Source of the DNA: Candidatus Bathyarchaeota archaeon | GTDB lineage: Archaea > Thermoproteota > Bathyarchaeia > Bathyarchaeales > Bathycorpusculaceae | Length of the DNA: 64,000 nt | Direction: 5' to 3' | NCBI GenBank assembly: GCA_963715865.1 | Contig: OY970280.1 | Span: 1,662,486-1,726,485 of the forward strand | Shown: piece by piece, positions 1 to 64,000 of the stretch | How the letters are laid out: each line of letters starts with the position of its first letter | Numbering within the stretch: the stretch's first letter is position 1 | The notes under the pieces: model-generated | What the model was told of the DNA's origin: nothing | Seen by the model: only the letters and a program-made list of their open reading frames with translations | Databases searched by the model: none | Made by a program: the position numbers and the translations under genes

Positions 1-141
1 TCTGTCAACTATGACGGTTTTATCCATTTTAGCCGTGTGGACTATACCGTCAAATACACGTCCTCTCACTGAAAGAGTCCCATGGAATGGACAGCTTCGA
101 TCGTCACATGTTTTTTTAGGCTGCTTGAAAGTTAGAGACAT
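1..141 (-). CDS. rps17p: 30S ribosomal protein uS17, 5' part (runs off window start)
   Basis: Manual translation MSLTFKQPKKTCDDRSCPFHGTLSVRGRVFDGIVHTAKMDKTVIVDR; follows rnp1 with TAATG overlap, the canonical archaeal order. Confidence 0.93.
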   Translation of the reverse strand, partial: MSLTFKQPKKTCDDRSCPFHGTLSVRGRVFDGIVHTAKMDKTVIVDR

Positions 142-422
142 TACCATAACCTCTTAATGCTTTTTTTAAGTCGGTCCTCAGGTCTGCCGACTAAAAGTTT
201 ACCGTCAATCTCTACAACTGTGCCATCATCAAACTTAAAGTTGAAAACGGCTGATTCTTTAATTACGCTCTTCTCTTTGCCTTCCTTAAGAAAAGTGAAG
301 GTATTTTTTGTTTCGCTTATGACTTTGCCGCCTAAACCAACATAGCCTTCATGAGGGCTTCTGGCGACTTTGCCTTCAGTGCCAATAAACTCATAACGAA
401 TAATTTCGGGGGTTACTTTCAT
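141..422 (-). CDS. rnp1: RNase P protein subunit Rpp29/POP4
   Basis: EFIGTEGKV...GKVISETKNT...GKLLVGRPEDR signature; located between rpl29 and rps17. Confidence 0.92.
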   Translation of the reverse strand: MKVTPEIIRYEFIGTEGKVARSPHEGYVGLGGKVISETKNTFTFLKEGKEKSVIKESAVFNFKFDDGTVVEIDGKLLVGRPEDRLKKSIKRLW

Positions 423-724
423 TGGGAAGTCTCCTCAGTTTCTTTTTTAGCCTCAGGCTTCTTTGCTGGCTTTTCGGCTTTTTTCTTTTGTTTTTTCTCT
501 GGTTCCTCGGTTGTTTTCCTGATGCCCAATTTATTCTCGTTTTCTACGGTTAGTATTTGAGCGATTGTTTTGCGCAGTTCCCTTATTCTTGCTGGGTTAT
601 CAATGGCGCCGCCTGCCTTAACCATGGTTTTGATGCGGGTTAGTTCTGCGCGTAAATCAACAAGTTTTTGGGTTCTGTCCTCAGAGGACATGGCGGTGAT
701 TTCTTTAAATCGCAATATTGCCAT
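419..724 (-). CDS. rpl29: 50S ribosomal protein uL29 with Lys/Glu-rich C-terminal extension
   Basis: LRAEL...NPARIRELRKTIAQILT motif; operon position. Confidence 0.93.
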   Translation of the reverse strand: MAILRFKEITAMSSEDRTQKLVDLRAELTRIKTMVKAGGAIDNPARIRELRKTIAQILTVENENKLGIRKTTEEPEKKQKKKAEKPAKKPEAKKETEETSQ

Positions 725-1483
725 TTACTCTTTTGCCTCCTCTTTCGGTTTGTCTGCGACTTCTGTTGCTTGTACTTCTGGCTCTGGCTGGGGCGCTTCT
801 TCCGCTTGAGGTGGTGCTTGCTCTTCTGCTTGTTCTGGCGGCTTGGCTTCTGTTTGTTCTGGAACAGTGATTTTTTCTTCTTCGGGCAATGCATCGATGA
901 TTTTAACTCTGTCAGGGAAATATGCGTCTGGCGGCATGATTTTTACTCTTACGCCGATAATGCCTGGTTTTAGTTGGACATGAGCTTCAGCTTTTTTCAT
1001 GGCTCGTAGGGCTGGTTCTCCGCATCGTGGGAAGTAGCCAGCTCGGAACTTTTCGAAGCGTGCTCGTTCTGTGGTAAGTTTTCCGCTTATGACTATTTCA
1101 GCGCCAAGTGCGCCTGCTTCCATAACTTGGTTTAGCGCCCAAAAACCAGCACGCCTAAAGTGAACGCCTCGCTGAAGCGCTGAGGCAACTCTGGATGCGA
1201 CGACGAAAGCGTTGAATTCTGGGACTTCGATTTCTGAAACTGAAATTTGAGGATTAGAAACTTTAAAGTTTTGTTCTAGGGCTGAGGCGAGTTCTTTTAT
1301 TGTTTCTCCGCCTCTGCCGATGACTAAGCCTGGACGCATGGCGTAAATTACAACATGAGTTCCAAGCGGGGTTTTGGAAATGTTTACTCCGCCGTATCCG
1401 GCTCTGTCAAGTTTTTTTTGTAAAAATTCATCTATTTCTGTTCTTTTGATTGATTCTGTTATAAAACGTTTGACTATGCTCAT
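725..1483 (-). CDS. rps3: 30S ribosomal protein uS3
   Basis: KH domain RPGLVIGRGG, GAEIVISGKL, GIIGVRVKI. Confidence 0.96.
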   Translation of the reverse strand: MSIVKRFITESIKRTEIDEFLQKKLDRAGYGGVNISKTPLGTHVVIYAMRPGLVIGRGGETIKELASALEQNFKVSNPQISVSEIEVPEFNAFVVASRVASALQRGVHFRRAGFWALNQVMEAGALGAEIVISGKLTTERARFEKFRAGYFPRCGEPALRAMKKAEAHVQLKPGIIGVRVKIMPPDAYFPDRVKIIDALPEEEKITVPEQTEAKPPEQAEEQAPPQAEEAPQPEPEVQATEVADKPKEEAKE

Positions 1484-1969
1484 TTATTGTTCTCCTTGGG
1501 TAGGTTTCTCGTCTAGGACTATTTCGACGTGCGTTGTAGTGTCGTATTTTGGTGATGCTCTTCCATGTGCTCTTGGCGTGTAACGTTTGAGTTTGATGCC
1601 TTGGTAGGCTGCTGCGTGCATTATGCGTAAGCGGTCTACGTCTAAGCCTTTGTTTTCAGCGTTTGATTGGGCTGCTTCTAGGACGTTTAGGATTTGTTGG
1701 GATGCTTTGATTGGGTATCTTCCTGCAAAAGTTTTTGTGAGTCCATGGCGATGGGGCAGTTTTTTGTTGTATCTTGTGTAGGGGACAGCTTTCTTTTTGG
1801 CTGCGACATCCCGTAAATACTGTTTTGCATCGTTTAGCATCATGCCTTTGATTGCTTTGCAGACTTCTCTTGCTGCTTTATGGGATACTTTTAGTTCTCT
1901 GCCGCTGGCTTTCGCTGTTTTTTCTGGGTTAAGCATTTCTTCGATTATTGAGTATCCCCATTTTGGCAT
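1484..1969 (-). CDS. rpl22: 50S ribosomal protein uL22 (start reassigned to MPKWGYS); first gene of the operon here
   Basis: VSHKAAREVCKAIKGM, GRYPIKA, PRAHGRA, THVEIVL. Confidence 0.95.
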   Translation of the reverse strand: MPKWGYSIIEEMLNPEKTAKASGRELKVSHKAAREVCKAIKGMMLNDAKQYLRDVAAKKKAVPYTRYNKKLPHRHGLTKTFAGRYPIKASQQILNVLEAAQSNAENKGLDVDRLRIMHAAAYQGIKLKRYTPRAHGRASPKYDTTTHVEIVLDEKPTQGEQ

Positions 1970-2465
1970 TCTTATATCTCCGATGCGCAAACAAACACGT
2001 AAAAGCAATTTATATGGCTTTCCGTATCACAACTAAGATTTCGACTAAGCTGACTAGGTTACTATCCCCCGGATAAGGGTGTAGTTCGTCTGTGAGGTGT
2101 ACAAGTTTTGGAGTGCAGTTTTACCTTTTATAGTTTTTCCAAAAAAAACCTTTTTAGCCTGTAAATTAGTCGCTGATGGTTGCGGTTTGCTTAAGCAGAC
2201 TGCAAAAGAGTCTTACTTACTCTAGCGATCCAAAAAAAAACTATCCCTCCGTATATAAACGATAAAGTGCAGAGAGAACTACAGGTTCAGTTTACAATCG
2301 GGACTCAAGTCGTGAGTAGATAGCCAATATCTAAAATCACCGCTTAGTAGCCATCAATTATTAGAGGTTGCATCTGATAATTCCTGACTAATCCTGCGAT
2401 TTGTTTATGTTTTACCTCTTTTAGAGTATTTGCTATTGCAGTTGTTAGAGTAGGAAGCAATCGGA

Positions 2466-3533
2466 ATGTCAAGCAAAAACGAAAAGATTACTATGTTGCA
2501 TGGTGCTGGCGGTACTGTCATGCATGACCTAGTCAAAAACTATATTGTAAAGTATTTTGGCGGTTTAGGCAACGTTGCCGAAGTGCCATTGGAAGCCATG
2601 GATGACGCCGCAGTTATCGGCGACGTGGTGTTTAAGAGTGATTCTCACGCGGTTAAACCCATATTTTTCCCCGGCGGCGACATCGGGCGCTTGGCAATTT
2701 CAGGCACGGTTAATGACATTTCAGCTTTAGGCGCTGAGCCTTATGCGTTGGCTTGCGGTTTTATTTTAGAAGAAGGCTTAGCGATGAGCGATTTTGAGAG
2801 GATTTTGGCGAGTATGCGGCAGACCTGTGTTGAAGCAGGCGTGGGCATCGTCACAGGCGACACGAAGGTGGTGGAGAAGGGCAGTTTAGGAGGCTGCGTC
2901 ATTAACGTTTCAGGAATCGGCAGAAGAACCCCAGCCTTAGACAGCAACCTCAGGGTGGTTAGGCAGTACCGAAACCTTACCGCTCGCTGGACACTTGACT
3001 CGAACCTTGCCGCAGGCGACAAAATAATCCTGTCAGGAACCATCGGCGACCATGGCTTAGCGGTGCTATCGGCGCAGCAGGGGTTAACGTTTGGAAGCGG
3101 CATAAAATCAGATGTGAAACCACTCAACCGCATGATACAGCGTTTACTTGGCGAAGTCGGCGGAGTAGTCACCATGAAAGATCCAACCCGTGGAGGATTA
3201 GCAGATGCTCTCAACGAGTTCACGGAAAAATCAAAAGCAGGCATCCTAATTCACGAAGACAAAGTGCCAATCAGAGATGACGTGCAAGCCGCATGCGAAA
3301 TGCTCGGCTTAGACCCCCTAGAAGTGGGAAACGAAGGAAAAATCATCATCGGCATCGTACCAGCCAAAGCAGAAGAAGCCCTCCAGTTTCTAAGAAGCAC
3401 GGATGAGGGTAAAAACGCTCAAATCATCGGCGAAGTAACTAAGGAATTTAAGGGCGTGGCTATGCAGACAACGGTGGGCGGAAAAAGAATAATCGCCAGG
3501 CCAATAGGCGATCCAGTCCCGAGAATCTGCTAA
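2466..3533 (+). CDS. hypE: Hydrogenase maturation carbamoyl dehydratase HypE
   Basis: HGAGG, GTVND, GDTKVVE, DPTRGG and C-terminal PRIC. Confidence 0.97.
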   Translation: MSSKNEKITMLHGAGGTVMHDLVKNYIVKYFGGLGNVAEVPLEAMDDAAVIGDVVFKSDSHAVKPIFFPGGDIGRLAISGTVNDISALGAEPYALACGFILEEGLAMSDFERILASMRQTCVEAGVGIVTGDTKVVEKGSLGGCVINVSGIGRRTPALDSNLRVVRQYRNLTARWTLDSNLAAGDKIILSGTIGDHGLAVLSAQQGLTFGSGIKSDVKPLNRMIQRLLGEVGGVVTMKDPTRGGLADALNEFTEKSKAGILIHEDKVPIRDDVQAACEMLGLDPLEVGNEGKIIIGIVPAKAEEALQFLRSTDEGKNAQIIGEVTKEFKGVAMQTTVGGKRIIARPIGDPVPRIC

Positions 3534-3543
3534 AACTTGCAGT

Positions 3544-4002
3544 TTATCCTGAGCCAATTATTTCAATATTAACGCTAAAGCTTGTTATTCCGCTTATACT
3601 GGATGACACTGCTAATGATAGTACTGCAGAAGTTGATTGCCCAACGTTCAACGATGCACCCGACTTATCCCAAGTAATAGTTATGGGTCCGTTAGCCCCT
3701 GAAGGACTCCAACTGTCTGTTGACATGCTCAACGCTATAGGGGCGTTGCCTGTGCTTTTAATGTAAATTGCTTTTGAAGCAATACCGCCCGGTGCTATTT
3801 GACCCCAACTTATAGATGTTAACGATTGCGTGCATGCACTATCCGAGTATACTCCAACGTTAAGTGCCGTTATCGTGCCCGAAGAGGAGATTGTTTGAGT
3901 AACAGTAAGCAACCCAGCCGTTGTAAAAGACAACAAAACCACAATTGCCGCAATAACCAAGATCAAGCGTGGTGACAGCTTACGCAAAAGACTAAATTTC
4001 AT
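3544..4002 (-). CDS. Secreted/membrane-anchored beta-rich surface protein (TasA/pilin-like candidate)
   Basis: N-terminal hydrophobic helix followed by Ser/Thr-rich beta strands (TVTQTISSSGTI, ISWGQIAPG, STGNAPIAL); homologous by eye to proviral 35999-36409. Confidence 0.6.
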   Translation of the reverse strand: MKFSLLRKLSPRLILVIAAIVVLLSFTTAGLLTVTQTISSSGTITALNVGVYSDSACTQSLTSISWGQIAPGGIASKAIYIKSTGNAPIALSMSTDSWSPSGANGPITITWDKSGASLNVGQSTSAVLSLAVSSSISGITSFSVNIEIIGSG

Positions 4003-4277
4003 AAAAAGATCCCTACGTAATCGTTCGGCAGCGCGTTTATATCGGTTTGTTGGCATCCAATGGTTGATACAATCACCGCTAACTAATAGCGATTAAGTCA
4101 AAAAACGAATACAAAATTTTTTTAAAAACCCCAGAAAAAACCGAAAGCAAGCACAAAACTAACTAACTCACCCAAACAGCGAAAACCGATAAATTAAGTT
4201 ATACTTCACACATGGAAGCAGCAACCGCGCAAAATTGAAAATTGCTGTAAAAACAGCAATTTCCTCAATTCATAATT

Positions 4278-5360
4278 TTATTCAGAAGCAGTTTTCGCCC
4301 AAACCCTGCAAGTACCCTCGCTACTAACCATACAAGCACCAATCGGCTTAGCAGGCGTACAAGCCTTCATAAACATGGGACACTCGTTAGGCTTAATTTT
4401 CCCAATAATCACCAAATGGCACTCACAACCAAGCAGAATATCCCGACCCTGCTCCACCTTAACACCAAACTTCGCTCGAGCGTCAAAATCCTTAAGCGAC
4501 TCCCGCAATTGCAAAGCAGAGTCAGGAAGCCTTCCAATACCGCGCCAATTCCCATTGGTAACCATGAAAGCCCGGTTCATCAAGTCCAGCGCCTTAGTGT
4601 TTCCCTCCCACTTCACCACACGAGGATACTCATTCTCCAACCTAGCCGCTCCTTCACTAACCTGTTTAACAATCATGTAAACAGCCATTAACACGTCAAT
4701 AGGTTCAAAACCAGCCACCACCGTGGGCATCCGATAAACCCGCGGAAACAATTCATAAGGCTTCATCCCAATAATCGCGCTCACATGCCCCGGAGCAATA
4801 AAACCGTCAATCTGCAAATCACCAACACCAAGCAACAATTCCATGGCAGGAGGAATCAAACGATGAGAAACCAAAAAACTAAAGTTCAAAGGCGGATTCC
4901 CAAGCGCCTCAACCGCCGTCGATGGAGCAGTAGTTTCAAAACCTACAGCGAAAAACGCAAACTGTTTATCAGGCTCACGCTTAGCCATTTCAACCGCGTC
5001 AGAAACCGCATATACAATTCGCACGTCAGCGCCAGCGGCTTTAGCCTCCAAAAGCGACATTTGGCTACCAGGAACGCGCAACACGTCACCGAAACACGTA
5101 ACTACGATACCTTTCTGAGCTAACTGTACAGCCTCATCAATCTCAGCAGCTGGCACAACGCAAACTGGGCAGCCGGGACCGGCAATAACCTCAATGTTCT
5201 CAGGCAAGAGGCTGCGCAATCCATAATGCGTTATAGTCCACTCATGGGTTCCGCAGATGTGGCAAATTTTCACTTTACCAGCCTTAGGCGCTAAGCTTTT
5301 GATTTTTGAGGCTATGCCCTTAGCAAATTCTGGGTCTCTGAACCTGAGTTTCTCAGCCAT
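4278..5360 (-). CDS. hypD: Hydrogenase maturation protein HypD (start MAEKLRF)
   Basis: CGTH, GPGCPVC, GFETT, PGHVS, GACMVSSEGTC. Confidence 0.97.
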   Translation of the reverse strand: MAEKLRFRDPEFAKGIASKIKSLAPKAGKVKICHICGTHEWTITHYGLRSLLPENIEVIAGPGCPVCVVPAAEIDEAVQLAQKGIVVTCFGDVLRVPGSQMSLLEAKAAGADVRIVYAVSDAVEMAKREPDKQFAFFAVGFETTAPSTAVEALGNPPLNFSFLVSHRLIPPAMELLLGVGDLQIDGFIAPGHVSAIIGMKPYELFPRVYRMPTVVAGFEPIDVLMAVYMIVKQVSEGAARLENEYPRVVKWEGNTKALDLMNRAFMVTNGNWRGIGRLPDSALQLRESLKDFDARAKFGVKVEQGRDILLGCECHLVIIGKIKPNECPMFMKACTPAKPIGACMVSSEGTCRVWAKTASE

Positions 5361-5382
5361 GCCTTTCGACTCGCATTTGCCT

Positions 5383-5607
5383 TTATTTTTGTCCAGCTTC
5401 GAGAATATCATTCCATAAACTTATGGTTTCTAAGGCTTCTTTTTCTTCAATAACCTGAATCGCGTATCCAGCGTGAACTAAAACGTAATCTCCAACTTTA
5501 GCTTCAACAAGCGTTATGTTAACGTCTCGTACGACACCTTGACCAAAATCCACATTGGCTTTTGTGCCTTCAACGCTCATTACTCGAGCGGGAATTGCTA
5601 AACACAT
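5383..5607 (-). CDS. hypC: Hydrogenase maturation chaperone HypC
   Basis: MCLAIPA start, GDYVLVHAGYAI. Confidence 0.97.
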   Translation of the reverse strand: MCLAIPARVMSVEGTKANVDFGQGVVRDVNITLVEAKVGDYVLVHAGYAIQVIEEKEALETISLWNDILEAGQK

Positions 5608-5657
5608 ACTTTATCAGTTATTAAAGACGCATTAAAGGGCGATAAAAAGAGATTGGT

Positions 5658-7940
5658 CTAAAATCGTGAAAATCCACCTACAACTGCCTGACCGAACGAA
5701 ACTCCGCCGTCACCAGCTGGAACAGCCTCATGAACCAGAAAACGCAGTCCAGCAAGCTCAACGGTCTCACGCGTGACTTTAGCAAGTATCTGGTTACATG
5801 CTGCGCCGCCAGAAAACCCAACGGCTTTAACGCCAAGCGCCAAGGCTTTCTCTACTGCCAAAGAAGCTAACCCTTTTGCCAAGTAAGCATGAGCAGAATA
5901 AGCTAAGTTAGCGGTGGATAGTTTTTGTTTGTTTTCAAAGATTGACCTTAGCATGTACGTGGTATCCAGTGTGTCTCCATGCAAGATGGGCTTTAGGTTC
6001 AAGGCATCTTTGCCAGTTATCGCGGCTGATTCCAGTTTCATGGCTGGTTCACCCTCATAACTGCGCTCGTAACATACGCCTAAAACGGCAGCGACCGCGT
6101 CTAAAACTCTGCCGCAACTTGTAGTTTCAACCGTTCCTAAGCCTTTTTCAAGTTGGTTGAGAATTAGGTTGGCTTCAGTTTCGCCGAAAGGCAAATGCGC
6201 ACTGTTCTGCATCAGCCAAGGCTCAACCTCTACGCCGGCTTTAGCAAGCATTCCAACGGCTACACGCAAGGGGAAACGGCTAGCCACATCCCCACCCAAT
6301 AATGGCTGTGGTTCCAGATGCCCCAGCCGCCTAAACTTTGCCGACTCACGTGTGCAAAACAGGATTTCGCCGCCCCACGCTTCGCCATCGGTGCCGTAGC
6401 CGTACCCGTCGCAAACGATGCTAACAGCTTCTTCTAAGTTATGTTCTGCCATTAAAGCGGCGGCGTGCGCGTGGTGATGCTGAACCTGAATCAGCGGTGA
6501 ACCGTCTGCTTCCGCCATCTCTTTGGCTAGTGCGGTTGTGGTGAATTTTGGGTGCAAATCGCAAACCACAGTTTCAGCGTGGCAGTTGGTTAAGTGGTAA
6601 AGGTGATTTGTTGCTTCTTGAAGAAACGTGCGCGTTTCCACGTTTTCCACGTCGCCGATGTGTTGGCTGATGAAGGCTTTATCCTCAAGCAAAACGCAGG
6701 CTGTATTGTTTAATTCGCCGCCTAAACCGACGACGCACCGTTTTGATTTGGCTTTGAGCCTTATGGGTGCTGGAGCGTAACCTCTGCTTCGCCTAAGGAA
6801 CACTTGGCGGTTTCCATGGGTGCGCATTACTGAGTCGTCGCATCGGTGGGCGATTTTGCGGTTGTGAAACAGGAAATAATCCACTGTGCTGCCCAGAGTT
6901 TTGAGTGCTTCATCGTTGTCTTTCACGATGGGTTGGTTTGGCGGATTCGCGCTGGTCATCACAAACGCTGAGTCATCAACTTGGTCGAAAAGCATGTAAT
7001 GCAAACCGGTGTAAGGCAGCATTACGCCGACGTTATGCAGGTTCGGCGCAACTAACGGTGAAAGATTGTAACTGCCGCTTTTATTTAGCAATACTATTGG
7101 GCGTGCAGGGGAAGATAGCAGTTCTTGCTCCTTCGAACTTACTTCGGCGAAACTTGTCGCGGAATCAAGGCTTTTTGCCATGATGGCAAAGGGTTTTTCG
7201 CGCCTATGCTTCGTTCGTCGAAGCGCCGCCAAAGGCTTCTCTTCTATGGTGGATGCTGCAATGTGGAAGCCGCCGTAGCCTTTTATGGCAAGCACGTTGC
7301 CTTCAGAGAGCAACTTTCCCGCTTCACGCACTGGATCTTTAGCTTGGATCTGCTCGCCAGATCGTGTTGTTAAATAGGCTTTTGGACCGCATTCTGGACA
7401 AGCGACGGTTTGCGCGTGAAACCGCCTGTTTGCTGGGTCATTGTATTCTTTTTGGCAGAAGCCACACAAGGGAAACTCGCGCATGGTGGTGTTTTCGCGG
7501 TCGTACGGCAATCGCTCGATGATTGTGAAGCGTGGACCGCAATTGGTGCAGGTTATAAAGAAGTATTCATAGCGCGGGTTTTTTGTGTCTCGCAGTTCAG
7601 CGAGGCACTCGTTGCATATTGCGATGTCTGGCGGTATGATTGAGCCTGAAAGCTCCGCTTCTTCGGAACTCTTGTAAATCGTAAATTTATCGTATTGGTT
7701 TTTGCCTGAAAGCTCAGTGGATTTAACCGAGTCGATTTGGGCTAAAGGCGGCTTGTTCTCGGTCAGGTCGCACATAAAATTCTTGATGCTTTGCGCGCTG
7801 CCTTCCAAGAGGATTTCTACTCCCGCATCGCCCCTGTTGCGAACGTACCCTGCCAAGCCGTTTTTTGTGGCTACGCGGTATATGAATGGACGGAAACCGA
7901 CGCCCTGAACAATCCCTGTAATGTTTAATTTAACTCTCAA
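5658..7940 (-). CDS. hypF: Carbamoyltransferase HypF
   Basis: Acylphosphatase GIVQGVGFRPF, zinc fingers CTNCGPRF/CPECGP, QHHHAH, GDGGVSFGQ. Confidence 0.97.
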   Translation of the reverse strand: MRVKLNITGIVQGVGFRPFIYRVATKNGLAGYVRNRGDAGVEILLEGSAQSIKNFMCDLTENKPPLAQIDSVKSTELSGKNQYDKFTIYKSSEEAELSGSIIPPDIAICNECLAELRDTKNPRYEYFFITCTNCGPRFTIIERLPYDRENTTMREFPLCGFCQKEYNDPANRRFHAQTVACPECGPKAYLTTRSGEQIQAKDPVREAGKLLSEGNVLAIKGYGGFHIAASTIEEKPLAALRRTKHRREKPFAIMAKSLDSATSFAEVSSKEQELLSSPARPIVLLNKSGSYNLSPLVAPNLHNVGVMLPYTGLHYMLFDQVDDSAFVMTSANPPNQPIVKDNDEALKTLGSTVDYFLFHNRKIAHRCDDSVMRTHGNRQVFLRRSRGYAPAPIRLKAKSKRCVVGLGGELNNTACVLLEDKAFISQHIGDVENVETRTFLQEATNHLYHLTNCHAETVVCDLHPKFTTTALAKEMAEADGSPLIQVQHHHAHAAALMAEHNLEEAVSIVCDGYGYGTDGEAWGGEILFCTRESAKFRRLGHLEPQPLLGGDVASRFPLRVAVGMLAKAGVEVEPWLMQNSAHLPFGETEANLILNQLEKGLGTVETTSCGRVLDAVAAVLGVCYERSYEGEPAMKLESAAITGKDALNLKPILHGDTLDTTYMLRSIFENKQKLSTANLAYSAHAYLAKGLASLAVEKALALGVKAVGFSGGAACNQILAKVTRETVELAGLRFLVHEAVPAGDGGVSFGQAVVGGFSRF

Positions 7941-7954
7941 AATTAAGTCATCTT

Positions 7955-8191
7955 CTAAATAAGTTGTCGCCTTTTTGCCCTGTTTACGGCATCTTCACAG
8001 GCAAGTTTTTCAGCTTCAACTTTCAGTTCTTTCCTATCTTTGTTGGTAGATAACCATTTTTCTGCAGTTTTTGAAAGGGGTATAGTAATGAAATAAGAGC
8101 CTGCTGCTATGACTATCGCTTTGGTTTCCTTGATGCCTAACTTTTCTGGGATAGTCATTCTTCCTCTCTTGTCGATTTCCACAACAGGCAT
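7955..8191 (-). CDS. AbrB/MazE/SpoVT-family DNA-binding protein
   Basis: VVEIDKRGRMTIP swapped-hairpin motif. Confidence 0.75.
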   Translation of the reverse strand: MPVVEIDKRGRMTIPEKLGIKETKAIVIAAGSYFITIPLSKTAEKWLSTNKDRKELKVEAEKLACEDAVNRAKRRQLI

Positions 8192-8252
8192 AGTAATCCC
8201 TTATGGTATAAGAAATCCTTAGAGTTAAAAATTGCCCAAAAACAATCAAATT

Positions 8253-8540
8253 CTAAACCGATTTCTGTTTCTCTTTCTTGAGAGCGCGCCTTAAAACTTT
8301 GCCCACTGAACTGATTGGCAATTCTTTTCTGAATTCTACTTCATGGATTGCTTTGTAGGGTGCGATTTTATCGTTAACGAAAGCCATGATTTCCTCTGCC
8401 GACACAACCGTGCCCTCTTTGAGGACAATGAAAGCCTTCGGAACTTCGCCTGCCAACTTGTCTGGTTTGCCGACGACTGCGCACAGTTTTACGGCTGGGT
8501 GCTCGTAGAGGACGTCTTCGAGTTCGCGTGGGTAAATGCT
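8253..8540 (-). pseudogene. Diverged duplicate of the 3' end of the acyl-CoA ligase gene
   Basis: Reads SIYPRELEDVLYEHPAVKLCAVVGKPD...GKVLRR, closely matching the C-terminus of 10852-12501; no start codon or N-terminal domain. Confidence 0.85.
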
Positions 8541-8650
8541 GGACTATAAGAGAGGTCTTAGCGAACCAACAACCCTTTTTCTTTCAAACTAAGCCTAAAA
8601 GTCTAGTTGAACGGTGACTATTCTAACAAGCGCCCTAATGGAGATCAAAT

Positions 8651-8974
8651 TTAGAGCATGTTTATACTCTCTTCATGTTTTCTACGTTGGATAAGCATTC
8701 TCTTTCCTGATATCGTTATTCTATAACTAAGCAGCGCACGGTTTATAATTCCATGGAATGAGCTTGCGCATAGCAAAGGTACAATTCTGAAATCCCTGTC
8801 AGAGTTGGGCAAGATATTAAGCATAGTGTTAACACAATATTGAATCTTTGCTTGCACTTCAGTTAAGTTAGGATTACCTTGTTTAACCTCGATGACGTAC
8901 ATGGTAGGCCTTTGGTTAAGGGGAAACCTGAAAATTATGCAATCACACCTCTTTGCGGGTTCGTCTTTGCACAA
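8651..8974 (-). CDS. Small PD-(D/E)xK-like protein; reading frame stays open upstream to ~9130, so the true start is likely further 5'
   Basis: KRCDCIIF...YVIEVKQG resembles the D...ExK nuclease motif; directly downstream of an AAA ATPase; AT-rich. Confidence 0.5.
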   Translation of the reverse strand: MCKDEPAKRCDCIIFRFPLNQRPTMYVIEVKQGNPNLTEVQAKIQYCVNTMLNILPNSDRDFRIVPLLCASSFHGIINRALLSYRITISGKRMLIQRRKHEESINML

Positions 8975-9093
8975 GCAGCCATCAAATCTTACATGAATAT
9001 ATTCATCAATATTATTATTCCAAGAAATATTTCCTAACTCAATGCAATCTTCCGCTGGATTATGGATAAAAGCTTGGAGTGTGGGGTGGCTAC

Positions 9094-10566
9094 TTATGCT
9101 TTGGGCGATAACGGTAGCTCTTTTTGGAATATTTGTTCACCTTTAAAATCCTCATTCTCCAATTTGAGTTCTGTCTCATAAAGTTCTTTGATTACGTCAT
9201 CAAAAGAAGAAATATCTTTGATAATTCCTCTTTTTGATATTTTTATTTCCTCTGAGGTACAGCCTGTTTCTCCCTCTTTCAACCAGTAAATAGTTGCGCT
9301 TGCCTTAATTTGAGGTGGCGCTTTGCCGTAAGCTTGACCAAACATATGACCAACCGCACGTAGCATAATGTCGCTGTGAGTAGTAATCAGGACATTAACT
9401 TTATTAGATGCTATATCGCCAATCACATTGGCCATTTTAATTTGGGCACCAGGATGTAAATGGGATTCTGGTTCTTCAATGAGCAAATAGTCTCCATGCT
9501 TTACGAATTCTTTGACAATGAAATAAATTGGTGTTAGTTCTTTAATCATTGAAGCCGCATGGATTAAATCGGTCTCACCAGTCCTCTTACCCGAAGAGAA
9601 CTTATAAACCAGTCTGGATTTTAGCTGACCTTTAACTTTCCTAAATTGTATTTCTCCTCTAAACATTTGTTTAAAAGATTCGGAGACAATTTTGTTCAAT
9701 GGACCTTTATGATTTTTCAATTGAAGCATAACTGAATAAAATTGAGCTGCCATACCTGGCATAGGCGGCATCGATAGCCCTCTAACGGGAGCTACGGGCG
9801 ATAATGAAACAAGACCTTGCACTACCGTTTCATAGCTCTCAATTAACCCACCTCTTCCCGCCGGGATATAGTATGGTTTTCCATGCCAGCATTTCCTTGT
9901 TTCATTGGAAATAAGGAGGCTCGATATTTCCCTATATAATTTAGCGAGATGGACATTCTTTCGTTTCCTGACGGTTCTTAGGGTCTCAAAAATTTTGGAT
10001 TCTGCAAGGATTTCCGAGTAAGGTTTCCATCTGAGCTCATCTACTTTAGCAATCGATGTCGCGTTTCCTTTTCTTGTTAATTCCACTGAAACTTCTAGAA
10101 GCTCGTTGATATCCCACCTAATTTTTGAGAAATTGTGGTTGATATTTACAAGTTTGCTTACATCAACACCAAAACTTCTTTCTAAAGAAGGCTGAAATAT
10201 TTTGGTAATTCGGTTAGATAAGCTCTTCAAAAAAATATCTGTTAAATCTTTTATTATTGAAGAATTATCTTTGTTATCAACTGTTATTTTTTTTGCTAAA
10301 TCCCTTAATTGCTCCCTTGATTGAAGATTCGTATAAAATAGATAATCTTCATCTTCTAATTCCACATTTAACTCTACAGCCCAAGAAGGTAGCGTTGGTT
10401 CAATTGCCTGTTTAGTGCAATCAATAATAGAGTAGTAAAGCTGGGCTAAATAGGATTTGCCCAAGTTGTTTTTCCCTATCAGAACAGTAAGATTCCGAAA
10501 ATCAACATCAACTTGTTGTAAAGGACCAAAGTTTTTGACCCTGAGTCGCATAAGGTACCCTATCAA
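9094..10566 (-). CDS. ABC-type/AAA_15-AAA_21 family ATPase (possible defence module)
   Basis: RLRVKNFGP, Walker A GKNNLGKS, YYIPAGRGG, Walker B region LLIEEPESHLHP, LITTHS; AT-rich relative to flanks. Confidence 0.8.
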   Translation of the reverse strand: MIGYLMRLRVKNFGPLQQVDVDFRNLTVLIGKNNLGKSYLAQLYYSIIDCTKQAIEPTLPSWAVELNVELEDEDYLFYTNLQSREQLRDLAKKITVDNKDNSSIIKDLTDIFLKSLSNRITKIFQPSLERSFGVDVSKLVNINHNFSKIRWDINELLEVSVELTRKGNATSIAKVDELRWKPYSEILAESKIFETLRTVRKRKNVHLAKLYREISSLLISNETRKCWHGKPYYIPAGRGGLIESYETVVQGLVSLSPVAPVRGLSMPPMPGMAAQFYSVMLQLKNHKGPLNKIVSESFKQMFRGEIQFRKVKGQLKSRLVYKFSSGKRTGETDLIHAASMIKELTPIYFIVKEFVKHGDYLLIEEPESHLHPGAQIKMANVIGDIASNKVNVLITTHSDIMLRAVGHMFGQAYGKAPPQIKASATIYWLKEGETGCTSEEIKISKRGIIKDISSFDDVIKELYETELKLENEDFKGEQIFQKELPLSPKA

Positions 10567-10740
10567 CGAAATAAGACCCCATTGTTTAAAAGACTTACTA
10601 TAAAACTTGATATGTTGGTACAGAATTCTTGTTACTTAAATTATGTGCTCCAAACGTTTCTCTTTCAAACAAAGAACGTTCGTCATACTGTTAATCCGCA
10701 TTGTTTCAATCAAGTAATTAATTTTCACCCAGATGGTAAA

Positions 10741-10797
10741 TAGAGCCTCGGGCGGGATTTGGACTCCAACCGCTGCCTTACCCAGCAAGGTGCTCTG
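10741..10797 (-). pseudogene. Degenerate tRNA fragment (3' two-thirds, tRNA-Thr(GGT)-like), possible integration scar
   Basis: Minus strand AGAGCACCTTGCTGGGTAAGGCAGCGGTTGGAGTCCAAATCCCGCCCGAGGCTCTA resembles D-arm end, anticodon arm, T-arm and acceptor 3' strand; 5' half missing and stems broken. Confidence 0.55.
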
Positions 10798-10851
10798 TTT
10801 TCAGTAAATTTTTCTTAGCAAAAATAATTTCTACCATTTGATATAATTCTG

Positions 10852-12501
10852 TTAGGTATGAATTGTTTTTGTTCTTTCTTCTTCTTGAAGCAAACGCCTT
10901 AAAACTTTGCCTGCTGAACTAATAGGCAATTCTTTTCTGAATTCCACTTCGCGGATTGCCTTGTAGGGTGCAACTTTACCGTTAACGAAAGCCAGGATTT
11001 CTTCTGCCGATGTAACTGCGCCTTCTTTGAGCGCTATGAAAGCCTTGGGGACCTCGCCTGCCACAGGGTCTGGTTTGCCGACGACTGCGCACAGCTTCAC
11101 GGCTGGATGCTCATAGAGTACATCTTCGATTTCGCGTGGGTAAACGCTGTAGTCCTTGTATTTTATAAGGTCTTTTTTGCGGTCGGTTATGTAAAAGTAG
11201 CCATCCTCGTCCATTCGTGCGATGTCGCCTGTGAGAAGCCACCCATCGCGAAAGACCAAAGCTGTTTCCTCAGGCTTACGCCAGTAACCCTTCATTACTT
11301 GTGGCCCTTTCACCGCCAGCTCGCCAGTTTCCCCTTGCTCCAGCGTTTTTTCGCCTGTAACTAAATCAACGATTCGTGCTTCGGTGTCGGGCAGTGGCAA
11401 ACCGATTGAGCCAACCTTTACCGTTTTCATTGTCCTGTCCACGGGAGTGCAATGTGTAACTGGTGAGGCTTCAGTTAAACCGTAGCCTTCGGCTAAAAAT
11501 CCGCCTGTAACTTCCATGAATCTTTTTTGGACTTGTGGTGGCAATGGTGAAGCGCCAGAAATGCATACGCGAATCGAGGTTAAGTCGTATTTGCCAAGTT
11601 CTGGGTAGGCTAGCAGTACCGAGTACATGGTTGGGACGCCGCAAAAAACCGTAACCCTATGTTTCTGGATGGCTTGTAAGGCTTTTGCTGGTTCGAATTT
11701 TGGCATCAGAACCATTTTTGCCCCTAGACTGATAGGCACTGTCATGCTTGTGGTCATGCCGTAAATATGGAACAGGGGCAGTGCTGTTAGGAATGTTTCT
11801 TTGACTGTTGTGCCTTTTATCCACGCCGCAAACATGAGCGCATTCGAAACCAAATTGGTATGGGTTAGCATTGCGCCTTTTGCTGTTCCGGTGGTGCCGC
11901 CCGTGTACTGCAAGACGGCTAAATCCTCATGCGGATTAATTTCGACCTTGATAGGCGTTTTTGGGGCTTCTTTTATTAGCTGCTGAAAAGTCCACACGTT
12001 TGGTTTGATTGAGGAACTGGCTTTTTTGGATGCTGGTTCGTCTAAGCTTGTAACTATCATGTTCTTTAGCTTAGTTTTAGTCCAAACATTATCTACGATG
12101 GCGTAAAGGGAATCTAAAGCAATTATGGTTCCGGCTTCTGAATCGCGTAGTTGATACTCAACTTCGCGCTCACGGTGCAAGGGGCTTATGGCTGTTGCGA
12201 CTGCACCTGCCTTGAGGATTCCGAAATAAGCGATTATGAACTGGGGAATGTTGGGCAGGAAAATTGCAATTTTATCGCCTTTTTTCACGCCTAACTTGAT
12301 GAGAGCATGGGCAAACTGGTTTGAAAGCGAATCCAACTGCGCATAAGTAATTTCTTTCCCATCATAAACTATGGCAACTTGCGCCGGGTAATTTTCAGCA
12401 GTTTTCTGCAGAATCCCGTGAAGAGGAACGGCAGGATACTTCATGTTTTTTGGCGCATCAGCAGGCCACGCATTGAACCAAGGCTTGCTCTTATTAACCA
12501 T
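10852..12501 (-). CDS. Long-chain fatty acid--CoA ligase (FadD-like)
   Basis: AMP-binding motif LQYTGGTTGTAKG, EGYGLTE, TGDIARMD, GKVLRR. Confidence 0.92.
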   Translation of the reverse strand: MVNKSKPWFNAWPADAPKNMKYPAVPLHGILQKTAENYPAQVAIVYDGKEITYAQLDSLSNQFAHALIKLGVKKGDKIAIFLPNIPQFIIAYFGILKAGAVATAISPLHREREVEYQLRDSEAGTIIALDSLYAIVDNVWTKTKLKNMIVTSLDEPASKKASSSIKPNVWTFQQLIKEAPKTPIKVEINPHEDLAVLQYTGGTTGTAKGAMLTHTNLVSNALMFAAWIKGTTVKETFLTALPLFHIYGMTTSMTVPISLGAKMVLMPKFEPAKALQAIQKHRVTVFCGVPTMYSVLLAYPELGKYDLTSIRVCISGASPLPPQVQKRFMEVTGGFLAEGYGLTEASPVTHCTPVDRTMKTVKVGSIGLPLPDTEARIVDLVTGEKTLEQGETGELAVKGPQVMKGYWRKPEETALVFRDGWLLTGDIARMDEDGYFYITDRKKDLIKYKDYSVYPREIEDVLYEHPAVKLCAVVGKPDPVAGEVPKAFIALKEGAVTSAEEILAFVNGKVAPYKAIREVEFRKELPISSAGKVLRRLLQEEERTKTIHT

Positions 12502-12549
12502 GAAACGTGACTTCCATCTGCCAAGTATACGAATAAGCTATTTAAAAAG

Positions 12550-12658
12550 TGGTGCCGGGGGCGGGATTCGAGCCCGCGACTTCTGGGTATAAGGCGCTTG
12601 CCCCTATGACTCTCCAGATTATGAGTCTGGCGCCCTAGCCAGGCTGGGCTACCCCGGC
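12550..12658 (-). tRNA. tRNA-Met(CAT) with encoded CCA and a 31-nt intron (12581-12611) at non-canonical position 45/46
   Basis: GCCGGGG acceptor, anticodon arm CCAGA-CTCATAA-TCTGG, T-arm GCGGG-CTCGAAT-CCCGC; bulge-helix-bulge with central helix CTGG/CCAG; splicing restores variable loop AGGTC. Confidence 0.92.
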
Positions 12659-12913
12659 AAATTGCCACTTTTTTCATGGCTGATGTCATGTTAGTTTGTT
12701 TTCCTTGATTTAAACTTTTAAAAGGTATGATTAAGATTTGCTTGTGGCGCATTCAACATGGCATTGCATGTTGAGTTAAGCTTGTTGGGAGGAAGGTAGG
12801 TTGCCGAGAGCATTAGTGTGTTCAAAACTGCTTAGAGTCAACATTAAATAAACAGGGTTTATAACATAAAATTTATTGGAGTGGAAAACGCAAGATAAGC
12901 GTGGTGAGTGTTA

Positions 12914-13504
12914 ATGTCTTCAGATGAGGATTACCCTGAATGGTTCAAGAAGAGACGAAGTAAAGACCCGTTTTTCGGTGATATGGATGACATGTTCCGT
13001 GAAATGGAAAAAATGATGGATGAGGAACTGAAAAGTTTCACGGAAAAGGTGCCCAAGGAATACATTAAGGAGCGCAAACTGCCTGATGGCAGCACAGTTA
13101 AGGAGCTGGGACCCTTCGTTTATGGTTACAGTATGAAAATTGGTCCTGACGGCAAGCCTGAAATCCAAGAGTTTGGAAACATCAAAAAAGGCCTCAAAGG
13201 TACACCGCAAGTTAAAGAAGAACGCGAGCCACTCGTTGACATTGTTGAAACAAACAGTGAAATCCATGTGGTCGTGGAGTTGCCAGGCGTAGAAAAAAGC
13301 GACATAAAACTTCACGGCACAGAAGACTCACTGACGATTTCGGTTGATACTCCTCAATCCAAATACTACAAGGAAGTTGCCCTGCCAGTAAAAGTGAAGG
13401 TTAAAGAAGCAAGCTCAAGCTACAAAAACGGCGTCTTAGAAGTGGTGCTTCCCAAGGCTGAGTCAGAAAACAAGCCTAAGGGAGAACAAATCGACATAGG
13501 CTAA
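12914..13504 (+). CDS. Archaeal small heat shock protein Hsp20
   Basis: GPFVYGYSM, EREPLVDI, ELPGVEK, YKNGVLEV. Confidence 0.92.
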   Translation: MSSDEDYPEWFKKRRSKDPFFGDMDDMFREMEKMMDEELKSFTEKVPKEYIKERKLPDGSTVKELGPFVYGYSMKIGPDGKPEIQEFGNIKKGLKGTPQVKEEREPLVDIVETNSEIHVVVELPGVEKSDIKLHGTEDSLTISVDTPQSKYYKEVALPVKVKVKEASSSYKNGVLEVVLPKAESENKPKGEQIDIG

Positions 13505-13553
13505 AAGCTAAAATTCCCAGTCCCTCCTAATCTTTCCAGTAGCGAGTGTATAA

Positions 13554-13964
13554 ATGAACGATAACTCAGAACTAGACACGTTAAACGCTATTTGTCGAGA
13601 AGCAAAAACAGCAGGCAAACTGTCAGGCAGCAACCTAACTGAACTCTACGAGCTTTTCGGATCAAGATTCACAAAAGCCCTCGATGCGCTGAAAGAGAAC
13701 AGGGTGAAAAAGTACATTTTCAAGCCGAGCGGAAGAACCGTTTGGATAGTTGTTGGAAGAGAGCGGGATTATCTCATAATGCCTGAAGCTGAATTTTGCA
13801 CTTGTGACGATTTTTACTTTCGAGTTTTAGACAGAAAAATCCATATGTGCTATCACCTGTTGACGCAGAAAATCGCGCAAAATCTAGGCTGGTTTGAAAC
13901 CATAGAAGAAAACGACGACAGCTATGAAATGTTGATGAATGAGTGGAAAAAAGCTACTCCTTAA
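13554..13964 (+). CDS. SWIM zinc-finger protein
   Basis: FCTCDDF...MCYHLL (CxC...CxH). Confidence 0.75.
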   Translation: MNDNSELDTLNAICREAKTAGKLSGSNLTELYELFGSRFTKALDALKENRVKKYIFKPSGRTVWIVVGRERDYLIMPEAEFCTCDDFYFRVLDRKIHMCYHLLTQKIAQNLGWFETIEENDDSYEMLMNEWKKATP

Positions 13965-14009
13965 ATATTAAGACGTTACAAGAATAAGTAAAATACAAGG
14001 AGAACCTCG

Positions 14010-14129
14010 ATGGATTTAGGCGCATACTTCGTAAGTTTACAATATGTCCTTATGGGTTCAGTGTTTATTTCTATAATCCTGATCTTCCTCTACGCGTATT
14101 ATGGTAAGGATGAAGAAATAAACCAGTAA
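14010..14129 (+). CDS. 39-aa single-TM membrane protein
   Basis: Manual ORF MDLGAYFVSLQYVLMGSVFISIILIFLYAYYGKDEEINQ with upstream AAGGAGA. Confidence 0.45.
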   Translation: MDLGAYFVSLQYVLMGSVFISIILIFLYAYYGKDEEINQ

Positions 14130-14137
14130 AAACCCCT

Positions 14138-14440
14138 TTAATTGCTAAACCTTCCTAATCTTCTATTTATAATCAAAAAGAGCACTATACTCAAAACGGC
14201 AAGAATTATTCCAATTAAGATAAGCCAATCGGCATTCGGTCCTGAACCAATAACAATTGGAATTGGGCCGATAAAAATAACAATCCCAACACTGCTTGAA
14301 GAGTTGGCTAAAACCACGGAAGCAACCACCAAAACCACTATGCCAATGAAAACTAAAGCTATTCCTAAAATCAAAAAACCAAGAAGTCTGCTGGAAACAG
14401 CGATACCCTCGTCCTCTGGTTCTTGGGAGCTTGTTGACAT
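14138..14440 (-). CDS. DUF131-like membrane protein
   Basis: GIVIFIGPIPIVIGS motif between two TM helices. Confidence 0.75.
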   Translation of the reverse strand: MSTSSQEPEDEGIAVSSRLLGFLILGIALVFIGIVVLVVASVVLANSSSSVGIVIFIGPIPIVIGSGPNADWLILIGIILAVLSIVLFLIINRRLGRFSN

Positions 14441-14446
14441 GCCAGT

Positions 14447-14707
14447 TTACCTCAACAACCAGTAATATATTACCATAGCAACCACTAGTGCTATGGTGAG
14501 CGCTAAAGCAAGCGCCAAAACAGCCTTAACCGATTTCTTATCTGTCCCGAAAATTATCGGAATAGGACCAATCATGATTACGCCTGCACCTTTCACCTTT
14601 CCTTTTCCAGCGCCACCTGCAGAGACTATGATAATCGCTATTACAATAATTATGATTCCAACAGCAACCAACGCTAAGCCAAGCGAGTAAAACACTGCAG
14701 GATCCAT
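14447..14707 (-). CDS. DUF131-like membrane protein, tandem paralog (start MDPAVFY)
   Basis: GAGVIMIGPIPIIFGTDK motif. Confidence 0.8.
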   Translation of the reverse strand: MDPAVFYSLGLALVAVGIIIIVIAIIIVSAGGAGKGKVKGAGVIMIGPIPIIFGTDKKSVKAVLALALALTIALVVAMVIYYWLLR

Positions 14708-14828
14708 GTTTTTTCCTCCAGCGCTCCAAGCTAAAAATGAAACAGCGCTTTTAATAAACATAGCAACACCTAGCCAGAAAATGCAAAAAATTAAAAGCGC
14801 CAGCATATCTTTATCGTGTCGGCGCAAA

Positions 14829-15983
14829 ATGACCACCCCAGACATAATTGAAAAAATTCTCGCGAAAAACCCAGAAGTTAGCCGAGAACAAATTCTCGAA
14901 AAATTGCGAGCTGAAAAATCCAGAACAGGCGGTCTACTCGGTGATGAAACGCTTCTGAGGTTAATTGCCGCTAAATACGGCGTTGAAGTGCAGCAAAACA
15001 CAATTCAAAACAACGGAAACTTATCGACAAGCCGTTTATTCGCTGGCTTAAACGATGTTACAGTAGCGGGTCGCTTAATTGCGGTTTTTCCAGCGCGAAC
15101 TTTCGAGGGAGAAAAATCTGGTAAATTCGCAACTTTAATGGTCGCAGATAACGATGGCATTCTGCGGGTGGTGCTGTGGAATGACAAGGCTGATTTGGTT
15201 GAAAAGGGCGAGATGAAAGTTGGACAGGCAGTTCGGCTGCTTCATGGGTACACGCGAGAGGATCATTATGGCAAAGTAGAGTTGCATCTTGGCGGCAAAA
15301 GCCAAATTGAAGTTGAGCCCCAAGAGAAAACAAGTGAATACTTAGCCTTCGATAAGTTTGCTACAAAAATAGGTTCTCTAAATAAAACGTCTGGGAATGT
15401 GCATCTTTCTGGCACTGTAAAAGCGGTTTTAGGCTTAACCAAGTTCACCCGAAGTGATCAAAGCGATGGAACAGTCATGCGATTCACTTTAGCGGATGAT
15501 TCTGGAGAAGTGACGGCGGTTGCTTGGAATGAAAAAGCCTTAGAGTTAGAAAAAACCCTCAAAGCGAACGCGTATTTGCAATTGGGTAACGCTAAAGTGA
15601 AAGAAGCCCAAAATGGCGGCATAGAAGTTCACGTTGACTTCACCAGTTTTGTTAATGTTCAAGCTGCCGCTTTGCAGTTGACGAAAATAGCAAGCTTAAC
15701 TGAGAACCAAAGCGCCAACGTTGAAGGCGTAGTTTCAACGGTTCCTGAAAGCAAAGAAGTAACCACAGCGAAAGGCGAAACCGTGAAGCTGACGGTTTTT
15801 GGGTTAAAAGACGACTCTGGCGCTGTTCAGGTTTCGGCTTGGCGGCAACATGCTGAAGCGCTTAATGGGTTAAAGGTTGGTGACAAGTTGCTTTTGGAAA
15901 ATGCTTATGTGAAAAAGGGGTTTGGGAATAAAATGGAGCTATCTACCCGAAGTGCAACGGTTGTCTCAGTTATGCCGCCTTGA
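14829..15983 (+). CDS. Replication protein A-like multi-OB-fold ssDNA-binding protein (start MTTPDII)
   Basis: Three OB repeats (ADNDGILRVVLWN, LADDSGEVTAVAWN, LKDDSGAVQVSAW). Confidence 0.85.
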   Translation: MTTPDIIEKILAKNPEVSREQILEKLRAEKSRTGGLLGDETLLRLIAAKYGVEVQQNTIQNNGNLSTSRLFAGLNDVTVAGRLIAVFPARTFEGEKSGKFATLMVADNDGILRVVLWNDKADLVEKGEMKVGQAVRLLHGYTREDHYGKVELHLGGKSQIEVEPQEKTSEYLAFDKFATKIGSLNKTSGNVHLSGTVKAVLGLTKFTRSDQSDGTVMRFTLADDSGEVTAVAWNEKALELEKTLKANAYLQLGNAKVKEAQNGGIEVHVDFTSFVNVQAAALQLTKIASLTENQSANVEGVVSTVPESKEVTTAKGETVKLTVFGLKDDSGAVQVSAWRQHAEALNGLKVGDKLLLENAYVKKGFGNKMELSTRSATVVSVMPP

Positions 15984-16995
15984 GTTTTGCCGCTATGGCG
16001 TTTGCCATGTCGCTGGTTGATGCTGAACCGCCTAAATCTGCCGTTCTCACCTTGCCTTCGTTTAGCACGCTTATCACTGCTTTTTCGATTTTAGCTGCGC
16101 CTGCTTTTTCGCCAAGGTAATCCAGCATCATTGAGCCTGCCATAATGGTGGCTATGGGATTAACCCTGTTCATACCCGTGTATTTGGGCGCTGAACCGTG
16201 GACAGGCTCAAACATGCCGTATGTTTCGCCGATGTTTGCTCCTGCCGCTAAGCCTAAACTTCCCGTAACCTGCGCCGCCTCATCCGAAAGTATGTCGCCG
16301 AAAAGGTTAGTTGTAACAATCACATCGTAGGCTTCGGGCTTTTTAATTAGTTGCATGGTTGCAGCATCAATGTGCAAGTCATCAACGGTCACGTCAGGAT
16401 ACTTTTGCTGGGCTTCTTTAACGGCGTCTTTGAAGATGCCATCGGTTATTCTTAGAATGTTGCCTTTGTGCACGTAGGTTAAGTGTTTTCTGCGCTGAGA
16501 AGCAAGCTTAAACGCGAAATTGGCTATTTTCAATGAAGCTTCCCTTGTGATTATTCTTAGGGCTATGCCGACGCCTGGAGCAAGGAGAGATTCTGCGCCC
16601 GAGTATAAGCCTTCTGTATTCTCGCGGACAACGACTAAGTCTATGTTTGGTTTTAAGGCTTCAACGCTTGGAAAGCTTCGGCATGGACGCACGTTTGCAT
16701 AGAGATTGAAAATTTTGCGGAGTGTCACGGCTACGCTTACTGGTGCACCTGGCTCTTCAGGCGTAGTCATTGGTCCTTTCAGGCAAGCGCTGGTTTGCTT
16801 TATCAGCTCTAGTGTTTCTTTGGGCAGGTTGGTGCCGTATTGGGCTATGCAGTGGTATCCTGCTTCGCCGTAAAGAAAGTTAAGTTTGAAATGTGATTTT
16901 TCTTGGATAGCTTGGAGGACTTTTACGGTTGCTTCTGTTACTTCTGGTCCGATGCCGTCGCCTTTAAGGACGGCTATGTTGTAAGTTTTAGTCAT
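15970..16995 (-). CDS. Isocitrate/isopropylmalate dehydrogenase family (LeuB-like)
   Basis: GDGIGPEV, VRENTEGLY, NLFGDILSD, EPVHGSAP, NPIA. Confidence 0.9.
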   Translation of the reverse strand: MTKTYNIAVLKGDGIGPEVTEATVKVLQAIQEKSHFKLNFLYGEAGYHCIAQYGTNLPKETLELIKQTSACLKGPMTTPEEPGAPVSVAVTLRKIFNLYANVRPCRSFPSVEALKPNIDLVVVRENTEGLYSGAESLLAPGVGIALRIITREASLKIANFAFKLASQRRKHLTYVHKGNILRITDGIFKDAVKEAQQKYPDVTVDDLHIDAATMQLIKKPEAYDVIVTTNLFGDILSDEAAQVTGSLGLAAGANIGETYGMFEPVHGSAPKYTGMNRVNPIATIMAGSMMLDYLGEKAGAAKIEKAVISVLNEGKVRTADLGGSASTSDMANAIAAKLKAA

Positions 16996-17082
16996 TTTGG
17001 TTGCCTTCTTGTTTCTGGTTTTGTAAATAGTGTTTTTGCTTATCAGCATTCCTGTTGACTTTTTCCTAAAAATGAAGTTTCA

Positions 17083-17553
17083 TTATGCTTTCGGCTTAGC
17101 AGTGTATTTTTCGCAGTATTCTTCGGCCGTTGGTAAAACTGCTTTTACGCGGTCAAAACGCTTCTGCCCGTTAATTTTCTCTTCAAGCATGATAAAGTCT
17201 TTTGGCTTGCTGAACCGTTCAACTTTGTCGTCCTCGCGTTTCCGCTCGATTTTCATGCAGTCATCAACCATGCAGCTTAACACGCAAGCGCCGCAGTAAA
17301 CGCACAAGTCCTCGGTGATTCCTACTTCGCCAGATTTCCAGTATAAAGCGTTGGTTGGGCAAACTTTGACGCATAACTTGCATTCCACACCAAGGCACGT
17401 GTGCTTGTTTATTTTGATACTTCCTTCCTTGAAAAGTTCTTTTACGCCTGTTGGCTCCAAAAGTTCTTGTCTGCGCTTCTTTTTTGCCTTCTCACCATTA
17501 TCGTCTGATAACAAGCCGAATATGTCGACGGTAGAAGCGCTTTTCGCTGGCAT
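17083..17553 (-). CDS. 4Fe-4S dicluster ferredoxin-like protein
   Basis: CLGVECKLCVKVCP and CVYCGACVLSC. Confidence 0.85.
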   Translation of the reverse strand: MPAKSASTVDIFGLLSDDNGEKAKKKRRQELLEPTGVKELFKEGSIKINKHTCLGVECKLCVKVCPTNALYWKSGEVGITEDLCVYCGACVLSCMVDDCMKIERKREDDKVERFSKPKDFIMLEEKINGQKRFDRVKAVLPTAEEYCEKYTAKPKA

Positions 17554-17593
17554 TTGGAACCACAACTGAACTAGGTTTATTCAAAAATAGGTT

Positions 17594-18951
17594 TTATGAA
17601 TTATAATTACTTATCCCTATAGTTTGGGACTTATTATCCATATTTTTGAAGCTTCCGAAGCGTTTAGGCTTCCTGTAGAAATGCATCGTAATTCCGTTGA
17701 ATGTAGCTTCATCATATTTTGTCCAGCCAGCCTTTCCTAAAGCACGAATCTCTTCAACTGTTGTTACAACGGTTTCCTCATAATCTTCCTCTTTGAACTC
17801 GATAGTATGCACATATTTCTGCGTGCTCTTCCACGACTTATGCCTCAGCAATCTTGCGATAACAACAGCATTCCCATTCGAATAGTACGCTATCATAGAG
17901 CCGCCCCAATGACGGAACGATTTAAAACTGATCTGTAGCAATGCAGGATTCTGGAATTTTGCGGCAGCCTTTACGACGAAGCGCTGCAAGGCATACATAA
18001 GCAGTCCGATAGGTCATTGGAAAAATCCGTTTGTTTTCCCTAGGCAAAGCATTCAACATGCAGGTCAAACGCATCGACAACTCGTATTTACCAGGGTAAT
18101 GGAACTTCACTGGATGATTAATACTGAACACATTATCCTTGAGGTCAATCCATTCAGCATCAAGAATCTCTGACGGATCAGCAAAAGTCTCTTTAAGGCA
18201 CAGCAGAAAAGTAGCCATACGCTTACTCGCAGCACTAATAAGCAAATCAAGGTCTTTCTCATCAGGCACAATGATAGTAGCTTCCCTCTGACGATACAGC
18301 GGACGCTGCCAAACAATCCCCTCCATCTGACAAAACGCATCATAAGCACACACCGCCAGCATTTTCATACTGTCACTCCAAGGCTCACCATTCTTCTTTT
18401 TCTGCTTAGCAATTACCATCTTCACATTTTCAGAGTCCAACAGGTCAGCGCCATCACCGACAAGATGCGTCAGAATATCAGGGTACGTTATATCTTCATC
18501 AAAACCATTACGCTCCAAGTACGCCATGAATTTTGTAATCAAGCCACGCACAGCTTCAGGTAACAGGTCCAGATGCTTCAGTTTTCTTCTTGTCTCCCGC
18601 AACAGTCTTTAATTCTGCTGCAGAGGTCAAATTTTTCGCTCCCAAAGCGCATATTTGGCGTTTAGAAGCTAAGGCACTGGACGTATTTAATGACCTTTCA
18701 GAACTTTCTTGTAACGGTGGTGACCCTTTAAGGGTCGGTCTCTCGCTAAAACGGAATCCGCAATCCCTGCAAAGCCAACGCTGAACACTAGATTTATCAC
18801 TCCTATAACGCAGGCCATCACGATAAACCTTCGTCACCTTAGGACTGCAACTGGGGCATAGGGGGCTGGCGCCATCACTAGCCAACTTGCCCAAACCAAC
18901 ACTGCCAAATACACGCTCTTGAGCAAGACCAACCATTCCCTCCCCAGCCAT
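17594..18951 (-). CDS. Tyrosine integrase with N-terminal IS1-like zinc ribbon, interrupted by two apparent +1 frameshifts (~18575 and ~17970)
   Basis: Three consecutive ORFs join as CPSC...QRWLCRDCGFRFS, core, then FKSFRHWGGS...LLRHKSWKSTQKY (H-x-x-R-like box, H, catalytic Y). Confidence 0.85.
17603..17616 (+). repeat. attL core ATAATTACTTATCC
   Basis: Identical to 57423-57436; lies inside the last codons of the integrase ORF. Confidence 0.75.
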
Positions 18952-19112
18952 CTTAACCCTCCGTAAATACGCGACCGTTCTCTTCAGCCAAATCCATCAA
19001 TTCTTTGCGTTTAGCAGCTTCCTTAAGGCGTCTATCACATGGTCCACAATAATTAACAAACCGAGAAACGACGTCACCGCATTCTCGGCAGTGATGATGC
19101 TCAGGGACGCCT

Positions 19113-19763
19113 TCAGCCAACAGTTTCACCTAACTCGCCTTTTGGACCTACAGAAGAATCCACGGTGACGGCGGCGCCTTCAGCGGCAGCTACTTCTTGA
19201 CCATCATAGGTGAAGCTGACAACTTCGAAAGTTCCAAACGAGCCCTTATGCTGAGGCCTATAATCCAGCAAACCCATCCGGACACCCGCATCTTCCAAAA
19301 TTTCTTTCAGCGTAGCCTCGATGCCTTCAGGCAGCCACTTAACATTATAGACAAGCCTAAACTTTGCACTCCATTGCAATAGTTTCGCTCTGCCTTTAAG
19401 AACCCGCTGCGACTGAATCACAACCGCCCGCTCATCAACCACGTACTGATCCGTACCCAAAGGAATCTTCTCAGGCTCCACACGCATCGTACCAGCAAGC
19501 AAACTCGAAAGCGAAACCCTATGAACCCTGTACTGCTTAGCCGTATTGATAAGCATGCTCTGCACGCATTCCTGAGGAATGTAAAGCTGGTTTTTGCCGT
19601 TGATCACTGCCATGTAAGCGCTGTTCTTTGCATCGTTCTCTGTACTATAGTTCTGCGTCTTCATTTTACTTTTACTTTTCAAACTTTCCGGATTCAACCG
19701 GTTCATTAGCAAGGGCGTTAAGCCCTTAATTTCAACATCTATTTTTTTAAAGTTTTGACTCAT
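19113..19763 (-). CDS. Virus-encoded RAMP/Cas7-like protein, candidate effector of the adjacent repeat array
   Basis: N-terminal IKGLTPLLM, YIPQECVQSML, WSAKFRL and glycine-rich C-terminal AGVRMGLLDYRPQHKGSFGTFEV, the pattern of RAMP/Cas7-group folds; no other cas genes nearby. Confidence 0.7.
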   Translation of the reverse strand: MSQNFKKIDVEIKGLTPLLMNRLNPESLKSKSKMKTQNYSTENDAKNSAYMAVINGKNQLYIPQECVQSMLINTAKQYRVHRVSLSSLLAGTMRVEPEKIPLGTDQYVVDERAVVIQSQRVLKGRAKLLQWSAKFRLVYNVKWLPEGIEATLKEILEDAGVRMGLLDYRPQHKGSFGTFEVVSFTYDGQEVAAAEGAAVTVDSSVGPKGELGETVG

Positions 19764-19768
19764 TTTTG

Positions 19769-20795
19769 TAACCTCACGTTACCATACCTGAGAGCACTGT
19801 AGCTAACGGCGCCCCGCCTTCCCTCACTAAACCAAAATAGCGGCTTACCATGCCTCACAATACATCGCATCACCAAGCCAGGCATCACTGAACTCAACCT
19901 AACTGGACACCGCAAAACATGACCTAACCGCGATGATACCAAGGAATACCACGCATTACGCGACAGGACAGTACCAAGCCAAACTTGACCCCGCCTTAAT
20001 AACGCCAAAGAACACTTCGCCTTGCTGTACCTCACCACTGCTAACCACAATGAAAGCAAAGATTGCAGCAACCGTGCCAAACCGCAACTCACAAAACCCC
20101 GCTTGACATTGCCAAACCTCAATAAAACCATGCCAAGCCTTGCATAACCGTACTTCACAGGACCAAACTTCGCCACGCCGTAGAGTGCCTCGCGACTCCA
20201 AGCCACGCAACGCCGTAATAACGCCAAACCATGCAAAACCATACCGTGCAGTACACCAACCCGCTCCACGATACCAAACAGGGCCTCTCCAAACCACGAT
20301 AACACTTTACCACACAAAACCAAGCCCCGCACCACAGATCCCCACGCAACGCAACAGGACCTCGCTAAGCCACAATAGCACCTAACCGTAGAGAACAAAG
20401 CACCACTTGACCCAACAGAACCGGACTCCACTCCGCTACACCATAATAAAAGCTTGGCTTGCCTTGCTTCACCCAACCGGACCGTTCCCTGCCATAATGA
20501 AAGCTTAGAGAAACTATCCTCGCAAAGCCGTACCTTACGATACCTAACCGGACAGGACAGAATAGTGCCATGCAATACTAAACCTCGCAACGCCTCAATA
20601 ATAGCAAACCTAGCAAACCTTACTTTACTCAACCTAGCAGTACAGGGCCTCACAAGACCTAGAAACACAAGACCAGACCTAAGAATACACTGCCGGGCAC
20701 CACTACACACCACAGGACCATACCTGACATCAATAGCGCCACACCTTACCTTAGAGGACCGGGCAACACCGCATCTTACCCCACGACACTTGACC
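19769..20795 (-). ncRNA. Array of ~178 pentamers (NGY-NN) in ~13 blocks split by GYTATT-like spacers; candidate guide-RNA array
   Basis: 5-nt periodicity seen directly (e.g. GGT-CA AGT-GT CGT-GG GGT-AA GAT-GC GGT-GT); separators GCTATTGA, GCTTTCATTAT, GTTATCGT, GTTATTAC, GTTATTAA, GCTATTTT; sits between a stop codon and the RAMP ATG. Confidence 0.8.
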
Positions 20796-21548
20796 CTAAA
20801 CATGAAAACGCAACCTCTCAAAATCCAAATGCGCCCGATTAACCAACTCTTTAATGACAGGATCATCCAGCGGAAAACGCCCCGACTCCGCCAGACTACA
20901 AAACAGCACCAAAGCGTTCTTCAGCTCCACAAGCTCACGGCCACTCAAACCAGGCTGAACCTTCCCATTCTTGGAATCCACATGAAACCGCTTGCCGCAT
21001 GGCGCCGTCAAAGTCACAATAGGCGCAGCAGACTCACGGTAAATCTCAGCAGCCGGAACATGCACAAGCGCCACGATATCTTTCACGTCAAATTTGAACT
21101 TTTTAAGCCGAGCAATGTTATCCTTAAGCTCCACGTCGCTGAAACCCTTGCCATGGCCACTATTAAGCCTCACCGCCTCAGCAAACAACTCAGCCTCACT
21201 AGAAAACGGCAACTCAGAACATTCCGCATACTCAACCTTGCGAAGCTTCCGAGAACTAAACCGATGAACACCATCAACAAGAATCTTCTGACCCTTGAAA
21301 ACGCCAACCTTCAAAGTTGGAAAAACACAACCCGCATCCAAAGCCCTGGCATAATTTTCAACAACCCTCTGATCAATCTCCTTACGCGGATAAAGACTCC
21401 AATCAAAAACCAGATCAGCAAGCTTCTCAATACGAACTGGCGCCCTATCCCAATCCTTAAACGCAAAACCAGCAGCTGGCTTAACCTCAACGCTCTTTTG
21501 CGGAGCAGGCGGCATATAAACAACTTTACCAGCAACAGGAGACTTCAA
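20796..21548 (-). CDS. ParB/Srx N-terminal-domain protein
   Basis: LYPRKEID, ILVDGVHRF, AVRLNSGHG. Confidence 0.8.
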   Translation of the reverse strand: MKSPVAGKVVYMPPAPQKSVEVKPAAGFAFKDWDRAPVRIEKLADLVFDWSLYPRKEIDQRVVENYARALDAGCVFPTLKVGVFKGQKILVDGVHRFSSRKLRKVEYAECSELPFSSEAELFAEAVRLNSGHGKGFSDVELKDNIARLKKFKFDVKDIVALVHVPAAEIYRESAAPIVTLTAPCGKRFHVDSKNGKVQPGLSGRELVELKNALVLFCSLAESGRFPLDDPVIKELVNRAHLDFERLRFHV

Positions 21549-21757
21549 CTAGACGCCTCCAGCTTTGGCTTTTTCAACGGTATAAAAACAACCGGGTGCT
21601 TATCCAACCGACTAAAAATACACCTGTAACCCTCAGCTTCAAGGGCAGTCTTCCAAGCAGCATCGAACTCTGGCTTCTGAATAACTAGGCACTCTCCATA
21701 CGGCGTCACATCTTTAGGCGGACCAAAACGCGACTTAAGCTCATCAACCGAAACCAT
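21545..21757 (-). CDS. Viral hypothetical protein
   Basis: Overlapping stop/start with the ParB-like gene, operon strand. Confidence 0.55.
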   Translation of the reverse strand: MVSVDELKSRFGPPKDVTPYGECLVIQKPEFDAAWKTALEAEGYRCIFSRLDKHPVVFIPLKKPKLEASS

Positions 21758-21933
21758 CTAAGCCGGAACCTCCAATGAGCCAAAAAATAAATCATGCCTC
21801 TTTTTTTTGAGAAGTTTAACTGTGTTCCTTAATGCTTTGTTGTCTTTGTGAAGCTGTGATATCAAGTTGCAGTTATCTTTGATGCTACTATTGATAATTG
21901 CCAAGTCTTTGCTGATTTGCTGCAATTCCTCAG

Positions 21934-22296
21934 TCAAACAGAAACCTCCAAAGGTTTTTTCGCAAATAAGACTTCATTCGGCATGTAGAGGCCAGCCGTT
22001 GCAGCAACAACCTTAGGCACCCCATCCTCATAATAGGAACTGCACGCGCTTTCGTTTACGCGGCGATCCCACCAACGCTTCTCATGAACCCTGTAAGGCC
22101 AACGCCTACAATCACGCAGCACAGCAATCCTGCTGCAAACCTCCAAGTAAATCTGCCTTAAACTAACCGGCTGCGAAGGCATACCCATCTTGCTCAGGAT
22201 ATCGCTTTTCTGCCTGTGCAAACTAAAGATCACTTCACGAATCAACTGCCTGAGAATCCGCAAGCTCCCGGCTTTCAGCAGGCCTACCCTGAGCAC
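21934..22296 (-). CDS. Viral hypothetical protein (possible winged helix)
   Basis: ORF on operon strand; SLRQIYLEV...RRVNE pattern. Confidence 0.45.
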   Translation of the reverse strand: MLRVGLLKAGSLRILRQLIREVIFSLHRQKSDILSKMGMPSQPVSLRQIYLEVCSRIAVLRDCRRWPYRVHEKRWWDRRVNESACSSYYEDGVPKVVAATAGLYMPNEVLFAKKPLEVSV

Positions 22297-22326
22297 GCCA
22301 ACCAGCCGCCTTATAGGTTTGCTCGC

Positions 22327-22557
22327 TCATTTCTCAGGTCCCTCTATGATTTTGTCTAGTTTCTTCTGAGCGTAAGCTTCAATCCTGACAGTAACATTAT
22401 GCCCTAACGGGTACTCCTGGTACAGTGCGGAACTCTCGCTCTTAATAGACAACTTCATTTTCGGGTCACTGCATTCCAGCGTAACCTTGAACACTGGCAA
22501 TTCAGCGGCGTTCTGGCTTTTCGTATGACTGCGTACAATCATGTCATATTCAGTCAA
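22327..22557 (-). CDS. Viral hypothetical protein
   Basis: Coupled to the upstream ORF. Confidence 0.6.
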   Translation of the reverse strand: MTEYDMIVRSHTKSQNAAELPVFKVTLECSDPKMKLSIKSESSALYQEYPLGHNVTVRIEAYAQKKLDKIIEGPEK

Positions 22558-23410
22558 GCTTCTTCACCTCTGTTTTTCTCGGTTTATTTTGTAAGCGATA
22601 GAACTCTCTGATTTTTTCAAAGATTACATTACGCAACTTGGCATCGACAGCATCGCGCTCAGGCTTCCACTTGGCATCGACAGCATCGAGCTCAGCGTTC
22701 CACTTGGCATAGACAGCATCGCGCTCAGGCTTCCACTTGGCATCGACAGCATCGCGCTCAGGCTTCCACTTGGCATCGACAGCATCGCGCTCAGGCTTCC
22801 ACTTGGCATAGACAGCATCGCGCTCAGCGTTCCACTTGGCATAGACAGCATCGCGCTCAGGCTTCCACTTGGCATCGACAGCATCGAGCTCAGCGTTCCA
22901 CTTGGCATAGACAGCATCGCGCTCAGCGTTCCACTTGGCATAGACAGCATCGCGCTCAGGCTTCCACTTGGCATAGACAGCATCGAGCTCAGCGTTCCAC
23001 TTGGCATAGACAGCATCGAGCTCAGGCTTCCACTTGGCATCGACAGCATCGAGCTCAGCGTTCCACTTGGCATAGACAGCATCGAGTTCAGCGTAATATC
23101 TCAACAAAAGCTCTTTTGAAATGCCGTTAGGATCTTGATTCTTTAGCAACCGCACAGATCGACAAACACATTTCTTGTTCTCATCACTCCAAGCCTCAAT
23201 TCCATAAGCCTCAGCGAAAAACACTTGACAATCAGAGTTAAGCCAGTCCCGTGGGTCCATCGTTAAATGAAAACCCCGACTGCACATCGACAAATTGCCT
23301 TTCACAATATATTTCTTGCCAAGCTTCCAGGTCTGATGACCACCGTTGTAGCTCTGCATGTTCCGCAGGACTTTGAAAAGAATCACAGGTTTTTCTTTTT
23401 TATCAGTCAT
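22550..23410 (-). CDS. Viral protein with N-terminal C..GFH domain and ~14 x 11-aa helical repeats
   Basis: GNLSMCSRGFHL domain followed by repeats DAV(Y/D)AKW(NA/KP)E(L/R). Confidence 0.75.
   Translation of the reverse strand: MTDKKEKPVILFKVLRNMQSYNGGHQTWKLGKKYIVKGNLSMCSRGFHLTMDPRDWLNSDCQVFFAEAYGIEAWSDENKKCVCRSVRLLKNQDPNGISKELLLRYYAELDAVYAKWNAELDAVDAKWKPELDAVYAKWNAELDAVYAKWKPERDAVYAKWNAERDAVYAKWNAELDAVDAKWKPERDAVYAKWNAERDAVYAKWKPERDAVDAKWKPERDAVDAKWKPERDAVYAKWNAELDAVDAKWKPERDAVDAKLRNVIFEKIREFYRLQNKPRKTEVKKLD
22637..23093. repeat. 33-bp tandem repeat, ~14 copies, coding
   Basis: Unit cttggcat(c/a)gacagcatcg(c/a)gctcag(gc/cg)ttcca seen directly. Confidence 0.95.
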
Positions 23411-23646
23411 GCTGGCGGCGCCTCCAAATCAGGAACCCGTTTATCAATCAAACTCTTAGTCGCAGCACTGGCCTGCATTTCAACTTCACGACGCCACGCC
23501 TCCAACTCCTGCAGCCGACCCTCATGATCAGCCCTGCCACGCTTCAACTCAGCAACTTCACCGCACAAACGCTCAAAACAACCGCCCAAACCTTCCAGCG
23601 CACGCTTAAACGCAACAGCAACATGTTTCGCAAATTTTTCGCTCAA
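23407..23646 (-). CDS. Coiled-coil viral protein
   Basis: Heptad-like VAELKRGRADHEGRLQELE; coupled to neighbours. Confidence 0.55.
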   Translation of the reverse strand: MSEKFAKHVAVAFKRALEGLGGCFERLCGEVAELKRGRADHEGRLQELEAWRREVEMQASAATKSLIDKRVPDLEAPPA

Positions 23647-23948
23647 GAAACAGCCTCCTTTTTGTCCTTGCTGAAGGAATCCACAAGCTTAGGCTTACAT
23701 TTGCCGAACGGAACATCCACGCACCGGACACCTGGATTATCAGCGCAAAAGAGCAGTTGCGGATCCAACTTTTCACAAACCACGCCTACAGCCTCCTAAC
23801 AGGCCTACGCTTACGCCAAAGCCAAGGAGGGCTACCGTTCTTGTTTAGGAAGCAATTTGAGGGGGAGAGAAGAGCAATAAAACCAGCTCGAGGCTTAAAA
23901 CTAAACTTCCCAAAAGCAAATCCTTCAAAAAGCCTAATCCCCAAGGTA

Positions 23949-24089
23949 TTAGCCCTCCTGCTTGCAACCTTGCAAAAGTAGATGCTCTATTACCTCAGGA
24001 ATCGTACGATTCGTATTTTCCGCGATTTTTTCAAGTTTACCATAAATAGCATCTTTTACGGTTATGCTTCTATAGCCTTCTCGTGGCAT
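23949..24089 (-). CDS. Ribbon-helix-helix-like regulator (46 aa, absent from ORF track)
   Basis: Manual translation MPREGYRSITVKDAIYGKLEKIAENTNRTIPEVIEHLLLQGCKQEG. Confidence 0.7.
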   Translation of the reverse strand: MPREGYRSITVKDAIYGKLEKIAENTNRTIPEVIEHLLLQGCKQEG

Positions 24090-24207
24090 TCACCTATCTC
24101 CTTGAATGTACTCTATTGTACCGTACCATATATAAGATTTGGGTACATTCTGGTACATGAAATAACGTTTATATAGAATGTACGGTACATTCTGTTTTGA
24201 CACAATC
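24090..24207. promoter_or_regulatory. Divergent promoter/operator region with GTAC-core repeats
   Basis: Perfect palindrome GAATGTAC-G-GTACATTC (24176-24192), half-sites at 24104 and 24143, TATA-like TATATAAG (~24129) and TTTATATAG (~24168). Confidence 0.7.
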
Positions 24208-24393
24208 ATGCCAAGAATAGGATACAAAAGTATAACCGTACCTAACGATGTTTACGAGTTTTTCAAAAATGAATGGTTAAAAAACAAAGATCAACTACGC
24301 CGAAGAGGAATCCGTAGTTTCTCTGGGTATGTTACTTCTCGTCTTAATCAATTAATGGAAGAAGAAGAGAAGAAACGTAATGAAGAAACGTAA
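24208..24393 (+). CDS. Ribbon-helix-helix-like regulator (repressor candidate)
   Basis: MPRIGYKSITVPNDVYEFF, paralogous N-terminus to 23949-24089; one of few plus-strand proviral genes. Confidence 0.7.
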   Translation: MPRIGYKSITVPNDVYEFFKNEWLKNKDQLRRRGIRSFSGYVTSRLNQLMEEEEKKRNEET

Positions 24394-24655
24394 TCACTAA
24401 CACTCACATTAAGGTCTTCAGCTCTCTGTGCTAATTTACGGTAAACTTCTCTTGAAACAAATAATTTCTTCAAACAGACTCTTAGCGCAAAAATACATCA
24501 AAACCCTATATAAAACCAATCCCAAAACAACCATCCAGCACAGTGGAGGGTGCACTGAAAGTAAAATTACCACGTACATTGTAGGTTTCGGAATCCAATC
24601 CAAGCCACTTTAAAAGCACCTTCGGAATCAATTCCAAACTACGTATATTCAAGCC

Positions 24656-25513
24656 CTAAGATGTACGTGGTAAACTTGGCGGAAAAAGCAACGTTTGAAT
24701 TTGCTTACCGTACTTCACAGCCATGGCTGTCTTGATTTCTTGATATTCAGCAGGATCCAAGGAAGTTCCGCAGCACGGACAAATCGGCGTACCCTCCGGA
24801 ATAGTTTCGGGTACCATAATTTTTTTAGGTTTAGGCTCTGTAGACGATGTAACCGATGTAGACGATGTGGGAATTCCCTCTTTTTTGCTGTCGGATATCT
24901 CACTACTGGAAGTAACCCTATGCACTTCCTCTTCTCGCGCTGTCTCATACTTTGATTTTAGCGCCTCCGAGATTTTTCCCGATGTCTCACTCTTAAGTTC
25001 TTGAGGCATGTACTTGTAAATTGTTTTTTTACTAATGCCTGTGACTTTAGCGATTTCTTCAGGCTTCAACCCGGCCTTAACAAGAAAAGTTACGCGCTGC
25101 GCAATCTCTTCAGGCGAAACTTTGCGCCTGTTAAAATTAGCCGCCAACATAGCTAACTGAAGCTTAACAGGCGTATCAATTTGAGGCCTCACTTCAGTAT
25201 GCCACTTCGGGTTTTCCCCCAGCCTATGGAAACCATCAATAACATTCCCATGCGCATCCATCAACACCGGATACAGTTCGCCAAGCCCTTCACCTGATGT
25301 GGCAAGACTGTAAGGCGCTTCCTCATCCGCTTTCGGCTCTTCTACCTCTTCTACCGCCTCTACCTTCTCTACTTCCTCTACCTCAGTTTCTTCAAGTGCC
25401 TGTTGAGTCAGGGGCGCAGGAACAGGCCCATAATGACTATGCGACCAATGAAGTCTATACTCAAGCCCTGAATCAAAAACCCTATGGCATTTGGGACAAG
25501 CAACCTTACCCAT
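24656..25513 (-). CDS. C2H2 zinc finger + ParB-like domain + HTH protein
   Basis: CPKC...HWSHSH; YPVLMDAHGNVIDGFHR; PEEIAKVTGISKKTIYKY. Confidence 0.75.
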   Translation of the reverse strand: MGKVACPKCHRVFDSGLEYRLHWSHSHYGPVPAPLTQQALEETEVEEVEKVEAVEEVEEPKADEEAPYSLATSGEGLGELYPVLMDAHGNVIDGFHRLGENPKWHTEVRPQIDTPVKLQLAMLAANFNRRKVSPEEIAQRVTFLVKAGLKPEEIAKVTGISKKTIYKYMPQELKSETSGKISEALKSKYETAREEEVHRVTSSSEISDSKKEGIPTSSTSVTSSTEPKPKKIMVPETIPEGTPICPCCGTSLDPAEYQEIKTAMAVKYGKQIQTLLFPPSLPRTS

Positions 25514-25738
25514 CTACAACGCCTCCGCAATTATCGCAAGAGCCTTAACGTTCCGGTCATAATGACCCTCAAAAGCTTCTGTCTTGCCCTGAAAGACCCG
25601 ATTAAGCTTTTCGCGCAACGGATCATAAGGCGGCAGCCGAACCACATTCCGATCATTGATGTTGTAAAACTTCTTGCCATTCCAACTGAACTCCAATAGC
25701 CACGGCGCCACCTTGCTCTTACGCAAAAACATCTTCAT
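25514..25738 (-). CDS. Viral hypothetical protein
   Basis: Abuts the downstream ORF. Confidence 0.5.
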   Translation of the reverse strand: MKMFLRKSKVAPWLLEFSWNGKKFYNINDRNVVRLPPYDPLREKLNRVFQGKTEAFEGHYDRNVKALAIIAEAL

Positions 25739-26117
25739 AGCCCAGCCTCCCCACTATACCTTACCCAAGAGCAACCAGAACATTTCCTTCCAGGACGCCT
25801 AGCTAAAGTCGGCGGATTCTGCGGACAATAAGTAGCGGTGCAGATTGGCCGCTGCTTCACCATAAACCCAACCCCTTAACACCCTTCAAGCTTGCCAGAG
25901 TTTTTTCCGTTCGATCTAAGACTGCGCTTCGGTTAACTGAATCAATCACAGAACCCTTGTAGATCTGTACCGTGTAAAAGTTTGCGCGGTAATCGATTTT
26001 TGCTTGAGTGTTCATTTTGCTTATTCCTCACGTAACTGTAATAGTCACAGTAAGATATAAACGTGACGGTGACAGTTACATTTAAATATTAAGCAACACA
26101 TGATACCTTGAGGAAAA

Positions 26118-26297
26118 ATGAGACAATACATACTAACACCGCAAGAGAGAGAAATCATCAAAAAATACCTAGAAACAGGCGAAAAGCATGTCTGGTTCAG
26201 AATGCTACTATCCAGGTGTCGCCACATGGAAATCGTGCAAGAAGACCTGCAGTTAATTGAGCAATTCCTCAAAAAAACAGAAGGCGGAAAACCGTGA
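26118..26297 (+). CDS. Small hypothetical protein (59 aa)
   Basis: Manual ORF MRQYILTPQEREIIKKYLETGEKHVWFRMLLSRCRH... Confidence 0.55.
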   Translation: MRQYILTPQEREIIKKYLETGEKHVWFRMLLSRCRHMEIVQEDLQLIEQFLKKTEGGKP

Positions 26298-26446
26298 CGT
26301 TAAAAACAATCAATGTTTATTTGCGAATAATCGCTTTTATGGCGTTCGATATGCTTATGTTCCCAGATTTAACGGTTAAATTGTTTTGGCGTGTACTTCA
26401 CAATGATATTCCATAGAAAAAAAAGCAGGAAATAGGCGAATAAAAA

Positions 26447-26716
26447 ATGAGTGAAAAAGAAGGCCAACTAAAACAAAAAATAGACACATTAGATAAAACG
26501 TTGCATGAAAGTGTTAAGTTTAGCCCACCAGCAGCTGTAATAACAAATTTTGAAAAAGTACGCGTTAACTTGGAAGATCTGAAAAATAGTTTGGATGAGG
26601 CAAAAAAAGATGCTATTAAATCCACATCTTATGACATCAACGCCGACATAATTATTTGGGTTGCAATTGTTGAAGCATGGGAAAAATGGTTCGAGAAATG
26701 GTTTGGCAAGTCCTAA
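26447..26716 (+). CDS. Hypothetical protein in AT-rich insert
   Basis: ORF track. Confidence 0.45.
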   Translation: MSEKEGQLKQKIDTLDKTLHESVKFSPPAAVITNFEKVRVNLEDLKNSLDEAKKDAIKSTSYDINADIIIWVAIVEAWEKWFEKWFGKS

Positions 26717-26804
26717 GATGTACGTAGTAAATAGCCTCCGCTGAAATCTTAATTTAAATGCCGAAAAAAAAGAGCAAAACGTGCTCTCCAAGCGAAAAAA
26801 AACA

Positions 26805-27221
26805 TTAACTCACTGTTGCTGTTGACTGCGGCGCCGTAGTCTGCTGCTGAGTCTCCTCAAGCTTTTGCACTGCACCTGCAACAGCATTTAACGCTGTTTG
26901 CTGCGGGTTGCTAACGTCAACTGGGCCGACGGCTGCTGCAATGGGCGCAACAACTTCTCGGATGCTGTTAAGATACTTGCTTGCTACCGTGCCGACAAGA
27001 GTTGACGCGAAAGGCGAAACGTAAATGCTGCTAAGCGGAGTCCCAGAGACGCTGAATCCAAGCGCCATAGCAAAACTGATTGCGACAGTGCGCAGAAACT
27101 TGGTTTCGCTGAAGGCTTCACCGCTGAGTTTCCAAGCAATCAACGCGTAAACGATTGACGTTACGACTGCAGCGAGTAAGCTGTAATAAACTGAAATATC
27201 CATGTTCATTCTCACCTCCAT
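26805..27221 (-). CDS. Membrane protein, holin-like candidate
   Basis: Two to three hydrophobic segments; at the distal end of the late operon. Confidence 0.45.
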   Translation of the reverse strand: MEVRMNMDISVYYSLLAAVVTSIVYALIAWKLSGEAFSETKFLRTVAISFAMALGFSVSGTPLSSIYVSPFASTLVGTVASKYLNSIREVVAPIAAAVGPVDVSNPQQTALNAVAGAVQKLEETQQQTTAPQSTATVS

Positions 27222-27313
27222 TAAACAAGCAATTACCGTGACTAGGAAAAACCAAGACTATGGTACCACGTACATCCTAAGCCCTAATGTACGTAGTAAA
27301 AAAAAACTTTAGA

Positions 27314-27583
27314 TTATTCCCTTTTTGTTTTTTCTTCCGCTTTAAAATTAGCTTTAGCCACTGGAAGCGGCACATCCTTGTTAGCTTCCTTCACCACTTG
27401 ACCTTTCAACTTCTGAATTTCCTGATCTTTCTCAGCGAGCATGGCATTCGTCACTTGAATGTAAGCCCCGAACGATTTAGCCAAGTCACTGTACGGCTTA
27501 AGCGCTATACTATAGTTCGTGTTAAACTCCGCCAGGATAGACTGGATTTGCTTTTCATGTTGAGATTCTGGTTGCTTCATCAT
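27314..27583 (-). CDS. Coiled-coil viral protein
   Basis: ORF track, late operon strand. Confidence 0.55.
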   Translation of the reverse strand: MMKQPESQHEKQIQSILAEFNTNYSIALKPYSDLAKSFGAYIQVTNAMLAEKDQEIQKLKGQVVKEANKDVPLPVAKANFKAEEKTKRE

Positions 27584-27635
27584 CTAGTTAATCCCTCCTT
27601 TACTTTTCTTTAAAACTTCAATTTGTAACCGCAAA

Positions 27636-30600
27636 TCATAGTGCGTATTCTATCCATGAATCTATCCATGAATAAGACGTATTTTCGCTCCAATTATTAT
27701 GCAACGAATACGTCGATCCATTCGGAACTATGGCTGTTATGCAAGAAGACATGTAATTGTAGAGGGAATTACAAATTCTACCAGCCTTAACCCCATCTAC
27801 ATAAAGCGTTGTCCAAATCGCGTATGATGAACCAGCGGGAGCAGTAATTATGGTTATAACTATAACTTTATCATAACCAGTATTATTGGTATAGTCAGTA
27901 CCAAGGGCTCTTGATGCTGTTACATCAAGCACGTAAGTTGATAGATGGCTCGAATTGTATGAATTATTATATCCAATAGCAGTTAAGTTTCCTGCAAGCG
28001 TCAAGTTTCCCGAACTATCTAAACTCCACAACGTAGAGTTTAATAGAAGTTCTTGAGATGTAACCTTAAATGGATTGGTATCAACAGACGTTATATACGC
28101 CGAAGGAACCTCCGACCAATGGTGCCCATCAAGCAAATCAGCGTTCAAATTGGGGCACATGGTTGTCGATATGACGCTTAACGGTGCGGTTCCAATCGCT
28201 ATGTTGATGCCGACGGCGTTATCGGTTGAAAACGCTTTCGCCCATAAATTTTGCTCAACAATCAAACCGCCATCTGAAGGCGTTTGAACGCGCAAACTGT
28301 CCTTATTCGCTTGTGTCCCCGTTGTTGGACGGTAAAAAGCCACGTTCGTGTCTAAAAAGTTAAAGTCAGACTGAACCGTAATATAAGTGTGGTCTAAACC
28401 TAAAAGTTGATTGCAGAAAAGTTGGTCGCTGTCAACAAACTTGAGATAATGCCCTGAGCTGCCGAACCCAAATGTTTTGTCTGAACCGTCAGGAACCAAG
28501 TAGCGGATTCCGCTTGTGATGCCCACGGTGAAACTGGTTGTCGCGCCGTTGCCGTTGCCCCTGATCGTCAATGTGAGAGCGTCAAGGTCATTCAAGTACA
28601 GGTTCGCAGGTAACTCAGTGTCAGCGCGAAGCAGAAAAAGCGTATCGTAATCAGCGCTTAAAACATCAAAGTATTTTTCTGCCCACGCACCGCTTATGTA
28701 ACACCACAAGCTTTTGCGGTCAGTGCGATAGAAATAGTCGTACGGGTTCATTCCCGACGTCGGGTTACTAGTTCCACTCGGGTAACTGCCAAGCGGATCA
28801 CTCATGCCAATGATCGTGCCCGTTAAATCAAACAGGGGCGGGCAATACCTGCCCTGGAAACCCTCACCCATCAAGATTGCGCCGCCGCCCGTGTGCTTGT
28901 ACGGGTCACTGCTTGTACCCAGAAAACCGAAAGTCTGAGTGTCTTTCTCTATGAATAAAGCTTGGTTAATGCAAAACATCGGATCAGAAAGCACAGTTGA
29001 ATGGTCTAACGGGCTGATTACGGACGCAAAAATGTCAATATAGTTCCCTGAAGGATTAGCAACGTTAGTCGGAACACCATCAACAAGTACGTCGCCGTTA
29101 TCCTTCAAAACCAACAAGTTATCCAAAGTAAGCTGATTAATGATTTCAAGGTTAGCAAGCTGACCTGGAAAACCGCCTGCGCCGCCCCCACTGCTCCCTC
29201 CGCCGCTGCCCTGCGATTGCTTCGCCAAAACACGCATCAAATAATCCATCATCACCGGCTCATCACTCAACAACAACTCGCTTGTCCAGTACACGTCAAT
29301 AATCGAGTGCGTAACTTCCAAAATGCGGAAATAAGCGTCAACGCCCTCATTCGCCAAAACCACGTGCTGCATGTAACCAGGAACAAAATCATAATTGCCA
29401 ACACAGCTTACCTTCAACGTGACAACTTTGTCCTGAGTGTACGCAAGCTTCCCAGCAGCCGCGAGAGCGCAAGCCTCATCACTTGCCAACGTAGTGTCAG
29501 TGACAGGATCAGCCCAGCGAACACCATACTTAGCGAGACGCGCAGCATCAGTGTCCATGGCGGTGCCGACACAGGGCATACCACTAAAATACAAATCATC
29601 AAGCAAGAAGTAAAATGTATCGTTGGAACTACCAGGCGTACCTTGAACGTAGAAGCATACGTCTGAAATATTATTCCAGTCTGGGCTTCCAACTTCAACC
29701 CATTTGCCGCTGGGGTTAGTTATAGCGTCATAAACTTGGTCTGGACCGACGGGAATAGTTGTTTCTTCTTTCCAAGTGTCATTAGGATTTGTTAATTCTA
29801 CATAGAAATAGTTTGAAGCATCAGGCGCATACAAGCGGATTTGCTCATGCTGCATCGATGCTAACCCACCTATGTGATATTTCCAATAGAAATGCACATT
29901 TGTAGCGGCTGATTTACCGACAAAAACTAAGGTTGAAGGTAAGGCGCGGTGAAATTGAATTGTTCGAATACCTGATATGCCAGCCGAATCTGCTTCAAGC
30001 GAGTCACTACCGATTTTTTTATCACTTGAATTCGCAATTACTTGAACACCTAAATCTAGTACCCAACCAGTGCCATATGTCCAATCATCACCTGTCGCAG
30101 GCACCATCTTCAACGGAACAGTCTTGTTAACGCCGCCTTCAACAACAACCTGCGTTGACGCGCCGTACACGATGTACGCGTTCCGCACACGCAGCGCGTC
30201 GTCCTCTTTAATATAAACTTGGAAAACGCCTGCCAAGTCAACCGTGCTGTTACGGCTGCCACGCGCAAACACCTGCAACACGCCAGGAGGAGAAACGTAA
30301 CCGTCAAAACCAACTGCGCCCCCGCTTGTTTCCGCAGCAGGCAAAATAGCTTTAAGAACTTTATCAGGCGAAGCATCATCAAAAGTCTCACTGAAAAGCG
30401 ACGCAATAGCATTTTCCACATCCACGCCTGCAGCGCTCAAATAATTACAGAGTGCAACGGCTTCCTGAATGATTGTTTTGCCGTTTTCAGCCACATAGTT
30501 TTTGGTAAGCGTAGCAGGCGGGGCTTGCGCTTCCTCGCCGTAATCCATACATTCCACAGGAATATAGAATTCCTGCGTATCCGCGTTGCCCGACGATGTG

Positions 30601-31268
30601 GGCTTAGTGATTTTGCCGCCGAACACTTTCTTAGGCGATAATCCAGTTCGGGCAACCCATAAGAGTACATGGTCAAACTCGCAGACTTTCCCCGTGTACT
30701 GCCCAGCAATGTTAGGCAGTTTAAACGTGCAACCGCCAACGCCACGACTCCAAATACTCTGAATCAACTGCAACTCTTCAACCGCATCAAAAGTGGTTAC
30801 GCCGTCGCATGGAATAAGAAACGTGCCTGTGATTGCACAGTAATCGAAAACTACGTTTTGCCCTGCAGAGCCAGAAGCAACTAGGTCAATGTCTGTGATG
30901 GTGCTTGAAGGCGGACTGGAAAGGTGCGTGTACCAGTAGTAAAGGTCAACTTGCTGCAGGCCTGTTGCTGTGCCCGAGGTTACAAGCCGCCAACTTGAGT
31001 CGCCTTGAAGCATCAAGTAAACTTGCCAAGTTGCAGTACGACTGTTAACCCTGAAAACAAGAGCCAAAGGGTTAACAACTGGAATGCTAAGGGCCTTGCT
31101 GAAGTGCTGCAGTGTTTGCCCAGACTTAATAGTTAAAGTTGCAGCGTCACCATCCAACGTAACCTGGCCCGTAGGCGTTTGAACCCAACCTACTTCTAAG
31201 AAGTGGTCTGAGAACAGCTTTGGCGCATGAAAGACTTCAACGTACGTCAAAGCATTACCTAAACTCAT
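27636..31268 (-). CDS. Large tail hub/fibre (adhesin) protein, 1210 aa
   Basis: Follows the TMP; hub-like core, Gly-rich hinge (GSGGGSSGGGAGG) and fibre-like C-terminus (LNADLLDG, SRALGTDYTNNTG). Confidence 0.75.
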   Translation of the reverse strand: MSLGNALTYVEVFHAPKLFSDHFLEVGWVQTPTGQVTLDGDAATLTIKSGQTLQHFSKALSIPVVNPLALVFRVNSRTATWQVYLMLQGDSSWRLVTSGTATGLQQVDLYYWYTHLSSPPSSTITDIDLVASGSAGQNVVFDYCAITGTFLIPCDGVTTFDAVEELQLIQSIWSRGVGGCTFKLPNIAGQYTGKVCEFDHVLLWVARTGLSPKKVFGGKITKPTSSGNADTQEFYIPVECMDYGEEAQAPPATLTKNYVAENGKTIIQEAVALCNYLSAAGVDVENAIASLFSETFDDASPDKVLKAILPAAETSGGAVGFDGYVSPPGVLQVFARGSRNSTVDLAGVFQVYIKEDDALRVRNAYIVYGASTQVVVEGGVNKTVPLKMVPATGDDWTYGTGWVLDLGVQVIANSSDKKIGSDSLEADSAGISGIRTIQFHRALPSTLVFVGKSAATNVHFYWKYHIGGLASMQHEQIRLYAPDASNYFYVELTNPNDTWKEETTIPVGPDQVYDAITNPSGKWVEVGSPDWNNISDVCFYVQGTPGSSNDTFYFLLDDLYFSGMPCVGTAMDTDAARLAKYGVRWADPVTDTTLASDEACALAAAGKLAYTQDKVVTLKVSCVGNYDFVPGYMQHVVLANEGVDAYFRILEVTHSIIDVYWTSELLLSDEPVMMDYLMRVLAKQSQGSGGGSSGGGAGGFPGQLANLEIINQLTLDNLLVLKDNGDVLVDGVPTNVANPSGNYIDIFASVISPLDHSTVLSDPMFCINQALFIEKDTQTFGFLGTSSDPYKHTGGGAILMGEGFQGRYCPPLFDLTGTIIGMSDPLGSYPSGTSNPTSGMNPYDYFYRTDRKSLWCYISGAWAEKYFDVLSADYDTLFLLRADTELPANLYLNDLDALTLTIRGNGNGATTSFTVGITSGIRYLVPDGSDKTFGFGSSGHYLKFVDSDQLFCNQLLGLDHTYITVQSDFNFLDTNVAFYRPTTGTQANKDSLRVQTPSDGGLIVEQNLWAKAFSTDNAVGINIAIGTAPLSVISTTMCPNLNADLLDGHHWSEVPSAYITSVDTNPFKVTSQELLLNSTLWSLDSSGNLTLAGNLTAIGYNNSYNSSHLSTYVLDVTASRALGTDYTNNTGYDKVIVITIITAPAGSSYAIWTTLYVDGVKAGRICNSLYNYMSSCITAIVPNGSTYSLHNNWSENTSYSWIDSWIEYAL

Positions 31269-31360
31269 CGAATATTCACCTCAAACATAGACGTTCAGCA
31301 TCCACTCCTCGAAATAAACTTGATAAGCAACCGTTACCCATAACAAAATAGGCAGAAAAC

Positions 31361-31672
31361 ATGGATTCCACAACAAAGAAAGGCATAGCCGAATTCGCCA
31401 TAATCGCGATAATCGTGGCAACCTCAGCCAGCTTAGTCTGGTACTGGGGCCTACGAACTTACAGCGTCACAGGAACCATAACTGAGTTAAATTCAACACC
31501 TGACGGAGAGTACATTGTTCATTTAAATAACAACGTAACTTTAACGGTTGAAAGCAACCTGTGGGTTCGCTCAAACCTAAGCGATAAGCAACTTTTTGAG
31601 TCATTAAAGGTTGGTGCTTCATATAATTTTTCTTGTTGGGGTGAAACACCGCACATATATCAAGCAAAATAA
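31361..31672 (+). CDS. Membrane-anchored protein, counter-oriented moron
   Basis: N-terminal TM helix; opposite strand within the tail module. Confidence 0.55.
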   Translation: MDSTTKKGIAEFAIIAIIVATSASLVWYWGLRTYSVTGTITELNSTPDGEYIVHLNNNVTLTVESNLWVRSNLSDKQLFESLKVGASYNFSCWGETPHIYQAK

Positions 31673-31680
31673 ATCAGTAA

Positions 31681-32649
31681 CTAAGGCTGGCTAAGCGGGA
31701 ACCCGTTTCTCCGCAAATTACTCAACACGCGATTCGTAAGCTTATCAGCATCATAATTACTAGCGAACGTGCTACCTCTCGCGTCAACACTTATGCTCAT
31801 CGCGTTATTGCGAGTTTCAGACGCAGTTTGAACAGATTCGCCCTGGTGCAGCTGGTACATGCCCGTTTCAGCAACGTAGTTAGTTTCAGACGCAGTTTGA
31901 ACAGATTCGCCCTGGTGCAGCTGGTACATGCCCGTTTCAGCAACGTAGTTAGTGCCAAACTGATGACTACCCAAGCTTTCATACGCAACAATGCCGGCGA
32001 CAGCAGCAGCGCCAGCAAGCATAAACGGAACAGCAGCACCCATCGAAGACACTGCATTCGCAATAAAAGATGCGGCTGCCCGAGCGTACTCAGCGATTGA
32101 TGCTGCAATACTACTAGCCGTTATCGCGGCTATAGCAGCTGCGAAGGCTCCACTCACGGCGGCGCCGACAGTTGAAATAGCCGAGGTAAAAGCGGTTGCA
32201 GCGCCCCGAGCATTCTCCGCAATCGCCGCAGCAATACTACTACTTGTGATAGCAGCTATGGCGCCTGCGAATGCACCGCTAACAGCAGCCCCAACACTTG
32301 AGACCGCTGTTGTAAATGTGGTTGCAGCAGCACGCGCGTTCTCAGCAATAGTAGCCGCAGTTTCAGCCGACGTCAAAACCGAAAGAGCCGCCGAAAAATC
32401 GCGGATAATGCTAATTACGCTCATGGCTGCGCCGACAGCTTCAAACGCAGCAGCCATCTGCTTCAACGTAGTGTTATTCAAGCCAAGCAAAGTGTTCAAG
32501 CGCATGATGCTTGTGCCAGCACGGCTAAAATCCATAGCTAAGCCGCGAACGCTCAAGCTAACGCCTGAAATGTTACCCGTAACCTCGTCAGTTGTAGCTT
32601 TCACCAAGTTACGGCCAGTAAACGTGAAAACTACTTCATGCTCACTCAA
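31681..32649 (-). CDS. Tape measure protein (short, 322 aa)
   Basis: Ala-rich helical repeats; C-terminal HQFGTNYVAETG..LHQGESV motif; follows the TAC and gp10-like genes. Confidence 0.75.
   Translation of the reverse strand: MSEHEVVFTFTGRNLVKATTDEVTGNISGVSLSVRGLAMDFSRAGTSIMRLNTLLGLNNTTLKQMAAAFEAVGAAMSVISIIRDFSAALSVLTSAETAATIAENARAAATTFTTAVSSVGAAVSGAFAGAIAAITSSSIAAAIAENARGAATAFTSAISTVGAAVSGAFAAAIAAITASSIAASIAEYARAAASFIANAVSSMGAAVPFMLAGAAAVAGIVAYESLGSHQFGTNYVAETGMYQLHQGESVQTASETNYVAETGMYQLHQGESVQTASETRNNAMSISVDARGSTFASNYDADKLTNRVLSNLRRNGFPLSQP
31813..31950. repeat. Exact 69-bp tandem duplication in the TMP
   Basis: NYVAETGMYQLHQGESVQTASET encoded twice with identical DNA. Confidence 0.9.
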
Positions 32650-32990
32650 CCAAGAAACTCCCCAATTTTATCAGCCAAAGCACTAAACGCGTACTCAGCA
32701 TACTCCCAAGCAAGAGTCAGAAACATTTTCGCTCGGACCCACCGTGTACCAAACTCCTGATAAACCGCGTAGCTGGCGCCAGCAATCAAATGCCACTCAT
32801 CACCGACACGCTCCCAAAAAATCGTTGAACGCAAAAAACCAGTCCGCACAGGCGCAACCGACTTAGCAACCTCAACAGCCCCATCCATCACTTCACCCAT
32901 CTCCACCGTGATTAAATCGTCAAGTTCACCAGCGAAACCGCTAATAAACTGCTCCACCGCCGAATCGTCGACGTCAATTTCAACGCTCAC
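32646..32990 (-). CDS. HK97 gp10-like tail completion protein
   Basis: APVRTGFLRSTI...YAVYQEFGT...MFL. Confidence 0.85.
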   Translation of the reverse strand: MSVEIDVDDSAVEQFISGFAGELDDLITVEMGEVMDGAVEVAKSVAPVRTGFLRSTIFWERVGDEWHLIAGASYAVYQEFGTRWVRAKMFLTLAWEYAEYAFSALADKIGEFLG

Positions 32991-33507
32991 TTTTTCGTTT
33001 GCTCCTTCAACCTCGTGTTTTGCCCATCCAAGTAGGCGCTCACTACGAGAATTTCCCGGGCATCTTCACGCTTAAGCATGCTAGGCAAACAATGCAGTTC
33101 ACTGCAGAGCATCGCCATGTGCGCCTCGCTACCTACAACTACTGTTCCGCTGTAGGCGGCGTCAAAGATTTTTTTCTGTCATCCTCCGACAAGAAACTAT
33201 GCTTATTAATGCAGTTAGTCAGTAAATCAACGATTCCGAATGGAACGCCATTCTCGGTTTTGTCAAGCAGTTTTTCGCGAGTGATCACTGGTTTACCGTC
33301 TGCATCCATGGGTTGCGATTTAAGTGCAGCCATGATTTTGTCAGCGTTAATCTGGTCAACATTGATTTTCACGATTTGCCCCTGCGGAGTCATAACCGTC
33401 TGCTTAGCTTGAATCTCCACCATCCGCCCAAAACTTACCCTAACAATAACGTATGTACCAGCGTATTCCTCGTAGGCTTCGTCCAAGACGATTTTTGCTT
33501 CCTTCAT
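32987..33507 (-). CDS. Tail assembly chaperone G (33139-33507) with -1 frameshift extension GT to 32987
   Basis: Slippery A-AAA-AAA at 33169-33175; -1 frame reads IFDAAYSG...LCSELHCLPSMLKRED...KK* and ends overlapping the next start. Confidence 0.8.
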
Positions 33508-33519
33508 TCTTTCACCGTC

Positions 33520-34389
33520 CTATGGGCTAATCGTTAATGCCCTCGCTGTCCAAGGCATACTGTTAGTGACTACTTCAGCAGGAGCCTTCTTATCCAGCTT
33601 GTTCGTGTCATACCGCATCCCCGTGAAAGCATAACTATCCGTGCCAATAGTGACAGTTACGGCGTTGTCGCTATCCGCGAAGCATGCATCCAAGAAACTT
33701 TCCATTGACGCAAGGTACGCAAGTTTAATGTTGCCCGTAAACGCTCTCGCTCTTGGAACAATATATTTACTGAAAGCTCCTGCAATGCCTGCTGTTGCGG
33801 GAATAACGGGGTATCGCTGCAACGTATTTTTAATAGTGAAATCCCAATCACTTACTACGTCAAGTGCGCTGCTTATCGTTACGACCGTATCATACCACGC
33901 CTTCGGCGAACCTGCATCGCTCGCGTATGTTGCGCCACTCACCATTGTACGTGTGGCATCTATGCTGATAGCCTCGCATGAAATTTTTACTTCTACGTTT
34001 CCGTCAACTTTTGCACTGACCTGTGCAGAATCAACAATGCAACCACGATAACGCATATAGTAAACTGTGCTGTCGTCTGGGCTAATCATCTGATCTTCCA
34101 GCGTGAAACTTGTGCGTGCTAACGCTAACTTCAGAAAAGCGCTTGTTTCATAGGTATAAGTAAACTCTATTTTAGGCTTTTTATGCCCCAAACGAATGTA
34201 CGCGAGGTCAGGCGTGCCAACAGCGGGAATCTTTATTGTTGCCGGGTCATGGCTGGGACTAGTCTCCGTGACTACTCCAAGCCATAAAAACGAGGGAGTC
34301 GTCGGCGTAGTACCTGGAACTGTTTCCGCAATATAGTACAGCTTATGATTTGCTGCAGTGAAAATACTCATTTTTTTTGTTTCCTCCAT
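33520..34389 (-). CDS. Major tail (tube) protein
   Basis: YYIAETVPGTTP...FTLE...GCIVDS...FTGNIKL; upstream of the TAC. Confidence 0.8.
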   Translation of the reverse strand: MEETKKMSIFTAANHKLYYIAETVPGTTPTTPSFLWLGVVTETSPSHDPATIKIPAVGTPDLAYIRLGHKKPKIEFTYTYETSAFLKLALARTSFTLEDQMISPDDSTVYYMRYRGCIVDSAQVSAKVDGNVEVKISCEAISIDATRTMVSGATYASDAGSPKAWYDTVVTISSALDVVSDWDFTIKNTLQRYPVIPATAGIAGAFSKYIVPRARAFTGNIKLAYLASMESFLDACFADSDNAVTVTIGTDSYAFTGMRYDTNKLDKKAPAEVVTNSMPWTARALTISP

Positions 34390-34416
34390 TTTTTATTTTT
34401 TGTACATTAAGTACCG

Positions 34417-34851
34417 TCAAGTTTTCTTATGGAAATACCGGGCGTTAACCGTCAAGGTGTGACGCAGTAAATTCTCAGCATCCCCAGCCTTCTCAGCAAC
34501 AACACTAATAAAATTAACGCCTGACAACCCAGTCTGGTAAGCATGAATAATATTTCGGATAAGCTCAACAATTTTCTCGCGATCACTAGCACAAGTTGAT
34601 GAACTCTTCACAGTTACTTCTACAGTGATAGGTTCATCAACCTGCCACCAACCCGGCGAAATAGGCTTGACCCGAGCAGGAGCCGCCTTGTACGTAGTAA
34701 TCAAGTAAACCTGAGTTACCTGATGCAGCTGCTTAGGCAAATCATACTGCAGTTTACCCCAAAAAATACTTGCTTTCGGAACCGCCTGAGCATCAGCCCA
34801 TTGGGCCTGCAGAAGCGCATTCAATTTGTCACTATTACTTAAAACAGACAT
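34417..34851 (-). CDS. Tail terminator/head-tail joining protein
   Basis: Size and position upstream of the tail tube gene. Confidence 0.55.
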   Translation of the reverse strand: MSVLSNSDKLNALLQAQWADAQAVPKASIFWGKLQYDLPKQLHQVTQVYLITTYKAAPARVKPISPGWWQVDEPITVEVTVKSSSTCASDREKIVELIRNIIHAYQTGLSGVNFISVVAEKAGDAENLLRHTLTVNARYFHKKT

Positions 34852-34976
34852 TACAGTTAGTCACCTTAAATAATCTGGATTTTTCGGACACGCAAGCTTC
34901 ACATAGCACTGGCTACATGTTTTTATGTGAAGCTCGGTTTTACCGTAGTAACATGCTTCGTCTGTTTGACTCATTT

Positions 34977-35210
34977 TTACGCGCCTGTCTCGCATTCCTC
35001 TCCTTTTGCTTCCACGTCTTCCCCAGACCTAATAAGACGACTGAATTCAACGCTTGACAAAACTTGGTTAGACCCGTCTACGCGGGCGATTATGCGACTG
35101 CCACGTACGCGCCATTTGCCGATTATGGCGTTTGTGACGATTGTGGTGTTGCCTGCGTCACCAAGTTTCTTAACGACTCGGCTCATGGGTTGATCAAGCC
35201 TCCACGCCAA
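34977..35210 (-). CDS. Viral hypothetical protein
   Basis: Late operon ORF. Confidence 0.45.
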   Translation of the reverse strand: MAWRLDQPMSRVVKKLGDAGNTTIVTNAIIGKWRVRGSRIIARVDGSNQVLSSVEFSRLIRSGEDVEAKGEECETGA

Positions 35211-35986
35211 TGAGGTATTTCTGTTCCTAACTGAGCTTCAGCGCTCATAGCAACCGTGCTAAAATTCATAAGCATACGGGTTAAATCGTCCTGGTAAGCT
35301 TGAACCGCACTTTTATACGCGAATGTACTCACAGCCGCCTTCGCAATGGATAAGTCGCCTAAACGGTAGTCTGTGGCACCAACAAGCATGCCGCCGCTCG
35401 CAGCCACCAAAACGCCAAGGCAAGCCATATCCAAAGCCGCCAACATCGCAAACGGATAACGCGGATCACCTGATAAAACGCCTGGTATAAGGCTGTTTAT
35501 GTACCTGTTCGCATGATCAACCTGCGCTTGTATTCCTTGTTGGGATACTGGTAAACCGTAAACCGTGTAGGTGCCTGACGAGTCGGGTCCTTGAACGTTC
35601 AGGTGCGCCATAACTTCGCTGAGCGTGGTGAATGTGGGCAATGTAGGCGATGTGATTGGTTGCAACGGAAAAATTATGTAGAATACGCCTATTGTTGGAA
35701 AAGTCTGCGTGGCGCCGCTGGGCAAAGTAACGATGAATAAGCCTGTGCAGACGCCGTAAAAGTTGGTGTCACCTGTGCTCCAGTCATATTGCACTGTTCC
35801 CGCTGTCGGGCTAATAACAGTTGCTGGTTTACTGAACAGGATTTGTCCGTTTTGGCTTATTTGAAAAACAACTGTGCAACCACCAGCTAAATTGAATACG
35901 GTGCCGTCATTGTTCTGCATGGTTGCAACTATGCTGGGCGACAAGTCGCCTGTGTTCATTTCAACGTTTGGAATAGACATTTTCAT
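35183..35986 (-). CDS. BppU-like N-terminal domain fused to a head-tail adaptor-like domain
   Basis: VFNLAGGCTVVF...GTVQYDWSTGDT...TQTFPT, then FTTLSEVMAHL...GDLSI. Confidence 0.6.
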   Translation of the reverse strand: MKMSIPNVEMNTGDLSPSIVATMQNNDGTVFNLAGGCTVVFQISQNGQILFSKPATVISPTAGTVQYDWSTGDTNFYGVCTGLFIVTLPSGATQTFPTIGVFYIIFPLQPITSPTLPTFTTLSEVMAHLNVQGPDSSGTYTVYGLPVSQQGIQAQVDHANRYINSLIPGVLSGDPRYPFAMLAALDMACLGVLVAASGGMLVGATDYRLGDLSIAKAAVSTFAYKSAVQAYQDDLTRMLMNFSTVAMSAEAQLGTEIPHWRGGLINP

Positions 35987-35998
35987 TTCTTCCTTTTT

Positions 35999-36409
35999 TT
36001 ACGGTGCTGTCCCCGTAATTGTTATCACAAAGTTAAATGCTGCGCCTAATGTACTGGATGGAGAAACTGTTAAAGTGAACATTGCATAACAGGAGCCAGA
36101 AGCTGATAAAGAATAGTTTGTGCAGTTCCAAGATAAAGTTAGGTAAGACGGAAGATTTGTGGTTGACATCGTTAGCGTCTCAGCGGCATTACCAGTATTA
36201 GTTAAGGAAACTAAAGACGTGACAGATGTACCCGGGTCGATTGTTCCCCAATTGATAGAAGTAGGATTGGCAGTTAGATTGATAGTAATGATTTGTCCTG
36301 TGCTTGTAATTTGCTGCGTAACTGTTAAAATGCTGGATGCGATGGCTAACGCTAAAACAAATATCAACATGATGGCTGCAACAATAACTTTTTTGCTTAA
36401 CATTTCCAT
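35999..36409 (-). CDS. Secreted surface protein homologous to host 3544-4002
   Basis: Signal/TM helix; LTVTQQITSTGQI, INWGTIDPG, TNTGNAAETL. Confidence 0.65.
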   Translation of the reverse strand: MEMLSKKVIVAAIMLIFVLALAIASSILTVTQQITSTGQIITINLTANPTSINWGTIDPGTSVTSLVSLTNTGNAAETLTMSTTNLPSYLTLSWNCTNYSLSASGSCYAMFTLTVSPSSTLGAAFNFVITITGTAP

Positions 36410-36599
36410 TTTTCGCCTGTTAATCTGAATCGCTTTGAAGCGTAACCGTGCCTTTTTCAGTCTCTAAAATTACAGTACCCAAATTCGTCTGCAATATTGC
36501 TTGACCAGTGCTGTCCGTTAAATTTACTGCATGCGTCGGCAACGGCAGTGGCATTTTCTGGAAAAAAAACTTTAACAAGATGACGTCAAGCATTTTTAA

Positions 36600-38814
36600 T
36601 CACCATTCAGTTCCATCGATGATAGCCCTGTATTTTTCCACGTAGTTCATAGCCATGATTCTGCGGCTGAACTTCTCAGCGTTATGCCTGCACATCTTCG
36701 CTGAAATATGCAAATGATCCACAGCGTATGCCACAGCGTCCGCCATTGCTTCAGCGTCAGCGCAAACGACTCCGCCTTCCTTAACGGTTTCAGGCATGGC
36801 ACCATCCGCCAAAACAATCGCGGGCGTGCCACATGCCATCGCTTCGATAGGCACAAGCCCGAAGGGTTCACCCATCCGTGAAGGAACAAGCACGGCTTTC
36901 GCATTCTGCATTAACTCAACTTTAGTCGCGTTGTCCGCATCAACATATATTTTAACGCGGTCACCATCACAGCGATTCTTAATCTGCTGCAAATAATTTG
37001 GGTCTTGCACAAATGAGCCGCCCACCAAATCAATCGGCAAATTAAGCTTTTCAGCTACGGCTAAAGCAACATGCGGCTGTTTAAACACGTCAAAACGCCC
37101 AACAAACAAGAGCCTATTAGATTTCTGGCTTTTAAGCGGGTATTTGTTGAGGTCCACGCCATTATATACTCGCTGTGAAACCATCCCTTGTTGCTGGTAA
37201 ACTTTTTGCATCCAGTCAGATATCGCTATGAAATTCAGATGGAACGGCGGCTTCTGCTTTAGCCACCACTCAGGATTTAATCCGCCGTGGTGAGTATGGC
37301 AAACTTTCAATTCAGGATGCTTAGCTTTAGAAAGATACTCGAAGCCAAGCCAGTTATGACCGTGAATTATGTCAAACTGCGTGAGCTGCGCCTCTATTTT
37401 GCGGTGTGCATCACGTTCAGTAGCAACCCAATCATGCTCTACTCTGTCGAATGGTGCACCGATAGAAACAATGCTGCATCCAGGAACAGCGGAACCGTCA
37501 GGCGCGAACACGGTGACTTCGTGACCCATCAACGCGAGTTCTTCAGCGAGATCATAAACGATTTGTTCTAAGCCGCCGTAGTTTTGAGGCGGTACAGTGA
37601 ATATAGGTGTACTCAGTAACCCAATTTTCAGTTTTGCATCCTTAGATTTAGCCGTGTGGACATGTATGGGTGCTTCTGTTTTGGACAGAATCAAAATGCC
37701 TGACGCTTCAGTTTTGCTTAATGTTCCTTTGGGTACAAGTTCAGCGCAGAAAAAGCTCCAGCCGTCATAACTGAGGACTTCAACTTTCGACTCGTAATCA
37801 GATGGCATTGACTTATCAAGGAGTTGCTGGAAAGATTCAGGCGTATCCCAACGCACATGGTAGAGGTGCATGCCGCCGTCGCTTACATCAAATTCCTTGC
37901 AAGTTGGATTAGATTCTTTGCCTTCTGTGACGAGGTCTTTGCCTGTGCGCTTCATGTTTTCCTCCACAGTCTCGTAAGGACGCAGCACTGCAGCCCAATC
38001 TTTCGGGTTCGGCGTAGTAATCAAAACCCGTCGTGCAACGCGCAAAGCGCCTTTTATGAGGACGTCGGGGGTTTTGGAGTGCTCAACGATTTCGCCTAAA
38101 ACGGCGGTGTCAAACTGTTTATCTCGGAAGCCGCTTTCCTCTTCAGATATGAGTTTGTGCGCGTCTAACTTGTGGAATCTTGGCAGGTCATAAACATCCA
38201 TGTCCACGCTTGTCACCTGGTCTTCAAAGCCGCTGTGCAGAAATACTTGGCCTGTGTTGCAGCCGATGTTTATGATTGATTCGCCTTTGCGGATTTGCCT
38301 GAGGATCCATACGCTTCTGTCTTCCATTCGGTTAGCGGTTAATATCATGTCGGTGCTGCATTGGGGATGGCAGCGGACAACGATGCACATGAAGCCTAAT
38401 TTTTGGAATAGTTCAGCGAGGTATTTTGGGCTGAAACCGCATTTGTGTGCGCCGCTACTGTTTTCTTGTCCGCCGAACAGCATGCAACTGGAATCTTGTG
38501 TCCATTCGCCTTTCAACGTGATTTGCCGGCACTGTTCCTGCGTGTTTGCGGTGACGATTTCGACTTTGCCGTTTAATGAGAGGATGCGGTGTAACTCAGA
38601 AATGAACTGTTCAAGATTGCGCCAGCTTATGTGCTCGATTGCGTAAGCGCTATAAACGTAGTCGTAGGCGCCTGATTCTGAAGGGCAGGGGCTTCTCAAA
38701 ATCCGCGACTAAATCAACTGTGGGTAAGGCTCGGTTATCAACGTTCAACCCGTTACCAAGAAGCTTGGAAAACCTCGGATTCTCGCCGCCGCCAAGCTCT
38801 ATATTTTTCATCAT
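36600..38814 (-). CDS. Double class I SAM methyltransferase + GT4 glycosyltransferase fusion; apparent +1 frameshift near 38680
   Basis: Upstream frame gives MKNIELGGGENP (SAM motif), then INIGCNTG, then GT4 PPQNYGGLE...EPFGLVPIEAMACGTP. Confidence 0.8.
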
Positions 38815-39710
38815 ATTACTCCTTTTTCGATGTTTAGTTGGTATTGGACTTGTTCAAGACTCATGGCATAGCTGCATGACCCGCATAGTTCAATTGTACC
38901 GCGTTTTCCCGTTCTGTGCAGCTCACGCAAACCATCCATGCTACGCCAAACCTCAAGAACACTCTGTTTATTTACGTCTCCAACGATGTTTCTGCCGTTG
39001 GGGTCATAGCAGCACGCGCAGACTTCGCCGTTCCATAAGATAACCATGCAACCGTAAATCATGCTGCAGGGAACATCAATCGGGTTATTTGCGCAGTTGC
39101 CGTTGATGTCTTTGTTCGTTGTCAAATTATGGAATGAAATCAAACTGCCGTATTGCTGCGTGAGTAGGTCGCGCTCCAAGTCAGATATGATGTTTGCGGA
39201 CGCGCCTAAACTCACGGTTACGCCAGAGCCAGACAAAGCCTCAAGTAAACCGCGGAGCCGGTGCAAATTCTCTTTAGGCAAGCCAATGAGGCGCTCGTAG
39301 GTTTCGTCGAAGTAAGCGTAGGCGCTGAAAGACAAAAGCAAGTTTTTAACTGTCTTCAATTTTGCTATGACATTTTCATCGATGCAACTGAAGTTTGTTG
39401 GCACCGCGATTTTTGTATTTGGCAACTTCTCATTAATTTTTTGGAGAATAAGGTGCCAATCTGGGTTTAGGAAGAATTCGCCGTAATGCACAGGCACAAT
39501 TTCCCTGCAAGGCTGCTTCCAACTAGAGACCTCATCAAGAATTTTATCGATTAGTTGCATGCTCATTTTGCCTTTAGGACGCGTCATAGACCTGTAACCG
39601 CAGAACACGCATCGGGCATTGCAGAAGCCGTAGGTTTCAAGATGCAAATACGGGTATTCTAAAGGTTTTAAGGTATCACGGTAATATTCGGTGTACTCTT
39701 GACAATTCAT
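38811..39710 (-). CDS. Radical SAM/SPASM-domain protein
   Basis: CNARCVFC motif; C-terminal PC...GEVCACCYD...C..C. Confidence 0.88.
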   Translation of the reverse strand: MNCQEYTEYYRDTLKPLEYPYLHLETYGFCNARCVFCGYRSMTRPKGKMSMQLIDKILDEVSSWKQPCREIVPVHYGEFFLNPDWHLILQKINEKLPNTKIAVPTNFSCIDENVIAKLKTVKNLLLSFSAYAYFDETYERLIGLPKENLHRLRGLLEALSGSGVTVSLGASANIISDLERDLLTQQYGSLISFHNLTTNKDINGNCANNPIDVPCSMIYGCMVILWNGEVCACCYDPNGRNIVGDVNKQSVLEVWRSMDGLRELHRTGKRGTIELCGSCSYAMSLEQVQYQLNIEKGVI

Positions 39711-40705
39711 TGCCAGAACACCTTGTATTTTTCGCGGATGATTGCCCACGTGTTTTTTAACGCTGTTGCCCTAGCATTCAAACCCATTTCCGCAACTTTA
39801 TCAGGATTCTTTTGGAAAAACTTGATTTTCTCCGCGATTGCATCTGGACTTCTTATCGGCACCACAAACCCATCTACGCCTTCAGTGATTAATTCGTTGG
39901 CGCCTGCGCCTTCAGTCACAATCACAGGACGCCCATAACTCATAGCTTCCAACACAGGAATTCCGAAGCCTTCCGTCACAGACGGTTGCACGTAAACGCT
40001 TATTCTTTTGTAGAATTCTGCTGTATCGGGGATTACGCCTGCGCCGCCTAAACTTTCCGTGCCAGGTCCTGCCAGCCGCGCCTGAACATCGACTTGCTTG
40101 AGCGCTTGCACGTAATAGATTTGCCCTTTGTCAGGTCCGTTTACGCCAAGGTGTCCAACCGTGAATGTTTCGGGCATAGGCGGGATTTCTTTAGGCGGGT
40201 TGCATCCATGCGGAATAACTGTGTAATCGGAGATTCCGAGTTTCTGTTTGAGGTATTCGCCGCTTACTTTGCTGTGAACTATAACGGTGTCAGCGGTTGC
40301 GACGTGGCGCATGTACAACTGAAAAAGCGTTGGGTTGTTGAGGTGCGGATAAGGAAAATTGTAGCCGAGTTTTTGGTGTTCTTCTCGGCTTAATTCAATG
40401 TTGTGGGGTGCTACGTCAGCGATGATTTGTGCGCTGTGCCGCTGCCTAATGTTTAGCGTAGTTAAGGGAAAAGGGCTGCCGTAAATTACGGCTGTTTGTG
40501 CGTCAGGGCTGAAAAGGCTCGCAAAGTAGTCGTATAGGAAAGGCGATTCAGGCTGCTCATATAGTATGGGACTACATGTTTTAGCGTCTATGATCCAGTT
40601 TAGGCATGTGGATTCTTTGAGGGCTTGTATTATGTTTTGGCAGACTACGCCGCCGCCCGTGTCATTGCGGATTAAGGTGTTAGTGACGAAGCAACTGGAT
40701 TTCAT
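39707..40705 (-). CDS. GT4 glycosyltransferase
   Basis: VYVQPSVTEGFGIPVLEAMSYGRPVI. Confidence 0.9.
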   Translation of the reverse strand: MKSSCFVTNTLIRNDTGGGVVCQNIIQALKESTCLNWIIDAKTCSPILYEQPESPFLYDYFASLFSPDAQTAVIYGSPFPLTTLNIRQRHSAQIIADVAPHNIELSREEHQKLGYNFPYPHLNNPTLFQLYMRHVATADTVIVHSKVSGEYLKQKLGISDYTVIPHGCNPPKEIPPMPETFTVGHLGVNGPDKGQIYYVQALKQVDVQARLAGPGTESLGGAGVIPDTAEFYKRISVYVQPSVTEGFGIPVLEAMSYGRPVIVTEGAGANELITEGVDGFVVPIRSPDAIAEKIKFFQKNPDKVAEMGLNARATALKNTWAIIREKYKVFWQ

Positions 40706-40719
40706 TCAGTTTTTGCCTC

Positions 40720-41418
40720 TTAGATTGAAAGAACCGACACTTCCCCGCTTGTCTTAACCTTCATTTGTCCTGCATGACTAAATTTTACGTCAGTGAACAC
40801 TTTTGTTTCGTAACCATATTTTTTGGCTAACATGCAAAAATAAAAGTCCTCTGAAGGCGCTATCTGATCCCATACGAACCATGGTTCAGGGATTTTCTCG
40901 AAGACTTCACGTTTTATGAGGATGAAGCCGAATCCTGTGACGTCTACAGGTATCCAGTTGCTTCCCTTTATCCATTCATTGATGGCTGCGAAGTGGTTGT
41001 GGTCGCCTATGTCCATCCACATGGCGTAAGGGTTGCCCTGGGCTTGTTTAGCACGGTACAAGGCGCCTGCAATCGGAGCGTTTAAACTGAGCAGTTGACG
41101 CAAGGACTGATTAATGTCTGTCGGCGACTCAGGAATCATGTCAGAATCCACAAACAACAGGTGCGTCACATTCGGGTTTGCTAACGCATCTTTCACCATT
41201 TGATTCCGCGTTGTGTCAAGCGGTGCGCCGCGGCTGATTATGGTGACTTTGTCGAAGTCAGGTTGAGCCGTGTATTTTAATGGAGTATAGGTGGTTTCTG
41301 CCCATTCTAATGTGACGTTGCCTTCATGGGGAATGCAGATGCAGATTAAGGGTTTTTGCTGTTGTTTATTGTTGAAACCGCTGCTTTTTTCATTCTCGAT
41401 TTTCTCGTTCCATGCCAT
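40720..41418 (-). CDS. GT2-like glycosyltransferase
   Basis: TRNQMV...THLLFVDSDM...VDVTGFGFILIKREVF...SEDFYFC. Confidence 0.82.
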   Translation of the reverse strand: MAWNEKIENEKSSGFNNKQQQKPLICICIPHEGNVTLEWAETTYTPLKYTAQPDFDKVTIISRGAPLDTTRNQMVKDALANPNVTHLLFVDSDMIPESPTDINQSLRQLLSLNAPIAGALYRAKQAQGNPYAMWMDIGDHNHFAAINEWIKGSNWIPVDVTGFGFILIKREVFEKIPEPWFVWDQIAPSEDFYFCMLAKKYGYETKVFTDVKFSHAGQMKVKTSGEVSVLSI

Positions 41419-41434
41419 AAATAATCAACCTCAT

Positions 41435-42145
41435 CTAAAACTGTATCCACGCCGTTGGAGCACCACCGCCTCCAGACGCAAAGAAAGTGGCGATGCAACC
41501 AGCAAACCCATCGATACTGTCAGGGTCATCAACACTGCTACTTGCGGTTCCAGTTGAAGAAACAATTTTCTCTAAATATGCATTTCCAAGGTTAGGCGAT
41601 ACTTGTACCCCGTCAAGCAATGTAAAACCATTAGCTGGATTTGACAAATTGCCATAGGCTTCTGCTGCTACACTTCCAATCCATAATTCGTTAGCTTGTG
41701 TCGTTGCAGACGTTGTGCCAGTGTCCATTATTTTGGGGTTTGATATTGCGAAATTGCTTGCTGTTTGGTCAAGAAAACTGCTTGTTGCCACTCCACTGTA
41801 CTCGCAAATATTAGCAACAGAAGCATAACTTGGAGTTCCTGACAAGTTCACGGTAATATTTTTAGATGCACCTGAACCAACTACTCCTAACCATATTTCA
41901 GAATCCAGCCAAAAATGACCATCACCATACGGATAACCATTGATGCTTTTCTGTTTAGTCCATGCCACATTGGTTTGGCTGATGCTTGAAACAGTTACAG
42001 CACCATTATAATCCGATATGCCTATCGTGGCTATCAAAACGTTTCCTGAGGCAGGCGTGTTAGTCATAGACGGTGAAATCGAACTGCCACTTCCAACTGC
42101 ATGACCATTAGTGGAGCCGTCGCCTTGAACCCGCGTTATAGTCAT
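41435..42145 (-). CDS. Ser/Thr-rich virion structural protein
   Basis: Beta-rich, downstream of capsid genes (MTITRVQG...AGNVLIA...WTKQ). Confidence 0.55.
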   Translation of the reverse strand: MTITRVQGDGSTNGHAVGSGSSISPSMTNTPASGNVLIATIGISDYNGAVTVSSISQTNVAWTKQKSINGYPYGDGHFWLDSEIWLGVVGSGASKNITVNLSGTPSYASVANICEYSGVATSSFLDQTASNFAISNPKIMDTGTTSATTQANELWIGSVAAEAYGNLSNPANGFTLLDGVQVSPNLGNAYLEKIVSSTGTASSSVDDPDSIDGFAGCIATFFASGGGGAPTAWIQF

Positions 42146-42170
42146 TTAGTTTCCCCAGTCCATTTAATAA

Positions 42171-44012
42171 TTATACGCCATGAAAGTTATCTGCGCTGAA
42201 ACGAGCAGCCGCCTTTCCATAAAGCAAATTCAAATTATTACCTAGAAACACGTATTTCGCTAAGAAACTTGTTGTTGGGTCACCTGCCAGAACGTAGCCT
42301 TGACCGCTGTTAACTGCGACGCCTCCAAGGTAAACCATGTTTGACAGCGCCAAGGAAAGGTCTGCCCGTTTACACGCTACCGATGGAAACTGAGTGCCGC
42401 TTGTGCCGACTAAAATTATGTTTCCTGTTACGGAACCATAAGCCTGCGAGTAATCATTGCAAATTTGCCCTGACATAGTCGCTGTGATTTGCGTAACAAC
42501 TGCACCTGAAAGCACCGTTACTATACTTCCAGATAACACAGTTATAGCGCCACTAATCGAAACGATGTTTCCTGAAACATTAGCGACAACGTTTGCTGAT
42601 GCGATGTTAGCCATTGTGCCTGAAGCTAAACTGACAGTTTGACCTGAAATTAACACGCCGACTCCAGAGGCAACGAACAATCCTGATAAAGTTGCAGTCG
42701 GCAAAGAAATGAATTGCCCTGACAGCGTAGCGACGGGTTGTTGAACGAACGCTCCTGAAGCAACCGCCACCATTTGCCCGCTAATCAATACACCTACACC
42801 TGACCCAACAGTGACAGCTAATCCAGATGCAACCACTAGTCCAGATTGAGTAGAAACAGGCAAAGATATGCTAAGTCCAGAAGCTAAATAGGCACCTGAA
42901 GCAACCGAAACAGTTTGACCGCTAATTAAAACGCCTAAGCCTGAATTAACGGATACTGAAGCGTTAACGTATAGTCCTGACGCAACCTGAACTGTTTGCC
43001 CAGAAATTAAAACTCCAAGCCCTGAGTTTACCGAAACAGCAGCATTAACGTATAATCCAGATGCAAGATAAACGCCTGAGCCAACAGCAACTGTTTGTCC
43101 ACTGATTAACACGCCGAGTCCAGAGTTGATGGAAACTGCCGCGTTCACGTAGGACCCTGAAGCGACTGTTACAATGTTTCCACTTACATTAACAGCATTA
43201 CCAGAAATAGACGTTGAGGGCACAGTTACGTTCAAACCCGATGCAACAACCAATCCCGAAAGAGTGGCTGTTGGCACTCTTACGTTTGCGCCTGACGCAA
43301 CCTGAACTGTTTGCCCAGAAATTAAAACTCCAAGCCCTGAGTTTACCGAAACAGCAGCATTAACGTATAATCCAGATGCAAGATAAACGCCTGAGCCAAC
43401 AGCAACTGTTTGTCCACTGATTAACACGCCGAGTCCAGAGTTGATGGAAACTGCCGCGTTCACGTAGGACCCTGAAGCGACTGTTACAATGTTTCCACTT
43501 ACATTAACAGCATTACCAGAAATAGACGTTGAGGGCACAGTTACGTTCAAACCCGATGCAACAACCAATCCCGAAAGAGTGGCTGTTGGTAGACTAATAA
43601 ATTGCCCAGACTGTGTTGAAACGGGTAATGCAACGTTTAATCCTGATGCTAAGTAGCCGCCTGAAGTTAAAGTAACGTTTTGTCCACTGACTTGAACGAT
43701 GTTTCCGCTGACAGATGTTTGGACTGTTCCGCTGACTATGACGGCGCCGCTGACCTGTCCGCCTTGATTTGCTACTGTGACGATTTGACCGCTAACAGCA
43801 ACAACATTACCGCTTACTGATGTACCGACAATTTGCCCAGAGACCTGCACGATTGCACCTGAAACCGCTGGACTAACAATATTTCCCTGTCCATCCTGAA
43901 CAGCAACAACTTCAGATTGCACATTACTGGTGCCTACTGTATTCTGGATTGTGCGCATTAAGACGCCGCTTGTAGGCTGCGCACCAATTTGAATCCTAGT
44001 GTCTATGCTCAT
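42171..44012 (-). CDS. 613-aa repetitive Val/Ser/Gly-rich virion fibre/spike candidate
   Basis: Dozens of xSG(Q/N/L) turns; 105-aa internal duplication; follows the MCP. Confidence 0.6.
   Translation of the reverse strand: MSIDTRIQIGAQPTSGVLMRTIQNTVGTSNVQSEVVAVQDGQGNIVSPAVSGAIVQVSGQIVGTSVSGNVVAVSGQIVTVANQGGQVSGAVIVSGTVQTSVSGNIVQVSGQNVTLTSGGYLASGLNVALPVSTQSGQFISLPTATLSGLVVASGLNVTVPSTSISGNAVNVSGNIVTVASGSYVNAAVSINSGLGVLISGQTVAVGSGVYLASGLYVNAAVSVNSGLGVLISGQTVQVASGANVRVPTATLSGLVVASGLNVTVPSTSISGNAVNVSGNIVTVASGSYVNAAVSINSGLGVLISGQTVAVGSGVYLASGLYVNAAVSVNSGLGVLISGQTVQVASGLYVNASVSVNSGLGVLISGQTVSVASGAYLASGLSISLPVSTQSGLVVASGLAVTVGSGVGVLISGQMVAVASGAFVQQPVATLSGQFISLPTATLSGLFVASGVGVLISGQTVSLASGTMANIASANVVANVSGNIVSISGAITVLSGSIVTVLSGAVVTQITATMSGQICNDYSQAYGSVTGNIILVGTSGTQFPSVACKRADLSLALSNMVYLGGVAVNSGQGYVLAGDPTTSFLAKYVFLGNNLNLLYGKAAARFSADNFHGV
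42976..43589. repeat. Two identical 299-bp direct repeats (42976-43274 and 43291-43589), period 315 bp
   Basis: Direct comparison of both copies. Confidence 0.88.
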
Positions 44013-44113
44013 TTCGTTTTGTTCCTAAAGTTACTTTAAATTGTTGGGGAAAGCCTCAGTTTAAAGATGAGGCAAAGAAAATAATTCGCTATTACTGTTT
44101 ACATTCACTAAGG

Positions 44114-45055
44114 TTAACTTGTTGATAATCCCTGTACTTCCACGATTGCTTCTCCATACGTCACAACCGGCGCATATCTTGTCGTCAACGTTACGTCTAC
44201 AGAGTCAAATTCCTTCTTAATTTCAACATCACTCATCAATGGGCGTTTGATTACGAAGAAACCCAACGGCGAATAAGCTGCGCTCACGTTTTTGCCTGTG
44301 CTGATAACGAACGCGTTTCCTACTGGAACAACCATGCTGATAACAACGTCCATGCCGAAGATAGTGCCGATTTTGCCCGTCTGCGTCGGCGGCTGACCCG
44401 CTGCGCCTTCATTGCCGAATTGCGCCCAAAGGCTGAATTGCGGTAGGAACATGACGTCTCGCGAGTTCACCGGGTTAAGCAAGATTGTATCTGGCTCTAA
44501 ACTGTAGGTTTCAATGACTGCTTTAGCCTGCAAAATGTCTTTAGAGCCAAGTGTGCCTGCAACGGTGAATGCTGAGCCTGTGGATCCTAAGCTTCCGCCG
44601 CCTGCGCTGAAAATGTTTGCTGATGCTCCGCCGACTCCGCCTGCTGCGCCGCATGCGTTCTTTATAACGGTCATGCAGTCATTGTCGATCGTGTAGGCCA
44701 TGCGCCTTGCTAATCTGCGCAGTTGGTCCTCGATTACGGGTATGTAGAGGTCTTCGATGTTTTCTCTGGTTATGCGTTCACGTAAGCCTTTCTTGTACGG
44801 CGTAGTTGTGATGTACGCATAGGGCGTAAAATCAAGCGGTACTTCGGCGCCTTCGCCCACTTCGCTGATTGTAGCTGCTCTGCTGCCAGATTGCTTCACG
44901 AAAGTTGCGGTTCTTCCTGCAACCAACGGAAACTCCGGGAACAGTTTTTTGATTACTAGCGCGGGCATGGTTAACTCGATGATTTTCTGGTGCAACGCGG
45001 GATACGCTATTGCGCCTGTGTCATACCATGTGAATGCATTTTCGTTTAATGCCAT
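44114..45055 (-). CDS. HK97-fold major capsid protein
   Basis: ATISEVGEGAEVP, YKKGLRERITRE...DQL, ILLNP, GKIGTIFGMDVV, TTRYAPVV. Confidence 0.9.
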   Translation of the reverse strand: MALNENAFTWYDTGAIAYPALHQKIIELTMPALVIKKLFPEFPLVAGRTATFVKQSGSRAATISEVGEGAEVPLDFTPYAYITTTPYKKGLRERITRENIEDLYIPVIEDQLRRLARRMAYTIDNDCMTVIKNACGAAGGVGGASANIFSAGGGSLGSTGSAFTVAGTLGSKDILQAKAVIETYSLEPDTILLNPVNSRDVMFLPQFSLWAQFGNEGAAGQPPTQTGKIGTIFGMDVVISMVVPVGNAFVISTGKNVSAAYSPLGFFVIKRPLMSDVEIKKEFDSVDVTLTTRYAPVVTYGEAIVEVQGLSTS

Positions 45056-45080
45056 TTTCTATCAGTTCTCCATGTTGTTT

Positions 45081-45584
45081 TTAGGGTTCAAAGAGTATGT
45101 AGATTGTGCTGCCTGAGACTGCTGCCGCGGTCGTTAATGCTTTGCCGATGACAGTGCTATTATAATTGTTTATGAAAGGCCCGAAGCCTGAAGAAACTAC
45201 GTAGCCTGAGTTTGTGTTGACTAAGAGCCCGCTTACAAGTGCGTTTGTTATTGGAGGCAAAGTTTTCACGGTAGCTATGTACGCTGAAGAAGTTACAAGT
45301 AAGTCGCCTGCTGTCACTGCTGTACCGTCAGTTATTACCCTGCAAACACCTCTGGCGACAACGGTAACGACTTGCCCTGAAACTTGAGTGCCCAACGCGA
45401 TACCCATCACGTTTGCAGCATACGCGTTCGGAGTAGGAATAGCGATTGGCGGATAAACAGCGCTTGAGGTAGTTGCGATTGATACGACTTGACCCATAGT
45501 TATGGCTGCGCCAGCGATTGCACTGATTAAGTAGCGGTCTTGAACTAGCGGTGTGGTTCCTTCAAAAATTCCTGTAACTGACAT
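45081..45584 (-). CDS. Capsid decoration/cement protein
   Basis: AGAAITMGQVV...VMGIA...VTVVARGV...AGDLL; lies between protease and MCP. Confidence 0.7.
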   Translation of the reverse strand: MSVTGIFEGTTPLVQDRYLISAIAGAAITMGQVVSIATTSSAVYPPIAIPTPNAYAANVMGIALGTQVSGQVVTVVARGVCRVITDGTAVTAGDLLVTSSAYIATVKTLPPITNALVSGLLVNTNSGYVVSSGFGPFINNYNSTVIGKALTTAAAVSGSTIYILFEP

Positions 45585-46738
45585 TATTGTATTCCTACCA
45601 TTTTCTTGTTCGCTTTAAGCAAATCTTTGAACCAGCCATATTGCCCAGCGTCAGTTTTCACTGCCATCTCGTCAGTCGGGATTACGCCTGCGCCATGAGA
45701 TGCGCGTTTCGCTTCAGCAGGTTTATCGCAACCTTCCGCTTCGCCCTCAGCATCAGCATCAGCTTTCTTGCCTTTTTTGGCTTCAGCTTCCGCATCTGCT
45801 TCGCCTTCAGCTTCGCCGTCGCCTGATTCGTCAAGTTGCTTTTTCAACGCGGCTATTTTCTTGCCGACGCGTGCCCTAAACTTTTTCAAGTCATCAACAG
45901 AAGCGTTCTTGTTTCCGCTTCCGCCAACGCTTTTAATTGAGTCGCTTAAGCTTTCGATCTGGCCCATGATGTCTTCGTAAGTTACGTCTTTGCCTGCGCC
46001 TTCGCCGTCTGTAACGTTTACTACTGCTGCCTGTTGTGGAGAAGCAACTTGTTCACCATCTAATTTGGTAGACATGTGCTTCACATCCTTTTCTGCTTTT
46101 AATTTTGTTTTGTCGTCGGGTTCTTGCACCTCACGGTTAGAGCCCCCATCCTTGTTACTATTAAGTGACTGTGAATCCGTAATTTTTTTAGTTGCCGCAT
46201 TCCACTGATCCTCATTCATAGCCGCCGCAAACCCAACAGGCTTAAACGCCGTATTCTCATACGCAGGCGAAGCAACAATGCTGAGCTCACGAACTTTCGG
46301 GTGATGAACAATCTCCCATGCACCCGGGCAAAGGTGAATGAGCATACCTTCGCTGCGGCTGTTCTGTTTGCATTTTGAGCATTCTACGTCGTCTGAATCC
46401 ACTTGAACGCTTACGTGGTTGACGTAGTTGTGCAGGATTTTCTCTATGAGTTTTTCGTCGCCGACTTCAGCGCGAAACAGGACCTGGTCGCCGCTTCGTT
46501 CGGCCTTAGCTACTTTACCCATAACCATCAACGCAGACTCCGCATGATCCACCCGAAGCTGCGCCCCAATTAAACTGCTAGTAAAGTAATCTAGATCTTC
46601 AGAGGGCACTTGCCATTTGTTGCTGTTTACTGAAGTGTCGATGGCTACGCCTTCAATATTTATGAGTTTATTTTGTAGGGCATATTGTGCGTCTACGCCT
46701 TCAGCCGCTTTAAACTGCACAAAATATTGTAGTTTCAT
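45584..46738 (-). CDS. Prohead protease + scaffold
   Basis: IEGVA...VDH...HVSV...ELSIVASPAYENT, acidic/coiled-coil tail. Confidence 0.85.
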   Translation of the reverse strand: MKLQYFVQFKAAEGVDAQYALQNKLINIEGVAIDTSVNSNKWQVPSEDLDYFTSSLIGAQLRVDHAESALMVMGKVAKAERSGDQVLFRAEVGDEKLIEKILHNYVNHVSVQVDSDDVECSKCKQNSRSEGMLIHLCPGAWEIVHHPKVRELSIVASPAYENTAFKPVGFAAAMNEDQWNAATKKITDSQSLNSNKDGGSNREVQEPDDKTKLKAEKDVKHMSTKLDGEQVASPQQAAVVNVTDGEGAGKDVTYEDIMGQIESLSDSIKSVGGSGNKNASVDDLKKFRARVGKKIAALKKQLDESGDGEAEGEADAEAEAKKGKKADADAEGEAEGCDKPAEAKRASHGAGVIPTDEMAVKTDAGQYGWFKDLLKANKKMVGIQ

Positions 46739-46846
46739 GATTTAAGTCACTTTGAAAAGACTTATGTTGAGATTCTTGACTATATATAAAGGTGAAATTT
46801 GGCTTTTCTGCCAGTTAATGAAACAAAGCAAAGAGACGAAAACTGA

Positions 46847-47008
46847 ATGAAATACACAGTGAAAGAGAGACTCAACATTTTAGTTTGGTGGACAATAGTT
46901 TTATGTATAGCTGTTCCAATCGGTTTATTTTGGAATTTCTGGGCAGGCTTCGCTATTAGTACAGTTTCTTCTATTAGTTGGGTTTTATGGTATATTTTTA
47001 GGACATAA
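46847..47008 (+). CDS. 53-aa two-TM membrane moron
   Basis: Manual ORF MKYTVKERLNILVWWTIVLCIAVPIGLFWNFWAGF...; AT-rich, counter-oriented. Confidence 0.45.
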   Translation: MKYTVKERLNILVWWTIVLCIAVPIGLFWNFWAGFAISTVSSISWVLWYIFRT

Positions 47009-47010
47009 CT

Positions 47011-47706
47011 TTATTCTTTTTGATTTTTGAAGTTTCGTTGCGTCTTATAACCCCGATAAAACTCGCGAACCATCTGCTCTTCACCAACAAACAAATCCGC
47101 AGCATGCAAACATTTCACGCGAGTATCAACATAAACCTTATAGCCGTTTTGGGCGGCTTTCCAGCAGAAATAAAAGTCTTCCCCGCAACCCAGTGAAGTT
47201 TTAAACCAAGGCTCAGGCATTTTCAGGAAAACGTCGCGGTTAACCAGCATGAAACCGAAACCTGTCGCGTCAACTTCGACAAGTTTGTCATGCGGATAAT
47301 TCTTAGCAAATTCAACGTCCCAATCAACGTCAACGCCCTCTTGCAACTTCCAAGGCGCCGAACGGTCTTTTCTTCTTACCACCATTGACGTGTAAGGCGG
47401 ACGCCTATCATAATACAAACCTGCAACGATAGGAAGCGAATCCAAGTACAGTTTAACTAAGCCATCATCGGGCGGCAGCACATCATCATCCAAGAATAGG
47501 AGGTATTCGGCGCCCCATGCCAAAGCTTCATGGACAGATGCGTTGCGTGCGTTGTCGAGTGGGAACATGGTGTTGAAGCTCCAGCGCACGTTTTCAGGAT
47601 GCGCCAAGAGGCACGCTTGTGTGAGTTGAGAGCCGAAGGATAGGCACCATTCAGGTTTAAGCTGTCGGCGCGTGCAGACTGCTATGTTGATTTTGCCAAC
47701 TTGCAA
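47011..47706 (-). CDS. GT2-like glycosyltransferase (paralog of 40720-41418)
   Basis: DNARN...YLLFLDDD...VDATGFGFMLVNRDVF...GEDFYFC. Confidence 0.82.
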   Translation of the reverse strand: MQVGKINIAVCTRRQLKPEWCLSFGSQLTQACLLAHPENVRWSFNTMFPLDNARNASVHEALAWGAEYLLFLDDDVLPPDDGLVKLYLDSLPIVAGLYYDRRPPYTSMVVRRKDRSAPWKLQEGVDVDWDVEFAKNYPHDKLVEVDATGFGFMLVNRDVFLKMPEPWFKTSLGCGEDFYFCWKAAQNGYKVYVDTRVKCLHAADLFVGEEQMVREFYRGYKTQRNFKNQKE

Positions 47707-47814
47707 TTAAATAGCCTTCACTACGCAACCAACAGGTTTCCCAGCTTTTACGCATGCCTCATAACTTGGCGGAAAAGTACATTCAGCATTTATGAAAGGG
47801 CACTTCATTTTTTA

Positions 47815-48171
47815 TTACCTTAAGTTTTTAACTTGGATAACTGCGTTTCGATACGCATAGAAAGCGTCACTGTTGCCCAGCATACTTTTCTTTTCTTCAG
47901 CGACTTCGTGGCCATATTTTTTCATGGCTGCTTTAACGCGTTTCTGCATGAGAGCCCATTCTGCAGGTGTATAGCCGCCTTTCGTTCTGTTCTCAGGCTT
48001 ATTGATGTAACTCCATGCCGCCATCACATGCTCTTTATCGATGGGGTATTTGTGATTTACGGGATCAGCGAAGTCGGTGTCTGAAATATTCTTGTACTCG
48101 CTGGGTTTAGATTTATGGCCTTGCTCTTTTTCTGTGATTGCCATTAAGGTTTTTCCCATTAAAAAACTCAT
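47815..48171 (-). CDS. Small head-module protein (DUF6582-like)
   Basis: DFADPVNHKYPIDKEHVMAAWSYI. Confidence 0.6.
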   Translation of the reverse strand: MSFLMGKTLMAITEKEQGHKSKPSEYKNISDTDFADPVNHKYPIDKEHVMAAWSYINKPENRTKGGYTPAEWALMQKRVKAAMKKYGHEVAEEKKSMLGNSDAFYAYRNAVIQVKNLR

Positions 48172-48198
48172 TTTAAATTATCTCCTGGTACCGTGAAA

Positions 48199-48516
48199 TT
48201 AACTGATTTTTGAAACTTCCATATAAGCCCGCAACGCTGCATTACGGTACTCATTGAACACATGGAAATCCATTGCTGTAAGGGTTTCTTGTTTAACGTG
48301 TTTTTCAAGCCATGCTTTAGCTTCTTGAGCGCTTTTGAAAACTGCTCGGTCAAAAATGTAGTTGTGGATTGCCATGCGGTTTGACCCTTTAACCTGTCCA
48401 AAAGTGACTTTTACGCCTTTATCGACGGCGCGAACGTTAACTTTGCCGAAGTGGCATGCAGCCTTTATTATGAAGCGGTATTCTTTGGGGTTTTCAGTTA
48501 TGGTTATTTCAGACAT
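48199..48516 (-). CDS. Viral hypothetical protein
   Basis: Late operon ORF. Confidence 0.55.
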   Translation of the reverse strand: MSEITITENPKEYRFIIKAACHFGKVNVRAVDKGVKVTFGQVKGSNRMAIHNYIFDRAVFKSAQEAKAWLEKHVKQETLTAMDFHVFNEYRNAALRAYMEVSKIS

Positions 48517-48542
48517 CTTGTTTTCAATCCTAAATTAATTTG

Positions 48543-48863
48543 TTAATAGTAAACGTCTTCATCTCTCACAATCCCGCAAACACAATGCGGATGCCAATTC
48601 ACCGCGAAAGTATCCTCATCAAGCCACTCGCCATACGGAAACATATCAAGCAAGTCATCCGGGTCCTCAAGCTCAAAGAAATCTCCAGACCTGCTATCGC
48701 AATCTTCACATAAATTAGGAGAAGGCGCCAACGCCTCTGTTACGTAACGCCAAACCGAATAGTGAATCGCAGGATTAACCACAGCGGCCTTAAATGCTGT
48801 GAAAGCGTGAAAAGCTGCCACAAGAGGCAAAACCTCATTAAGCTCTTGAACGGTAAGGCTCAA
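48543..48863 (-). CDS. Minor head protein (MuF/gp7 C-terminal-like)
   Basis: LCEDC...HPHCVC; follows the portal gene. Confidence 0.65.
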   Translation of the reverse strand: MSLTVQELNEVLPLVAAFHAFTAFKAAVVNPAIHYSVWRYVTEALAPSPNLCEDCDSRSGDFFELEDPDDLLDMFPYGEWLDEDTFAVNWHPHCVCGIVRDEDVYY

Positions 48864-50254
48864 GAGTTTTTCACTTCAGTAATCAAAAACGATTTTCCGT
48901 CTTGCTGAATCATCGCTTGCTTCTGCGTTCCTTTAGGCGCTGGAAGCATCTTAGGCTGTTGCTGATTTTGGATGGGAAGAGGCGTTTCAGGTTCAGGCGG
49001 CGTCTCTGGAAAACCAAGCTGCACTCTTGCCTCAGAAATCTGAACTATGCCAAGTTGCACTAAAGGAACCATGTAAGCCGCTTTTTCCTGCAAAGAAGCT
49101 TCCCAAATAGGCTTCCACTTAATCTCGGGAATTTCCGTACCCTCGCCAAACTGCATTTCAACAAGCTGCTTAAACAACTTCGTTTCCAAAACGTCGCTAA
49201 TAAGTTCCTGTATCATCCTGAGTCTAGTGACGTATTCTTTCATGACTGTATCGCTTGTGGCGCGGTTTGTGCCTTGAGATTCACCCATGAAGATTTTTGG
49301 CACGCCTAAGACGGCTTCGCGTTGCTTGTAGAGGTAGTCAAGCCAAAACTGCAAGTTAACCCCTGTCGTCAACGAAGGCACCACATCAACCGTAACGTCA
49401 CCGCGAACGAAAGTGTCTGAGGCGACTCTGCGGTTCTGGAACGTACTCATAAGCGATGTTAATTGCGCATCGCTGAAAGGTCTCTCTGGAGTGCCTGCTT
49501 TAATGACAAGCATTGGTTTCGTGTAAGTGTGAACTATCGTTGCGAAATCGTTTTCAAACTGGTCAAGCAAAGCTTGAACCTTCAAAAGCGGACGCAGCAG
49601 CGAGGTGCCATAGCTGAATTCGTACCACCATGATTTAGCGCCCCAGCAAAACTGAACCATGTCTTGCGCAATAAACGCGACAGGAGGAAAAGTCAAAAGC
49701 TGAATGTATCCGAAGACGTCGCCATACTCATTTCTGCGAACGCGAATATGCACGGGATCCAGCGGTTTTAGCCAACTGATCGCGCCTGTCTGTTCATCCT
49801 TGCACAGCTCCAAATAAGCATTGCCGAAAACCAAAATGTCCGTAGCTACAATGCGAAGAGTATGCAAAATATTCTGTTCATCAAGCCAATCCGTAAGCCA
49901 CTCGCGAACCGCATCATCCCCGCCATCCAACTCGAAACCATTGCTCATAGCCAAGTTAACGGTGACATCAATCGCCGCTTTAATGTATGGGCTAAAATTG
50001 TATTGGTCCTTGTATTTGGGCAGGTCCTCGATTGGCACGGCGCCCCAGACACGTTCCCAATAAGCCGTGTAGGGCGGAACCACGAAGCCTGCGCCACTGC
50101 CCTTAAGCATGAATTTGTTGACGTAGCCCATGAGGTTGCTGTCTTTTTCCCACGTGACAGGGATTTCTTCGCGGATTTGCTGCGTGCTAACTTGTGGCGG
50201 AACGTCACGTTGCGCGGTGAATGCGGATTTGTCTATGGTGCTTTTCAAAGGCAT
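48860..50254 (-). CDS. Portal protein
   Basis: VFGNAYLEL, LDPVHIRV, YGTSLLRP, LGVPKIFMG; follows TerL. Confidence 0.88.
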   Translation of the reverse strand: MPLKSTIDKSAFTAQRDVPPQVSTQQIREEIPVTWEKDSNLMGYVNKFMLKGSGAGFVVPPYTAYWERVWGAVPIEDLPKYKDQYNFSPYIKAAIDVTVNLAMSNGFELDGGDDAVREWLTDWLDEQNILHTLRIVATDILVFGNAYLELCKDEQTGAISWLKPLDPVHIRVRRNEYGDVFGYIQLLTFPPVAFIAQDMVQFCWGAKSWWYEFSYGTSLLRPLLKVQALLDQFENDFATIVHTYTKPMLVIKAGTPERPFSDAQLTSLMSTFQNRRVASDTFVRGDVTVDVVPSLTTGVNLQFWLDYLYKQREAVLGVPKIFMGESQGTNRATSDTVMKEYVTRLRMIQELISDVLETKLFKQLVEMQFGEGTEIPEIKWKPIWEASLQEKAAYMVPLVQLGIVQISEARVQLGFPETPPEPETPLPIQNQQQPKMLPAPKGTQKQAMIQQDGKSFLITEVKNS

Positions 50255-50473
50255 TTAAAAATCACTATCTCTAAAAACTAAGCCTCTTTCTTCTCGGCTT
50301 TTTCGTTTGTTACTATGATTTCTTCCCAAACCACGTTTTTAGTGATGTCCACGCCATCAACGTAAACATGTAAATCTGTTAGGTTACAATTCACAGTCAT
50401 GCCTAACGCTTTAACCTGCTTAGTTTTATCGCTTGCTGAAAATAACTCCTCTTTCAAGTTAAGTCACCATAAT

Positions 50474-51766
50474 TTATAACTCTCTTATGAACGCGGCGCC
50501 GACACCAGGCGGGGCTTGTCCTGTTTTAATCTGCCAAGCAGCCAAAGCTAATGTGATAACCGTATCATCATGCAGGCCTTCAGGCGCTCCGTATTGAATC
50601 AGGCCTGACGGCATAAGATTGTAAGTGAAAGATTCGAGTTCTGATTTTAAAACTGGAAACTGCTCATCTAAAGCGCTTGAGAACTCTTTTGTTGCTGGGT
50701 TGCCTGGGAACCAGATTTCGCCATTATCCAGCATAATGCTCAAGTTTTCTATAAGCGCTTTTTTGGTTGTGTTCGTAAGTTTATAACCGCTAACCCCGCT
50801 GTATTCACGCTGTAATTCGTCGTAGACAGGGTCGCCGACGCCTGTACTATCCACAAGTAACGGTGCATTTCCGAAGCGTCTGCAGAACGCAATTATTCTT
50901 TTCCGCTGGAAAGGCCAGTCTATTTGGTTGAAGCGTTCGTAGCCTACGACTTCGCCGTTCATGCGTAAGGCGATGTTTACGGTGAAATCCACAGTTTTGC
51001 CAAGGTCACTGCCAACCATAATGGACTCGGTAAAACTTGGGTTATATGGTTTGATGTCGTCTCGTATGCGGTCTGCGATATGTCGGAAGACTACGCCTTC
51101 GCCTTCCAGTTCTTCCGCGTAGATTTCTTGGCGCCTAAGCAACTCGGGCATGTCATTAGCGATTGCGTCAATGTTTGCTTTGGGTAGGAACCCGCCATTT
51201 TCAGTTGCGTTGTCGTAGCTGCTTCCACGCCAACTTTTATATTCTGTTTCAGATAGGTCAAACCCTTTCGCTAATATATAACTGAACCATGTTTTACCTT
51301 TTGGCGTACCAATAAACAAGACTGACCCATTGTAGTCCATGAGGCTTGGTTTTAACTCTGCTTCCCACCTGTTCGGTTTCAGCATAGGAGCCTCATCAAT
51401 CGTTAAGTGATGCAGCCCTGAGCCACGCAGACTATCTTCTCGGTCGGCGCTATGAAAGAAGCATTCGCTTCCATTTTTAATTCGGATATAACGAATAGTT
51501 TCGTTGCTTTCGAGTTGCTTAACTATTAAGCTATGTGGTGTAAGGTCGCGAACTTTCTTTGTTGCAGGAATCAGTTCTTTGTAGAGAGGCGCTACCCACC
51601 AAGTTAAACAGTTTGGGTTTTTGAGCATAAAGATAAGGTTTTTTATCCACGCTAACTCGGTTTTTCCCCATCTTCTTCCAGCTTCAACCGTTTGGTATCG
51701 GTGATTGTCATAATAAACTTCAAGTTGCTTTGGATGCATCCGAAATGGGATGTTGACTATTGTCAA
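50474..51766 (-). CDS. Terminase large subunit
   Basis: AGRRWGKT, LRGSGL...IDEA, IGTPKG, DLGKTVDF, HDDTVITLALA. Confidence 0.93.
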   Translation of the reverse strand: MTIVNIPFRMHPKQLEVYYDNHRYQTVEAGRRWGKTELAWIKNLIFMLKNPNCLTWWVAPLYKELIPATKKVRDLTPHSLIVKQLESNETIRYIRIKNGSECFFHSADREDSLRGSGLHHLTIDEAPMLKPNRWEAELKPSLMDYNGSVLFIGTPKGKTWFSYILAKGFDLSETEYKSWRGSSYDNATENGGFLPKANIDAIANDMPELLRRQEIYAEELEGEGVVFRHIADRIRDDIKPYNPSFTESIMVGSDLGKTVDFTVNIALRMNGEVVGYERFNQIDWPFQRKRIIAFCRRFGNAPLLVDSTGVGDPVYDELQREYSGVSGYKLTNTTKKALIENLSIMLDNGEIWFPGNPATKEFSSALDEQFPVLKSELESFTYNLMPSGLIQYGAPEGLHDDTVITLALAAWQIKTGQAPPGVGAAFIREL

Positions 51767-52157
51767 TTATTTCCACTCGGAAAATTGCTGTTTGATTTGT
51801 AACATTAACTTCTACCTTAGCTTGTTTCTCCAAGACCTTCATGACAAGCCTTGTTAAGCCTCTGAATGCTTCGGCTCGGTCTTCCCCTTTCATTTTTTCG
51901 TATTGTTGATGCCACTCAATAAGTAAGTGTTGCGCTTGGTCCGTTTTTGCCCATTCTTCAAAATCACGATAAAGCGTGGTTCTGTCGCAATTTAATTCTT
52001 CAGTTAAAATCTGAATTTCTTTTCCGTTGAATATGCCCTCGATTAGGCGTTGGCGTCGTTCTTGGATGCTGAGTTGTTTAGGTGTTAATGTTGCATTTTG
52101 TTGCATTTTTGGTTTTTGAGGTTTTAATCCGAGAGCCTCTTCATAAGAAATAGACAT
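51720..52157 (-). CDS. Terminase small subunit candidate (HTH)
   Basis: LTEELNCDRTTLYRD HTH; overlaps the TerL start. Confidence 0.6.
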   Translation of the reverse strand: MSISYEEALGLKPQKPKMQQNATLTPKQLSIQERRQRLIEGIFNGKEIQILTEELNCDRTTLYRDFEEWAKTDQAQHLLIEWHQQYEKMKGEDRAEAFRGLTRLVMKVLEKQAKVEVNVTNQTAIFRVEIIDNSQHPISDASKAT

Positions 52158-52167
52158 TTCAGAATCC

Positions 52168-52467
52168 TCAGTGCGCAAGAATCAAGTAAGTTAATGCAGA
52201 GGCTATTGCTGCGCTTACGATTGAGATGAATAAGGGTTTAAGCACGTTAATCCAACTTTTTTGAACCTTGTTAGCATCGCTAAGCTGGTCAAGTTTAGTC
52301 AAAATTGTGCGGATAATGCCCGTATTCAAACCCGTGCAATCTTCACCGAGCAAGGCAATTAACGCTTTTTCGATTTGGCTAATGGATGCCGTGCTTTTGT
52401 TAATTTGGGTAACATAAGGGCAAACTGGATTTTTATATGCAGTTTCGCATTCGCCGTTTTCGCTCAT
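52168..52467 (-). CDS. Coiled-coil protein with C-terminal TM
   Basis: CPY...coiled coil...hydrophobic tail. Confidence 0.55.
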   Translation of the reverse strand: MSENGECETAYKNPVCPYVTQINKSTASISQIEKALIALLGEDCTGLNTGIIRTILTKLDQLSDANKVQKSWINVLKPLFISIVSAAIASALTYLILAH

Positions 52468-52718
52468 TACTGGAACGCTCCTGCACCGCGACTGTCAGAA
52501 ATTACGAGACCCTGAGGAGTGTCAGGAATCAGCTCAGGAACGATCTGTGCGCCCAAAGCCAAGTTTACAGCAGACACCGTATCATCCTCATCGCCTAAAT
52601 AAACAGATTCATGAAGCTTCGAGTCCCAGAAACTATTAGCCAAGCAATGCTGCCTAGCCTTCTTGAATTCTAAACTGTCCCCTGAACGTTTTTTACGATG
52701 CACCAAACTAAGATACAC
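52467..52718 (-). CDS. Viral hypothetical protein
   Basis: Coupled to the downstream ORF. Confidence 0.4.
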   Translation of the reverse strand: MYLSLVHRKKRSGDSLEFKKARQHCLANSFWDSKLHESVYLGDEDDTVSAVNLALGAQIVPELIPDTPQGLVISDSRGAGAFQ

Positions 52719-52822
52719 CCCATTTCCTCTGTCCCGTTTTAGGTTCGGGCGGGCGTTAGAGAAAAATCCGAGCCTCTAAACAGAGACTTGCTATAGCATG
52801 TTGAATGTTAGTGAGCGTCTGC

Positions 52823-53146
52823 TTATAAAACATGTGATTTCAAACTAGCCAATTCTTGAAGAGCAGGATACCGCGGATCGTCAATTGCAAGCAAATTATC
52901 ATAACGCCGCATGAAATCACAGCCCAGACCAGAAGTAGAATAAACCGTGCGTTTGCCAACAACTTTTTTAACTAAAAAACCAGCCTCAACCAAACCACCC
53001 ATAAAGACAGAAGAAACATTAGCTTTCCGCGCAACCTCCGAAATAAGCAAATTTTTACCTCTACAACAAACCAAAACATCATAAATTATAGAAAGCCGAT
53101 TACGAGGTTTCTTCCTAGTACACCTCCTCTCATGACTCCCCATCAT
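52823..53146 (-). CDS. Archaeal winged-helix transcription regulator
   Basis: RNRLSIIYDVL...ISEVARKANV...LVEAGFL...YSTSGLG. Confidence 0.7.
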   Translation of the reverse strand: MMGSHERRCTRKKPRNRLSIIYDVLVCCRGKNLLISEVARKANVSSVFMGGLVEAGFLVKKVVGKRTVYSTSGLGCDFMRRYDNLLAIDDPRYPALQELASLKSHVL

Positions 53147-53657
53147 CCTGCACCTCCTCTTTCGATTCTTCAACCTCTGCCTCAGTGGCGCCATACGCGT
53201 CAAACGCGAACCTCGTCAAAGCCCACCGGTGCCCACGCTTCTCAAACAGCACCTTACCAGTCTCAAAATGCAAACGCTTATTCATCCGCACAATCCTACG
53301 ACTCACATCATAATATTTCAGACCGTATGCACCCAGCTTATTGACCCACTCAGCAACATCCTTCGGAAAAACACCCGCATCACCCACTTCACGCACACGC
53401 TGCAGAATCTCCCTATCAGCCTGATCCTTAACAGCAAAGCCCTCAACCGTCGGCTCATCATAATCAGCCTCACCGATTTTCTCCAGCCTATGCCGAATCC
53501 AACGAAGCTCAGTCAAAATCCGTTCATTCTGACCTTTAACCTCTTTCAGCAAAACCGTCTGATACTTAATCCTGCCAACTTTATCCTCTTGACTACGCCC
53601 TTTTTTACACGTTTGAACAACTTTTTCGCTAGACGCTTGCGCATCCTGTTCAATCAA
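53130..53657 (-). CDS. Winged-helix hypothetical protein
   Basis: DREILQRV...VFPKDVA...KRGHRWALT. Confidence 0.6.
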   Translation of the reverse strand: MIEQDAQASSEKVVQTCKKGRSQEDKVGRIKYQTVLLKEVKGQNERILTELRWIRHRLEKIGEADYDEPTVEGFAVKDQADREILQRVREVGDAGVFPKDVAEWVNKLGAYGLKYYDVSRRIVRMNKRLHFETGKVLFEKRGHRWALTRFAFDAYGATEAEVEESKEEVQDDGES

Positions 53658-54065
53658 GGTCTTTCCACTCCATCAACAACACCGAAAATATAGTGCCCCG
53701 CATCACTCTCAACCACTATCAGAAACCTCAAAGCCGAAAGCATGGAAAAAGTCCATGCAAAAACACCCCGAAAAACAGCTCCAAAAAACTTTAAGCAGCC
53801 TTTCACATCCAACAGGTTACTACGTACATCAGCTAGGGCACAGAAAACTCTGCTATGTACATCACAGGCCCTAGCATGTACGTAGTAACTCACCTAGAAA
53901 CCTCCTCTTTTTTATGAAAATGCGAGCAACTTTTATTTCTAAAAGGCTGCGGCTGCTGCGGATTACTATAATTATATTCAGTTTGAAAACCAGCTTTCCT
54001 ATTTAACCGACAAATCGCACCCTTAGCAAAACAATCTTTACCGTCGATGTCACAAACTCCAAAAA

Positions 54066-55083
54066 TCATCTAACATAATCTCCAAGTTTCTTCTGGCCCT
54101 CAGCAAGACGTTTCGGGTCTTCCACATCACCAAGCTTACCTAAAACTTCCGTAAGCTTATTCACGTTGAAAGCAATCTTCTCAACCGCAGACTCAAGATT
54201 CTCAATCTTCCTCAGAGGCGACTTACTGAGTACATTATAGATAGCTTCCTGCAACCGCTCAACCCCAAGCAACCGCGAGTTATTAAATTTCAAAGCTTCA
54301 CCAACACGCTTAACCTCCTGCTTCAACTCAAAACTCGCCTGCAACTTATCATGATCAGTGAAACCTTTCGAAATAACCTCCTCAAACTTTGTCACGGACA
54401 TCGGACGAGTAATCTTGCGCTCCTTACGCACTAAGTTCTCTTCTTTCTGGTAAACCCGCTCAACCATACCAAACAAATCAAGTTTCGTGACACATTGAAC
54501 CCCATCAATCCGCACACCATAGTAATCCTTGTTACACTCAAACGTGAGCAGTTCTAAATCATTAAGTTGCCAACCCAAATGATCCTCAACCACGTCAAAC
54601 CAACGATGCAACGCAAGTAGGCAGGCATCATGACTCATCCCGCCAACATCACAAGCAACATACCCCGAAATCTTCCGCCTCTCACTCCCAAAACAAACAT
54701 GAATCTTAACCCCCCCAACAAACTCGTCAACCTCCCAATGCTTCACATCTTGACAAACAAAACTCCGCAAAGAAATATTATGCACACAAAGAGGCACGAA
54801 CCGCATACCATAGGTGATTTTGTTACAGTAACTTCCAACATACGGCTGCAGGACAAGCCCTTTCTCAAGCAGTTTACGACAGACAACCCTCACAGTAGTA
54901 TATTGACCACGCCTAGGCTTCCTTGGAGCATGGATTATTCTGGCAATCTCTGCAGGTCTAAGCTCAACTTCTGAAGCATCGATAACGTGAAAGGCACGCG
55001 CCTCAATACCCCAGTGCCTTTCCGCTAAACTGTTTAAACTGGTGTTGCTAGGTGTCCGTTGAAGTATCAGATTTACCAGCCAA
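54066..55083 (-). CDS. Winged-helix + coiled-coil protein (replication initiator candidate); start uncertain, possible +1 frameshift near 55050
   Basis: Frame stays open upstream of the tracked GTG: LRPAEIARII...TVRVVCRKLLEKGLVLQPY wHTH. Confidence 0.55.
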
Positions 55084-55180
55084 AAAATGCAGCTCCGCTA
55101 AGCGAATTCTTTGAAACCGCAACTACGGCAAACAATAAAGCGGCCTTCGCGCCTAGCCTTTTTACGACAAACCTTCACGC

Positions 55181-55303
55181 TCATTTCGGCAACCCCTTCT
55201 CTGGATGATATTTAAGACCAATCTGACAAGGACAAGCGGTTGAACCGCAATTCCTGCAAGGATCATAATCCAAATCCAGCGTTGCGTCAGTACAGTTGCT
55301 CAT
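55181..55303 (-). CDS. 40-aa Cys-rich peptide
   Basis: Manual ORF MSNCTDAT...PCRNCGSTACPCQ with upstream GAGGAG. Confidence 0.4.
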   Translation of the reverse strand: MSNCTDATLDLDYDPCRNCGSTACPCQIGLKYHPEKGLPK

Positions 55304-55483
55304 TTACTACGTACACTCCTCTCTCCGCTTACCATCCATCCTGACATCCCAATACTTCCCGCCAGGACAATGATTATAGCAAACGCAGCAATCATCGCAA
55401 AGCATCAGACGCCTGCCAAAACCGCTGCAACCAACAATCGGATTCCAAGTAAAATCCAAATACTCAATCTTAGTACGATTCAA

Positions 55484-57169
55484 TCAAGAAACCTCCTTGA
55501 ATTTGACGCCCTGCGCTAGGCAGTAGTAGTTGCGGTCTGTGTGCTTCTTGGCGATCAGGTCCTGCTTTTCTAAATCGTTAAGCGCATTATTGACTTCCTG
55601 AGGAGTAGCATTCCAACGCTCATCCTGGATAGCTTTCACAATATCGTCCAAGCGGCGCCACGTATCCAACTTGCCTTTCCTGGCGACCTCGAGGATTTTT
55701 CCACGCATATTCTCAGTGTTGATAACTACGAGTTTCTCAGTTGCCTGCACATCCACGATAGTTGTCGAAGCCTGCAGCCCAACCGTAGCGGCGCCTTCAG
55801 ATGGTTGGCTACTTGAGGGTAATACAGCAGGTAAATTCTTAGCCAACTCTTCAACTCGAGTAATATTATCATAGATGTTCTGGACATTCAAGGCTAAGCG
55901 AAGAGCAATCTTGAGATTATCGTAATCCTTCAGCTCCTGATCCTTCGCCTCGAGGCGCTTCTCCAGATCAAACTTCACTTCACCAAGAAACTTTAGCCGC
56001 TGCTGCACGGAATCCGCTAATTTACGGCCAGAACGAAACTCCTCAATCTCGATGCGTAACGCATCAACTTCAGCCTGGAGGATCTTAAGTTGTTGTGCAT
56101 CAACATTGTTTATCGATGCATCTACTGGTGCAGGTGTCGATGAAGGCTCAAGCATCTCTTTTACTGAGAGCTTAATCTGAGCCGATTTTTCAGCATCCTC
56201 TAGCTTTTTCTGTGTCTCACGCAACAGCCGCTTAGTCTTCTCTAAGTCAGATTCTTCAGTGCGTTCTTTTTCAAGTGCCGCCATGATTGATTTTGCGAGT
56301 TCATCAACAGTCTGCTTAACTTCGCTCGCACGTGGAGCAACATATTCCAAGCTAGGAGTATCGGCGCCATGCTTAGTTAGGCGTTTTTCCGTCACCGTCA
56401 CAAATTGGCTTTGGCTGCCAAGAACCACAAACCACTCGCCCTTCCCAAACCGCGTCAATTGCTCAGCCCGAATCTCCACGCCATTCTTACGCACAGTATC
56501 CAAAACCTCTTTGTCCAGGTACTTGGTGTCGTGGCTAGCGAATTTGCCGTAAAAAGTCACATTCGCAAGCTGCCGAATCGTAAAATTAACTTCCTGCGGC
56601 CTCTGACTGCTCTCAACGGTGATAATGTTAAGCTTCCTACCCTGCGTACTGCAATCCTTGAAAGCCTTAATCATCCGATTATAAACCCATGGAGGCGCAA
56701 TGTGCCCAGCCGTAGAATTCGGCAAGTACTCCTGAGATTCTTCTGGGAGAATCATTAACGGCCTATGATGCGTCTCCTGCAACTTCATTATCGCATGCAG
56801 AAAACGCGAAACCCAATCAACAAGCTTAGCTTCATCTTCGACGTCGGAAGTGTAGAAAATCATAGAAATGCCATTTTCAACCACGGCCTTCGCATACGTC
56901 AATGGCGCCGTCAAAGCAAAATCCACATCCTTCGCGTGCACGCCGCCGACGCTGAGAATATCAAACTTTTCTTTGAGCGTAAAGTATTCGTCTCGCGGCT
57001 GGAAAATAACGACAGTACCGCCCTGCAACAGAAACTGCTCAATCATCAAAGCATTATTGAAGGACTTACCAGATCCAGGACCACCAAAATTCGCAATGCG
57101 CAAGCCTTCACGACAGAACGGCTCTGCATCACTATCAATTACAAGGTTTTCACTAAAACGAAACTTCAA
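55484..57169 (-). CDS. HerA/DUF87-like P-loop ATPase with coiled coil and C-terminal wHTH
   Basis: Walker A GGPGSGKS, VIFQPRDEY, ILPEESQEY, SSQRPQ. Confidence 0.8.
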   Translation of the reverse strand: MKFRFSENLVIDSDAEPFCREGLRIANFGGPGSGKSFNNALMIEQFLLQGGTVVIFQPRDEYFTLKEKFDILSVGGVHAKDVDFALTAPLTYAKAVVENGISMIFYTSDVEDEAKLVDWVSRFLHAIMKLQETHHRPLMILPEESQEYLPNSTAGHIAPPWVYNRMIKAFKDCSTQGRKLNIITVESSQRPQEVNFTIRQLANVTFYGKFASHDTKYLDKEVLDTVRKNGVEIRAEQLTRFGKGEWFVVLGSQSQFVTVTEKRLTKHGADTPSLEYVAPRASEVKQTVDELAKSIMAALEKERTEESDLEKTKRLLRETQKKLEDAEKSAQIKLSVKEMLEPSSTPAPVDASINNVDAQQLKILQAEVDALRIEIEEFRSGRKLADSVQQRLKFLGEVKFDLEKRLEAKDQELKDYDNLKIALRLALNVQNIYDNITRVEELAKNLPAVLPSSSQPSEGAATVGLQASTTIVDVQATEKLVVINTENMRGKILEVARKGKLDTWRRLDDIVKAIQDERWNATPQEVNNALNDLEKQDLIAKKHTDRNYYCLAQGVKFKEVS

Positions 57170-57318
57170 GAAATAACCTCCGAGTGTTTTTTCAATCGCA
57201 TGTTATGCCCAGGCTTAAACCTCAAAATATGATCACCTGAACGCTGAGGCACAGGCTCACCACAACCGCAAAGACAAGTACGCAGAACCCTATGCTTAGG
57301 TTTCTTAGGCTGACTCAA
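57166..57318 (-). CDS. 50-aa CxCGCG...GH zinc-binding peptide
   Basis: Manual ORF MSQPKKPKHRVLRTCLCGCGEPVPQ...FKPGHN; TTGA overlap with the ATPase start. Confidence 0.6.
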   Translation of the reverse strand: MSQPKKPKHRVLRTCLCGCGEPVPQRSGDHILRFKPGHNMRLKKHSEVIS

Positions 57319-57422
57319 CAAAAAGCCTCCAAATCGCTCAAGCTACAAACAATCATGAAGGAAACGCAAAAAACTACAGAAAAAGAGGAAGGTATGCGGG
57401 AGACATCGCCACTTCCTAGAGG

Positions 57423-57436
57423 ATAATTACTTATCC
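57423..57436 (+). repeat. attR core ATAATTACTTATCC inside the palindrome AGAGGATAA-TTAC-TTATCCTCT (57418-57439)
   Basis: Identical to 17603-17616; inverted arms typical of tyrosine recombinase sites. Confidence 0.75.
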
Positions 57437-57614
57437 TCTGTTTTCCGCATTTATACCCATAAAGCAAGAGCCTTTTTTGAATTAACTTGAGAAACCCTGT
57501 TAAAGTGTCGTTTCGTTAAAAAATAATTTGGTAATTTTTGGTTATGCTAAAACCTAATTACTTCCCTGCCACAATTAATCTTTAAATCATGGCTTAGCAG
57601 GCTGGAGGCATGGC

Positions 57615-58571
57615 TTGGGCAAACTAAAATTTGGGGTATTCCTTCCATTCTACGCGTTCAAAGCTAAAGAGCCCAAGGAACATTTCAGTCTTATTCGAGA
57701 TGTTGTTTTGGAATGTGAACACTTAGGCTACCATTCAGTTTGGCTGGATGACCATTTGATGCATAATGATTGGCCTATCCTTGAATGCTGGACGACTCTC
57801 TCCGCGCTCTCTTCTTTAACCAGTAGGATACGGTTGGGAACAATGGTTTCCTGCACCGCACACAGGAATCCTGCTTTGCTTGCCAAGATGGCTGCTACGC
57901 TTGACGTCCTATCTAAGGGCAGGTTAGAGCTTGGCATCGGAGCAGGCACCCAGGAAACGGAGCATGTTGCTTATGGTTTTGGTTTTCCTAAACCAAGCGT
58001 CAGAATAGAGCGTTTAAGCGAGGCTTTGGAAGTAATAAGGCGACTGTGGACAGAAGAAAAAGCAAACTATCAAGGAAAACACTACACATTAAAAGATGCC
58101 GTTTGCGAACCTAAACCCTTGCAGAAACCTCATCCACCAATAACTGTGGGTGGAAGCGGCGAAAAACTGATGCTGAAAGCGACCGCTCGGTATGCTGACA
58201 GGTTTGATTGGGGTTTCTTGCCATCCATTGAAGTGTATAAGCGTAAACTTGAGGTTTTAGAGAACAATTGCAAAGCAGTTGGCAGAAACTTCACGGAAAT
58301 TCAGAAGTCCTGCTGGCCCGGTGGCCAAGTGCTAATTGCGCAGGACAAAAGAGAACTGAGCGAAAAGATTTCCCAGCGAAAACCAGCAAATGTTAGCTTA
58401 GAAGACTTCAAGAAGACTGCTTTGGCTGGCACTCCGGATGAGTGCAGGGCGCAGTTGCAGGTTTACGTGGATTTGGGTGTGATTTATTTTATGTTGTTTT
58501 TCGCTGACTTACCAAGTTTAGACGGGGTGAGACTGTTTGCTGAAGCTGTTGTCAATAAAATGGGCGGTTAG
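57615..58571 (+). CDS. LLM-class (likely F420-dependent) oxidoreductase
   Basis: VWLDDH, RLGTMV, RNPALLAKMAATLDVLSKGRLELGIGAG, PKPLQKPHPPI. Confidence 0.9.
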   Translation: MGKLKFGVFLPFYAFKAKEPKEHFSLIRDVVLECEHLGYHSVWLDDHLMHNDWPILECWTTLSALSSLTSRIRLGTMVSCTAHRNPALLAKMAATLDVLSKGRLELGIGAGTQETEHVAYGFGFPKPSVRIERLSEALEVIRRLWTEEKANYQGKHYTLKDAVCEPKPLQKPHPPITVGGSGEKLMLKATARYADRFDWGFLPSIEVYKRKLEVLENNCKAVGRNFTEIQKSCWPGGQVLIAQDKRELSEKISQRKPANVSLEDFKKTALAGTPDECRAQLQVYVDLGVIYFMLFFADLPSLDGVRLFAEAVVNKMGG

Positions 58572-58927
58572 AGGTCGCCTCTGACGATGTGCGATAGCTC
58601 GTGAAGAATAATTTCATCCAAACTGTGGTACGGGTTTTCCCTGACCAGAATGATGTAATCGGCGTCTTCAGTTTCGTCAGCGTTAAACACGCACGCATCT
58701 GTGCCCTTAGTTGACAGTGTACTGCCCCATTCCTCAATCTCTCGCAGGTCATCTTCTACGCAGTGCCTGTGCTGGATAACATGGTTGAAATCTTCGTCGC
58801 TTAATTTGAGCGCTTTAACTTTAGGCAATGGCTTGCTGGACAGTGTTTTCCATGCTTTAACGAGTTGATTTTTTGGTATATGCTTAGCTTTCATTTTGAC
58901 GCCTTCAACTAAAACCATAAAAAACAC
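58568..58927 (-). CDS. Hypothetical protein with HExxH motif
   Basis: IILHELSH at the C-terminus. Confidence 0.55.
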   Translation of the reverse strand: MFFMVLVEGVKMKAKHIPKNQLVKAWKTLSSKPLPKVKALKLSDEDFNHVIQHRHCVEDDLREIEEWGSTLSTKGTDACVFNADETEDADYIILVRENPYHSLDEIILHELSHIVRGDL

Positions 58928-59334
58928 TTCCTGTATTCTTGCTTTGCTCCGAAAATCACACTACGTGCCTGATTCAAGCAAGACGCTAACAAAAAGTAAC
59001 GGCTTTAGCCGTAAAAGTATTTGCAGTAGTTACGCCACTACCACAACCACCCTACCTGAGCATTGCTTGAACAAACGGATTAGAGCTTAAGACTTACCCA
59101 AGCATTAGTGAGTGTTATTTTGTTGTTGAAGCCAGTTTGCCAAGAAGACTTGATTGGTGTTACCAGTCTTTTCCAGCGAAACTATTCCTATCCCTACGGA
59201 TATGGAGTGGGCATGGGCATGTGCGGTCGCTACTGGTAAACCATCAGTTACTCATATTTTTTTATCCACTATATTTTGGAAAACAGAAATAATGTAGTTG
59301 TTTAACTAGCAATCAAAAAGCAGGATATCTTTCC

Positions 59335-60150
59335 CTAAAAGAATGAATGAAGGTTTTTGATAGCCTGCTTTCTTAGCCTAAATATGACCGCAATAGAGAG
59401 CATTAAGATAAACAAGGGTAAAATTACTAACCATGAAAACTCTGGAACGGCAGGTGTTGAGGTAGGTGTTGGATTTGCCGAAGTAGATGAAGAGATTGAA
59501 GTGGAAGTTGCCCCATTAGCTATGGTTATTGTTTGTGTGTTGCTCCAATCGCTTGATTCACCAGTAAAATTATATCCGTCTCCAGCCATTAGCTCCGTAT
59601 AGACTATATTAACTTGTCCTATTAGTACCTGCACTTGAAAATCCAACTGACTGCCAGCAGGAACATTCTGTTCATTGAATAAACTGTAAAAATTGATTGA
59701 TGCAGTGGTGTAATCGGAATTTGAAGCGGGATATTCAGGGGAAGATAGACTGCCAGAATCAAATCGACCGTATAGCCATGTGGAAACACCATTAGTTCCA
59801 AAAGGGTAGTAAGTCCATTCATCCCCATAGTGTCCTTTGACTCTAAAATTATAGTATAAACCAATGTAGTTACCACTTGAATCATTATAGGAGGTAAAGG
59901 GTTGATTCTTAATTGTGAACACCATCGTTCTATTGTCTACATGGTAACCCGCTTGGATAGTTACATTCTGTCCTGTGTATTGGTTTATTCCATAAGTTGG
60001 TGGTACATCATATGAATAGTCGACATACTTCAATGTGAATTCTGGGACAGATGGCGTGGTTTGGCAAGACGCAGGTTTAACTATTATTAGGCTTGAGATA
60101 GCCATGATTAGAATAAGGAATAATGACAAACTCTTACTGATACTACTCAT
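59335..60150 (-). CDS. Secreted surface protein with PEF-CTERM-like sorting tail
   Basis: Signal peptide, Thr/Ser/Pro linker, VPEF + TM + basic residues. Confidence 0.75.
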   Translation of the reverse strand: MSSISKSLSLFLILIMAISSLIIVKPASCQTTPSVPEFTLKYVDYSYDVPPTYGINQYTGQNVTIQAGYHVDNRTMVFTIKNQPFTSYNDSSGNYIGLYYNFRVKGHYGDEWTYYPFGTNGVSTWLYGRFDSGSLSSPEYPASNSDYTTASINFYSLFNEQNVPAGSQLDFQVQVLIGQVNIVYTELMAGDGYNFTGESSDWSNTQTITIANGATSTSISSSTSANPTPTSTPAVPEFSWLVILPLFILMLSIAVIFRLRKQAIKNLHSFF

Positions 60151-60197
60151 GCTTAATTCTACAAACGGTTGGCAATAAAAGGTTTCTTGGTTTGGGT

Positions 60198-61826
60198 TTA
60201 TTCTGATGGTGCCGGGGAGTACTGGCTTAGGTAACCCTTGGAAATTTTAGGCTTACGAGGCTTCCAGGCGGCTAACCGTTCTTTAAGCTCCTTATCTGAC
60301 AGCTCAACTTTCAGTATTCTGTTGGGTATGTCGATGGTTATTTTGTCGCCGTTCTTTAGGGCAGCGATTGGTCCGCCGTCGAAAGCTTCAGGCGCAACGT
60401 GCCCAATGCATGGTCCACGGGTCGCACCAGAAAACCTGCCGTCTGTAATCAACGCTACGCTTTCGCTTAAGCCCATGCCTGCAATTGTGGCTGTGGGGAT
60501 TAGCATTTCAGGCATTCCTGGTCCGCCTTTTGGTCCTTCATAACGAATAACCACGACGTCGCCTGCTTTAACCTCATGCCGCTTCATTGATTCTTCAGCT
60601 TCGCGTTCTGAATCGTAAACTTTCGCTGGACCTTGATGCTTCATCATTTTAGGTGAGACTGCCGCCGCTTTCACGACTGCTCCTTGAGGCGCCAAATTGC
60701 CCTTGAGTATGGCGATGCCGCCTTCCTTGTGAACTGGCTTATCCAATGGGCGGATTACTTCAGCGTTTATTACTTTGGCTTCTGCAACGTTTTCGCCAAC
60801 TGTTTTACCCGTAACCGTTAACGCATCAAAATGCACGAATGGTTTAAGCTCCTTAATCAACGCAGGTAAACCGCCAGCGTTACCTAAATCTTCCATGTCA
60901 AAAGGTCCGTTTGGAACCATGCTGCAGAGGTGCGGAACTTTCCGTCCAATCTCATCGTAATTTGAGAGACTAAGCTTAGCTCCTGCTTCCTTGGCGATGG
61001 CTGAAAGGTGCAAAACCGTGTTTGTGGAGCCCCCAAGCGCCATGTCCACTGCAACTGCGTTGTCGAAGGCTTTCTGAGTCATAATCTGTGAGGGCTTGAT
61101 GTCTTTCTTGATGAGTTCAACGATTTTTTCTCCTGTCTCTTTGGCAATTCTTAGCTTTGCGGCGCCGTTCGCTAATGCTGTTGCGCAGTAGGGGAGCGAC
61201 ATGCCTAAGGCTTCGGTTACGCATGCCATGGTGTTTGCTGTGAACATGCCGTTGCATGAGCCGCAGCCGGGACAAGCTACGTTCTCCAGCATTGCGGATT
61301 CTTTCGCGGTCATTTTGCCGGCGAAGACTTTGCCGACTGCTTCAAAAACGTTGTTGACGCCGACTTTTTGTCCTTCCAGTATACCTGATGCCATTGGTCC
61401 GCCTGTGACGGATATAGCCGGCACATTCAGCCTTGCTGCTGCCATGAGCATGCCTGGCGTGACTTTGTCGCAGTTTGAAATCAGCACCATGCCGTCTAAT
61501 CGGTGGGCTTGCATCATGATTTCTACTGAATCAGCGATTAATTCGCGGCTTGGAAGTGAATACCGCATGCCTTCATGACCCATAGCTATGCCGTCGCATA
61601 CGGCTATGGTGTTAAATTCGAAGGGTGTTCCGCCAGCTTCAAGAATGCCTTCCTTCACCGCTTCGCCTAAGGTTCTTAGGTGAATGTGTCCAGGAACTAT
61701 TGACGTGTAACTATTCGCTATACCAATGAATGGTTTAGCTATGTCTTCGTCTGTTAAACCTAAACTTTTTAGCAGGGCTCTGTGTGGTGCCCGTTCAGTT
61801 CCCAGTTTTATCTCGTCACTTCTCAT
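60198..61826 (-). CDS. ilvD: Dihydroxy-acid dehydratase
   Basis: [42 protein letters not shown]. Confidence 0.96.
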
Positions 61827-61906
61827 TCTAATCAACCTCTGTGCTGCATAAGACACCAATAATTTTATATTTAAGGTTGACGCTCTGAAAAGAGATGTGA
61901 TTTAAA

Positions 61907-63434
61907 ATGGGGTATTGCTTTATCTAACCGCTTCCCTAAACGTGTAAGATTTTTAGACACCACCCTTCGTGATGGTGAACAAACACCCGGAGTATCACTT
62001 GTTCCTGAAAATAAATTGAGAATTGCTCAACGCTTAGACGAGCTTGGCGTCGATGTGATTGAGGCTGGGTTCGCCGCTGCTTCTGAAGGCGAAATGGAAG
62101 CCGTAAGCCTCATCGCTAAACAGGGTTTAAGGGCTGAAATTTCCAGTTGCGCCAGAGGCACAAGAGGCGACATTGAAGCCGTAGCAAAAAGCGGAGCCGA
62201 CAGCATACACCTTGTTATTCCAACCTCTGACATACACTTAAAATACAAACTGAATAAGACACGAGAGCAACTGCTCAAAATCGCCGAAGAGTGCGTCCAA
62301 CTTGCAAAGAGCCAAGGCTTAATTGTTGAGCTTTCAGCTGAAGATGCCACGCGCACGGAGCTTGATTTCCTCAAGAAAGTCTACGAAGTAGGCATTGCTG
62401 CTGGGGCAGACCGTGTTGTCGCATGTGACACGGTGGGTGTGTTAACGCCTGAGAAATCATACGAGTTATTCTCAGCGCTTTACGATTCGGTGAAGGTTCC
62501 CATAAGCGTTCACTGCCACAACGACTTCGGAATGGCAGTTGCCAACTCGATTGCAGCACTAAGAGCTGGTGCAACGCAGGTTCACGCAACCATAAACGGT
62601 TTAGGCGAGCGTGCTGGGAACGCTTCGTTGGAGGAAATAGTGGTTTCGTTAAAGCAATTGTACAATTTGGACTTGCCCATCAAAACTGAGCTTTTGTACA
62701 GCACTTCGCAGCTGGTTTCGCGCTTAACGGGCATACCTGTACAGCCTAACAAGGCAATCGTTGGCGAGAACGCTTTCACGCATGAATCAGGCATCCACAC
62801 GCAAGGCTTGTTGGCTTATCCGTTGACTTATGAGCCGATTGCACCTGAACTGGTCGGTGGTACACGCCGAATTTCGCCTGGAAAACACTCTGGAACGCAT
62901 GGCATACAAGCTGCCCTGGAGAAGATGGGTTTGCAGCCGACTGAGGAACAGTTTAAAGAAATATTCAAGCGAATCAAAGACTTAGGCGATAAAGGCAAAA
63001 CCGTTATGGACGCTGATGTGTTGGCGATAGCAGAAAACGTTATGGGCTTAAGCAAAGCCAAACCAATACAACTTGAGGAGTTAACGGTGGTAAGCGGCGA
63101 CAAAGTAACGCCAACCGCTTCAGTACGCCTTAGGCTAAACGGCAAGGACGTCTGGGGAGCAGCAGTCGGCGTTGGACCAGTTGACGCAGCTATAAACGCG
63201 GTGAAAAATGCAATTGCAGAAGTTGAACCCATCACGCTGGAGCAGTACAATGTTAAAGCGATAACTGGCGGAACAGACGCAATGGTTGAAGTTGTCGTGC
63301 GAATGCGAAAAGGCGACAGAACAGTAACAGCCATGGGAGTCCGCGAAGACATAGTTAAAGCCAGCATGGAAGCAGTGCTAAGCGCCATGAACGTGCTAAC
63401 AACAGACTACAACAACAAAAACAACACTAACTGA
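61907..63434 (+). CDS. 2-isopropylmalate/citramalate synthase (LeuA/CimA family); N-terminus lies upstream of the tracked start, with an apparent extra G at 61909-61912
   Basis: DTTLRDGEQ is in frame upstream of 62016; HCHND, GERAGN, HESGIH, regulatory GVGPVDA. Confidence 0.88.
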
Positions 63435-63664
63435 CGCTTTGGAAATTCTGAAGCCTCCTTGTTTGTTTTCTTTCTTATGCAAGCTTTTTTCTATGCGCTT
63501 ATTTTTGGTGGTGGACGCACACGCCTGCCAAGCATAATGCGCAAAGCTATACGATACAGCTTCCGCAGAGACTTCCAGTTGCTCGACGCTGGGTGCAGTT
63601 GAGTAAATGAGCGGTATTTGCTCATACTCTACACTGCAATGCGTATGGCTTAGATCAGCTTAGG

Positions 63665-64000
63665 TTAAATAGTTCTTTTTATTGGCGTTGACTCGAAGTC
63701 TTTGTCGTTTGAAACTATTTCTTGTGCGCCCATTCGTATAGCTACAGCTAAGTGTATAGAGTCCTCATAATCAAGCCTGTAATCGTTCATCAAGTCTAAT
63801 GCTGTAGTGAAGTCTTCAGGTTTTAGTGGTTCAATTATTAAGCCCTTGATTTGTGTTATAGCTTTAATGACTTCTTCTGTGAAGGTTTTGTCTTTCAAGT
63901 TTTTACCTGTTAAGCCAGCTATTATTACGAGTGTTTCGTAGAGTGATAAGCTAGAGGTCACGTATTCTCCAGGAGGAGAGCTTTCTATGTTTTTGATCCA
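63665..64000 (-). CDS. PIN-domain (VapC-like) protein, 5' truncated by window end
   Basis: LDYEDSIHLAVA...IVSNDKDF. Confidence 0.82.
   Translation of the reverse strand, partial: WIKNIESSPPGEYVTSSLSLYETLVIIAGLTGKNLKDKTFTEEVIKAITQIKGLIIEPLKPEDFTTALDLMNDYRLDYEDSIHLAVAIRMGAQEIVSNDKDFESTPIKRTI

What the first reader, a model, noticed from the sequence alone, without database searches (positions are those of the whole stretch)
19845..20214. Further blocks decode to non-MTase defence/modification motifs (PAPS-reductase/DndC-like and GPY motif)
Block 20130-20214 gives V V F V D T T V E F P E T Y K/N F, matching the PAPS-reductase family pattern VxFxDTxxEFPETY. That family includes DndC of DNA phosphorothioation systems as well as housekeeping members. 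Block 19845-19929 gives Y H F G P Y C S D/E L, resembling the YxYGPYSxxL motif of SocA/Panacea-like antitoxin-type proteins (weaker). Sub-block 20690-20729 gives Q/H I P G V G P, a helix-hairpin-helix-like motif (weaker). The target range may therefore extend beyond methylation to other defence or competitor genes.
Basis: partly seen in the sequence, partly recalled or inferred. Interest (0 to 1): 0.82.

Follow-up and report, generated by a model that had tools for sequence, protein, structure and literature searches.

The report
VIPR guide-RNA array in archaeal provirus
The flagged blocks are guide units of a recently described virus-encoded RNA-guided DNA-binding system (VIPR); one reads out the conserved core of PAPS-reductase genes, but its best natural matches are ordinary archaeal PAPS-reductase-domain genes rather than DndC defence genes.

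Summary
Observation confirmed. Window 19764-20795, read on the minus strand, is about 200 pentamers D-G-Y-N-N in 13 blocks separated by 6-nt YATYNH delimiters. It lies directly upstream of a 216-aa RAMP-fold protein that matches the solved SUSP1 Vipr protein. This is a VIPR locus (bioRxiv 10.64898/2026.04.26.720920): the NN dinucleotides pair with target DNA and skip every third base, which is the codon wobble position.

- **PAPS block (20125-20214):** It hits only Pfam PAPS_reduct, shuffles hit nothing, and it is kept in 4 of 5 first-fetched relatives (a diverged copy in one more). Three of seven relatives add a second guide for the family's SGGKDS loop.
- **Natural matches:** in-frame matches of 72-89% NN identity (11 of 12 at or above 80%) occur in archaeal genomes and metagenomes, none in IMG/VR. 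They are CysH-like or PRK13795/PRK08557-like proteins, not DndC (17-30 bits against a cutoff of 290).
- **GPY block (19840-19929):** a real, conserved guide. The motif occurs in a domain weakly Panacea-like and found in PADLOC candidate PDC-M19A, but no natural target was found.
- **HhH reading:** unsupported.

An unreported feature is a conserved stop-free reading frame through the whole array.

The parts
19764..20795 (-). vrRNA array: about 200 D-G-Y-N-N pentamers in 13 blocks separated by 6-nt delimiters Y-A-T-Y-N-H. Each delimiter shifts the 5-nt phase by +1.
   Evidence: Arrays of the same build lie upstream of the Vipr homologue in L001-L005, L178 and L180. No Rfam family and no TRF hit cover it.
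19113..19763 (-). vipr gene: a 216-aa RAMP-fold protein, the guide-binding subunit.
   Evidence: A profile of 6 homologues hits PDB 36pp_D 'SUSP1 Vipr protein' at E=9.5e-5 over residues 6-182. The AF2 model has pLDDT 82.7. Foldseek top hits are Csm3, Cmr4 and Cas7 at E about 2e-6. The G-loop D-Y-R-P aligns with SUSP1 D177-W178-R179.
20125..20214 (-). 18-repeat guide whose NN spell VV[FL]V[DE]TTV[DE][FL]P[DE]TY[KN][FL][IM][FL]. This is the PAPS-reductase family motif (PF01507 profile positions 28-44).
   Evidence: Natural in-frame matches reach 72-89% NN identity in 12 PAPS_reduct ORFs, 11 of them at or above 80%.
20215..20220 (-). Delimiter TATTAC, 5' of the PAPS guide on the minus strand.
20119..20124 (-). 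Delimiter TATTGA, 3' of the PAPS guide on the minus strand.
19840..19929 (-). 17-18-repeat guide spelling Y[HQ][FL]GPY[CW]S[DE]L[FL][DE][DE][IM][DE][IM][NK] (the 'GPY' guide). Target family is not identified with confidence.
   Evidence: Equivalent guides are in L001, L003, L004, L005 and L180. The motif occurs in a weakly Panacea-like N-domain of DUF488/PDC-M19A proteins, but guide-to-gene match is only 55-65%.
20604..20729 (-). Run of about 23-25 repeats. The second part, LLVYL[DE]PTY, is a degenerate methyltransferase motif IV; L001 has VDFVFLDPPY at the same place.
19936..19995 (-). 12-repeat guide G[HQ][FL][FL]TPR[NK]V.., lying inside the finding's span. From my knowledge of the family this is the GxFFTPR motif of type I/IIG N6 methyltransferases; it was not tested with a tool.
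   Evidence: Decoded; the same guide is in L001 and L178. The family assignment rests on recall of the PF02384 motif.
20002..20118 (-). Two short guides inside the finding's span ([FL][NK][HQ]G[FL][DE]A[FL]T[CW].. and Y V[DE]T[NK][DE]V[FL]V) with no recognised target.
   Evidence: The antisense reading is not informative either.
19760..20866 (-). Stop-free reading frame of 368 codons spanning the entire array. It ends in an ATGA overlap with the vipr start codon.
   Evidence: 0 stops against 24 and 24 in the other two frames. The feature is conserved in 7 of 8 loci. Permutation gave 0-15 of 5000 shuffles reaching the observed value. Gene callers annotate it as a 344-347-aa protein.
20796..21548 (-). 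Conserved 250-aa gene immediately upstream of the array; a candidate accessory (vap) gene. It has a D-G-V-H-R motif reminiscent of ParB/Srx, which is unverified.
   Evidence: Syntenic in L001-L005, L052 and L178. No Pfam, NCBIfam, PADLOC or PDB match.
17594..18951 (-). Provirus integrase. It is split over three frames in the window but is an intact 451-aa gene in a 99.85%-identical public contig.

Best explanation
The flagged blocks are individual guides in a VIPR (Viral Interference Programmable Repeat) vrRNA array. The array is carried at the integrase end of a tailed provirus in an archaeal chromosome from a peat or wetland community.

**Mechanism taken from the published SUSP1 and P. fulva systems, inferred here**
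- The array is transcribed on the minus strand together with vipr.
- Vipr protomers polymerise along the RNA, one per pentamer. They bury the constant D-G-Y bases and present each NN dinucleotide.
- The NN pairs bind double-stranded DNA with one target base skipped per repeat, so the guide reads codon positions 1-2 and ignores the wobble base.
- Binding blocks transcription of the target.

**Shown here**
- The array anatomy.
- The Vipr homology and RAMP fold.
- The codon-register decoding.
- The absence of self-targets in the window.
- The nature of the natural sequences that match.

**Block by block**
- Block 20125-20214 is an 18-repeat guide to the ..VF[VI]DTT[VI]EFPETY.FI.. core of PAPS-reductase-domain (PF01507) genes. 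The variant with DTT is found in archaeal CysH-like and PRK13795/PRK08557-like genes, not in DndC.
- Block 19840-19929 is a guide to a Y.[FY]GPYS.[DE]L motif, probably of a Panacea-like winged-helix domain.
- The 'HhH' sub-block is the unexplained 5' part of a run whose 3' part is a decayed methyltransferase DPPY guide.

**Inference about purpose**
The guides encode family consensus motifs rather than one rival's sequence. I therefore infer that they give the provirus broad, synonymous-mutation-proof silencing of whole gene families (DNA methyltransferases, PAPS-reductase-domain enzymes, a GPY-domain family). These genes would be carried by incoming or co-resident elements, or by the host. Which of those is not resolved.
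For: **System identity**
- The published description of VIPR matches point by point: GGY/NN pentamer repeats, a ~20 kDa RAMP protein, the 1-nt skip aligned to wobble positions, and proviral location.
- The Vipr profile hits PDB 36pp 'SUSP1 Vipr protein' at E=9.5e-5.
- The AF2 model hits Csm3/Cmr4/Cas7 by Foldseek.
- Eight loci carry the array directly upstream of vipr on the same strand.

**Decoding**
- Blocks yield canonical motifs of C5, N4/N6 and HsdM-type methyltransferases, and of PAPS reductase.
- PF01507 is the only Pfam hit for the PAPS block, and shuffles give nothing. phrog_424 agrees.
- Relatives keep the PAPS guide with varied NN. L002, L004 and L178 add an SGGKDS guide for the same family. 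It matches SGGKDSTVL in two of the retrieved PAPS ORFs at 16/18.

**Natural matches**
- 12 of 19 gapped hits are PAPS_reduct ORFs, reaching up to 32/36 NN.
- The guide bases not used in the search match at 70% against 25% in chance hits.
- As a calibration, the first 10 repeats of the neighbouring methyltransferase motif-IV guide have 108 exact IMG/VR matches. Of these, 41 are at or above 80% over all 15 repeats, against 0 for shuffled guides.

**Context**
- No self-target was found in the window.
- The provirus context is shown by tail tube, portal, terminase and integrase genes.
Against: - No RNA data exist. No RNA run holds the locus, so transcription, strand and processing sites are inferred.
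- This clade lacks the structured 3' tail of the characterised type II vrRNAs. Some runs in relatives reach 27-61 repeats without a delimiter, so unit boundaries are uncertain.
- Position 1 of the repeat is G in only 56% of units.
- The PAPS guide has no match in IMG/VR. This weakens the 'rival virus' reading for this guide. Its matches are chromosomal-looking genes.
- The GPY guide has no natural match at or above 80% anywhere I could search.
- The 250-aa neighbour has no detectable domain, so the effector outcome (repression or cleavage) is unknown.
- The conserved stop-free frame suggests that translation of the array region also matters. The published model does not include this.
Confidence: 0.85

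Rival explanations
1. The PAPS guide is aimed specifically at DNA-modification defence genes (DndC of phosphorothioation, SspD, or BrxP of type 4 BREX) in hosts or rival elements.
For: - The motif is shared by the whole PP-loop PAPS-reductase superfamily, which includes DndC, SspD and BrxP.
- PADLOC models BrxP (78-121 bits), SspD and DndC give domain-level hits to the matched proteins.
- The rest of the array targets DNA methyltransferases, so a DNA-modification theme would be coherent.
- In L033 and L041 the matched gene lies near a ParB_N gene and an IS element.
Against: - TIGR03183 DndC scores 17-30 bits against a cutoff of 290.
- BrxP is matched over only about 210 of its 779 positions.
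- No dnd, ssp or brx neighbours are present.
- The best match, L036, is CysH-like and sits beside sulfatase-like and glycosyltransferase-like genes (by eye from the translations). L035 sits between genes that look like aromatic-amino-acid and deoxyhypusine synthesis genes, also by eye.
Confidence: 0.12
2. The region is simply a protein-coding gene. The 368-codon ORF would encode a repetitive Gly/Val/Cys/Arg-rich protein, and the motif 'decoding' would be incidental.
For: - One frame is stop-free across the array in 7 of 8 loci. Permutation gave 0-15 of 5000 shuffles reaching this.
- The ORF ends in an ATGA overlap with vipr.
- Gene callers annotate it as a protein.
Against: - The periodicity is 5 nt, not 3 nt.
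- The constant bases fall in all three codon positions, so no protein-level selection explains them.
- The encoded peptide is hypervariable between relatives that share 70-95% Vipr identity.
- The ORF has no Pfam family.
- The NN strings decode to unrelated enzymes' catalytic motifs that have natural matches.
- Translation of the array as a by-product or as a coupling device remains possible alongside the guide function.
Confidence: 0.04
3. The PAPS and GPY guides silence genes of the provirus's own host (host takeover or lysogenic conversion) rather than genes of rival elements.
For: - The matches at or above 80% are chromosomal-looking archaeal genes.
- None is in the viral collection.
- VIPR silences by binding, which a resident provirus could use on host genes.
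Against: - Only 64 kb of a 2.35-Mb contig could be inspected, and it holds no match.
- The published systems show no self-contig targeting.
- The accompanying methyltransferase guides have abundant viral matches.
Confidence: 0.2
4. The peptide-like readings are pareidolia: any A/C-rich periodic sequence can be made to yield motifs by choosing among ambiguous residues.
For: - Eight of the 16 dinucleotides are ambiguous between residues.
- The GPY and HhH readings gave no family hit.
Against: - A fixed decoding rule still gives PF01507 as the only hit, and 9 shuffles give none.
- Motif conservation across arrays holds despite NN change.
- In-frame natural matches are enriched, at 12 of 19.
- The independent guide bases match at 70% against 25%.
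Confidence: 0.02

Closest known systems
VIPR systems (Vipr + vrRNA); bioRxiv 10.64898/2026.04.26.720920 and the cryo-EM companion 10.64898/2026.04.26.720927
   Same: - Tandem pentamers with a constant GGY-type triplet and a variable NN.
- An adjacent ~20 kDa RAMP-fold protein that matches SUSP1 Vipr.
- NN strings that follow the 1-nt-skip rule in codon register.
- Proviral location.
- No self-targets.
- One conserved neighbouring gene.
   Different: - The Vipr protein is very distant from SUSP1 Vipr: E=0.022 for the single sequence and 9.5e-5 for the profile.
- Repeat position 1 is G, T or A, closer to the 'YNNNG' alternative the paper mentions.
- There is no structured 3' tail, only 6-nt YATYNH delimiters that each shift phase by +1. 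This may be the paper's 'staggered arrays', which I could not see.
- The guides encode consensus catalytic motifs of enzyme families. The paper's main text and the methods sections I read describe satellites, prophage regulators, other VIPRs and viruses as targets, and a term search of the held text gave 0 occurrences of 'methyltransferase' and 'methylase'. Its data tables were not available.
- The whole array lies in a conserved stop-free frame that overlaps the vipr start codon.
Class 1 CRISPR-Cas backbone (Cas7/Csm3/Cmr4 on crRNA)
   Same: - The RAMP fold; Foldseek gives E about 2e-6 and TM about 0.5.
- One protomer per fixed RNA step.
- Periodic interruption of the guide-target duplex.
   Different: - The step is 5 nt with only 2 paired bases, against 6 nt with 5 paired.
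- There are no repeat-spacer units, no cas1/cas2 and no other cas genes.
- The guides appear to be evolved consensus strings rather than acquired spacers.
PAPS reductase / PP-loop family (Pfam PF01507; CysH, CysD, DndC, SspD, BrxP, phage NinC)
   Same: - The guide spells the family's vvfvDTg.eFPETy.f segment.
- Relatives also spell its SGGKDS PP-loop.
- Natural matches are bona fide PF01507 proteins, at E=1e-30 to 1e-50.
   Different: - This is the target, not the thing itself.
- The DTT variant matched here belongs to archaeal CysH-like and PRK13795/PRK08557-like proteins, not to DndC, SspD or BrxP proper.
SocA/Panacea antitoxin domain (PF13274) and PADLOC candidate PDC-M19A (GPY-domain + DUF488)
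   Same: - The motif PY.[YF]GP[YF]S..[LV]Y spelled by the GPY guides of five arrays occurs in the N-terminal domain of these proteins.
- One such domain aligns end to end with PF13274.
   Different: - The PF13274 hit is below threshold and was seen for 1 of 4 proteins.
- Decoded peptides themselves hit nothing.
- Guide-to-gene NN identity is only 55-65%, so these are not the natural targets.

Membership tests
VIPR system | A Vipr protein (small RAMP-fold protein with G-loop and thumb) encoded next to the repeats. | tested here: met
   A profile of 6 homologues against PDB hits 36pp_D 'SUSP1 Vipr protein' at E=9.5e-5 over nearly full length. The AF2 model (pLDDT 82.7) hits Csm3/Cmr4/Cas7 at E about 2e-6. 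D-Y-R-P aligns with the SUSP1 G-loop D177-W178-R179.
VIPR system | vrRNA made of tandem pentamers with a conserved GGY (or related) triplet alternating with a hypervariable NN, about 9-16 per guide. | tested here: met
   Over 945 pentamers in six loci, position 2 is G 91% and position 3 is Y 96%, position 1 is G/T/A, and positions 4-5 are near-uniform. Most delimited blocks have 9-18 repeats.
VIPR system | NN strings specify targets with a 1-nt skip, and the skipped base falls on codon wobble positions. | tested here: met
   NNx reading gives in-frame catalytic motifs. Natural in-frame matches reach up to 89% for the PAPS guide. The methyltransferase motif-IV guide has 108 exact 10-repeat matches in IMG/VR. 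Other skip lengths were not compared.
VIPR system | The repeats are transcribed, processed to ~100-nt RNAs and bound by Vipr. | not testable with these tools
   No RNA run holds the locus. Only DNA metagenomes with low word share were found.
VIPR system | Conserved structured 3' tail capping each vrRNA (described for type II). | tested here: not met
   Blocks are separated by only 6 nt, Y-A-T-Y-N-H. The paper says array architectures differ between types, so this is not defining for the system as a whole.
VIPR system | An accessory vap gene with a DNA-interacting domain. | tested here: inconclusive
   A syntenic 250-aa gene lies upstream of the array in all relatives. It has no hit in Pfam, NCBIfam, PADLOC or PDB.
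PAPS reductase family as target of block 20125-20214 | The decoded string aligns to the family profile, and natural matches are family members. | tested here: met
   PF01507 at E=0.0093 and 0.054, profile positions 28-44. phrog_424 at E=0.0023. The three matched ORFs tested are PF01507 at E=3e-30 to 7e-50. tblastn best hits in cultured phages fall in PAPS reductase or NinC genes.
DndC (DNA phosphorothioation) as target | Matched genes reach the DndC equivalog score and sit in dnd clusters. | tested here: not met
   TIGR03183 scores 16.5-29.9 bits against a cutoff of 290.4. Neighbours are sulfatase-like and glycosyltransferase-like genes (read by eye), an IS transposase-like ORF (by eye), a ParB_N gene, a proteasome-like gene (both Pfam), and aromatic-amino-acid-synthesis-like genes (by eye).
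SocA/Panacea domain as target of block 19840-19929 | The decoded string or the motif-bearing proteins match PF13274 at the gathering score. | tested here: inconclusive
   Decoded peptides give no hit. Of four motif-bearing N-domains, one hits PF13274 at 17.9 bits against cutoff 25.7. Guides match those genes at only 55-65%.
Helix-hairpin-helix motif as target of sub-block 20690-20729 | The decoded string matches an HhH family profile or a natural HhH gene. | tested here: not met
   No Pfam or PHROG hit for QIPGVGPRIY.... No locus at or above 80% among 108 viral loci. The residue after GVGPxx is Y, not the usual A.
CRISPR array | Identical direct repeats of 24-40 nt separating unique spacers, with cas genes. 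| tested here: not met
   The only constant elements are the 3-nt DGY and the 6-nt delimiters. TRF finds nothing there. No cas genes other than the RAMP-like vipr were seen.

The most novel reading that the evidence does not exclude
This archaeal provirus clade uses the wobble-skipping VIPR code to write guides against protein families, not against particular rivals. Each guide would be an evolved consensus of a catalytic motif: C5, N4/N6 and HsdM methyltransferase motifs, the PAPS-reductase DT..EFPET and SGGKDS motifs, and a Panacea-like GPYS motif. One small array could then silence any incoming or resident gene of those families whatever its codon usage, amounting to a nucleic-acid 'motif detector'. 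In addition, the array would be kept translatable and coupled to vipr, so the same RNA serves as message and as guide precursor.
Probability: 0.4. Interest if true: 0.75.

Novelty: new member of a known kind. Interest (0 to 1): 0.55.

Why it matters
VIPR was described only in 2026, and its natural targets were reported as specific satellites, prophage regulators and viruses. In this locus the guides are consensus catalytic motifs of enzyme families. If that holds up, skipping the wobble base does more than defeat synonymous escape. It would let a virus recognise a whole class of genes at the DNA level, including DNA-modification enzymes, PAPS-reductase-domain enzymes and an antitoxin-like domain. 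That would be a new strategy in conflicts between mobile elements, and a natural template for designing family-wide repressors.

The PAPS guide is real, but it points to ordinary archaeal PAPS-reductase-domain genes rather than to phosphorothioation defence.

The conserved stop-free frame through the array is a testable clue to how such tail-less arrays are expressed.

Tried and rejected
1. **Exact 20-base NNx pattern of the PAPS guide in IMG/VR:** 0 hits.
2. **16-base DTTxEFPET pattern in IMG/VR:** 27 hits at about chance level. Only L023 is a real PAPS reductase, at 69% NN match.
4. **The same search with an X-padded profile:** no candidates.
5. **The same search with concatenated GPY variants:** 152 candidates, none at E<=10.
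6. **GPY sub-pattern in IMG/VR:** only terminase chance hits at 62%.
7. **tblastn of GPY variants against cultured phages:** nothing.
8. **Cross-targeting between the six related loci and self-targeting in the window:** none above shuffled level.
9. **Other guides hitting the flanks of the PAPS-reductase loci:** none.
10. **Antisense decoding of unexplained blocks:** no recognisable motifs.
11. **RNA-seq evidence:** no RNA run holds the locus.
12. **Domain assignment for the 250-aa neighbour:** no hits in any library. It shows no similarity to the ParB_N protein of L033, so 'ParB-like' is dropped to an unverified impression.
13. **First impressions, before finding the literature:** TRAP-like protein-binding RNA, G-quadruplex, pentapeptide-repeat protein and centromere iterons. 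All were rejected once the NN decoding and the Vipr match were in hand.
14. **Rfam and Tandem Repeats Finder:** neither detects the array.
Full report
**What is in the sequence.** Between a 250-aa ORF (20796-21548, minus) and a 216-aa ORF (19113-19763, minus) lies about 1 kb with strong C/A excess on the plus strand. It has the only strong 5-nt periodicity in the window. On the minus strand it resolves into pentamers D-G-Y-N-N.
- There are 13 blocks of 7-23 pentamers in the window. They are separated by 6-nt delimiters (TATTGA, TATTAC, CATTGT and similar) that each advance the 5-nt phase by one.
- Pooled over six loci (945 pentamers), position 1 is G 56 / T 29 / A 11%, position 2 is G 91%, position 3 is pyrimidine 96%, and positions 4-5 are free.
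- The 36 six-nucleotide delimiters read Y-A-T-Y-N-H, with A2 and T3 invariant. The pentamer before a delimiter always ends in a pyrimidine.

**Checking the observation.**
- Block 20214->20125 (18 units) gives V V [F/L] V [D/E] T T V [D/E] [F/L] P [D/E] T Y [K/N] [F/L] [I/M] [F/L].
- Block 19929->19845 gives Y [H/Q] [F/L] G P Y [C/W] S [D/E] L and onward.
- Positions 20729->20690 give [H/Q] [I/M] P G V G P [S/R].
- Other blocks give textbook DNA-methyltransferase motifs (assignment from my knowledge of these families): GNAVPP, GGPxCQGFS, D.I.TSPPY, LDPF.G.GTT, LDPCCGSGGFL and GQFFTPR.
- With a fixed, unselected decoding rule it still hits only PF01507 (E=0.054). Nine order-shuffled controls hit nothing.

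**What it is.** A literature search found that this architecture was described in 2026 as VIPR, Viral Interference Programmable Repeat.
- A ~20 kDa RAMP-fold protein (Vipr) polymerises on a vrRNA made of GGY/NN pentamers.
- The NN dinucleotides pair with double-stranded DNA while one target base per repeat is skipped. In natural targets the skipped base is the codon wobble position.
- Binding silences transcription.
- The cryo-EM companion paper shows one protomer per repeat. The GGY bases are flipped into protein pockets, giving a gapped R-loop of 5 RNA bases per 3 DNA bases.

The 216-aa ORF is a Vipr homologue.
- phmmer finds 'SUSP1 Vipr protein' (PDB 36pp) as its best hit (E=0.022).
- A profile of six homologues raises this to E=9.5e-5 over residues 6-182.
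- The alignment places D-Y-R-P opposite the SUSP1 G-loop D177-W178-R179, which reads the GGY bases.
- An AlphaFold model built from 40 homologues (pLDDT 82.7) hits the type III/VII CRISPR backbone subunits Csm3, Cmr4 and Cas7 (E about 2e-6, TM about 0.5).
- The family has 251 cluster representatives at E<=1e-3. All are unannotated.

In eight loci examined the array lies directly upstream of vipr on the same strand. The element around it is a tailed provirus with tail tube, portal, terminase and integrase genes. The host chromosome carries a 106-nt tRNA gene that Rfam detects but ARAGORN misses. I read this as an intron-containing, hence archaeal, tRNA. The DNA occurs in peat and wetland metagenomes.

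**The PAPS-reductase guide.** The guide recurs in the relatives with different NN but the same motif:
- L002: VfidTTidfPdif..
- L003: VfVdTTVdfPdTfk..
- L004: AVfAdTTVdfPdTVk..
- L005: VfVdTTidfPdTif..
- L180 has a diverged form. L001, the closest relative, lacks it.
- L002, L004 and L178 also carry a separate guide spelling SGGKDS(T..), the PP-loop of the same family.

Exact gapped searches gave these results:
- The 20-base core has no match in IMG/VR.
- A 16-base version gives 27 hits at about chance level, with one real PAPS reductase at 69%.
- Allowing V/I at two positions gives 7 hits in GTDB genomes and 12 in JGI metagenomes. Twelve of these 19 are in-frame PAPS-reductase ORFs with SGGKDS about 25 codons upstream.
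- The organisms named are Bathyarchaeota, a Euryarchaeota MAG and Aenigmatarchaeota.
- Whole-guide identity is 26-32 of 36 NN bases. L036 and L049 reach 89%, and 11 of the 12 are at or above the preprint's 80% criterion.
- The 16 bases not used in the search match 11.2/16 in the 12 ORFs against 4.0/16 in the seven chance hits.
- The L002 SGGKDS guide independently matches two of the ORFs at 16/18.

**What those genes are.**
- All three tested are PF01507 (E=3e-30 to 7e-50).
- L036 is a 220-aa CysH-like protein (NF002537, 151 bits against cutoff 154). It sits beside genes I read by eye as sulfatase-like and glycosyltransferase-like.
- The others are a 407-409-aa archaeal family closest to the 'hypothetical protein' models PRK13795 and PRK08557.
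- In L035 the gene sits among genes that look like aromatic-amino-acid and deoxyhypusine synthesis genes, again by eye.
- In L033 and L041 it is near an ORF I read as an IS transposase, with a ParB_N protein and a proteasome-beta-like protein nearby.
- DndC (TIGR03183) scores 17-30 bits against a cutoff of 290.
- PADLOC BrxP, SspD and DndC hits cover only the shared domain.
- The family assignment is therefore right, the DndC/defence reading is not supported, and the matches look chromosomal.
- By contrast, the first ten repeats of the adjacent methyltransferase motif-IV guide (VDLIITSPPY) have 108 exact matches in IMG/VR. Of these, 41 are at or above 80% over all 15 repeats, against none for shuffled guides.

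**The GPY guide.** Equivalent guides occur in L001, L003, L004, L005 and L180, with a shared core [P Y x] [Y/F] G P [Y/F] S x [D/E] [L/V].
- Decoded peptides hit no Pfam or PHROG family.
- Searches in cultured phages, and a word-based search of the large protein collection, found nothing.
- A degenerate motif scan of IMG/VR returned 12 hits. Five are in-frame in proteins with an N-terminal '...LQKLLFL...Y.F.PYKYGPYSF.LY...L...G.I' domain, four of them fused to DUF488.
- The DUF488-fused proteins tested are PADLOC candidate PDC-M19A (E=1e-74). The N-domain also resembles parts of PADLOC models for an HsdS fusion and for DarG.
- One of four N-domains aligns end to end with PF13274 SocA_Panacea, but below threshold (E=0.0062, 17.9 bits against 25.7).
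- The real guides match these bacterial-type genes at only 55-65% of NN. They show what kind of domain carries the motif, not the natural target.

**The 'HhH' sub-block.** It is the first 8 of about 23-25 repeats.
- In L001 the same run continues as VLVDFVFLDPPY, a methyltransferase motif IV that weakly hits the RsmD-type family (E=0.089). In the window that part has decayed to LLVYLDPTY.
- The QIPGVGP part hits nothing.
- I regard the HhH reading as unsupported.

**Mechanism, and what is shown versus inferred.**
- Shown here: the repeat anatomy, the Vipr homology and fold, the codon-register decoding, conservation across relatives, the natural matches, and the absence of matches above shuffled level in the window itself or between relatives.
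- Inferred from the published systems: transcription of the minus strand, Vipr filament assembly, gapped R-loop formation and transcriptional silencing.
- All recognisable guides are written in the sense of the target coding strand, and the antisense reading is uninformative. The RNA would therefore pair with the template DNA strand and could not pair with mRNA.
- Unresolved: where individual vrRNAs begin and end. There is no 3' tail, and relatives have undelimited runs of 27-61 repeats that concatenate several motifs.
- Also unresolved: whether the 250-aa neighbour is an effector, and whose genes are hit.

**An unreported feature.**
- The minus-strand frame that ends in an ATGA overlap with the vipr start codon is free of stops for 368 codons. 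The other two frames have 24 stops each.
- The same holds in L001-L005 and L178, with 0-1 stops against 7-24.
- Permuting pentamer order within blocks reaches this in 0-15 of 5000 trials per locus.
- L180 is covered instead by two overlapping called ORFs.
- Gene callers annotate the array as a 344-347-aa protein.
- The 5-nt rather than 3-nt periodicity and the hypervariability argue against a functional protein. Selection for ribosome transit, for example translational coupling to vipr, is my working guess.
- The preprint's held text contains no occurrence of 'open reading frame'.

**Comparison and novelty.** The locus is a member of the VIPR kind, not a new kind. It differs from the characterised type II systems in four ways:
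- the relaxed first repeat base;
- the tail-less delimiter architecture, which may be the paper's 'staggered arrays' that I could not view;
- the ORF embedding;
- the nature of the guides, above all. The preprint reports targets in satellites, prophage regulators, other VIPRs and viruses, and a term search of its held text found no occurrence of 'methyltransferase' or 'methylase'. Its data tables were not available.

Here most decodable guides are consensus catalytic motifs of enzyme families. The finding under review correctly extends that list to PAPS-reductase-domain genes and to a GPY-motif domain, but it does not establish a defence-gene target.

**Verdict.** The system is a new member of a known kind. 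Interest is moderate: the family-level guide logic and the translatable array are worth testing.

Noticed in passing
window 19760-20866 (-); also L001-L005 and L178 arrays: One reading frame through the entire vrRNA array is stop-free (0-1 stops against 7-24 in the other frames) and ends in an ATGA overlap with vipr. Permutation of pentamer order reached this in 0-15 of 5000 trials. Gene callers annotate the array as a 344-347-aa protein. A term search of the VIPR preprint's held text found no 'open reading frame'.
   Followed up: yes
window 17594-18951 (-): The provirus integrase is split over three frames in the window. A 99.85%-identical public contig (L052) has an intact 451-aa gene, and the two sequences differ by two indels. 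This is either a decaying provirus or indel errors in the assembly.
   Followed up: partly
L002 992-1036, L004 1049-1078 and L178 655-709 (positions within the 1300-1400-nt stretch analysed upstream of vipr in each locus): Relatives carry an extra guide spelling SGGKDS(T..), the PP-loop of the PAPS-reductase family. Some arrays therefore hold two guides for one target family. The window lacks this guide.
   Followed up: yes
all decodable guides in the window and in L001-L005, L178 and L180: Every guide with a recognisable motif is written in the sense of the target's coding strand. The preprint reports targets on both strands. Antisense decoding of the unexplained blocks gave nothing.
   Followed up: partly
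L002, L003 and L004 arrays (runs of 41-61 repeats): Several motif guides are concatenated in one phase with no delimiter, for example VDLVFTSPPY..ILIGGPPCQGFS..VVDFFCGTGGFL in L004. Delimiters therefore cannot be the only boundary signal between guides.
   Followed up: no
L033 3181-7219 and L041 3787-11474: A conserved archaeal module was seen: an ORF I read as an IS4/5-type transposase, a 407-409-aa PAPS-reductase-domain protein with what looks like an N-terminal Zn-ribbon, a ParB_N protein, a 198-aa protein, and a proteasome-beta-like protein. It may be a mobile island of unknown function.
   Followed up: partly
window 22550-23410 (-), repeats at 22636-23091: An ORF with a DUF7666 N-domain followed by 13.8 copies of a 33-nt repeat, giving 11-aa units of the type AELDAVYAKWN.
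   Followed up: no
window 42976-43589: A perfect 315-nt tandem duplication (1.9 copies, 100% match) lies inside the 613-aa ORF 42171-44012. It may be a recent duplication in a structural gene.
   Followed up: no
window 12553-12658 (-): Rfam finds a 106-nt tRNA gene that ARAGORN misses. I take this to be an intron-containing tRNA, which points to an archaeal host.
   Followed up: no
window 36600-40705 (-): The provirus carries a fused SAM-methyltransferase and GT4 glycosyltransferase (699 aa), a radical-SAM/SPASM protein and a second GT4. Both GT4 proteins also hit 'GT4-conflict'. This may be a surface- or DNA-modification module.
   Followed up: no
window 53001-55000: GC skew is as strong (-0.36 to -0.40) as in the vrRNA array, but there is no 5-nt periodicity. 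The cause was not examined.
   Followed up: no

Follow-up and report, generated by a model that had tools for sequence, protein, structure and literature searches.

On the minus strand of contig OY970280.1 from Candidatus Bathyarchaeota archaeon, about one kilobase of DNA is written in pentamers of which the last two bases vary from repeat to repeat. An initial annotation had read these pairs as interleaved guide information, had left four blocks of the series without a recognizable motif and had seen no genes by which such guides could be acquired. What this series is, what the four blocks stand for and how guides of this kind are written are the questions addressed here, based on the surrounding 64,000 nucleotides (the window) and on related loci. 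The region is very probably the guide-RNA (vrRNA) array of a VIPR system in a head-tailed Bathyarchaeia provirus, and blocks 1–4 are units U7, U12, U13 and U16 of this array. VIPR (Viral Interference Programmable Repeat) is an RNA-guided DNA silencing system first described in 2026 (10.64898/2026.04.26.720920; 10.64898/2026.04.26.720927) and, according to the available text of these preprints, so far characterized in two bacterial systems, SUSP1 and P. fulva. The initial observation, the interleaved guides, their decoding and their turnover have held up; a purely non-coding view of the array and the search for targets of the four blocks have not.

The array (19764..20795, minus strand) comprises ~200 degenerate D-G-Y-N-N pentamers over ~1 kb, arranged in ~15 units. 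Its minus strand has a strong 5-nt periodicity, with a lag-5 identity of 0.42 compared to ~0.25 at other lags, while the same lag-identity analysis gives no 3-nt signal. Within the window, the 5-nt signal is limited to this stretch, which is strongly strand-asymmetric. All 11 runs of ten DGYNN pentamers found in the window lie within the array, and 100 shuffles yielded none. Phase-tracked composition over seven loci gives G (49%), T (33%) or A (14%) at the first pentamer position, G (86%) at the second, T (62%) or C (34%) at the third and close to uniform usage at positions 4 and 5. The units are numbered U1–U16, with U3 and U4 taken as one (U3-4), and count ~5 to 18 repeats each. Their putative ends, as read from the sequence, have the form G-G-Y-N-T-TATT, and successive units meet at short, TATT-like joints, (N)TATT(NN)GG. 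Apart from this joint, neither a long 3′ tail nor a pseudoknot is evident on the units. An Rfam search of the array returned no match, a tandem and direct repeat search found no CRISPR-type direct repeats, BLAST of the locus against the INPHARED phages gave no match, and a literature search for pentanucleotide-periodic phage arrays retrieved only a paper on antibody switch regions. The predicted fold of the whole array (−338 kcal/mol) comes without a shuffle control above 1 kb and is hence uninformative.

The locus is assigned to VIPR because the product of the gene directly downstream matches the SUSP1 Vipr protein and has a RAMP fold. This vipr gene (19113..19763, minus strand) encodes a Vipr protein of 216 aa, an ancestral RAMP that would polymerize on the guide RNA. 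Searched against PDB sequences, a profile built from 24 homologues retrieved 36pp_D, ‘SUSP1 Vipr protein’ (E 4.7e-6), with residues 27–187 aligned; SUSP1 H17, the reader of G1, falls outside the aligned part. The G-loop residues D167-Y168-R169 together with R125 align with SUSP1 D177-W178-R179 and R138, for which roles in reading GGY have been described (10.64898/2026.04.26.720927), and are invariant in the 24 homologues. In the AlphaFold2 (AF2) model (pLDDT 80), the protein is predicted to adopt a Cas7/Csm3-like RAMP fold, glycine-rich loop and thumb included. Its best Foldseek matches are Csm3, Cmr4 and type VII Cas7 (E ~1e-5, probability 1.0, TM ~0.5), and the top 50 consist entirely of Cas7-type RAMPs (50/50). 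The protein also matches PHROG 4652, and its family counts 1904 clusters (50% identity) at E<=0.001, mostly of 180–200 aa. A GAGGT Shine-Dalgarno sequence, 5 nt ahead of the vipr ATG, is contained in a small hairpin, GTAAC-GTGAG-GTTAC (19768..19782, minus strand; read from the sequence), conserved in the related loci L001, L002 and L009.

Following the precedent of SUSP1 and P. fulva, one Vipr protomer per pentamer would sequester G-G-Y, and the two N bases would pair with double-stranded DNA such that every third target base, usually the wobble position, is skipped. DNA binding would in turn repress transcription of rival mobile elements, with blocks 1–4 serving as four of the ~15 guide units. 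We infer that the array is expressed and processed, and that its guides bind and silence DNA. The decoding proposed initially, in which NN corresponds to codon positions 1 and 2, is identical to the published one-nucleotide-skip rule of VIPR (10.64898/2026.04.26.720920). It also finds a match in real genes. Unit U14 (19933..20003, minus strand; NN = GG CA TT TT AC CC CG AA GT AT TT AT) reads exactly and in frame the motif GQFFTPR(K/N)VI of N6-adenine methyltransferase genes. Two exact 10-NN matches (20 specified bases) occur in IMG/VR, both of them in frame in N6-adenine methyltransferase-like genes, and both viral contigs reach 21–22 of the 24 NN bases, compared to a shuffled maximum of 19. 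U14, which is conserved in L001, L002, L009 and L010, is the positive control for the code. When all units were compared to the two methyltransferase contigs, matches were obtained for U14 and weakly for U9, with no others; the best matches of U9 in both contigs fall on motif I, ~25 residues downstream. The full 12 NN of U14 gave 0 hits in the JGI metagenomes, so that its natural target element was not identified. Self-targets are not in excess, either in per-unit scans or in an NNx scan of the window and L001–L010 (2 matches versus 1.0 in shuffles, at >=88% over 9 repeats), in agreement with the available text of the VIPR preprint.

Block 1, or U7 (20447..20498, minus strand), carries NN = AT AG AC CC TG GA AA AA AA (TT). 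The part noted initially at 20454–20493 was read correctly, as GGCAG GGAAC GGTCC GGTTG GGTGA AGCAA GGCAA GCCAA indeed yields AG AC CC TG GA AA AA AA. Decoded, the unit resembles the start of a gene, M-(S/R)-T-P-(C/W)-(D/E)-(K/N)x3. It is specific to the window, with only partly similar units in relatives, and falls within a 297-nt segment that is swapped out in the L001-type allele. Block 2, or U12 (20053..20121, minus strand; NN = GA TT AA CA GG TT GA GC TT AC TG...), has a degenerate 3′ part that contains the phase slip reported at 20058–20118; the register breaks after ...GGCAC GGTTG. It is found in L001 (91–92%), L002, L007 and L009, among which its NN positions 5 (TT/CT/GT) and 8 (TT/AG) vary and the others are kept. 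Block 3, or U13 (20004..20052, minus strand; NN = GT TA GT GA AC AA GA GT TT GT), occurs in L001 (89–90%) and partially in L002, L008 and L010. Block 4 is the terminal unit U16 (19764..19837, minus strand; NN = TT TT GA AA GG GC TA AC GC CA AT AA GA TA), the 3′ end of which overlaps the ribosome-binding hairpin of vipr. Its core GA AA GG GC TA AC GC is identical in the window, L002 and L005. U16 is nevertheless dispensable, as 18 nt stand in its place in the L001-type allele.

Exact NNx scans of IMG/VR and the JGI metagenomes left all four blocks without a convincing target. In IMG/VR, block 1 (9 NN), block 2 (10 NN) and block 4 (10 NN) had 0 exact hits each. Block 3 (9 NN) had 2 exact, in-frame hits there (YV[ED]TNDV[FL]V), which equals the estimated chance level and involves two proteins with no family in common. 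In the JGI metagenomes, the 10 NN of block 2 matched once, outside any open frame and with a mismatched extension. A relaxed pattern of this block (17 specified bases) gave 4 matches, one of them in an open frame, against an estimated ~7 expected; all these matches of block 2 are at chance level. The four blocks might be decayed or orphan units that no longer guide anything, fossils retained solely since the array needs to remain in frame and transcribed. Besides the lack of convincing targets in both databases, the missing orthologue of block 1, the loss of GG in four repeats of the 3′ half of block 2 and the absence of blocks 1 and 4 from L001, the closest relative, fit such decay. On the other hand, exact scans are blind to targets at >=80% NN match, which the available text of the VIPR preprint accepts. 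Moreover, the NN strings of blocks 2 and 4 are kept across loci with 50–70% divergence at vipr fourfold sites, and the TT/CT/GT change in block 2 resembles a Leu/Val/Phe exchange in a coding target. We consider decay of the four blocks rather unlikely. Because their NN content is kept across divergent relatives, blocks 2 and 4 are probably working guides, with putative targets outside the scanned databases.

How such guides are written can be read to some extent from the relatives. An array lies directly upstream of a vipr homologue in L001, L002 and L004–L010 as well. Among eight related loci the arrays are collinear and differ in which units have been gained or lost and in NN edits, which answers the concern that they might be static. 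Substitution rates track the pentamer position rather than the codon position, with 0.09 for G, 0.19 for N2, 0.28 for N1 and 0.31 for D and Y, and the NN positions evolve more slowly than vipr fourfold sites (0.5–0.7). A tandem duplication, GGTTTGCTA x2 (20602..20620, minus strand; Tandem Repeats Finder, period 9, 2.1 copies), is specific to the window and missing in L001, in line with the slippage suggested initially. Its length of 9 nt is a multiple of three and not of five, so that the reading frame is kept and the pentamer register is broken. The absence of Cas1, Cas2 and reverse transcriptase, already part of the initial annotation, is borne out by 0 Pfam hits at E<=1e-4 for these proteins among 46 ORFs of the provirus and its flanks; in the ten ORFs around the array there is none at E<=0.01 either. 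Other cas genes, a Cas6-type repeat and a repeat-spacer array were not seen among the scanned ORFs and the repeats of the locus. Ordinary duplication, recombination and point mutation fit the origin of the guides better than a dedicated acquisition step. Guides would diversify when units slip or duplicate, when related viruses swap them and when point mutations arise, with no dedicated machine.

The array is at the same time an open reading frame. A stop-free frame (19760..20803, minus strand) covers it entirely and encodes 347 aa from an ATG at 20803; a longer version has 368 aa (19760–20866, minus strand). Its start overlaps the stop of the upstream ParB-like gene and its own stop overlaps the vipr ATG (ATGA). 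In the window array, the open frame has 0 stops and the other two frames have 20 and 23. One frame is likewise open in 9/9 loci (pentamer-shuffle P(0) <= 0.0005 each), with 8–24 stops in each other frame. The initial annotation overlooked this ORF, and its purely non-coding view does not hold. One could conversely see in the region an ordinary gene whose 347-aa product is a Gly/Val/Arg/Cys-rich repeat protein of the pentapeptide type, with the 5-nt period as a by-product of the protein repeat. The open frame, a Shine-Dalgarno sequence with ATG, the stop/start overlaps with both neighbors and the detection by gene callers and six ‘hypothetical proteins’ in the database all speak for a gene. The conceptual translation, too, repeats every five residues (small residue, x, Val/Ala, x, x). 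Yet, substitutions are spread evenly over the codon positions of the array (0.22/0.22/0.21, versus 0.2/0.15/0.5 in vipr), the invariant G is equally conserved at codon positions 3 and 1, and the C/T toggles at Y occur at an equal rate over the three codon positions. Homologous units of ~80% nucleotide identity lie in different frames in different loci and are translated into unrelated peptides, and the TATT joints are found in all three frames. Finally, the ORF belongs to no Pfam or PHROG family and its AF2 model has a pLDDT of 38. A pentapeptide-repeat protein as the sole function is largely refuted by these codon-position rates, frame-swapped units, the missing Pfam match and the low pLDDT, and an ordinary gene is very improbable.

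A stop-free frame does not follow from the VIPR model as published; the main text of the VIPR preprint, as available, lacks the phrase ‘open reading’ and is silent on such a frame, on a lack of codon-level selection and on frame-swapped units. An open frame in nine loci with differing unit frames and no codon-level selection, as judged from the substitution rates, suggests that the array is read through by ribosomes in this clade. A tentative joint reading, which we hold to be possible and somewhat short of probable, is that the array is both guide precursor and translated ORF, with several guides directed against DNA methyltransferase motifs. One 1-kb transcript would be the precursor of ~15 VIPR guides as well as a translated ORF coupled with its upstream neighbor, the accessory gene, and with vipr downstream, under selection solely for a stop-free, in-frame array and not for a peptide sequence. 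Ribosome transit would sustain transcription and vipr expression across a long U-rich stretch that is otherwise untranslated, or would gate guide maturation. Several guides would aim at invariant catalytic motifs of N6, N4/N6 beta-class and C5 DNA methyltransferases. The array would then be directed at protein families as such, and could do without an acquisition machine.

On the minus strand, the gene order is ParB-like gene, array and vipr. The ParB-like gene (20796..21548, minus strand) is a candidate vipr-accessory (vap) gene; its product matches PHROG 1033, ‘ParB-like partition protein’ (E 3.4e-8), carries an LVDGVHR motif and has no match in Pfam. As a DNA-related gene beside vipr it has counterparts in L003, a Thermococcus MAG in which a lone GGTNN guide is flanked by a ParB-like gene and vipr, and in L100, an unrelated contig where ParB-like and Vipr-like genes adjoin guide units. 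The word ‘ParB’ is absent from the main text of the VIPR preprint as available. Partition sites often adjoin parB, as in P1 and F. Rather than holding guides, the array could accordingly serve the adjoining ParB-like protein as a centromere or loading site at the DNA level (parS-like iterons), or it could be a structural RNA that is static. The adjoining ParB-like gene here, in L100 and in L003 would fit such a site. The strong strand asymmetry, however, argues against it, as do NN pairs that are unit-specific, variable and turning over between relatives, and the U14 match to a coding motif by the one-nucleotide-skip rule. In addition, a Vipr RAMP lies alongside, the homologue of which binds exactly such RNA according to the preprints, and GC-rich arrays (e.g., L071) adjoin a Vipr homologue where the stretch shown has no visible ParB-like gene. 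Hence, this alternative is scarcely credible. A ParB centromere, a TRAP-like ring-binding RNA, a primase-site cluster and a G-quadruplex or R-loop ‘switch-region’ analogue had been considered from the anatomy of the array and were set aside after the match of the downstream gene to Vipr.

As a VIPR array, the locus belongs to a well-sampled archaeal clade with nine arrays and, in data from peat and wetlands, numerous further Vipr homologues. Guide turnover is directly readable in this clade, as units are gained, lost and NN-edited in collinear order without adaptation genes, and it bears on how non-contiguous guides arise. If the stop-free frame reflects translation, guide biogenesis would be tied to translation in archaea. 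In that event it would, to our knowledge, be the first case of a guide-RNA array being maintained as an ORF too. The guides on methyltransferase motifs suggest that a wobble-skipping code can reach whole protein families, which matters for virus–virus and virus–host conflict as well as for designing broad-spectrum VIPR guides.

Among known systems, pentapeptide-repeat proteins (PF00805) share the 5-residue period of the conceptual translation. The array ORF differs from them by the lack of a Pfam match, a central residue other than Leu/Phe, a low-confidence fold, frame-swapped units and the absence of codon-level selection. The Cas7 backbones of Class 1 CRISPR-Cas systems (Csm3, Cmr4) are closer, with a RAMP fold including G-loop and thumb, one protomer per RNA segment of fixed length and periodically flipped bases that interrupt guide-target pairing. 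VIPR, however, repeats every 5 nt and sequesters three bases per period, compared to one flipped base in every 6 nt of CRISPR. The present locus further departs from CRISPR-Cas in that it has no repeat-spacer array, Cas1/Cas2, Cas6-type repeat or other cas genes, and in that its guide information is non-contiguous.

The strongest likeness is to VIPR itself, for which the preprint describes, in its available text, a stand-alone ancestral RAMP of ~20 kDa (Vipr), vrRNAs of YNNGG (GGY/NN) repeats, at least four per guide, with 9–16 repeats and a conserved 3′ tail (10.64898/2026.04.26.720920), accessory genes vap1–6 and natural targets in rival mobile elements. The Vipr homologue of the present locus keeps the GGY-reading G-loop, the guides consist of pentamers with hypervariable NN, and the locus is minimal (vipr and one accessory gene) and located in a provirus. 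Self-targets and acquisition genes are equally absent, and at least one guide reads codon positions 1 and 2 of a real gene family. On the contrary, the consensus here is D-G-Y with a relaxed first G (49% G; G/T/A), although DGYNN is among the ‘related consensus’ variants (YNNNG) listed in the available preprint text. Also different are the number of units between accessory gene and vipr (~15), the conserved stop-free frame over the entire array, the ParB-like nature of the accessory gene and the host, a Bathyarchaeia archaeon. Lastly, the units are fused head to tail by a TATT-like joint with no visible tail or pseudoknot, an arrangement that may correspond to the ‘staggered’, overlapping architecture of fig. 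S18 of the preprint, as far as its available part describes it.

The stretch at 19764-20795, read on the minus strand, is rich in G and T (G 35%, T 34%, A 16%, C 15%) and has a strong 5-nt period, while a 3-nt period is absent. Lag identity on this strand amounts to 0.42 at lag 5 and 0.38-0.36 at lags 10, 15 and 20, with around 0.25 at the remaining lags, and across the 64-kb window the 5-nt signal is limited to the array. A phase-tracking model gives the pentamer consensus D-G-Y-N-N, with G (49%), T (33%) or A (14%) at position 1, G (86%) at position 2, T (62%) or C (34%) at position 3 and a composition close to uniform at positions 4-5, the guide bases (NN). Runs of ten DGYNN occur 11 times in the window, every one within the array, and not once in 100 shuffles. 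Joints of the form ...G-G-Y-N-T-TATT-NN-GG... disrupt the register and cut the array into around 15 units (numbered U1-U16, U3 and U4 being counted together).

The array lies between a ParB-like gene upstream (20796-21548, minus strand; PHROG 1033, E 3.4e-8; LVDGVHR motif) and a gene for a 216-aa protein downstream (19113-19763, minus strand; PHROG 4652, function not annotated). The profile of the latter protein, built from 24 homologues, matches a single solved structure, 36pp_D 'SUSP1 Vipr protein' (E 4.7e-6). Its AlphaFold model from the 24-sequence alignment (pLDDT 80) has best PDB structure matches that are all Cas7-type RAMPs (Csm3, Cmr4, type VII Cas7; probability 1.0), and the family comprises 1904 clusters (50% identity) at E ≤ 0.001. 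The invariant residues D167, Y168, R169 and R125 align with the G-loop residues D177, W178 and R179 and the thumb residue R138 of SUSP1 Vipr, which read GGY (10.64898/2026.04.26.720927). Vipr is a stand-alone RAMP with guide RNAs (vrRNAs) of 9-16 YNNGG repeats in a run, each repeat bound by one protomer that sequesters G-G-Y, while the NN pair with double-stranded DNA and leave out each third base, which is usually the wobble position of a codon; in this way the transcription of rival phages, prophages and satellites is silenced (10.64898/2026.04.26.720920; 10.64898/2026.04.26.720927). The stretch at 19764-20795 is thus a genuine VIPR (Viral Interference Programmable Repeat) guide array of a kind already known, with a predicted guide function. 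The interleaved NN decoding of the initial annotation was right, as it is the same as the published VIPR rule. Rereading the sequence also reproduced its NN strings for four undecoded blocks and the register break in U12 (20058-20118), and TRF recovered the 9-nt tandem duplication (20602-20620) that it had pointed out, which occurs in the window and not in relatives.

Several other units, once decoded, read as DNA methyltransferase catalytic motifs. U14 (19933-20003, minus strand) has the NN string GG CA TT TT AC CC CG AA GT AT TT AT. Its first ten NN, searched with every third target base skipped (NNx), give two exact matches in IMG/VR, both lying in frame where N6-adenine methyltransferase-like genes encode GQFFTPR(K/N)VI. 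Over the full unit, 21-22 of the 24 NN bases match these two contigs, compared to a shuffled maximum of 19. U9 (20298-20376) finds its best matches in the same two contigs, around 25 residues downstream, on the DPxCGxGGF motif I. U9 itself decodes to DPxCGSGGF, which we take, together with the GQFFTPR of U14, to be motifs of N6, HsdM-like methyltransferases. U10 (20219-20297), partly checked on three genes, reads LDPFMGGGTT, presumably a beta-class motif I. The remaining readings are leads: U8 (20377-20446) as VGGPSCQGFS, U1 (20734-20795) as QVGNAVPP and U6 (20499-20560) as PPY, which we assume to represent C5 motif IV, C5 motif X and beta-class motif IV, respectively. Firm verification by search applies to U14, and partial verification to U9 and U10.

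The four undecoded blocks, all on the minus strand, are ordinary units of this array. Exact-match scans of IMG/VR, and for block 2 also of metagenomes, found no convincing target for any of them. Block 1 (U7, 20454-20493) has no orthologue in relatives, falls within the 297 nt that the L001-type allele replaces, and gives no exact NNx match in IMG/VR with its nine NN. Together with the NN after the TATT joint it decodes to M-(S/R)-T-P-(C/W)-(D/E)-K/N-K/N-K/N, which resembles the beginning of a gene. Block 2 (U12, 20058-20118) recurs in L001, L002, L007 and L009. With ten NN, exact NNx matches number zero in IMG/VR and one, chance-like, in the metagenomes, and a relaxed pattern gives four matches where around seven are expected; chance expectations for all block scans are our own estimates from approximate collection sizes. 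Its NN are kept across relatives save positions 5 (TT/CT/GT) and 8 (TT/AG), a pattern that would be expected for a coding target with Leu/Val/Phe exchange. Block 3 (U13, 20007-20046) is present in L001 and partly in L002, L008 and L010; its nine NN have two exact in-frame IMG/VR matches, equal to the estimated chance count and in unrelated proteins. Finally, block 4 (U16, 19769-19833) is shared with L002 and L005, its seven-NN core being identical in all three, and its ten NN have no exact NNx match in IMG/VR. Since it is swapped for 18 nt in the L001 type, it is a dispensable unit and not an essential structural element.

An array directly upstream of a vipr homologue is found in eight further distinct loci (L001, L002, L005-L010); L004 is the same as L001 throughout the compared stretch and is not counted. 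A minimal form occurs in a Thermococcus MAG (JALTMZ010000188.1; L003:1930-2060): a ParB-like gene, one guide of around 19 GGTNN, a small hairpin (CTCACC-GTTT-GGTGAG) and a vipr gene whose product is 37% identical to that of the window. A scan of IMG/VR for at least 14 successive GYNNN units matched more than 120 contigs, many with arrays of 300-1700 nt and varied separators. Examples are L100 (3300-5400; a ParB-like gene, a small Vipr-like gene and around 12 single units with AT-rich TATA/oligo-T-like separators), L071 (1-1100; GC-rich, with a Vipr homologue and then conserved 30-nt separators), L083 (1900-3100; AGYNN repeats with separator TTATATCCCAAC), L058 (7541-9220) and L061 (1-1600). 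VIPR-type arrays seem to be widespread, with differing architectures.

The host belongs to the Bathyarchaeia, and the closest loci come from peat Bathyarchaeia MAGs. The element, a head-tailed provirus (~17600-54000) with genes for tail tube, capsid, portal and terminase, is flanked on both sides by host leu/ilv genes: an isopropylmalate dehydrogenase gene (15970-17049), and dihydroxy-acid dehydratase and LeuA-like genes located within 55-63 kb. The cargo of the provirus includes a radical SAM/SPASM protein, a SAM methyltransferase and two family-4 glycosyltransferases, of which one has an additional 'GT4-conflict' match. An integrase fragment (17594-17998) lies around 5 kb from an Rfam tRNA match (12553-12658, minus strand; 58.9 bits, 106-nt span) that ARAGORN does not report and that is probably an archaeal, intron-containing tRNA. 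ORF 22550-23410, which lies two genes upstream of the ParB-like one, encodes a DUF7666-containing protein with an 11-residue repeat (33-nt unit x 13.8, 92% matches, 22636-23091, minus strand). Perfect duplications of 315 nt x 1.9 (42976-43589, within the 613-aa ORF 42171-44012) and 69 nt x 2 (31813-31953) look like recent duplications in provirus genes, in frame because both lengths are multiples of three.

In line with the initial annotation, Pfam searches detected no Cas1, Cas2 or reverse transcriptase among the ORFs around the array and in the provirus and its flanks. The annotation had proposed comparing arrays for block gain and loss and for order polarity: the former is seen, as units are collinear between loci and differ by presence or absence, while leader-end polarity is absent. 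Peat and wetland metagenome runs (X12, X14, X18, X24) carry the L001-type allele instead of that of the window (19100-21600), with ~90-95% identity in shared parts and guide units replaced at three places: U11 (96 nt) is missing, 63 nt are replaced by 18 nt and 297 nt by 228 nt. Paralogous units with a common GTCCTGTCCGGTTAGG recur inside arrays. The simplest reading is that guides diversify via slippage or duplication, recombination among related viruses and point mutation under selection. As five guide bases correspond to three target bases, a guide could presumably not be copied directly from its target.

In nine out of nine loci, one frame runs without stops across the entire array, while each other frame holds 8-24 stops (P(0) ≤ 0.0005 per locus in pentamer shuffles). 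It starts at a Shine-Dalgarno sequence and an ATG overlapping the ParB-like stop, and its end overlaps the vipr ATG (ATGA). In each locus examined, the distance between that stop and the vipr ATG is divisible by three. The same holds for the three lengths by which the window and the L001 type differ (96, 45 and 69 nt) and for the duplicated 9 nt; of the four lengths, only one is divisible by five. Substitution rates at codon positions 1/2/3 are 0.22/0.22/0.21 in the array (0.237/0.246/0.226 in long alignments) and ~0.2/0.15/0.5 in vipr. The invariant G is equally conserved at codon positions 3 and 1, and homologous units of ~80% nucleotide identity are read in differing frames between loci. 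The conceptual protein has an AF2 pLDDT of 38 and no family match in Pfam or PHROG. By these measures, the array peptide itself is not under selection; the open frame would reflect selection for ribosome passage and not for a protein, which may keep vipr expression coupled or prevent a long U-rich RNA of an archaeon from being terminated too early. The arrays of L100, L055 and L083 lie outside ORFs, and the main text of the VIPR preprint does not mention an ORF over the array.

Like typical VIPR systems, the locus comes without acquisition genes. It differs from them in the relaxed first G of the pentamer, the head-to-tail joining of units, the ParB-like partner, the archaeal host and, foremost, the conserved open frame over the array.

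What the first reader, a model, noticed from the sequence alone, without database searches (positions are those of the whole stretch)
19769..20795. Guide polarity implies DNA rather than mRNA targeting, suggesting anti-restriction or anti-competitor silencing
If transcribed with the operon (minus strand), the NN string has the same sense as the target mRNA, so it can pair only with the template DNA strand. The RAMP-like protein is not fused to, or next to, an obvious nuclease, so a transcriptional roadblock is the simplest model. Blocking MTase genes in type I/IIG operons could silence whole R-M systems, or disarm competing elements that rely on their own MTases. I saw no matching DNA MTase target inside this window.
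Basis: inference. Interest (0 to 1): 0.75.

Follow-up and report, generated by a model that had tools for sequence, protein, structure and literature searches.

The report
VIPR guide array aimed at DNA methyltransferases
This 1-kb stretch is a guide-RNA array of a recently described virus-borne RNA-guided DNA-binding system (VIPR) in an archaeal provirus, and its guides spell the conserved catalytic motifs of DNA methyltransferase genes, so the virus probably silences other elements' DNA-modification genes.

Summary
Window 19769-20795 fills the gap between a ParB/KorB-like gene and a 216-aa RAMP gene. On the minus strand it holds about 205 pentanucleotide units, D-G-Y-N-N.

The RAMP is a homologue of the SUSP1 Vipr protein and keeps the residues that read GGY. 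The locus is therefore a VIPR system (bioRxiv 2026), sitting in a Bathyarchaeia provirus.

I read each NN as the first two bases of a codon, following the published 1-nt-skip rule. In 13 related arrays this gives textbook DNA methyltransferase motifs: GNAVPP, GGPPCQ.FS, TSPPY, DPF.GSGTT, DPCCGSGGFL, GQFFTPR, NPPFG. There were 28 motif matches in the six arrays tested, all in sense orientation, none in antisense, against 0.34 expected from shuffles.

Exact database matches to three guide cores all fall in frame. Sixteen metagenome hits lie in long ORFs at the motif V[FL]DPCCGSGG; the four checked in Pfam are N6_Mtase. One viral hit is an N6_N4_Mtase gene.

DNA targeting by VIPR is already published. 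Methyltransferase targeting, the strict strand bias and an open reading frame kept through the array are not in those papers. Whether the targets are competitors or host R-M systems is unresolved.

The parts
19769..20795 (-). vrRNA array: about 205 D-G-Y-N-N units in roughly 15 guides of 10-24 units. Guides are mostly separated by a 6-nt unit followed by an ATY-NN unit. There are no 3' tails and no ribozymes.
   Evidence: Periodicity and unit logo. Unique in the window. Conserved in 12 related loci. No Rfam family in the region.
20735..20795 (-). Guide decoding to Q-V-G-N-A-V-P-P-(K/N)(K/N)-V-A, which is motif X of C5-cytosine methyltransferases.
20616..20734 (-). 24 units, probably two guides. 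The first decodes to (D/E)(Q/H)(I/M)PGVGP, which looks helix-hairpin-helix-like; its target is unknown. The second decodes to L(D/E)PTY, which reads LDPPY in the close relative L001.
20499..20599 (-). Guide decoding to (D/E)V(D/E)(F/L)(I/M)(I/M)TSPPY..., motif IV of beta-class N4/N6 methyltransferases.
   Evidence: The exact core match in IMG/VR lies in frame in a PF01555 gene, with 33/40 NN bases matching.
20377..20447 (-). Guide decoding to (I/M)VGGPSCQG(F/L)S, motif IV (PCQ) of C5 methyltransferases. Relatives carry GGPPCQ(P/G)FS.
   Evidence: The exact W core found nothing in IMG/VR.
20301..20376 (-). Guide decoding to V(F/L)DP(C/W)(C/W)GSGG(F/L)(F/L)V, motif I of gamma-class N6 methyltransferases (type I HsdM and type IIG).
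   Evidence: 16 exact core matches in metagenomes, all in frame and in sense in long ORFs, 26-28/30 NN. Pfam gives N6_Mtase in all four hits tested, with HsdM_N in one and Eco57I in three.
20220..20300 (-). Guide decoding to V(F/L)DP(F/L)(I/M)GGGTT, motif I of beta-class N4/N6 methyltransferases.
19935..20000 (-). Guide decoding to (K/N)GQ(F/L)(F/L)TPR(K/N)V, the conserved GQFFTPR motif of HsdM-type N6 methyltransferases.
   Evidence: Two exact core matches in IMG/VR, in frame. The L018 ORF is PF02384.
19770..20219 (-). Remaining guides with recurrent but unidentified decoded motifs: V(F/L)VDTTV(D/E)(F/L)P(D/E)T, (D/E)(F/L)(K/N)(Q/H)G.(D/E)A(F/L)T, VYVDT.., ..GPY.S(D/E)L.., ..(K/N)GAYTA... The HsdM guide listed separately lies inside this span.
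   Evidence: No Pfam hit. Database searches gave only a chance-level hit or nothing.
19113..19763 (-). vipr: a 216-aa minimal RAMP (Cas7-like RRM core, thumb, glycine-rich loop) that would polymerise on the GGY repeats.
   Evidence: PDB 36pp_D, SUSP1 Vipr, E = 3.5e-6, with D167-Y168-R169 and R125 aligned to SUSP1 D177-W178-R179 and R138. Foldseek hits to Csm3/Cas7. 251 homologues at about 70-80% identity.
20796..21548 (-). vap (accessory gene): a ParB/Srx N-domain plus helical DNA-binding domain, with a conserved DGxHR motif. The true start is probably about 20 codons inside this maximal ORF.
   Evidence: phrog_1033 ParB-like. Foldseek hits to Noc, ParB and KorB at E 3e-7 to 1e-5. Lies immediately upstream of the array in all 12 loci. 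Alignment A2.
19760..20866 (-). 368-codon open frame running through the whole array. Its TGA overlaps the vipr ATG (ATGA). It is probably translated as a leader rather than encoding a folded protein.
   Evidence: 0 stops against 20-23 in the other two frames. 9 of 12 arrays are open over at least 99% of their length. Scaffold Y is C in 51/52 cases where T would create an in-frame stop. No 3-nt periodicity. GGY is equally conserved in all codon phases.
17594..18951 (-). Provirus integrase at the left end of the element, split over three frames in this window.
   Evidence: It is one 451-467-aa ORF in L007, L014 and L015, with Phage_integrase called in L014. The window has one extra A at about 18585 relative to L007.

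Best explanation
The region is the guide-RNA array of a VIPR (Viral Interference Programmable Repeat) system carried at the integrase end of a head-tail provirus in a Bathyarchaeia archaeon. The operon on the minus strand is vap (ParB/KorB-like), then the array, then vipr (a minimal RAMP).

Inferred by homology with the studied SUSP1 and P. fulva systems: the minus-strand transcript yields vrRNAs of about 10-20 GGYNN units. Vipr protomers polymerise on them, each burying one GGY and presenting the next NN. The filament binds double-stranded DNA in which the NN pairs match with one base skipped between them, forms an R-loop and blocks transcription without cutting.

Shown here by computation: the skipped base falls on the codon wobble position. 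At least seven of the roughly 15 guides in this window, and the equivalent guides in 12 related arrays, spell the most conserved motifs of DNA methyltransferases. These are C5 motifs IV, VI, VIII and X; beta N4/N6 motifs IV and I; gamma/HsdM motifs X, I and IV; and Dam-type DPPY. All are in the sense of the coding strand, so the vrRNA pairs with the template strand and cannot be titrated by, or act on, the mRNA.

Most likely purpose (inference): family-wide silencing of DNA-modification genes carried by incoming competitor viruses and other mobile elements. Their DNA would then stay unmodified and exposed to the host's restriction. A secondary effect would be knock-down of type I/IIG R-M operons whose methyltransferase subunit is required for restriction.
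For: Family identity. The Vipr profile hits the SUSP1 Vipr structure at E = 3.5e-6, with the GGY-reading residues aligned and invariant. The fold is RAMP. The pentanucleotide D-G-Y-N-N array is on the same strand and next to vipr in 13 of 13 loci. An accessory DNA-binding gene is syntenic in all of them. The mechanism is taken from bioRxiv 10.64898/2026.04.26.720920 and 10.64898/2026.04.26.720927.

Targets. There are 28 sense matches, 0 antisense, and 0.34 expected from shuffles. Peptides decoded by one fixed rule hit almost only DNA methylase families in Pfam (PF00145, PF01555, PF02384, PF02086, MmeI_Mtase), at the motif positions. Exact core matches: 1 in IMG/VR inside a PF01555 gene; 2 in IMG/VR at GQFFTPR; 16 in metagenomes at DPCCGSGGF, with the four tested being N6_Mtase, one with HsdM_N and three with Eco57I. 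All are in frame with NN on codon positions 1-2. The 16 metagenome hits reach 87-93% NN match over the whole guide; the three viral hits reach 81-92%. Guides from other arrays hit further motifs of the same genes: NPPFG in L031 and GQFFTPR in L033.

No self-target in the window or in the related viral loci.

Sequence accuracy. An independent assembly (L007) has an identical array.
Against: There is no expression data for this array and no experiment on this clade. RNP formation, processing sites, the 1-nt-skip rule and repression are all carried over from a Vipr that matches this family's profile at only about 30 bits.

The motif patterns were written after I had seen the decoding. The Pfam and database tests are independent of that choice.

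About half of the guides decode to motifs I could not assign, so 'DNA-modification genes' may be only part of the repertoire.

The database hits show what the guides can match. They do not show what this virus meets in its host. Only 64 kb of the 2.35-Mb host contig could be searched.

The exact core of this window's C5 motif-IV guide (GGPSCQ variant) found nothing in IMG/VR.

The published type II systems target either strand, so the significance of the sense-only bias is unexplained.
Confidence: 0.8

Rival explanations
1. Anti-restriction against the host. The guides are aimed mainly at the host's own R-M systems (type I hsdM-hsdS-hsdR, type IIG fusions). The purpose would be to lower restriction for the virus, its progeny or incoming relatives. 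In type I and IIG enzymes, silencing the methyltransferase gene also removes restriction.
For: Three guide families (GQFFTPR, DPCCGSGGFL, NPPFG) match HsdM/Eco57I-type genes, which are typical of cellular R-M systems.
Against: Enzyme already present would cut incoming DNA before silencing could act. A resident provirus is already methylated. Most other guide families (C5, beta N4/N6 SPPY, DPPY) match classes that viruses commonly carry as orphan methyltransferases; that statement rests on my own knowledge. Published VIPR searches found no self-targeting hits in the source contigs. No target is in the 64 kb available.
Confidence: 0.25
2. Regulation of the virus's or host's own epigenetic state. 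The guides would tune methyltransferase expression as part of the lysis-lysogeny decision or of phase variation, rather than serving in conflict.
For: In the P. fulva clade many natural VIPR guides target lysogeny regulators. The locus sits next to the integrase and near a putative switch region.
Against: No DNA methyltransferase gene turned up among the proviral ORFs scanned against Pfam, and no guide target was found in the provirus. The guides cover four unrelated methyltransferase classes at their most conserved motifs, which suits breadth rather than one regulated gene.
Confidence: 0.1
3. The region is chiefly a protein-coding gene. It would encode a 368-aa, very basic, pentapeptide-like repeat protein, and the guide decoding would be coincidence.
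For: One frame is open through the whole array in most relatives, ends in ATGA on vipr, and was called as a gene in a few datasets.
Against: There is no 3-nt periodicity. D-G-Y is equally conserved whichever codon phase it falls in, including 88-91% G at third positions. There is no Pfam or PHROG hit. The ORF is split in L013 and L014. The decoded motif signal exceeds every one of 1000 shuffles, and the neighbour is a Vipr homologue.
Confidence: 0.03
4. RNA targeting. The complex would bind or cleave methyltransferase mRNAs, as type III CRISPR RAMP complexes do.
For: The closest solved folds other than Vipr are type III Csm3/Cas7 subunits. VIPR binary complexes can take up ssRNA in vitro.
Against: All recognisable guides have the same sense as the mRNA, so they cannot base-pair with it. 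No Cas10, HD or other nuclease gene is nearby.
Confidence: 0.02

Closest known systems
VIPR systems, type II (Escherichia phage SUSP1, Pseudomonas fulva prophage); bioRxiv 10.64898/2026.04.26.720920 and 10.64898/2026.04.26.720927
   Same: A homologous Vipr RAMP with the same G-loop D-(W/Y)-R and thumb Arg. Guide RNA built of GGY/NN pentanucleotides. NN matches targets with one skipped base that falls on the codon wobble position. A two-gene locus with a DNA-binding accessory gene. Carried by a (pro)virus. No nuclease.
   Different: One continuous array of about 1 kb lies between vap and vipr, instead of separate ~100-nt vrRNAs each with a structured 3' tail. The first G of the unit is relaxed (G 47%, T 29%, A 19%). 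The array is kept as an open reading frame. Guides spell methyltransferase motifs rather than satellite or prophage regulator genes. All recognisable guides are in sense, whereas the published targets lie on both strands. The host is an archaeon. Which of the seven published types this clade belongs to could not be determined, because the figures and data tables are not held.
Staggered vrRNA arrays (fig. S18 of the VIPR preprint)
   Same: A tail-less array in which one vrRNA ends where the next begins with a 1-nt offset. Here most guide junctions carry a 6-nt unit, which is a +1 shift of register.
   Different: Only the figure legend could be read. In several relatives, guides also follow each other in the same register without a shift. 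Processing sites are unknown.
Class 1 CRISPR-Cas effector backbones (Cas7/Csm3 filaments) and CRISPR interference by nuclease-free Cascade
   Same: A RAMP fold. The protein polymerises along a guide RNA, periodically excludes bases from pairing, forms an R-loop on dsDNA, and represses without cleavage.
   Different: There are no CRISPR repeats or spacers and no cas1/cas2, Cas5/6/8/10 genes. The period is 5 nt with 2 pairing bases, instead of 6 nt with 5. No adaptation module is present.
KorB / ParB / Noc CTP-dependent DNA clamps
   Same: The accessory protein has the ParB/Srx N-domain plus a helical DNA-binding domain. KorB is a long-range transcriptional co-repressor, according to the titles of PDB entries 8qa8 and 8qa9.
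   Different: Sequence similarity is marginal. The box II motif reads DGxHR rather than GERRxR. CTP binding, clamping and any link to Vipr are untested.
Protein anti-restriction and self-modification strategies of viruses (Ocr/ArdA DNA mimics, virus-borne orphan methyltransferases)
   Same: They act on the same battlefield: the interplay of DNA modification and restriction.
   Different: Here the presumed weapon is an RNA-guided repressor aimed at the genes themselves. It is aimed at whole enzyme families through their conserved motifs.

Membership tests
VIPR system | A Vipr protein: a minimal RAMP (RRM core, thumb, glycine-rich loop) homologous to characterised Vipr | tested here: met
   The profile of 35 homologues hits PDB 36pp_D 'SUSP1 Vipr protein' at E = 3.5e-6 over residues 26-185. 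The AF2 model has pLDDT 85.7 and matches Csm3/Cas7/Cas7-11 at E about 1e-5.
VIPR system | Residues that read GGY (SUSP1 D177, R179 and R138; Y176 in P. fulva) | tested here: met
   D167, Y168, R169 and R125 align with SUSP1 D177, W178, R179 and R138. They are invariant or nearly invariant in 35 homologues. Residue roles are taken from the preprint.
VIPR system | Tandem pentanucleotide GGY/NN repeats next to vipr, with a conserved GGY and variable NN | tested here: met
   Unit D-G-Y-N-N with G 81% and Y 95%. Present in 13 of 13 loci. The first G is relaxed, as in the YNNNG variant the preprint mentions.
VIPR system | vrRNAs of 9-16 repeats capped by a conserved structured 3' tail | tested here: inconclusive
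   Guide-sized blocks of 10-24 units are separated by 6-nt units. No tail or ribozyme was found. This resembles the 'staggered array' variant. The RNA ends are unknown.
VIPR system | NN specify targets under the 1-nt-skip rule, with the skipped base on the codon wobble position | tested here: met
   NNx decoding gives methyltransferase motifs. All 19 supported exact-core database hits are in frame with NN on codon positions 1-2. Other skip lengths were not searched.
VIPR system | An accessory vap gene with a predicted DNA-interacting function | tested here: met
   A ParB/Noc/KorB-like protein lies immediately upstream of the array in all 12 related loci.
VIPR system | vrRNA is expressed, co-purifies with Vipr, binds dsDNA and represses transcription | not testable with these tools
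   No RNA run holds the sequence. These properties are experimental.
CRISPR-Cas (class 1) | A repeat-spacer array and cas genes (Cas1/2, Cas5/6/8/10) | tested here: not met
   There are no direct repeats of CRISPR type. The neighbours give no cas or defence hit in PADLOC, and no cas family appears among their Pfam hits.
Pentapeptide-repeat protein gene | Codon-level periodicity (15 nt, stronger than 5 nt) and a match to the pentapeptide repeat families | tested here: not met
   Autocorrelation falls steadily over 5, 10, 15 and 20 nt, with no 3-nt signal. The motif is equally strong in all codon phases. No Pfam hit.

The most novel reading that the evidence does not exclude
A clade of archaeal proviruses uses wobble-blind RNA guides to recognise protein families rather than single sequences. 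One array carries guides for the catalytic and SAM-binding motifs of all the main DNA methyltransferase classes, and probably of other DNA-modification enzymes. All the guides pair with the template strand. The virus could therefore shut down whatever DNA-modification gene a competitor or R-M system brings. This would be RNA-guided 'epigenetic disarmament', a target class not mentioned in the VIPR papers. In addition, the array is kept translatable and is coupled to vipr. That suggests either a feedback loop in which Vipr loading on its own guide transcript controls its synthesis, or protection against polar termination in archaea.
Probability: 0.55. Interest if true: 0.85.

Novelty: new member of a known kind. 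Interest (0 to 1): 0.68.

Why it matters
VIPR was described only in 2026. So far its reported targets are satellites, prophage regulators and viruses.

If these Bathyarchaeia arrays really silence methyltransferase genes, three things follow.

First, skipping the wobble base would not only defeat synonymous escape mutations. It would also let a short guide address a whole enzyme family through its conserved motif.

Second, DNA modification itself would become a target of RNA-guided conflict between mobile elements. That would be a new layer in the restriction / anti-restriction arms race.

Third, natural guides offer ready-made, testable designs for pan-family repression of methyltransferases.

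The strict template-strand bias and the reading frame kept open through the array are concrete, checkable clues to how VIPR blocks elongating polymerases and how its expression is controlled in archaea.

Tried and rejected
1. Coding pentapeptide-repeat gene. Rejected because the periodicity does not depend on reading frame and there is no family hit.

2. TRAP-like, CsrA-like or nucleocapsid-like RNA binding, G-quadruplex or Rho-utilisation tracts, a ParB centromere, primase sites, telomere-like repeats. I considered these from memory before the Vipr hit and dropped them once the homology was found.

3. A strict ~76-nt higher-order repeat. Not supported: junction spacings are irregular values of 5n+1.

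4. Near-identical DNA in phage or E. coli collections: none.

5. RNA-seq evidence: no RNA run is available. DNA runs from peat and wetland metagenomes hold only about 10% of the words.

6. Identifying the unassigned guide motifs.
   - The exact core of the V(F/L)VDTTV(D/E)FP(D/E)T guide found nothing.
   - A degenerate core found one primase-like ORF whose flanks match only at chance level, 5/18.
   - The GPY.S.L core found nothing.
   - Ten decoded peptides gave no Pfam hit.
   - My recollection that these resemble PAPS-reductase/DndC (SGGKDS, DTG..FPET) and TGT/DpdA (DSGGF) motifs is therefore unconfirmed. Only the PP-loop pattern SGG.DS is enriched, with 2 matches against 0.004 expected.

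7. This window's C5 motif-IV guide core (GGPSCQGFS): no exact match in IMG/VR.

8. A second array at 24.0-24.3 kb, suggested by weak lag-5 signal: it is not GGY-based. It contains GTACCGTAC-type repeats in a divergent intergenic region.

9. Assigning the VIPR type (I-VII): not possible, because the figures and data files of the preprint are not held.
Full report
**1. What is there**

Window 19769-20795 is exactly the gap between two minus-strand ORFs, 20796-21548 and 19113-19763. The plus strand is A+C rich: C 365, A 344, G 159, T 159. Sequence identity at lag 5 is 0.43 against about 0.25 at neighbouring lags, and it falls steadily over 10, 15 and 20 nt. There is no 3-nt signal. No other part of the 64-kb window behaves like this.

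I segmented the minus strand with a small dynamic program. It gives about 213 units of consensus D-G-Y-N-N. Position 1 is G 47%, T 29%, A 19%. Position 2 is G 81%. Position 3 is T/C 95%. Positions 4-5 are close to random. Thirteen units are 6 nt long and are usually followed by an ATY-NN unit.

An independent short-read contig (L007) is identical over the whole array, so this is not an assembly artefact.

**2. Context**

The window is a head-tail provirus. It has a portal, terminase, capsid and tail tube, and an integrase at about 17.6-18.95 kb. It lies in an archaeal chromosome with an RPA-like protein, HypF/HypD and LeuB; a tRNA is found by Rfam but not by ARAGORN.

The only genome-collection relatives of the downstream protein are two 'Candidatus Bathyarchaeia' MAGs, one of them from SPRUCE peat. 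DNA runs that share words with the region are peat and wetland metagenomes.

**3. The neighbouring proteins**

The 216-aa protein has 251 homologues at about 70-80% identity and no Pfam domain.
- A profile of 35 of them matches one PDB sequence, 36pp_D 'SUSP1 Vipr protein', at E = 3.5e-6.
- In that alignment D167-Y168-R169 and R125 pair with SUSP1 D177-W178-R179 and R138. The cryo-EM preprint gives D177, R138 and R179 as contacts of the GGY bases, and Y176 in the P. fulva protein.
- These residues are invariant or nearly so in the family.
- The AlphaFold model (pLDDT 85.7) matches Csm3/Cas7/Cas7-11 chains at E about 1e-5.

The upstream 250-aa protein gives a weak PHROG hit to ParB-like proteins. 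It carries an invariant DGxHR motif, and its model (pLDDT 85.7) matches Noc, ParB and KorB at E 3e-7 to 1e-5. It lies directly upstream of the array in all 12 related loci. PADLOC gives no significant defence hit for the neighbouring ORFs.

**4. Identification**

Two 2026 preprints describe VIPR: 10.64898/2026.04.26.720920 and 10.64898/2026.04.26.720927. According to them:
- a small ancestral RAMP (Vipr) polymerises on vrRNAs made of alternating GGY/NN;
- the NN dinucleotides pair with dsDNA, with one target base skipped per unit;
- the skipped base usually falls on the codon wobble position;
- the complex represses transcription;
- loci are mostly viral or proviral and carry an accessory vap gene;
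- seven types exist, including tail-less 'staggered' arrays and variants with a relaxed repeat (YNNNG).

Every sequence-level defining feature I could test is met here (see the membership table). Expression and biochemistry could not be tested.

**5. The guides**

Following the published rule, I read each NN as codon positions 1-2 in the 5'-to-3' sense of the minus strand. In the decodings below, d = D/E, f = F/L, i = I/M, n = K/N, q = H/Q, c = C/W, y = Y.

| Window position | Decoded string | Motif |
|---|---|---|
| 20795-20735 | QVGNAVPP | C5 motif X |
| 20599-20499 | dVdfiiTSPPy | beta N4/N6 motif IV |
| 20447-20377 | iVGGPScqGfS | C5 motif IV |
| 20376-20301 | VfdPccGSGGff | gamma N6 motif I |
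| 20300-20220 | VfdPfiGGGTT | beta motif I |
| 20000-19935 | nGqffTPRnV | HsdM motif |

Twelve further arrays from IMG/VR, MAGs and metagenome contigs differ in sequence: array ORFs are 54-85% identical. They nevertheless decode to the same repertoire, plus LILTNPPFG, DPPY, and C5 motifs VI (ENVPG) and VIII.

Statistics. Seven textbook motif patterns match 28 times in the sense decoding of six arrays, 0 times in the antisense decoding, and 0.34 times on average (maximum 3) in 1000 shuffles of NN order. I wrote the patterns after seeing the decoding, so I added two independent tests.

First test: peptides decoded with one fixed rule for the two-fold positions. In Pfam they hit almost only DNA methylase families, at the expected motif positions:
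- PF00145, positions 59-78;
- PF01555, positions 1-15 and 180-196;
- PF02384, positions 49-63;
- PF02086, positions 176-188;
- MmeI_Mtase.

Second test: exact searches of public DNA with guide cores written as NNxNNx.
- The SPPY core found one IMG/VR site. It is in frame at EVDLIITSPPY in an ORF that passes the PF01555 threshold, and 33/40 NN bases of the full guide match.
- The GQFFTPR core found two IMG/VR sites, both in frame.
- The DPCCGSGG core found 16 metagenome sites. All are in frame and in sense in ORFs of 309-659 aa, with 26-28 of 30 NN bases matching. The four tested are N6_Mtase, one with HsdM_N and three with Eco57I.

Guides of other arrays hit further motifs in the same genes.

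**6. Polarity**

GGY is on the minus strand, co-directional with vap and vipr, so the functional RNA is the minus-strand transcript. This is an inference from the protein's specificity; no RNA data exist. All recognisable guides then have the sense of the target's coding strand.

Such guides cannot pair with the mRNA. They must pair with the template DNA strand.

The preprint reports natural targets on both strands and repression from either strand at a 5' UTR. The uniform sense orientation here, across about ten independent motif types, is therefore a difference from the published systems. Two possible reasons, both inference:
- pairing with the template strand may block elongating polymerase inside genes more effectively;
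- it may prevent abundant target mRNA from titrating the RNP, since the preprint shows that ssRNA can be taken up in vitro.

**7. Function**

No guide reaches 72% NN match over its whole length anywhere in the window. No 12-unit window reaches 21/24 in the window or in the other VIPR-bearing loci. This agrees with the absence of self-targeting hits reported for other VIPRs.

The guide set covers enzyme classes that viruses and other mobile elements often carry to protect their DNA. It also covers the methyltransferase subunit that type I and IIG R-M enzymes need in order to restrict. I therefore favour family-wide silencing of DNA-modification genes of competitors (about 0.5). Host R-M knock-down (about 0.25) and self-regulation (about 0.1) are the alternatives. 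Searching the complete host genome and the local viromes would decide between them; I could not do that here.

**8. Unassigned guides**

About half the guides decode to recurrent motifs that I could not assign, for example V(F/L)VDTTV(D/E)FP(D/E)T..GPY.S(D/E)L.. and (K/N)GAYTA. My recollection that some resemble PAPS-reductase/DndC or TGT/DpdA motifs is unverified.

**9. An extra feature: the array is kept as an open reading frame**

In the window one frame has 0 stops over 1032 nt, while the other two have 23 and 20. In 9 of 12 arrays one frame is open over at least 99% of the vap-vipr gap. In shuffles of the units the longest open stretch averages about 300 nt.

The frame ends in ATGA on the vipr start codon. 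It is kept open by the scaffold rather than by the guides. Where NN is AA, AG or GA and a T at the Y position would create an in-frame stop, Y is C in 51 of 52 units. In the other two phases Y is C in only 24-33% of units.

GGY is equally conserved in all three codon phases, so the protein sequence itself is not what is being conserved. The preprint's text does not contain the phrase 'open reading'.

My reading, with low confidence, is that translation through the array either couples vipr expression to free array RNA or protects a long untranslated leader from polar transcription termination in archaea. L013 and L014 have the frame split in two, so the feature is common but not obligatory.

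**10. Verdict**

The kind of system is already known (VIPR, 2026), and this is a new member from an archaeal provirus. The methyltransferase-motif guide repertoire, the strict template-strand pairing and the translatable array do not appear in the two preprints and are worth experimental follow-up.

Noticed in passing
window 19760-20866 (-); also L001-L005, L009, L010, L015, L016: The vrRNA array is kept as one open reading frame ending in ATGA on the vipr start codon. Stops are avoided by the choice of C or T at the scaffold Y position (51/52 against 24-33%). There is no codon periodicity. The frame is split in two in L013 and L014.
   Followed up: partly
window 17594-18951 (-): The provirus integrase is split over three reading frames here. 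It is a single 451-467-aa ORF in L007, L014 and L015. Relative to the otherwise near-identical contig L007, the window has one extra A in an A-run at about 18585. This is either a real frameshift or a homopolymer error of a long-read assembly. The second shift, near 17998, could not be compared.
   Followed up: partly
window 20796-21548 (-): The VIPR accessory protein has a ParB/Noc/KorB-like fold with an invariant DGxHR motif. A CTP-dependent sliding clamp acting as co-repressor would be a new kind of partner for an RNA-guided complex. The word ParB does not occur in the VIPR preprint.
   Followed up: partly
window 24000-24300: A divergent intergenic region carries several GTACCGTAC / GGTACAT repeats. 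It is probably the operator region of the provirus's regulatory switch. It produced a weak lag-5 signal but is not a GGY array.
   Followed up: partly
window 22636-23091 (ORF 22550-23410, -): A 33-nt unit is repeated 13.8 times at 92% identity. It encodes an 11-residue repeat in a 286-aa protein with an N-terminal DUF7666.
   Followed up: no
window 42976-43589 and 31813-31953: A perfect 315-nt tandem duplication lies inside the 613-aa ORF 42171-44012, and a perfect 69-nt duplication lies inside ORF 31681-32649. Both are in the structural module and look like recent duplications in fibre- or tail-like genes.
   Followed up: no
window 36600-40705 (-): The provirus carries a methyltransferase-glycosyltransferase fusion, a radical SAM/SPASM enzyme and a second GT4 glycosyltransferase between its tail and head genes. 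They may modify the virion or its DNA. None is a recognisable DNA methyltransferase.
   Followed up: no
window 12553-12658 (-): A tRNA is found by the Rfam model (58.9 bits, 106 nt) but not by ARAGORN, which is consistent with an intron-bearing archaeal tRNA.
   Followed up: no
window 18953-19129 (-): A 58-aa ORF with weak, sub-threshold zinc-ribbon hits lies directly after vipr, overlapping its end. A short ORF of 43-81 aa occupies the same position in four of the five related loci with gene calls (L012, L014, L016 and the near-identical L007; not L015). It may be a further component of the locus.
   Followed up: no
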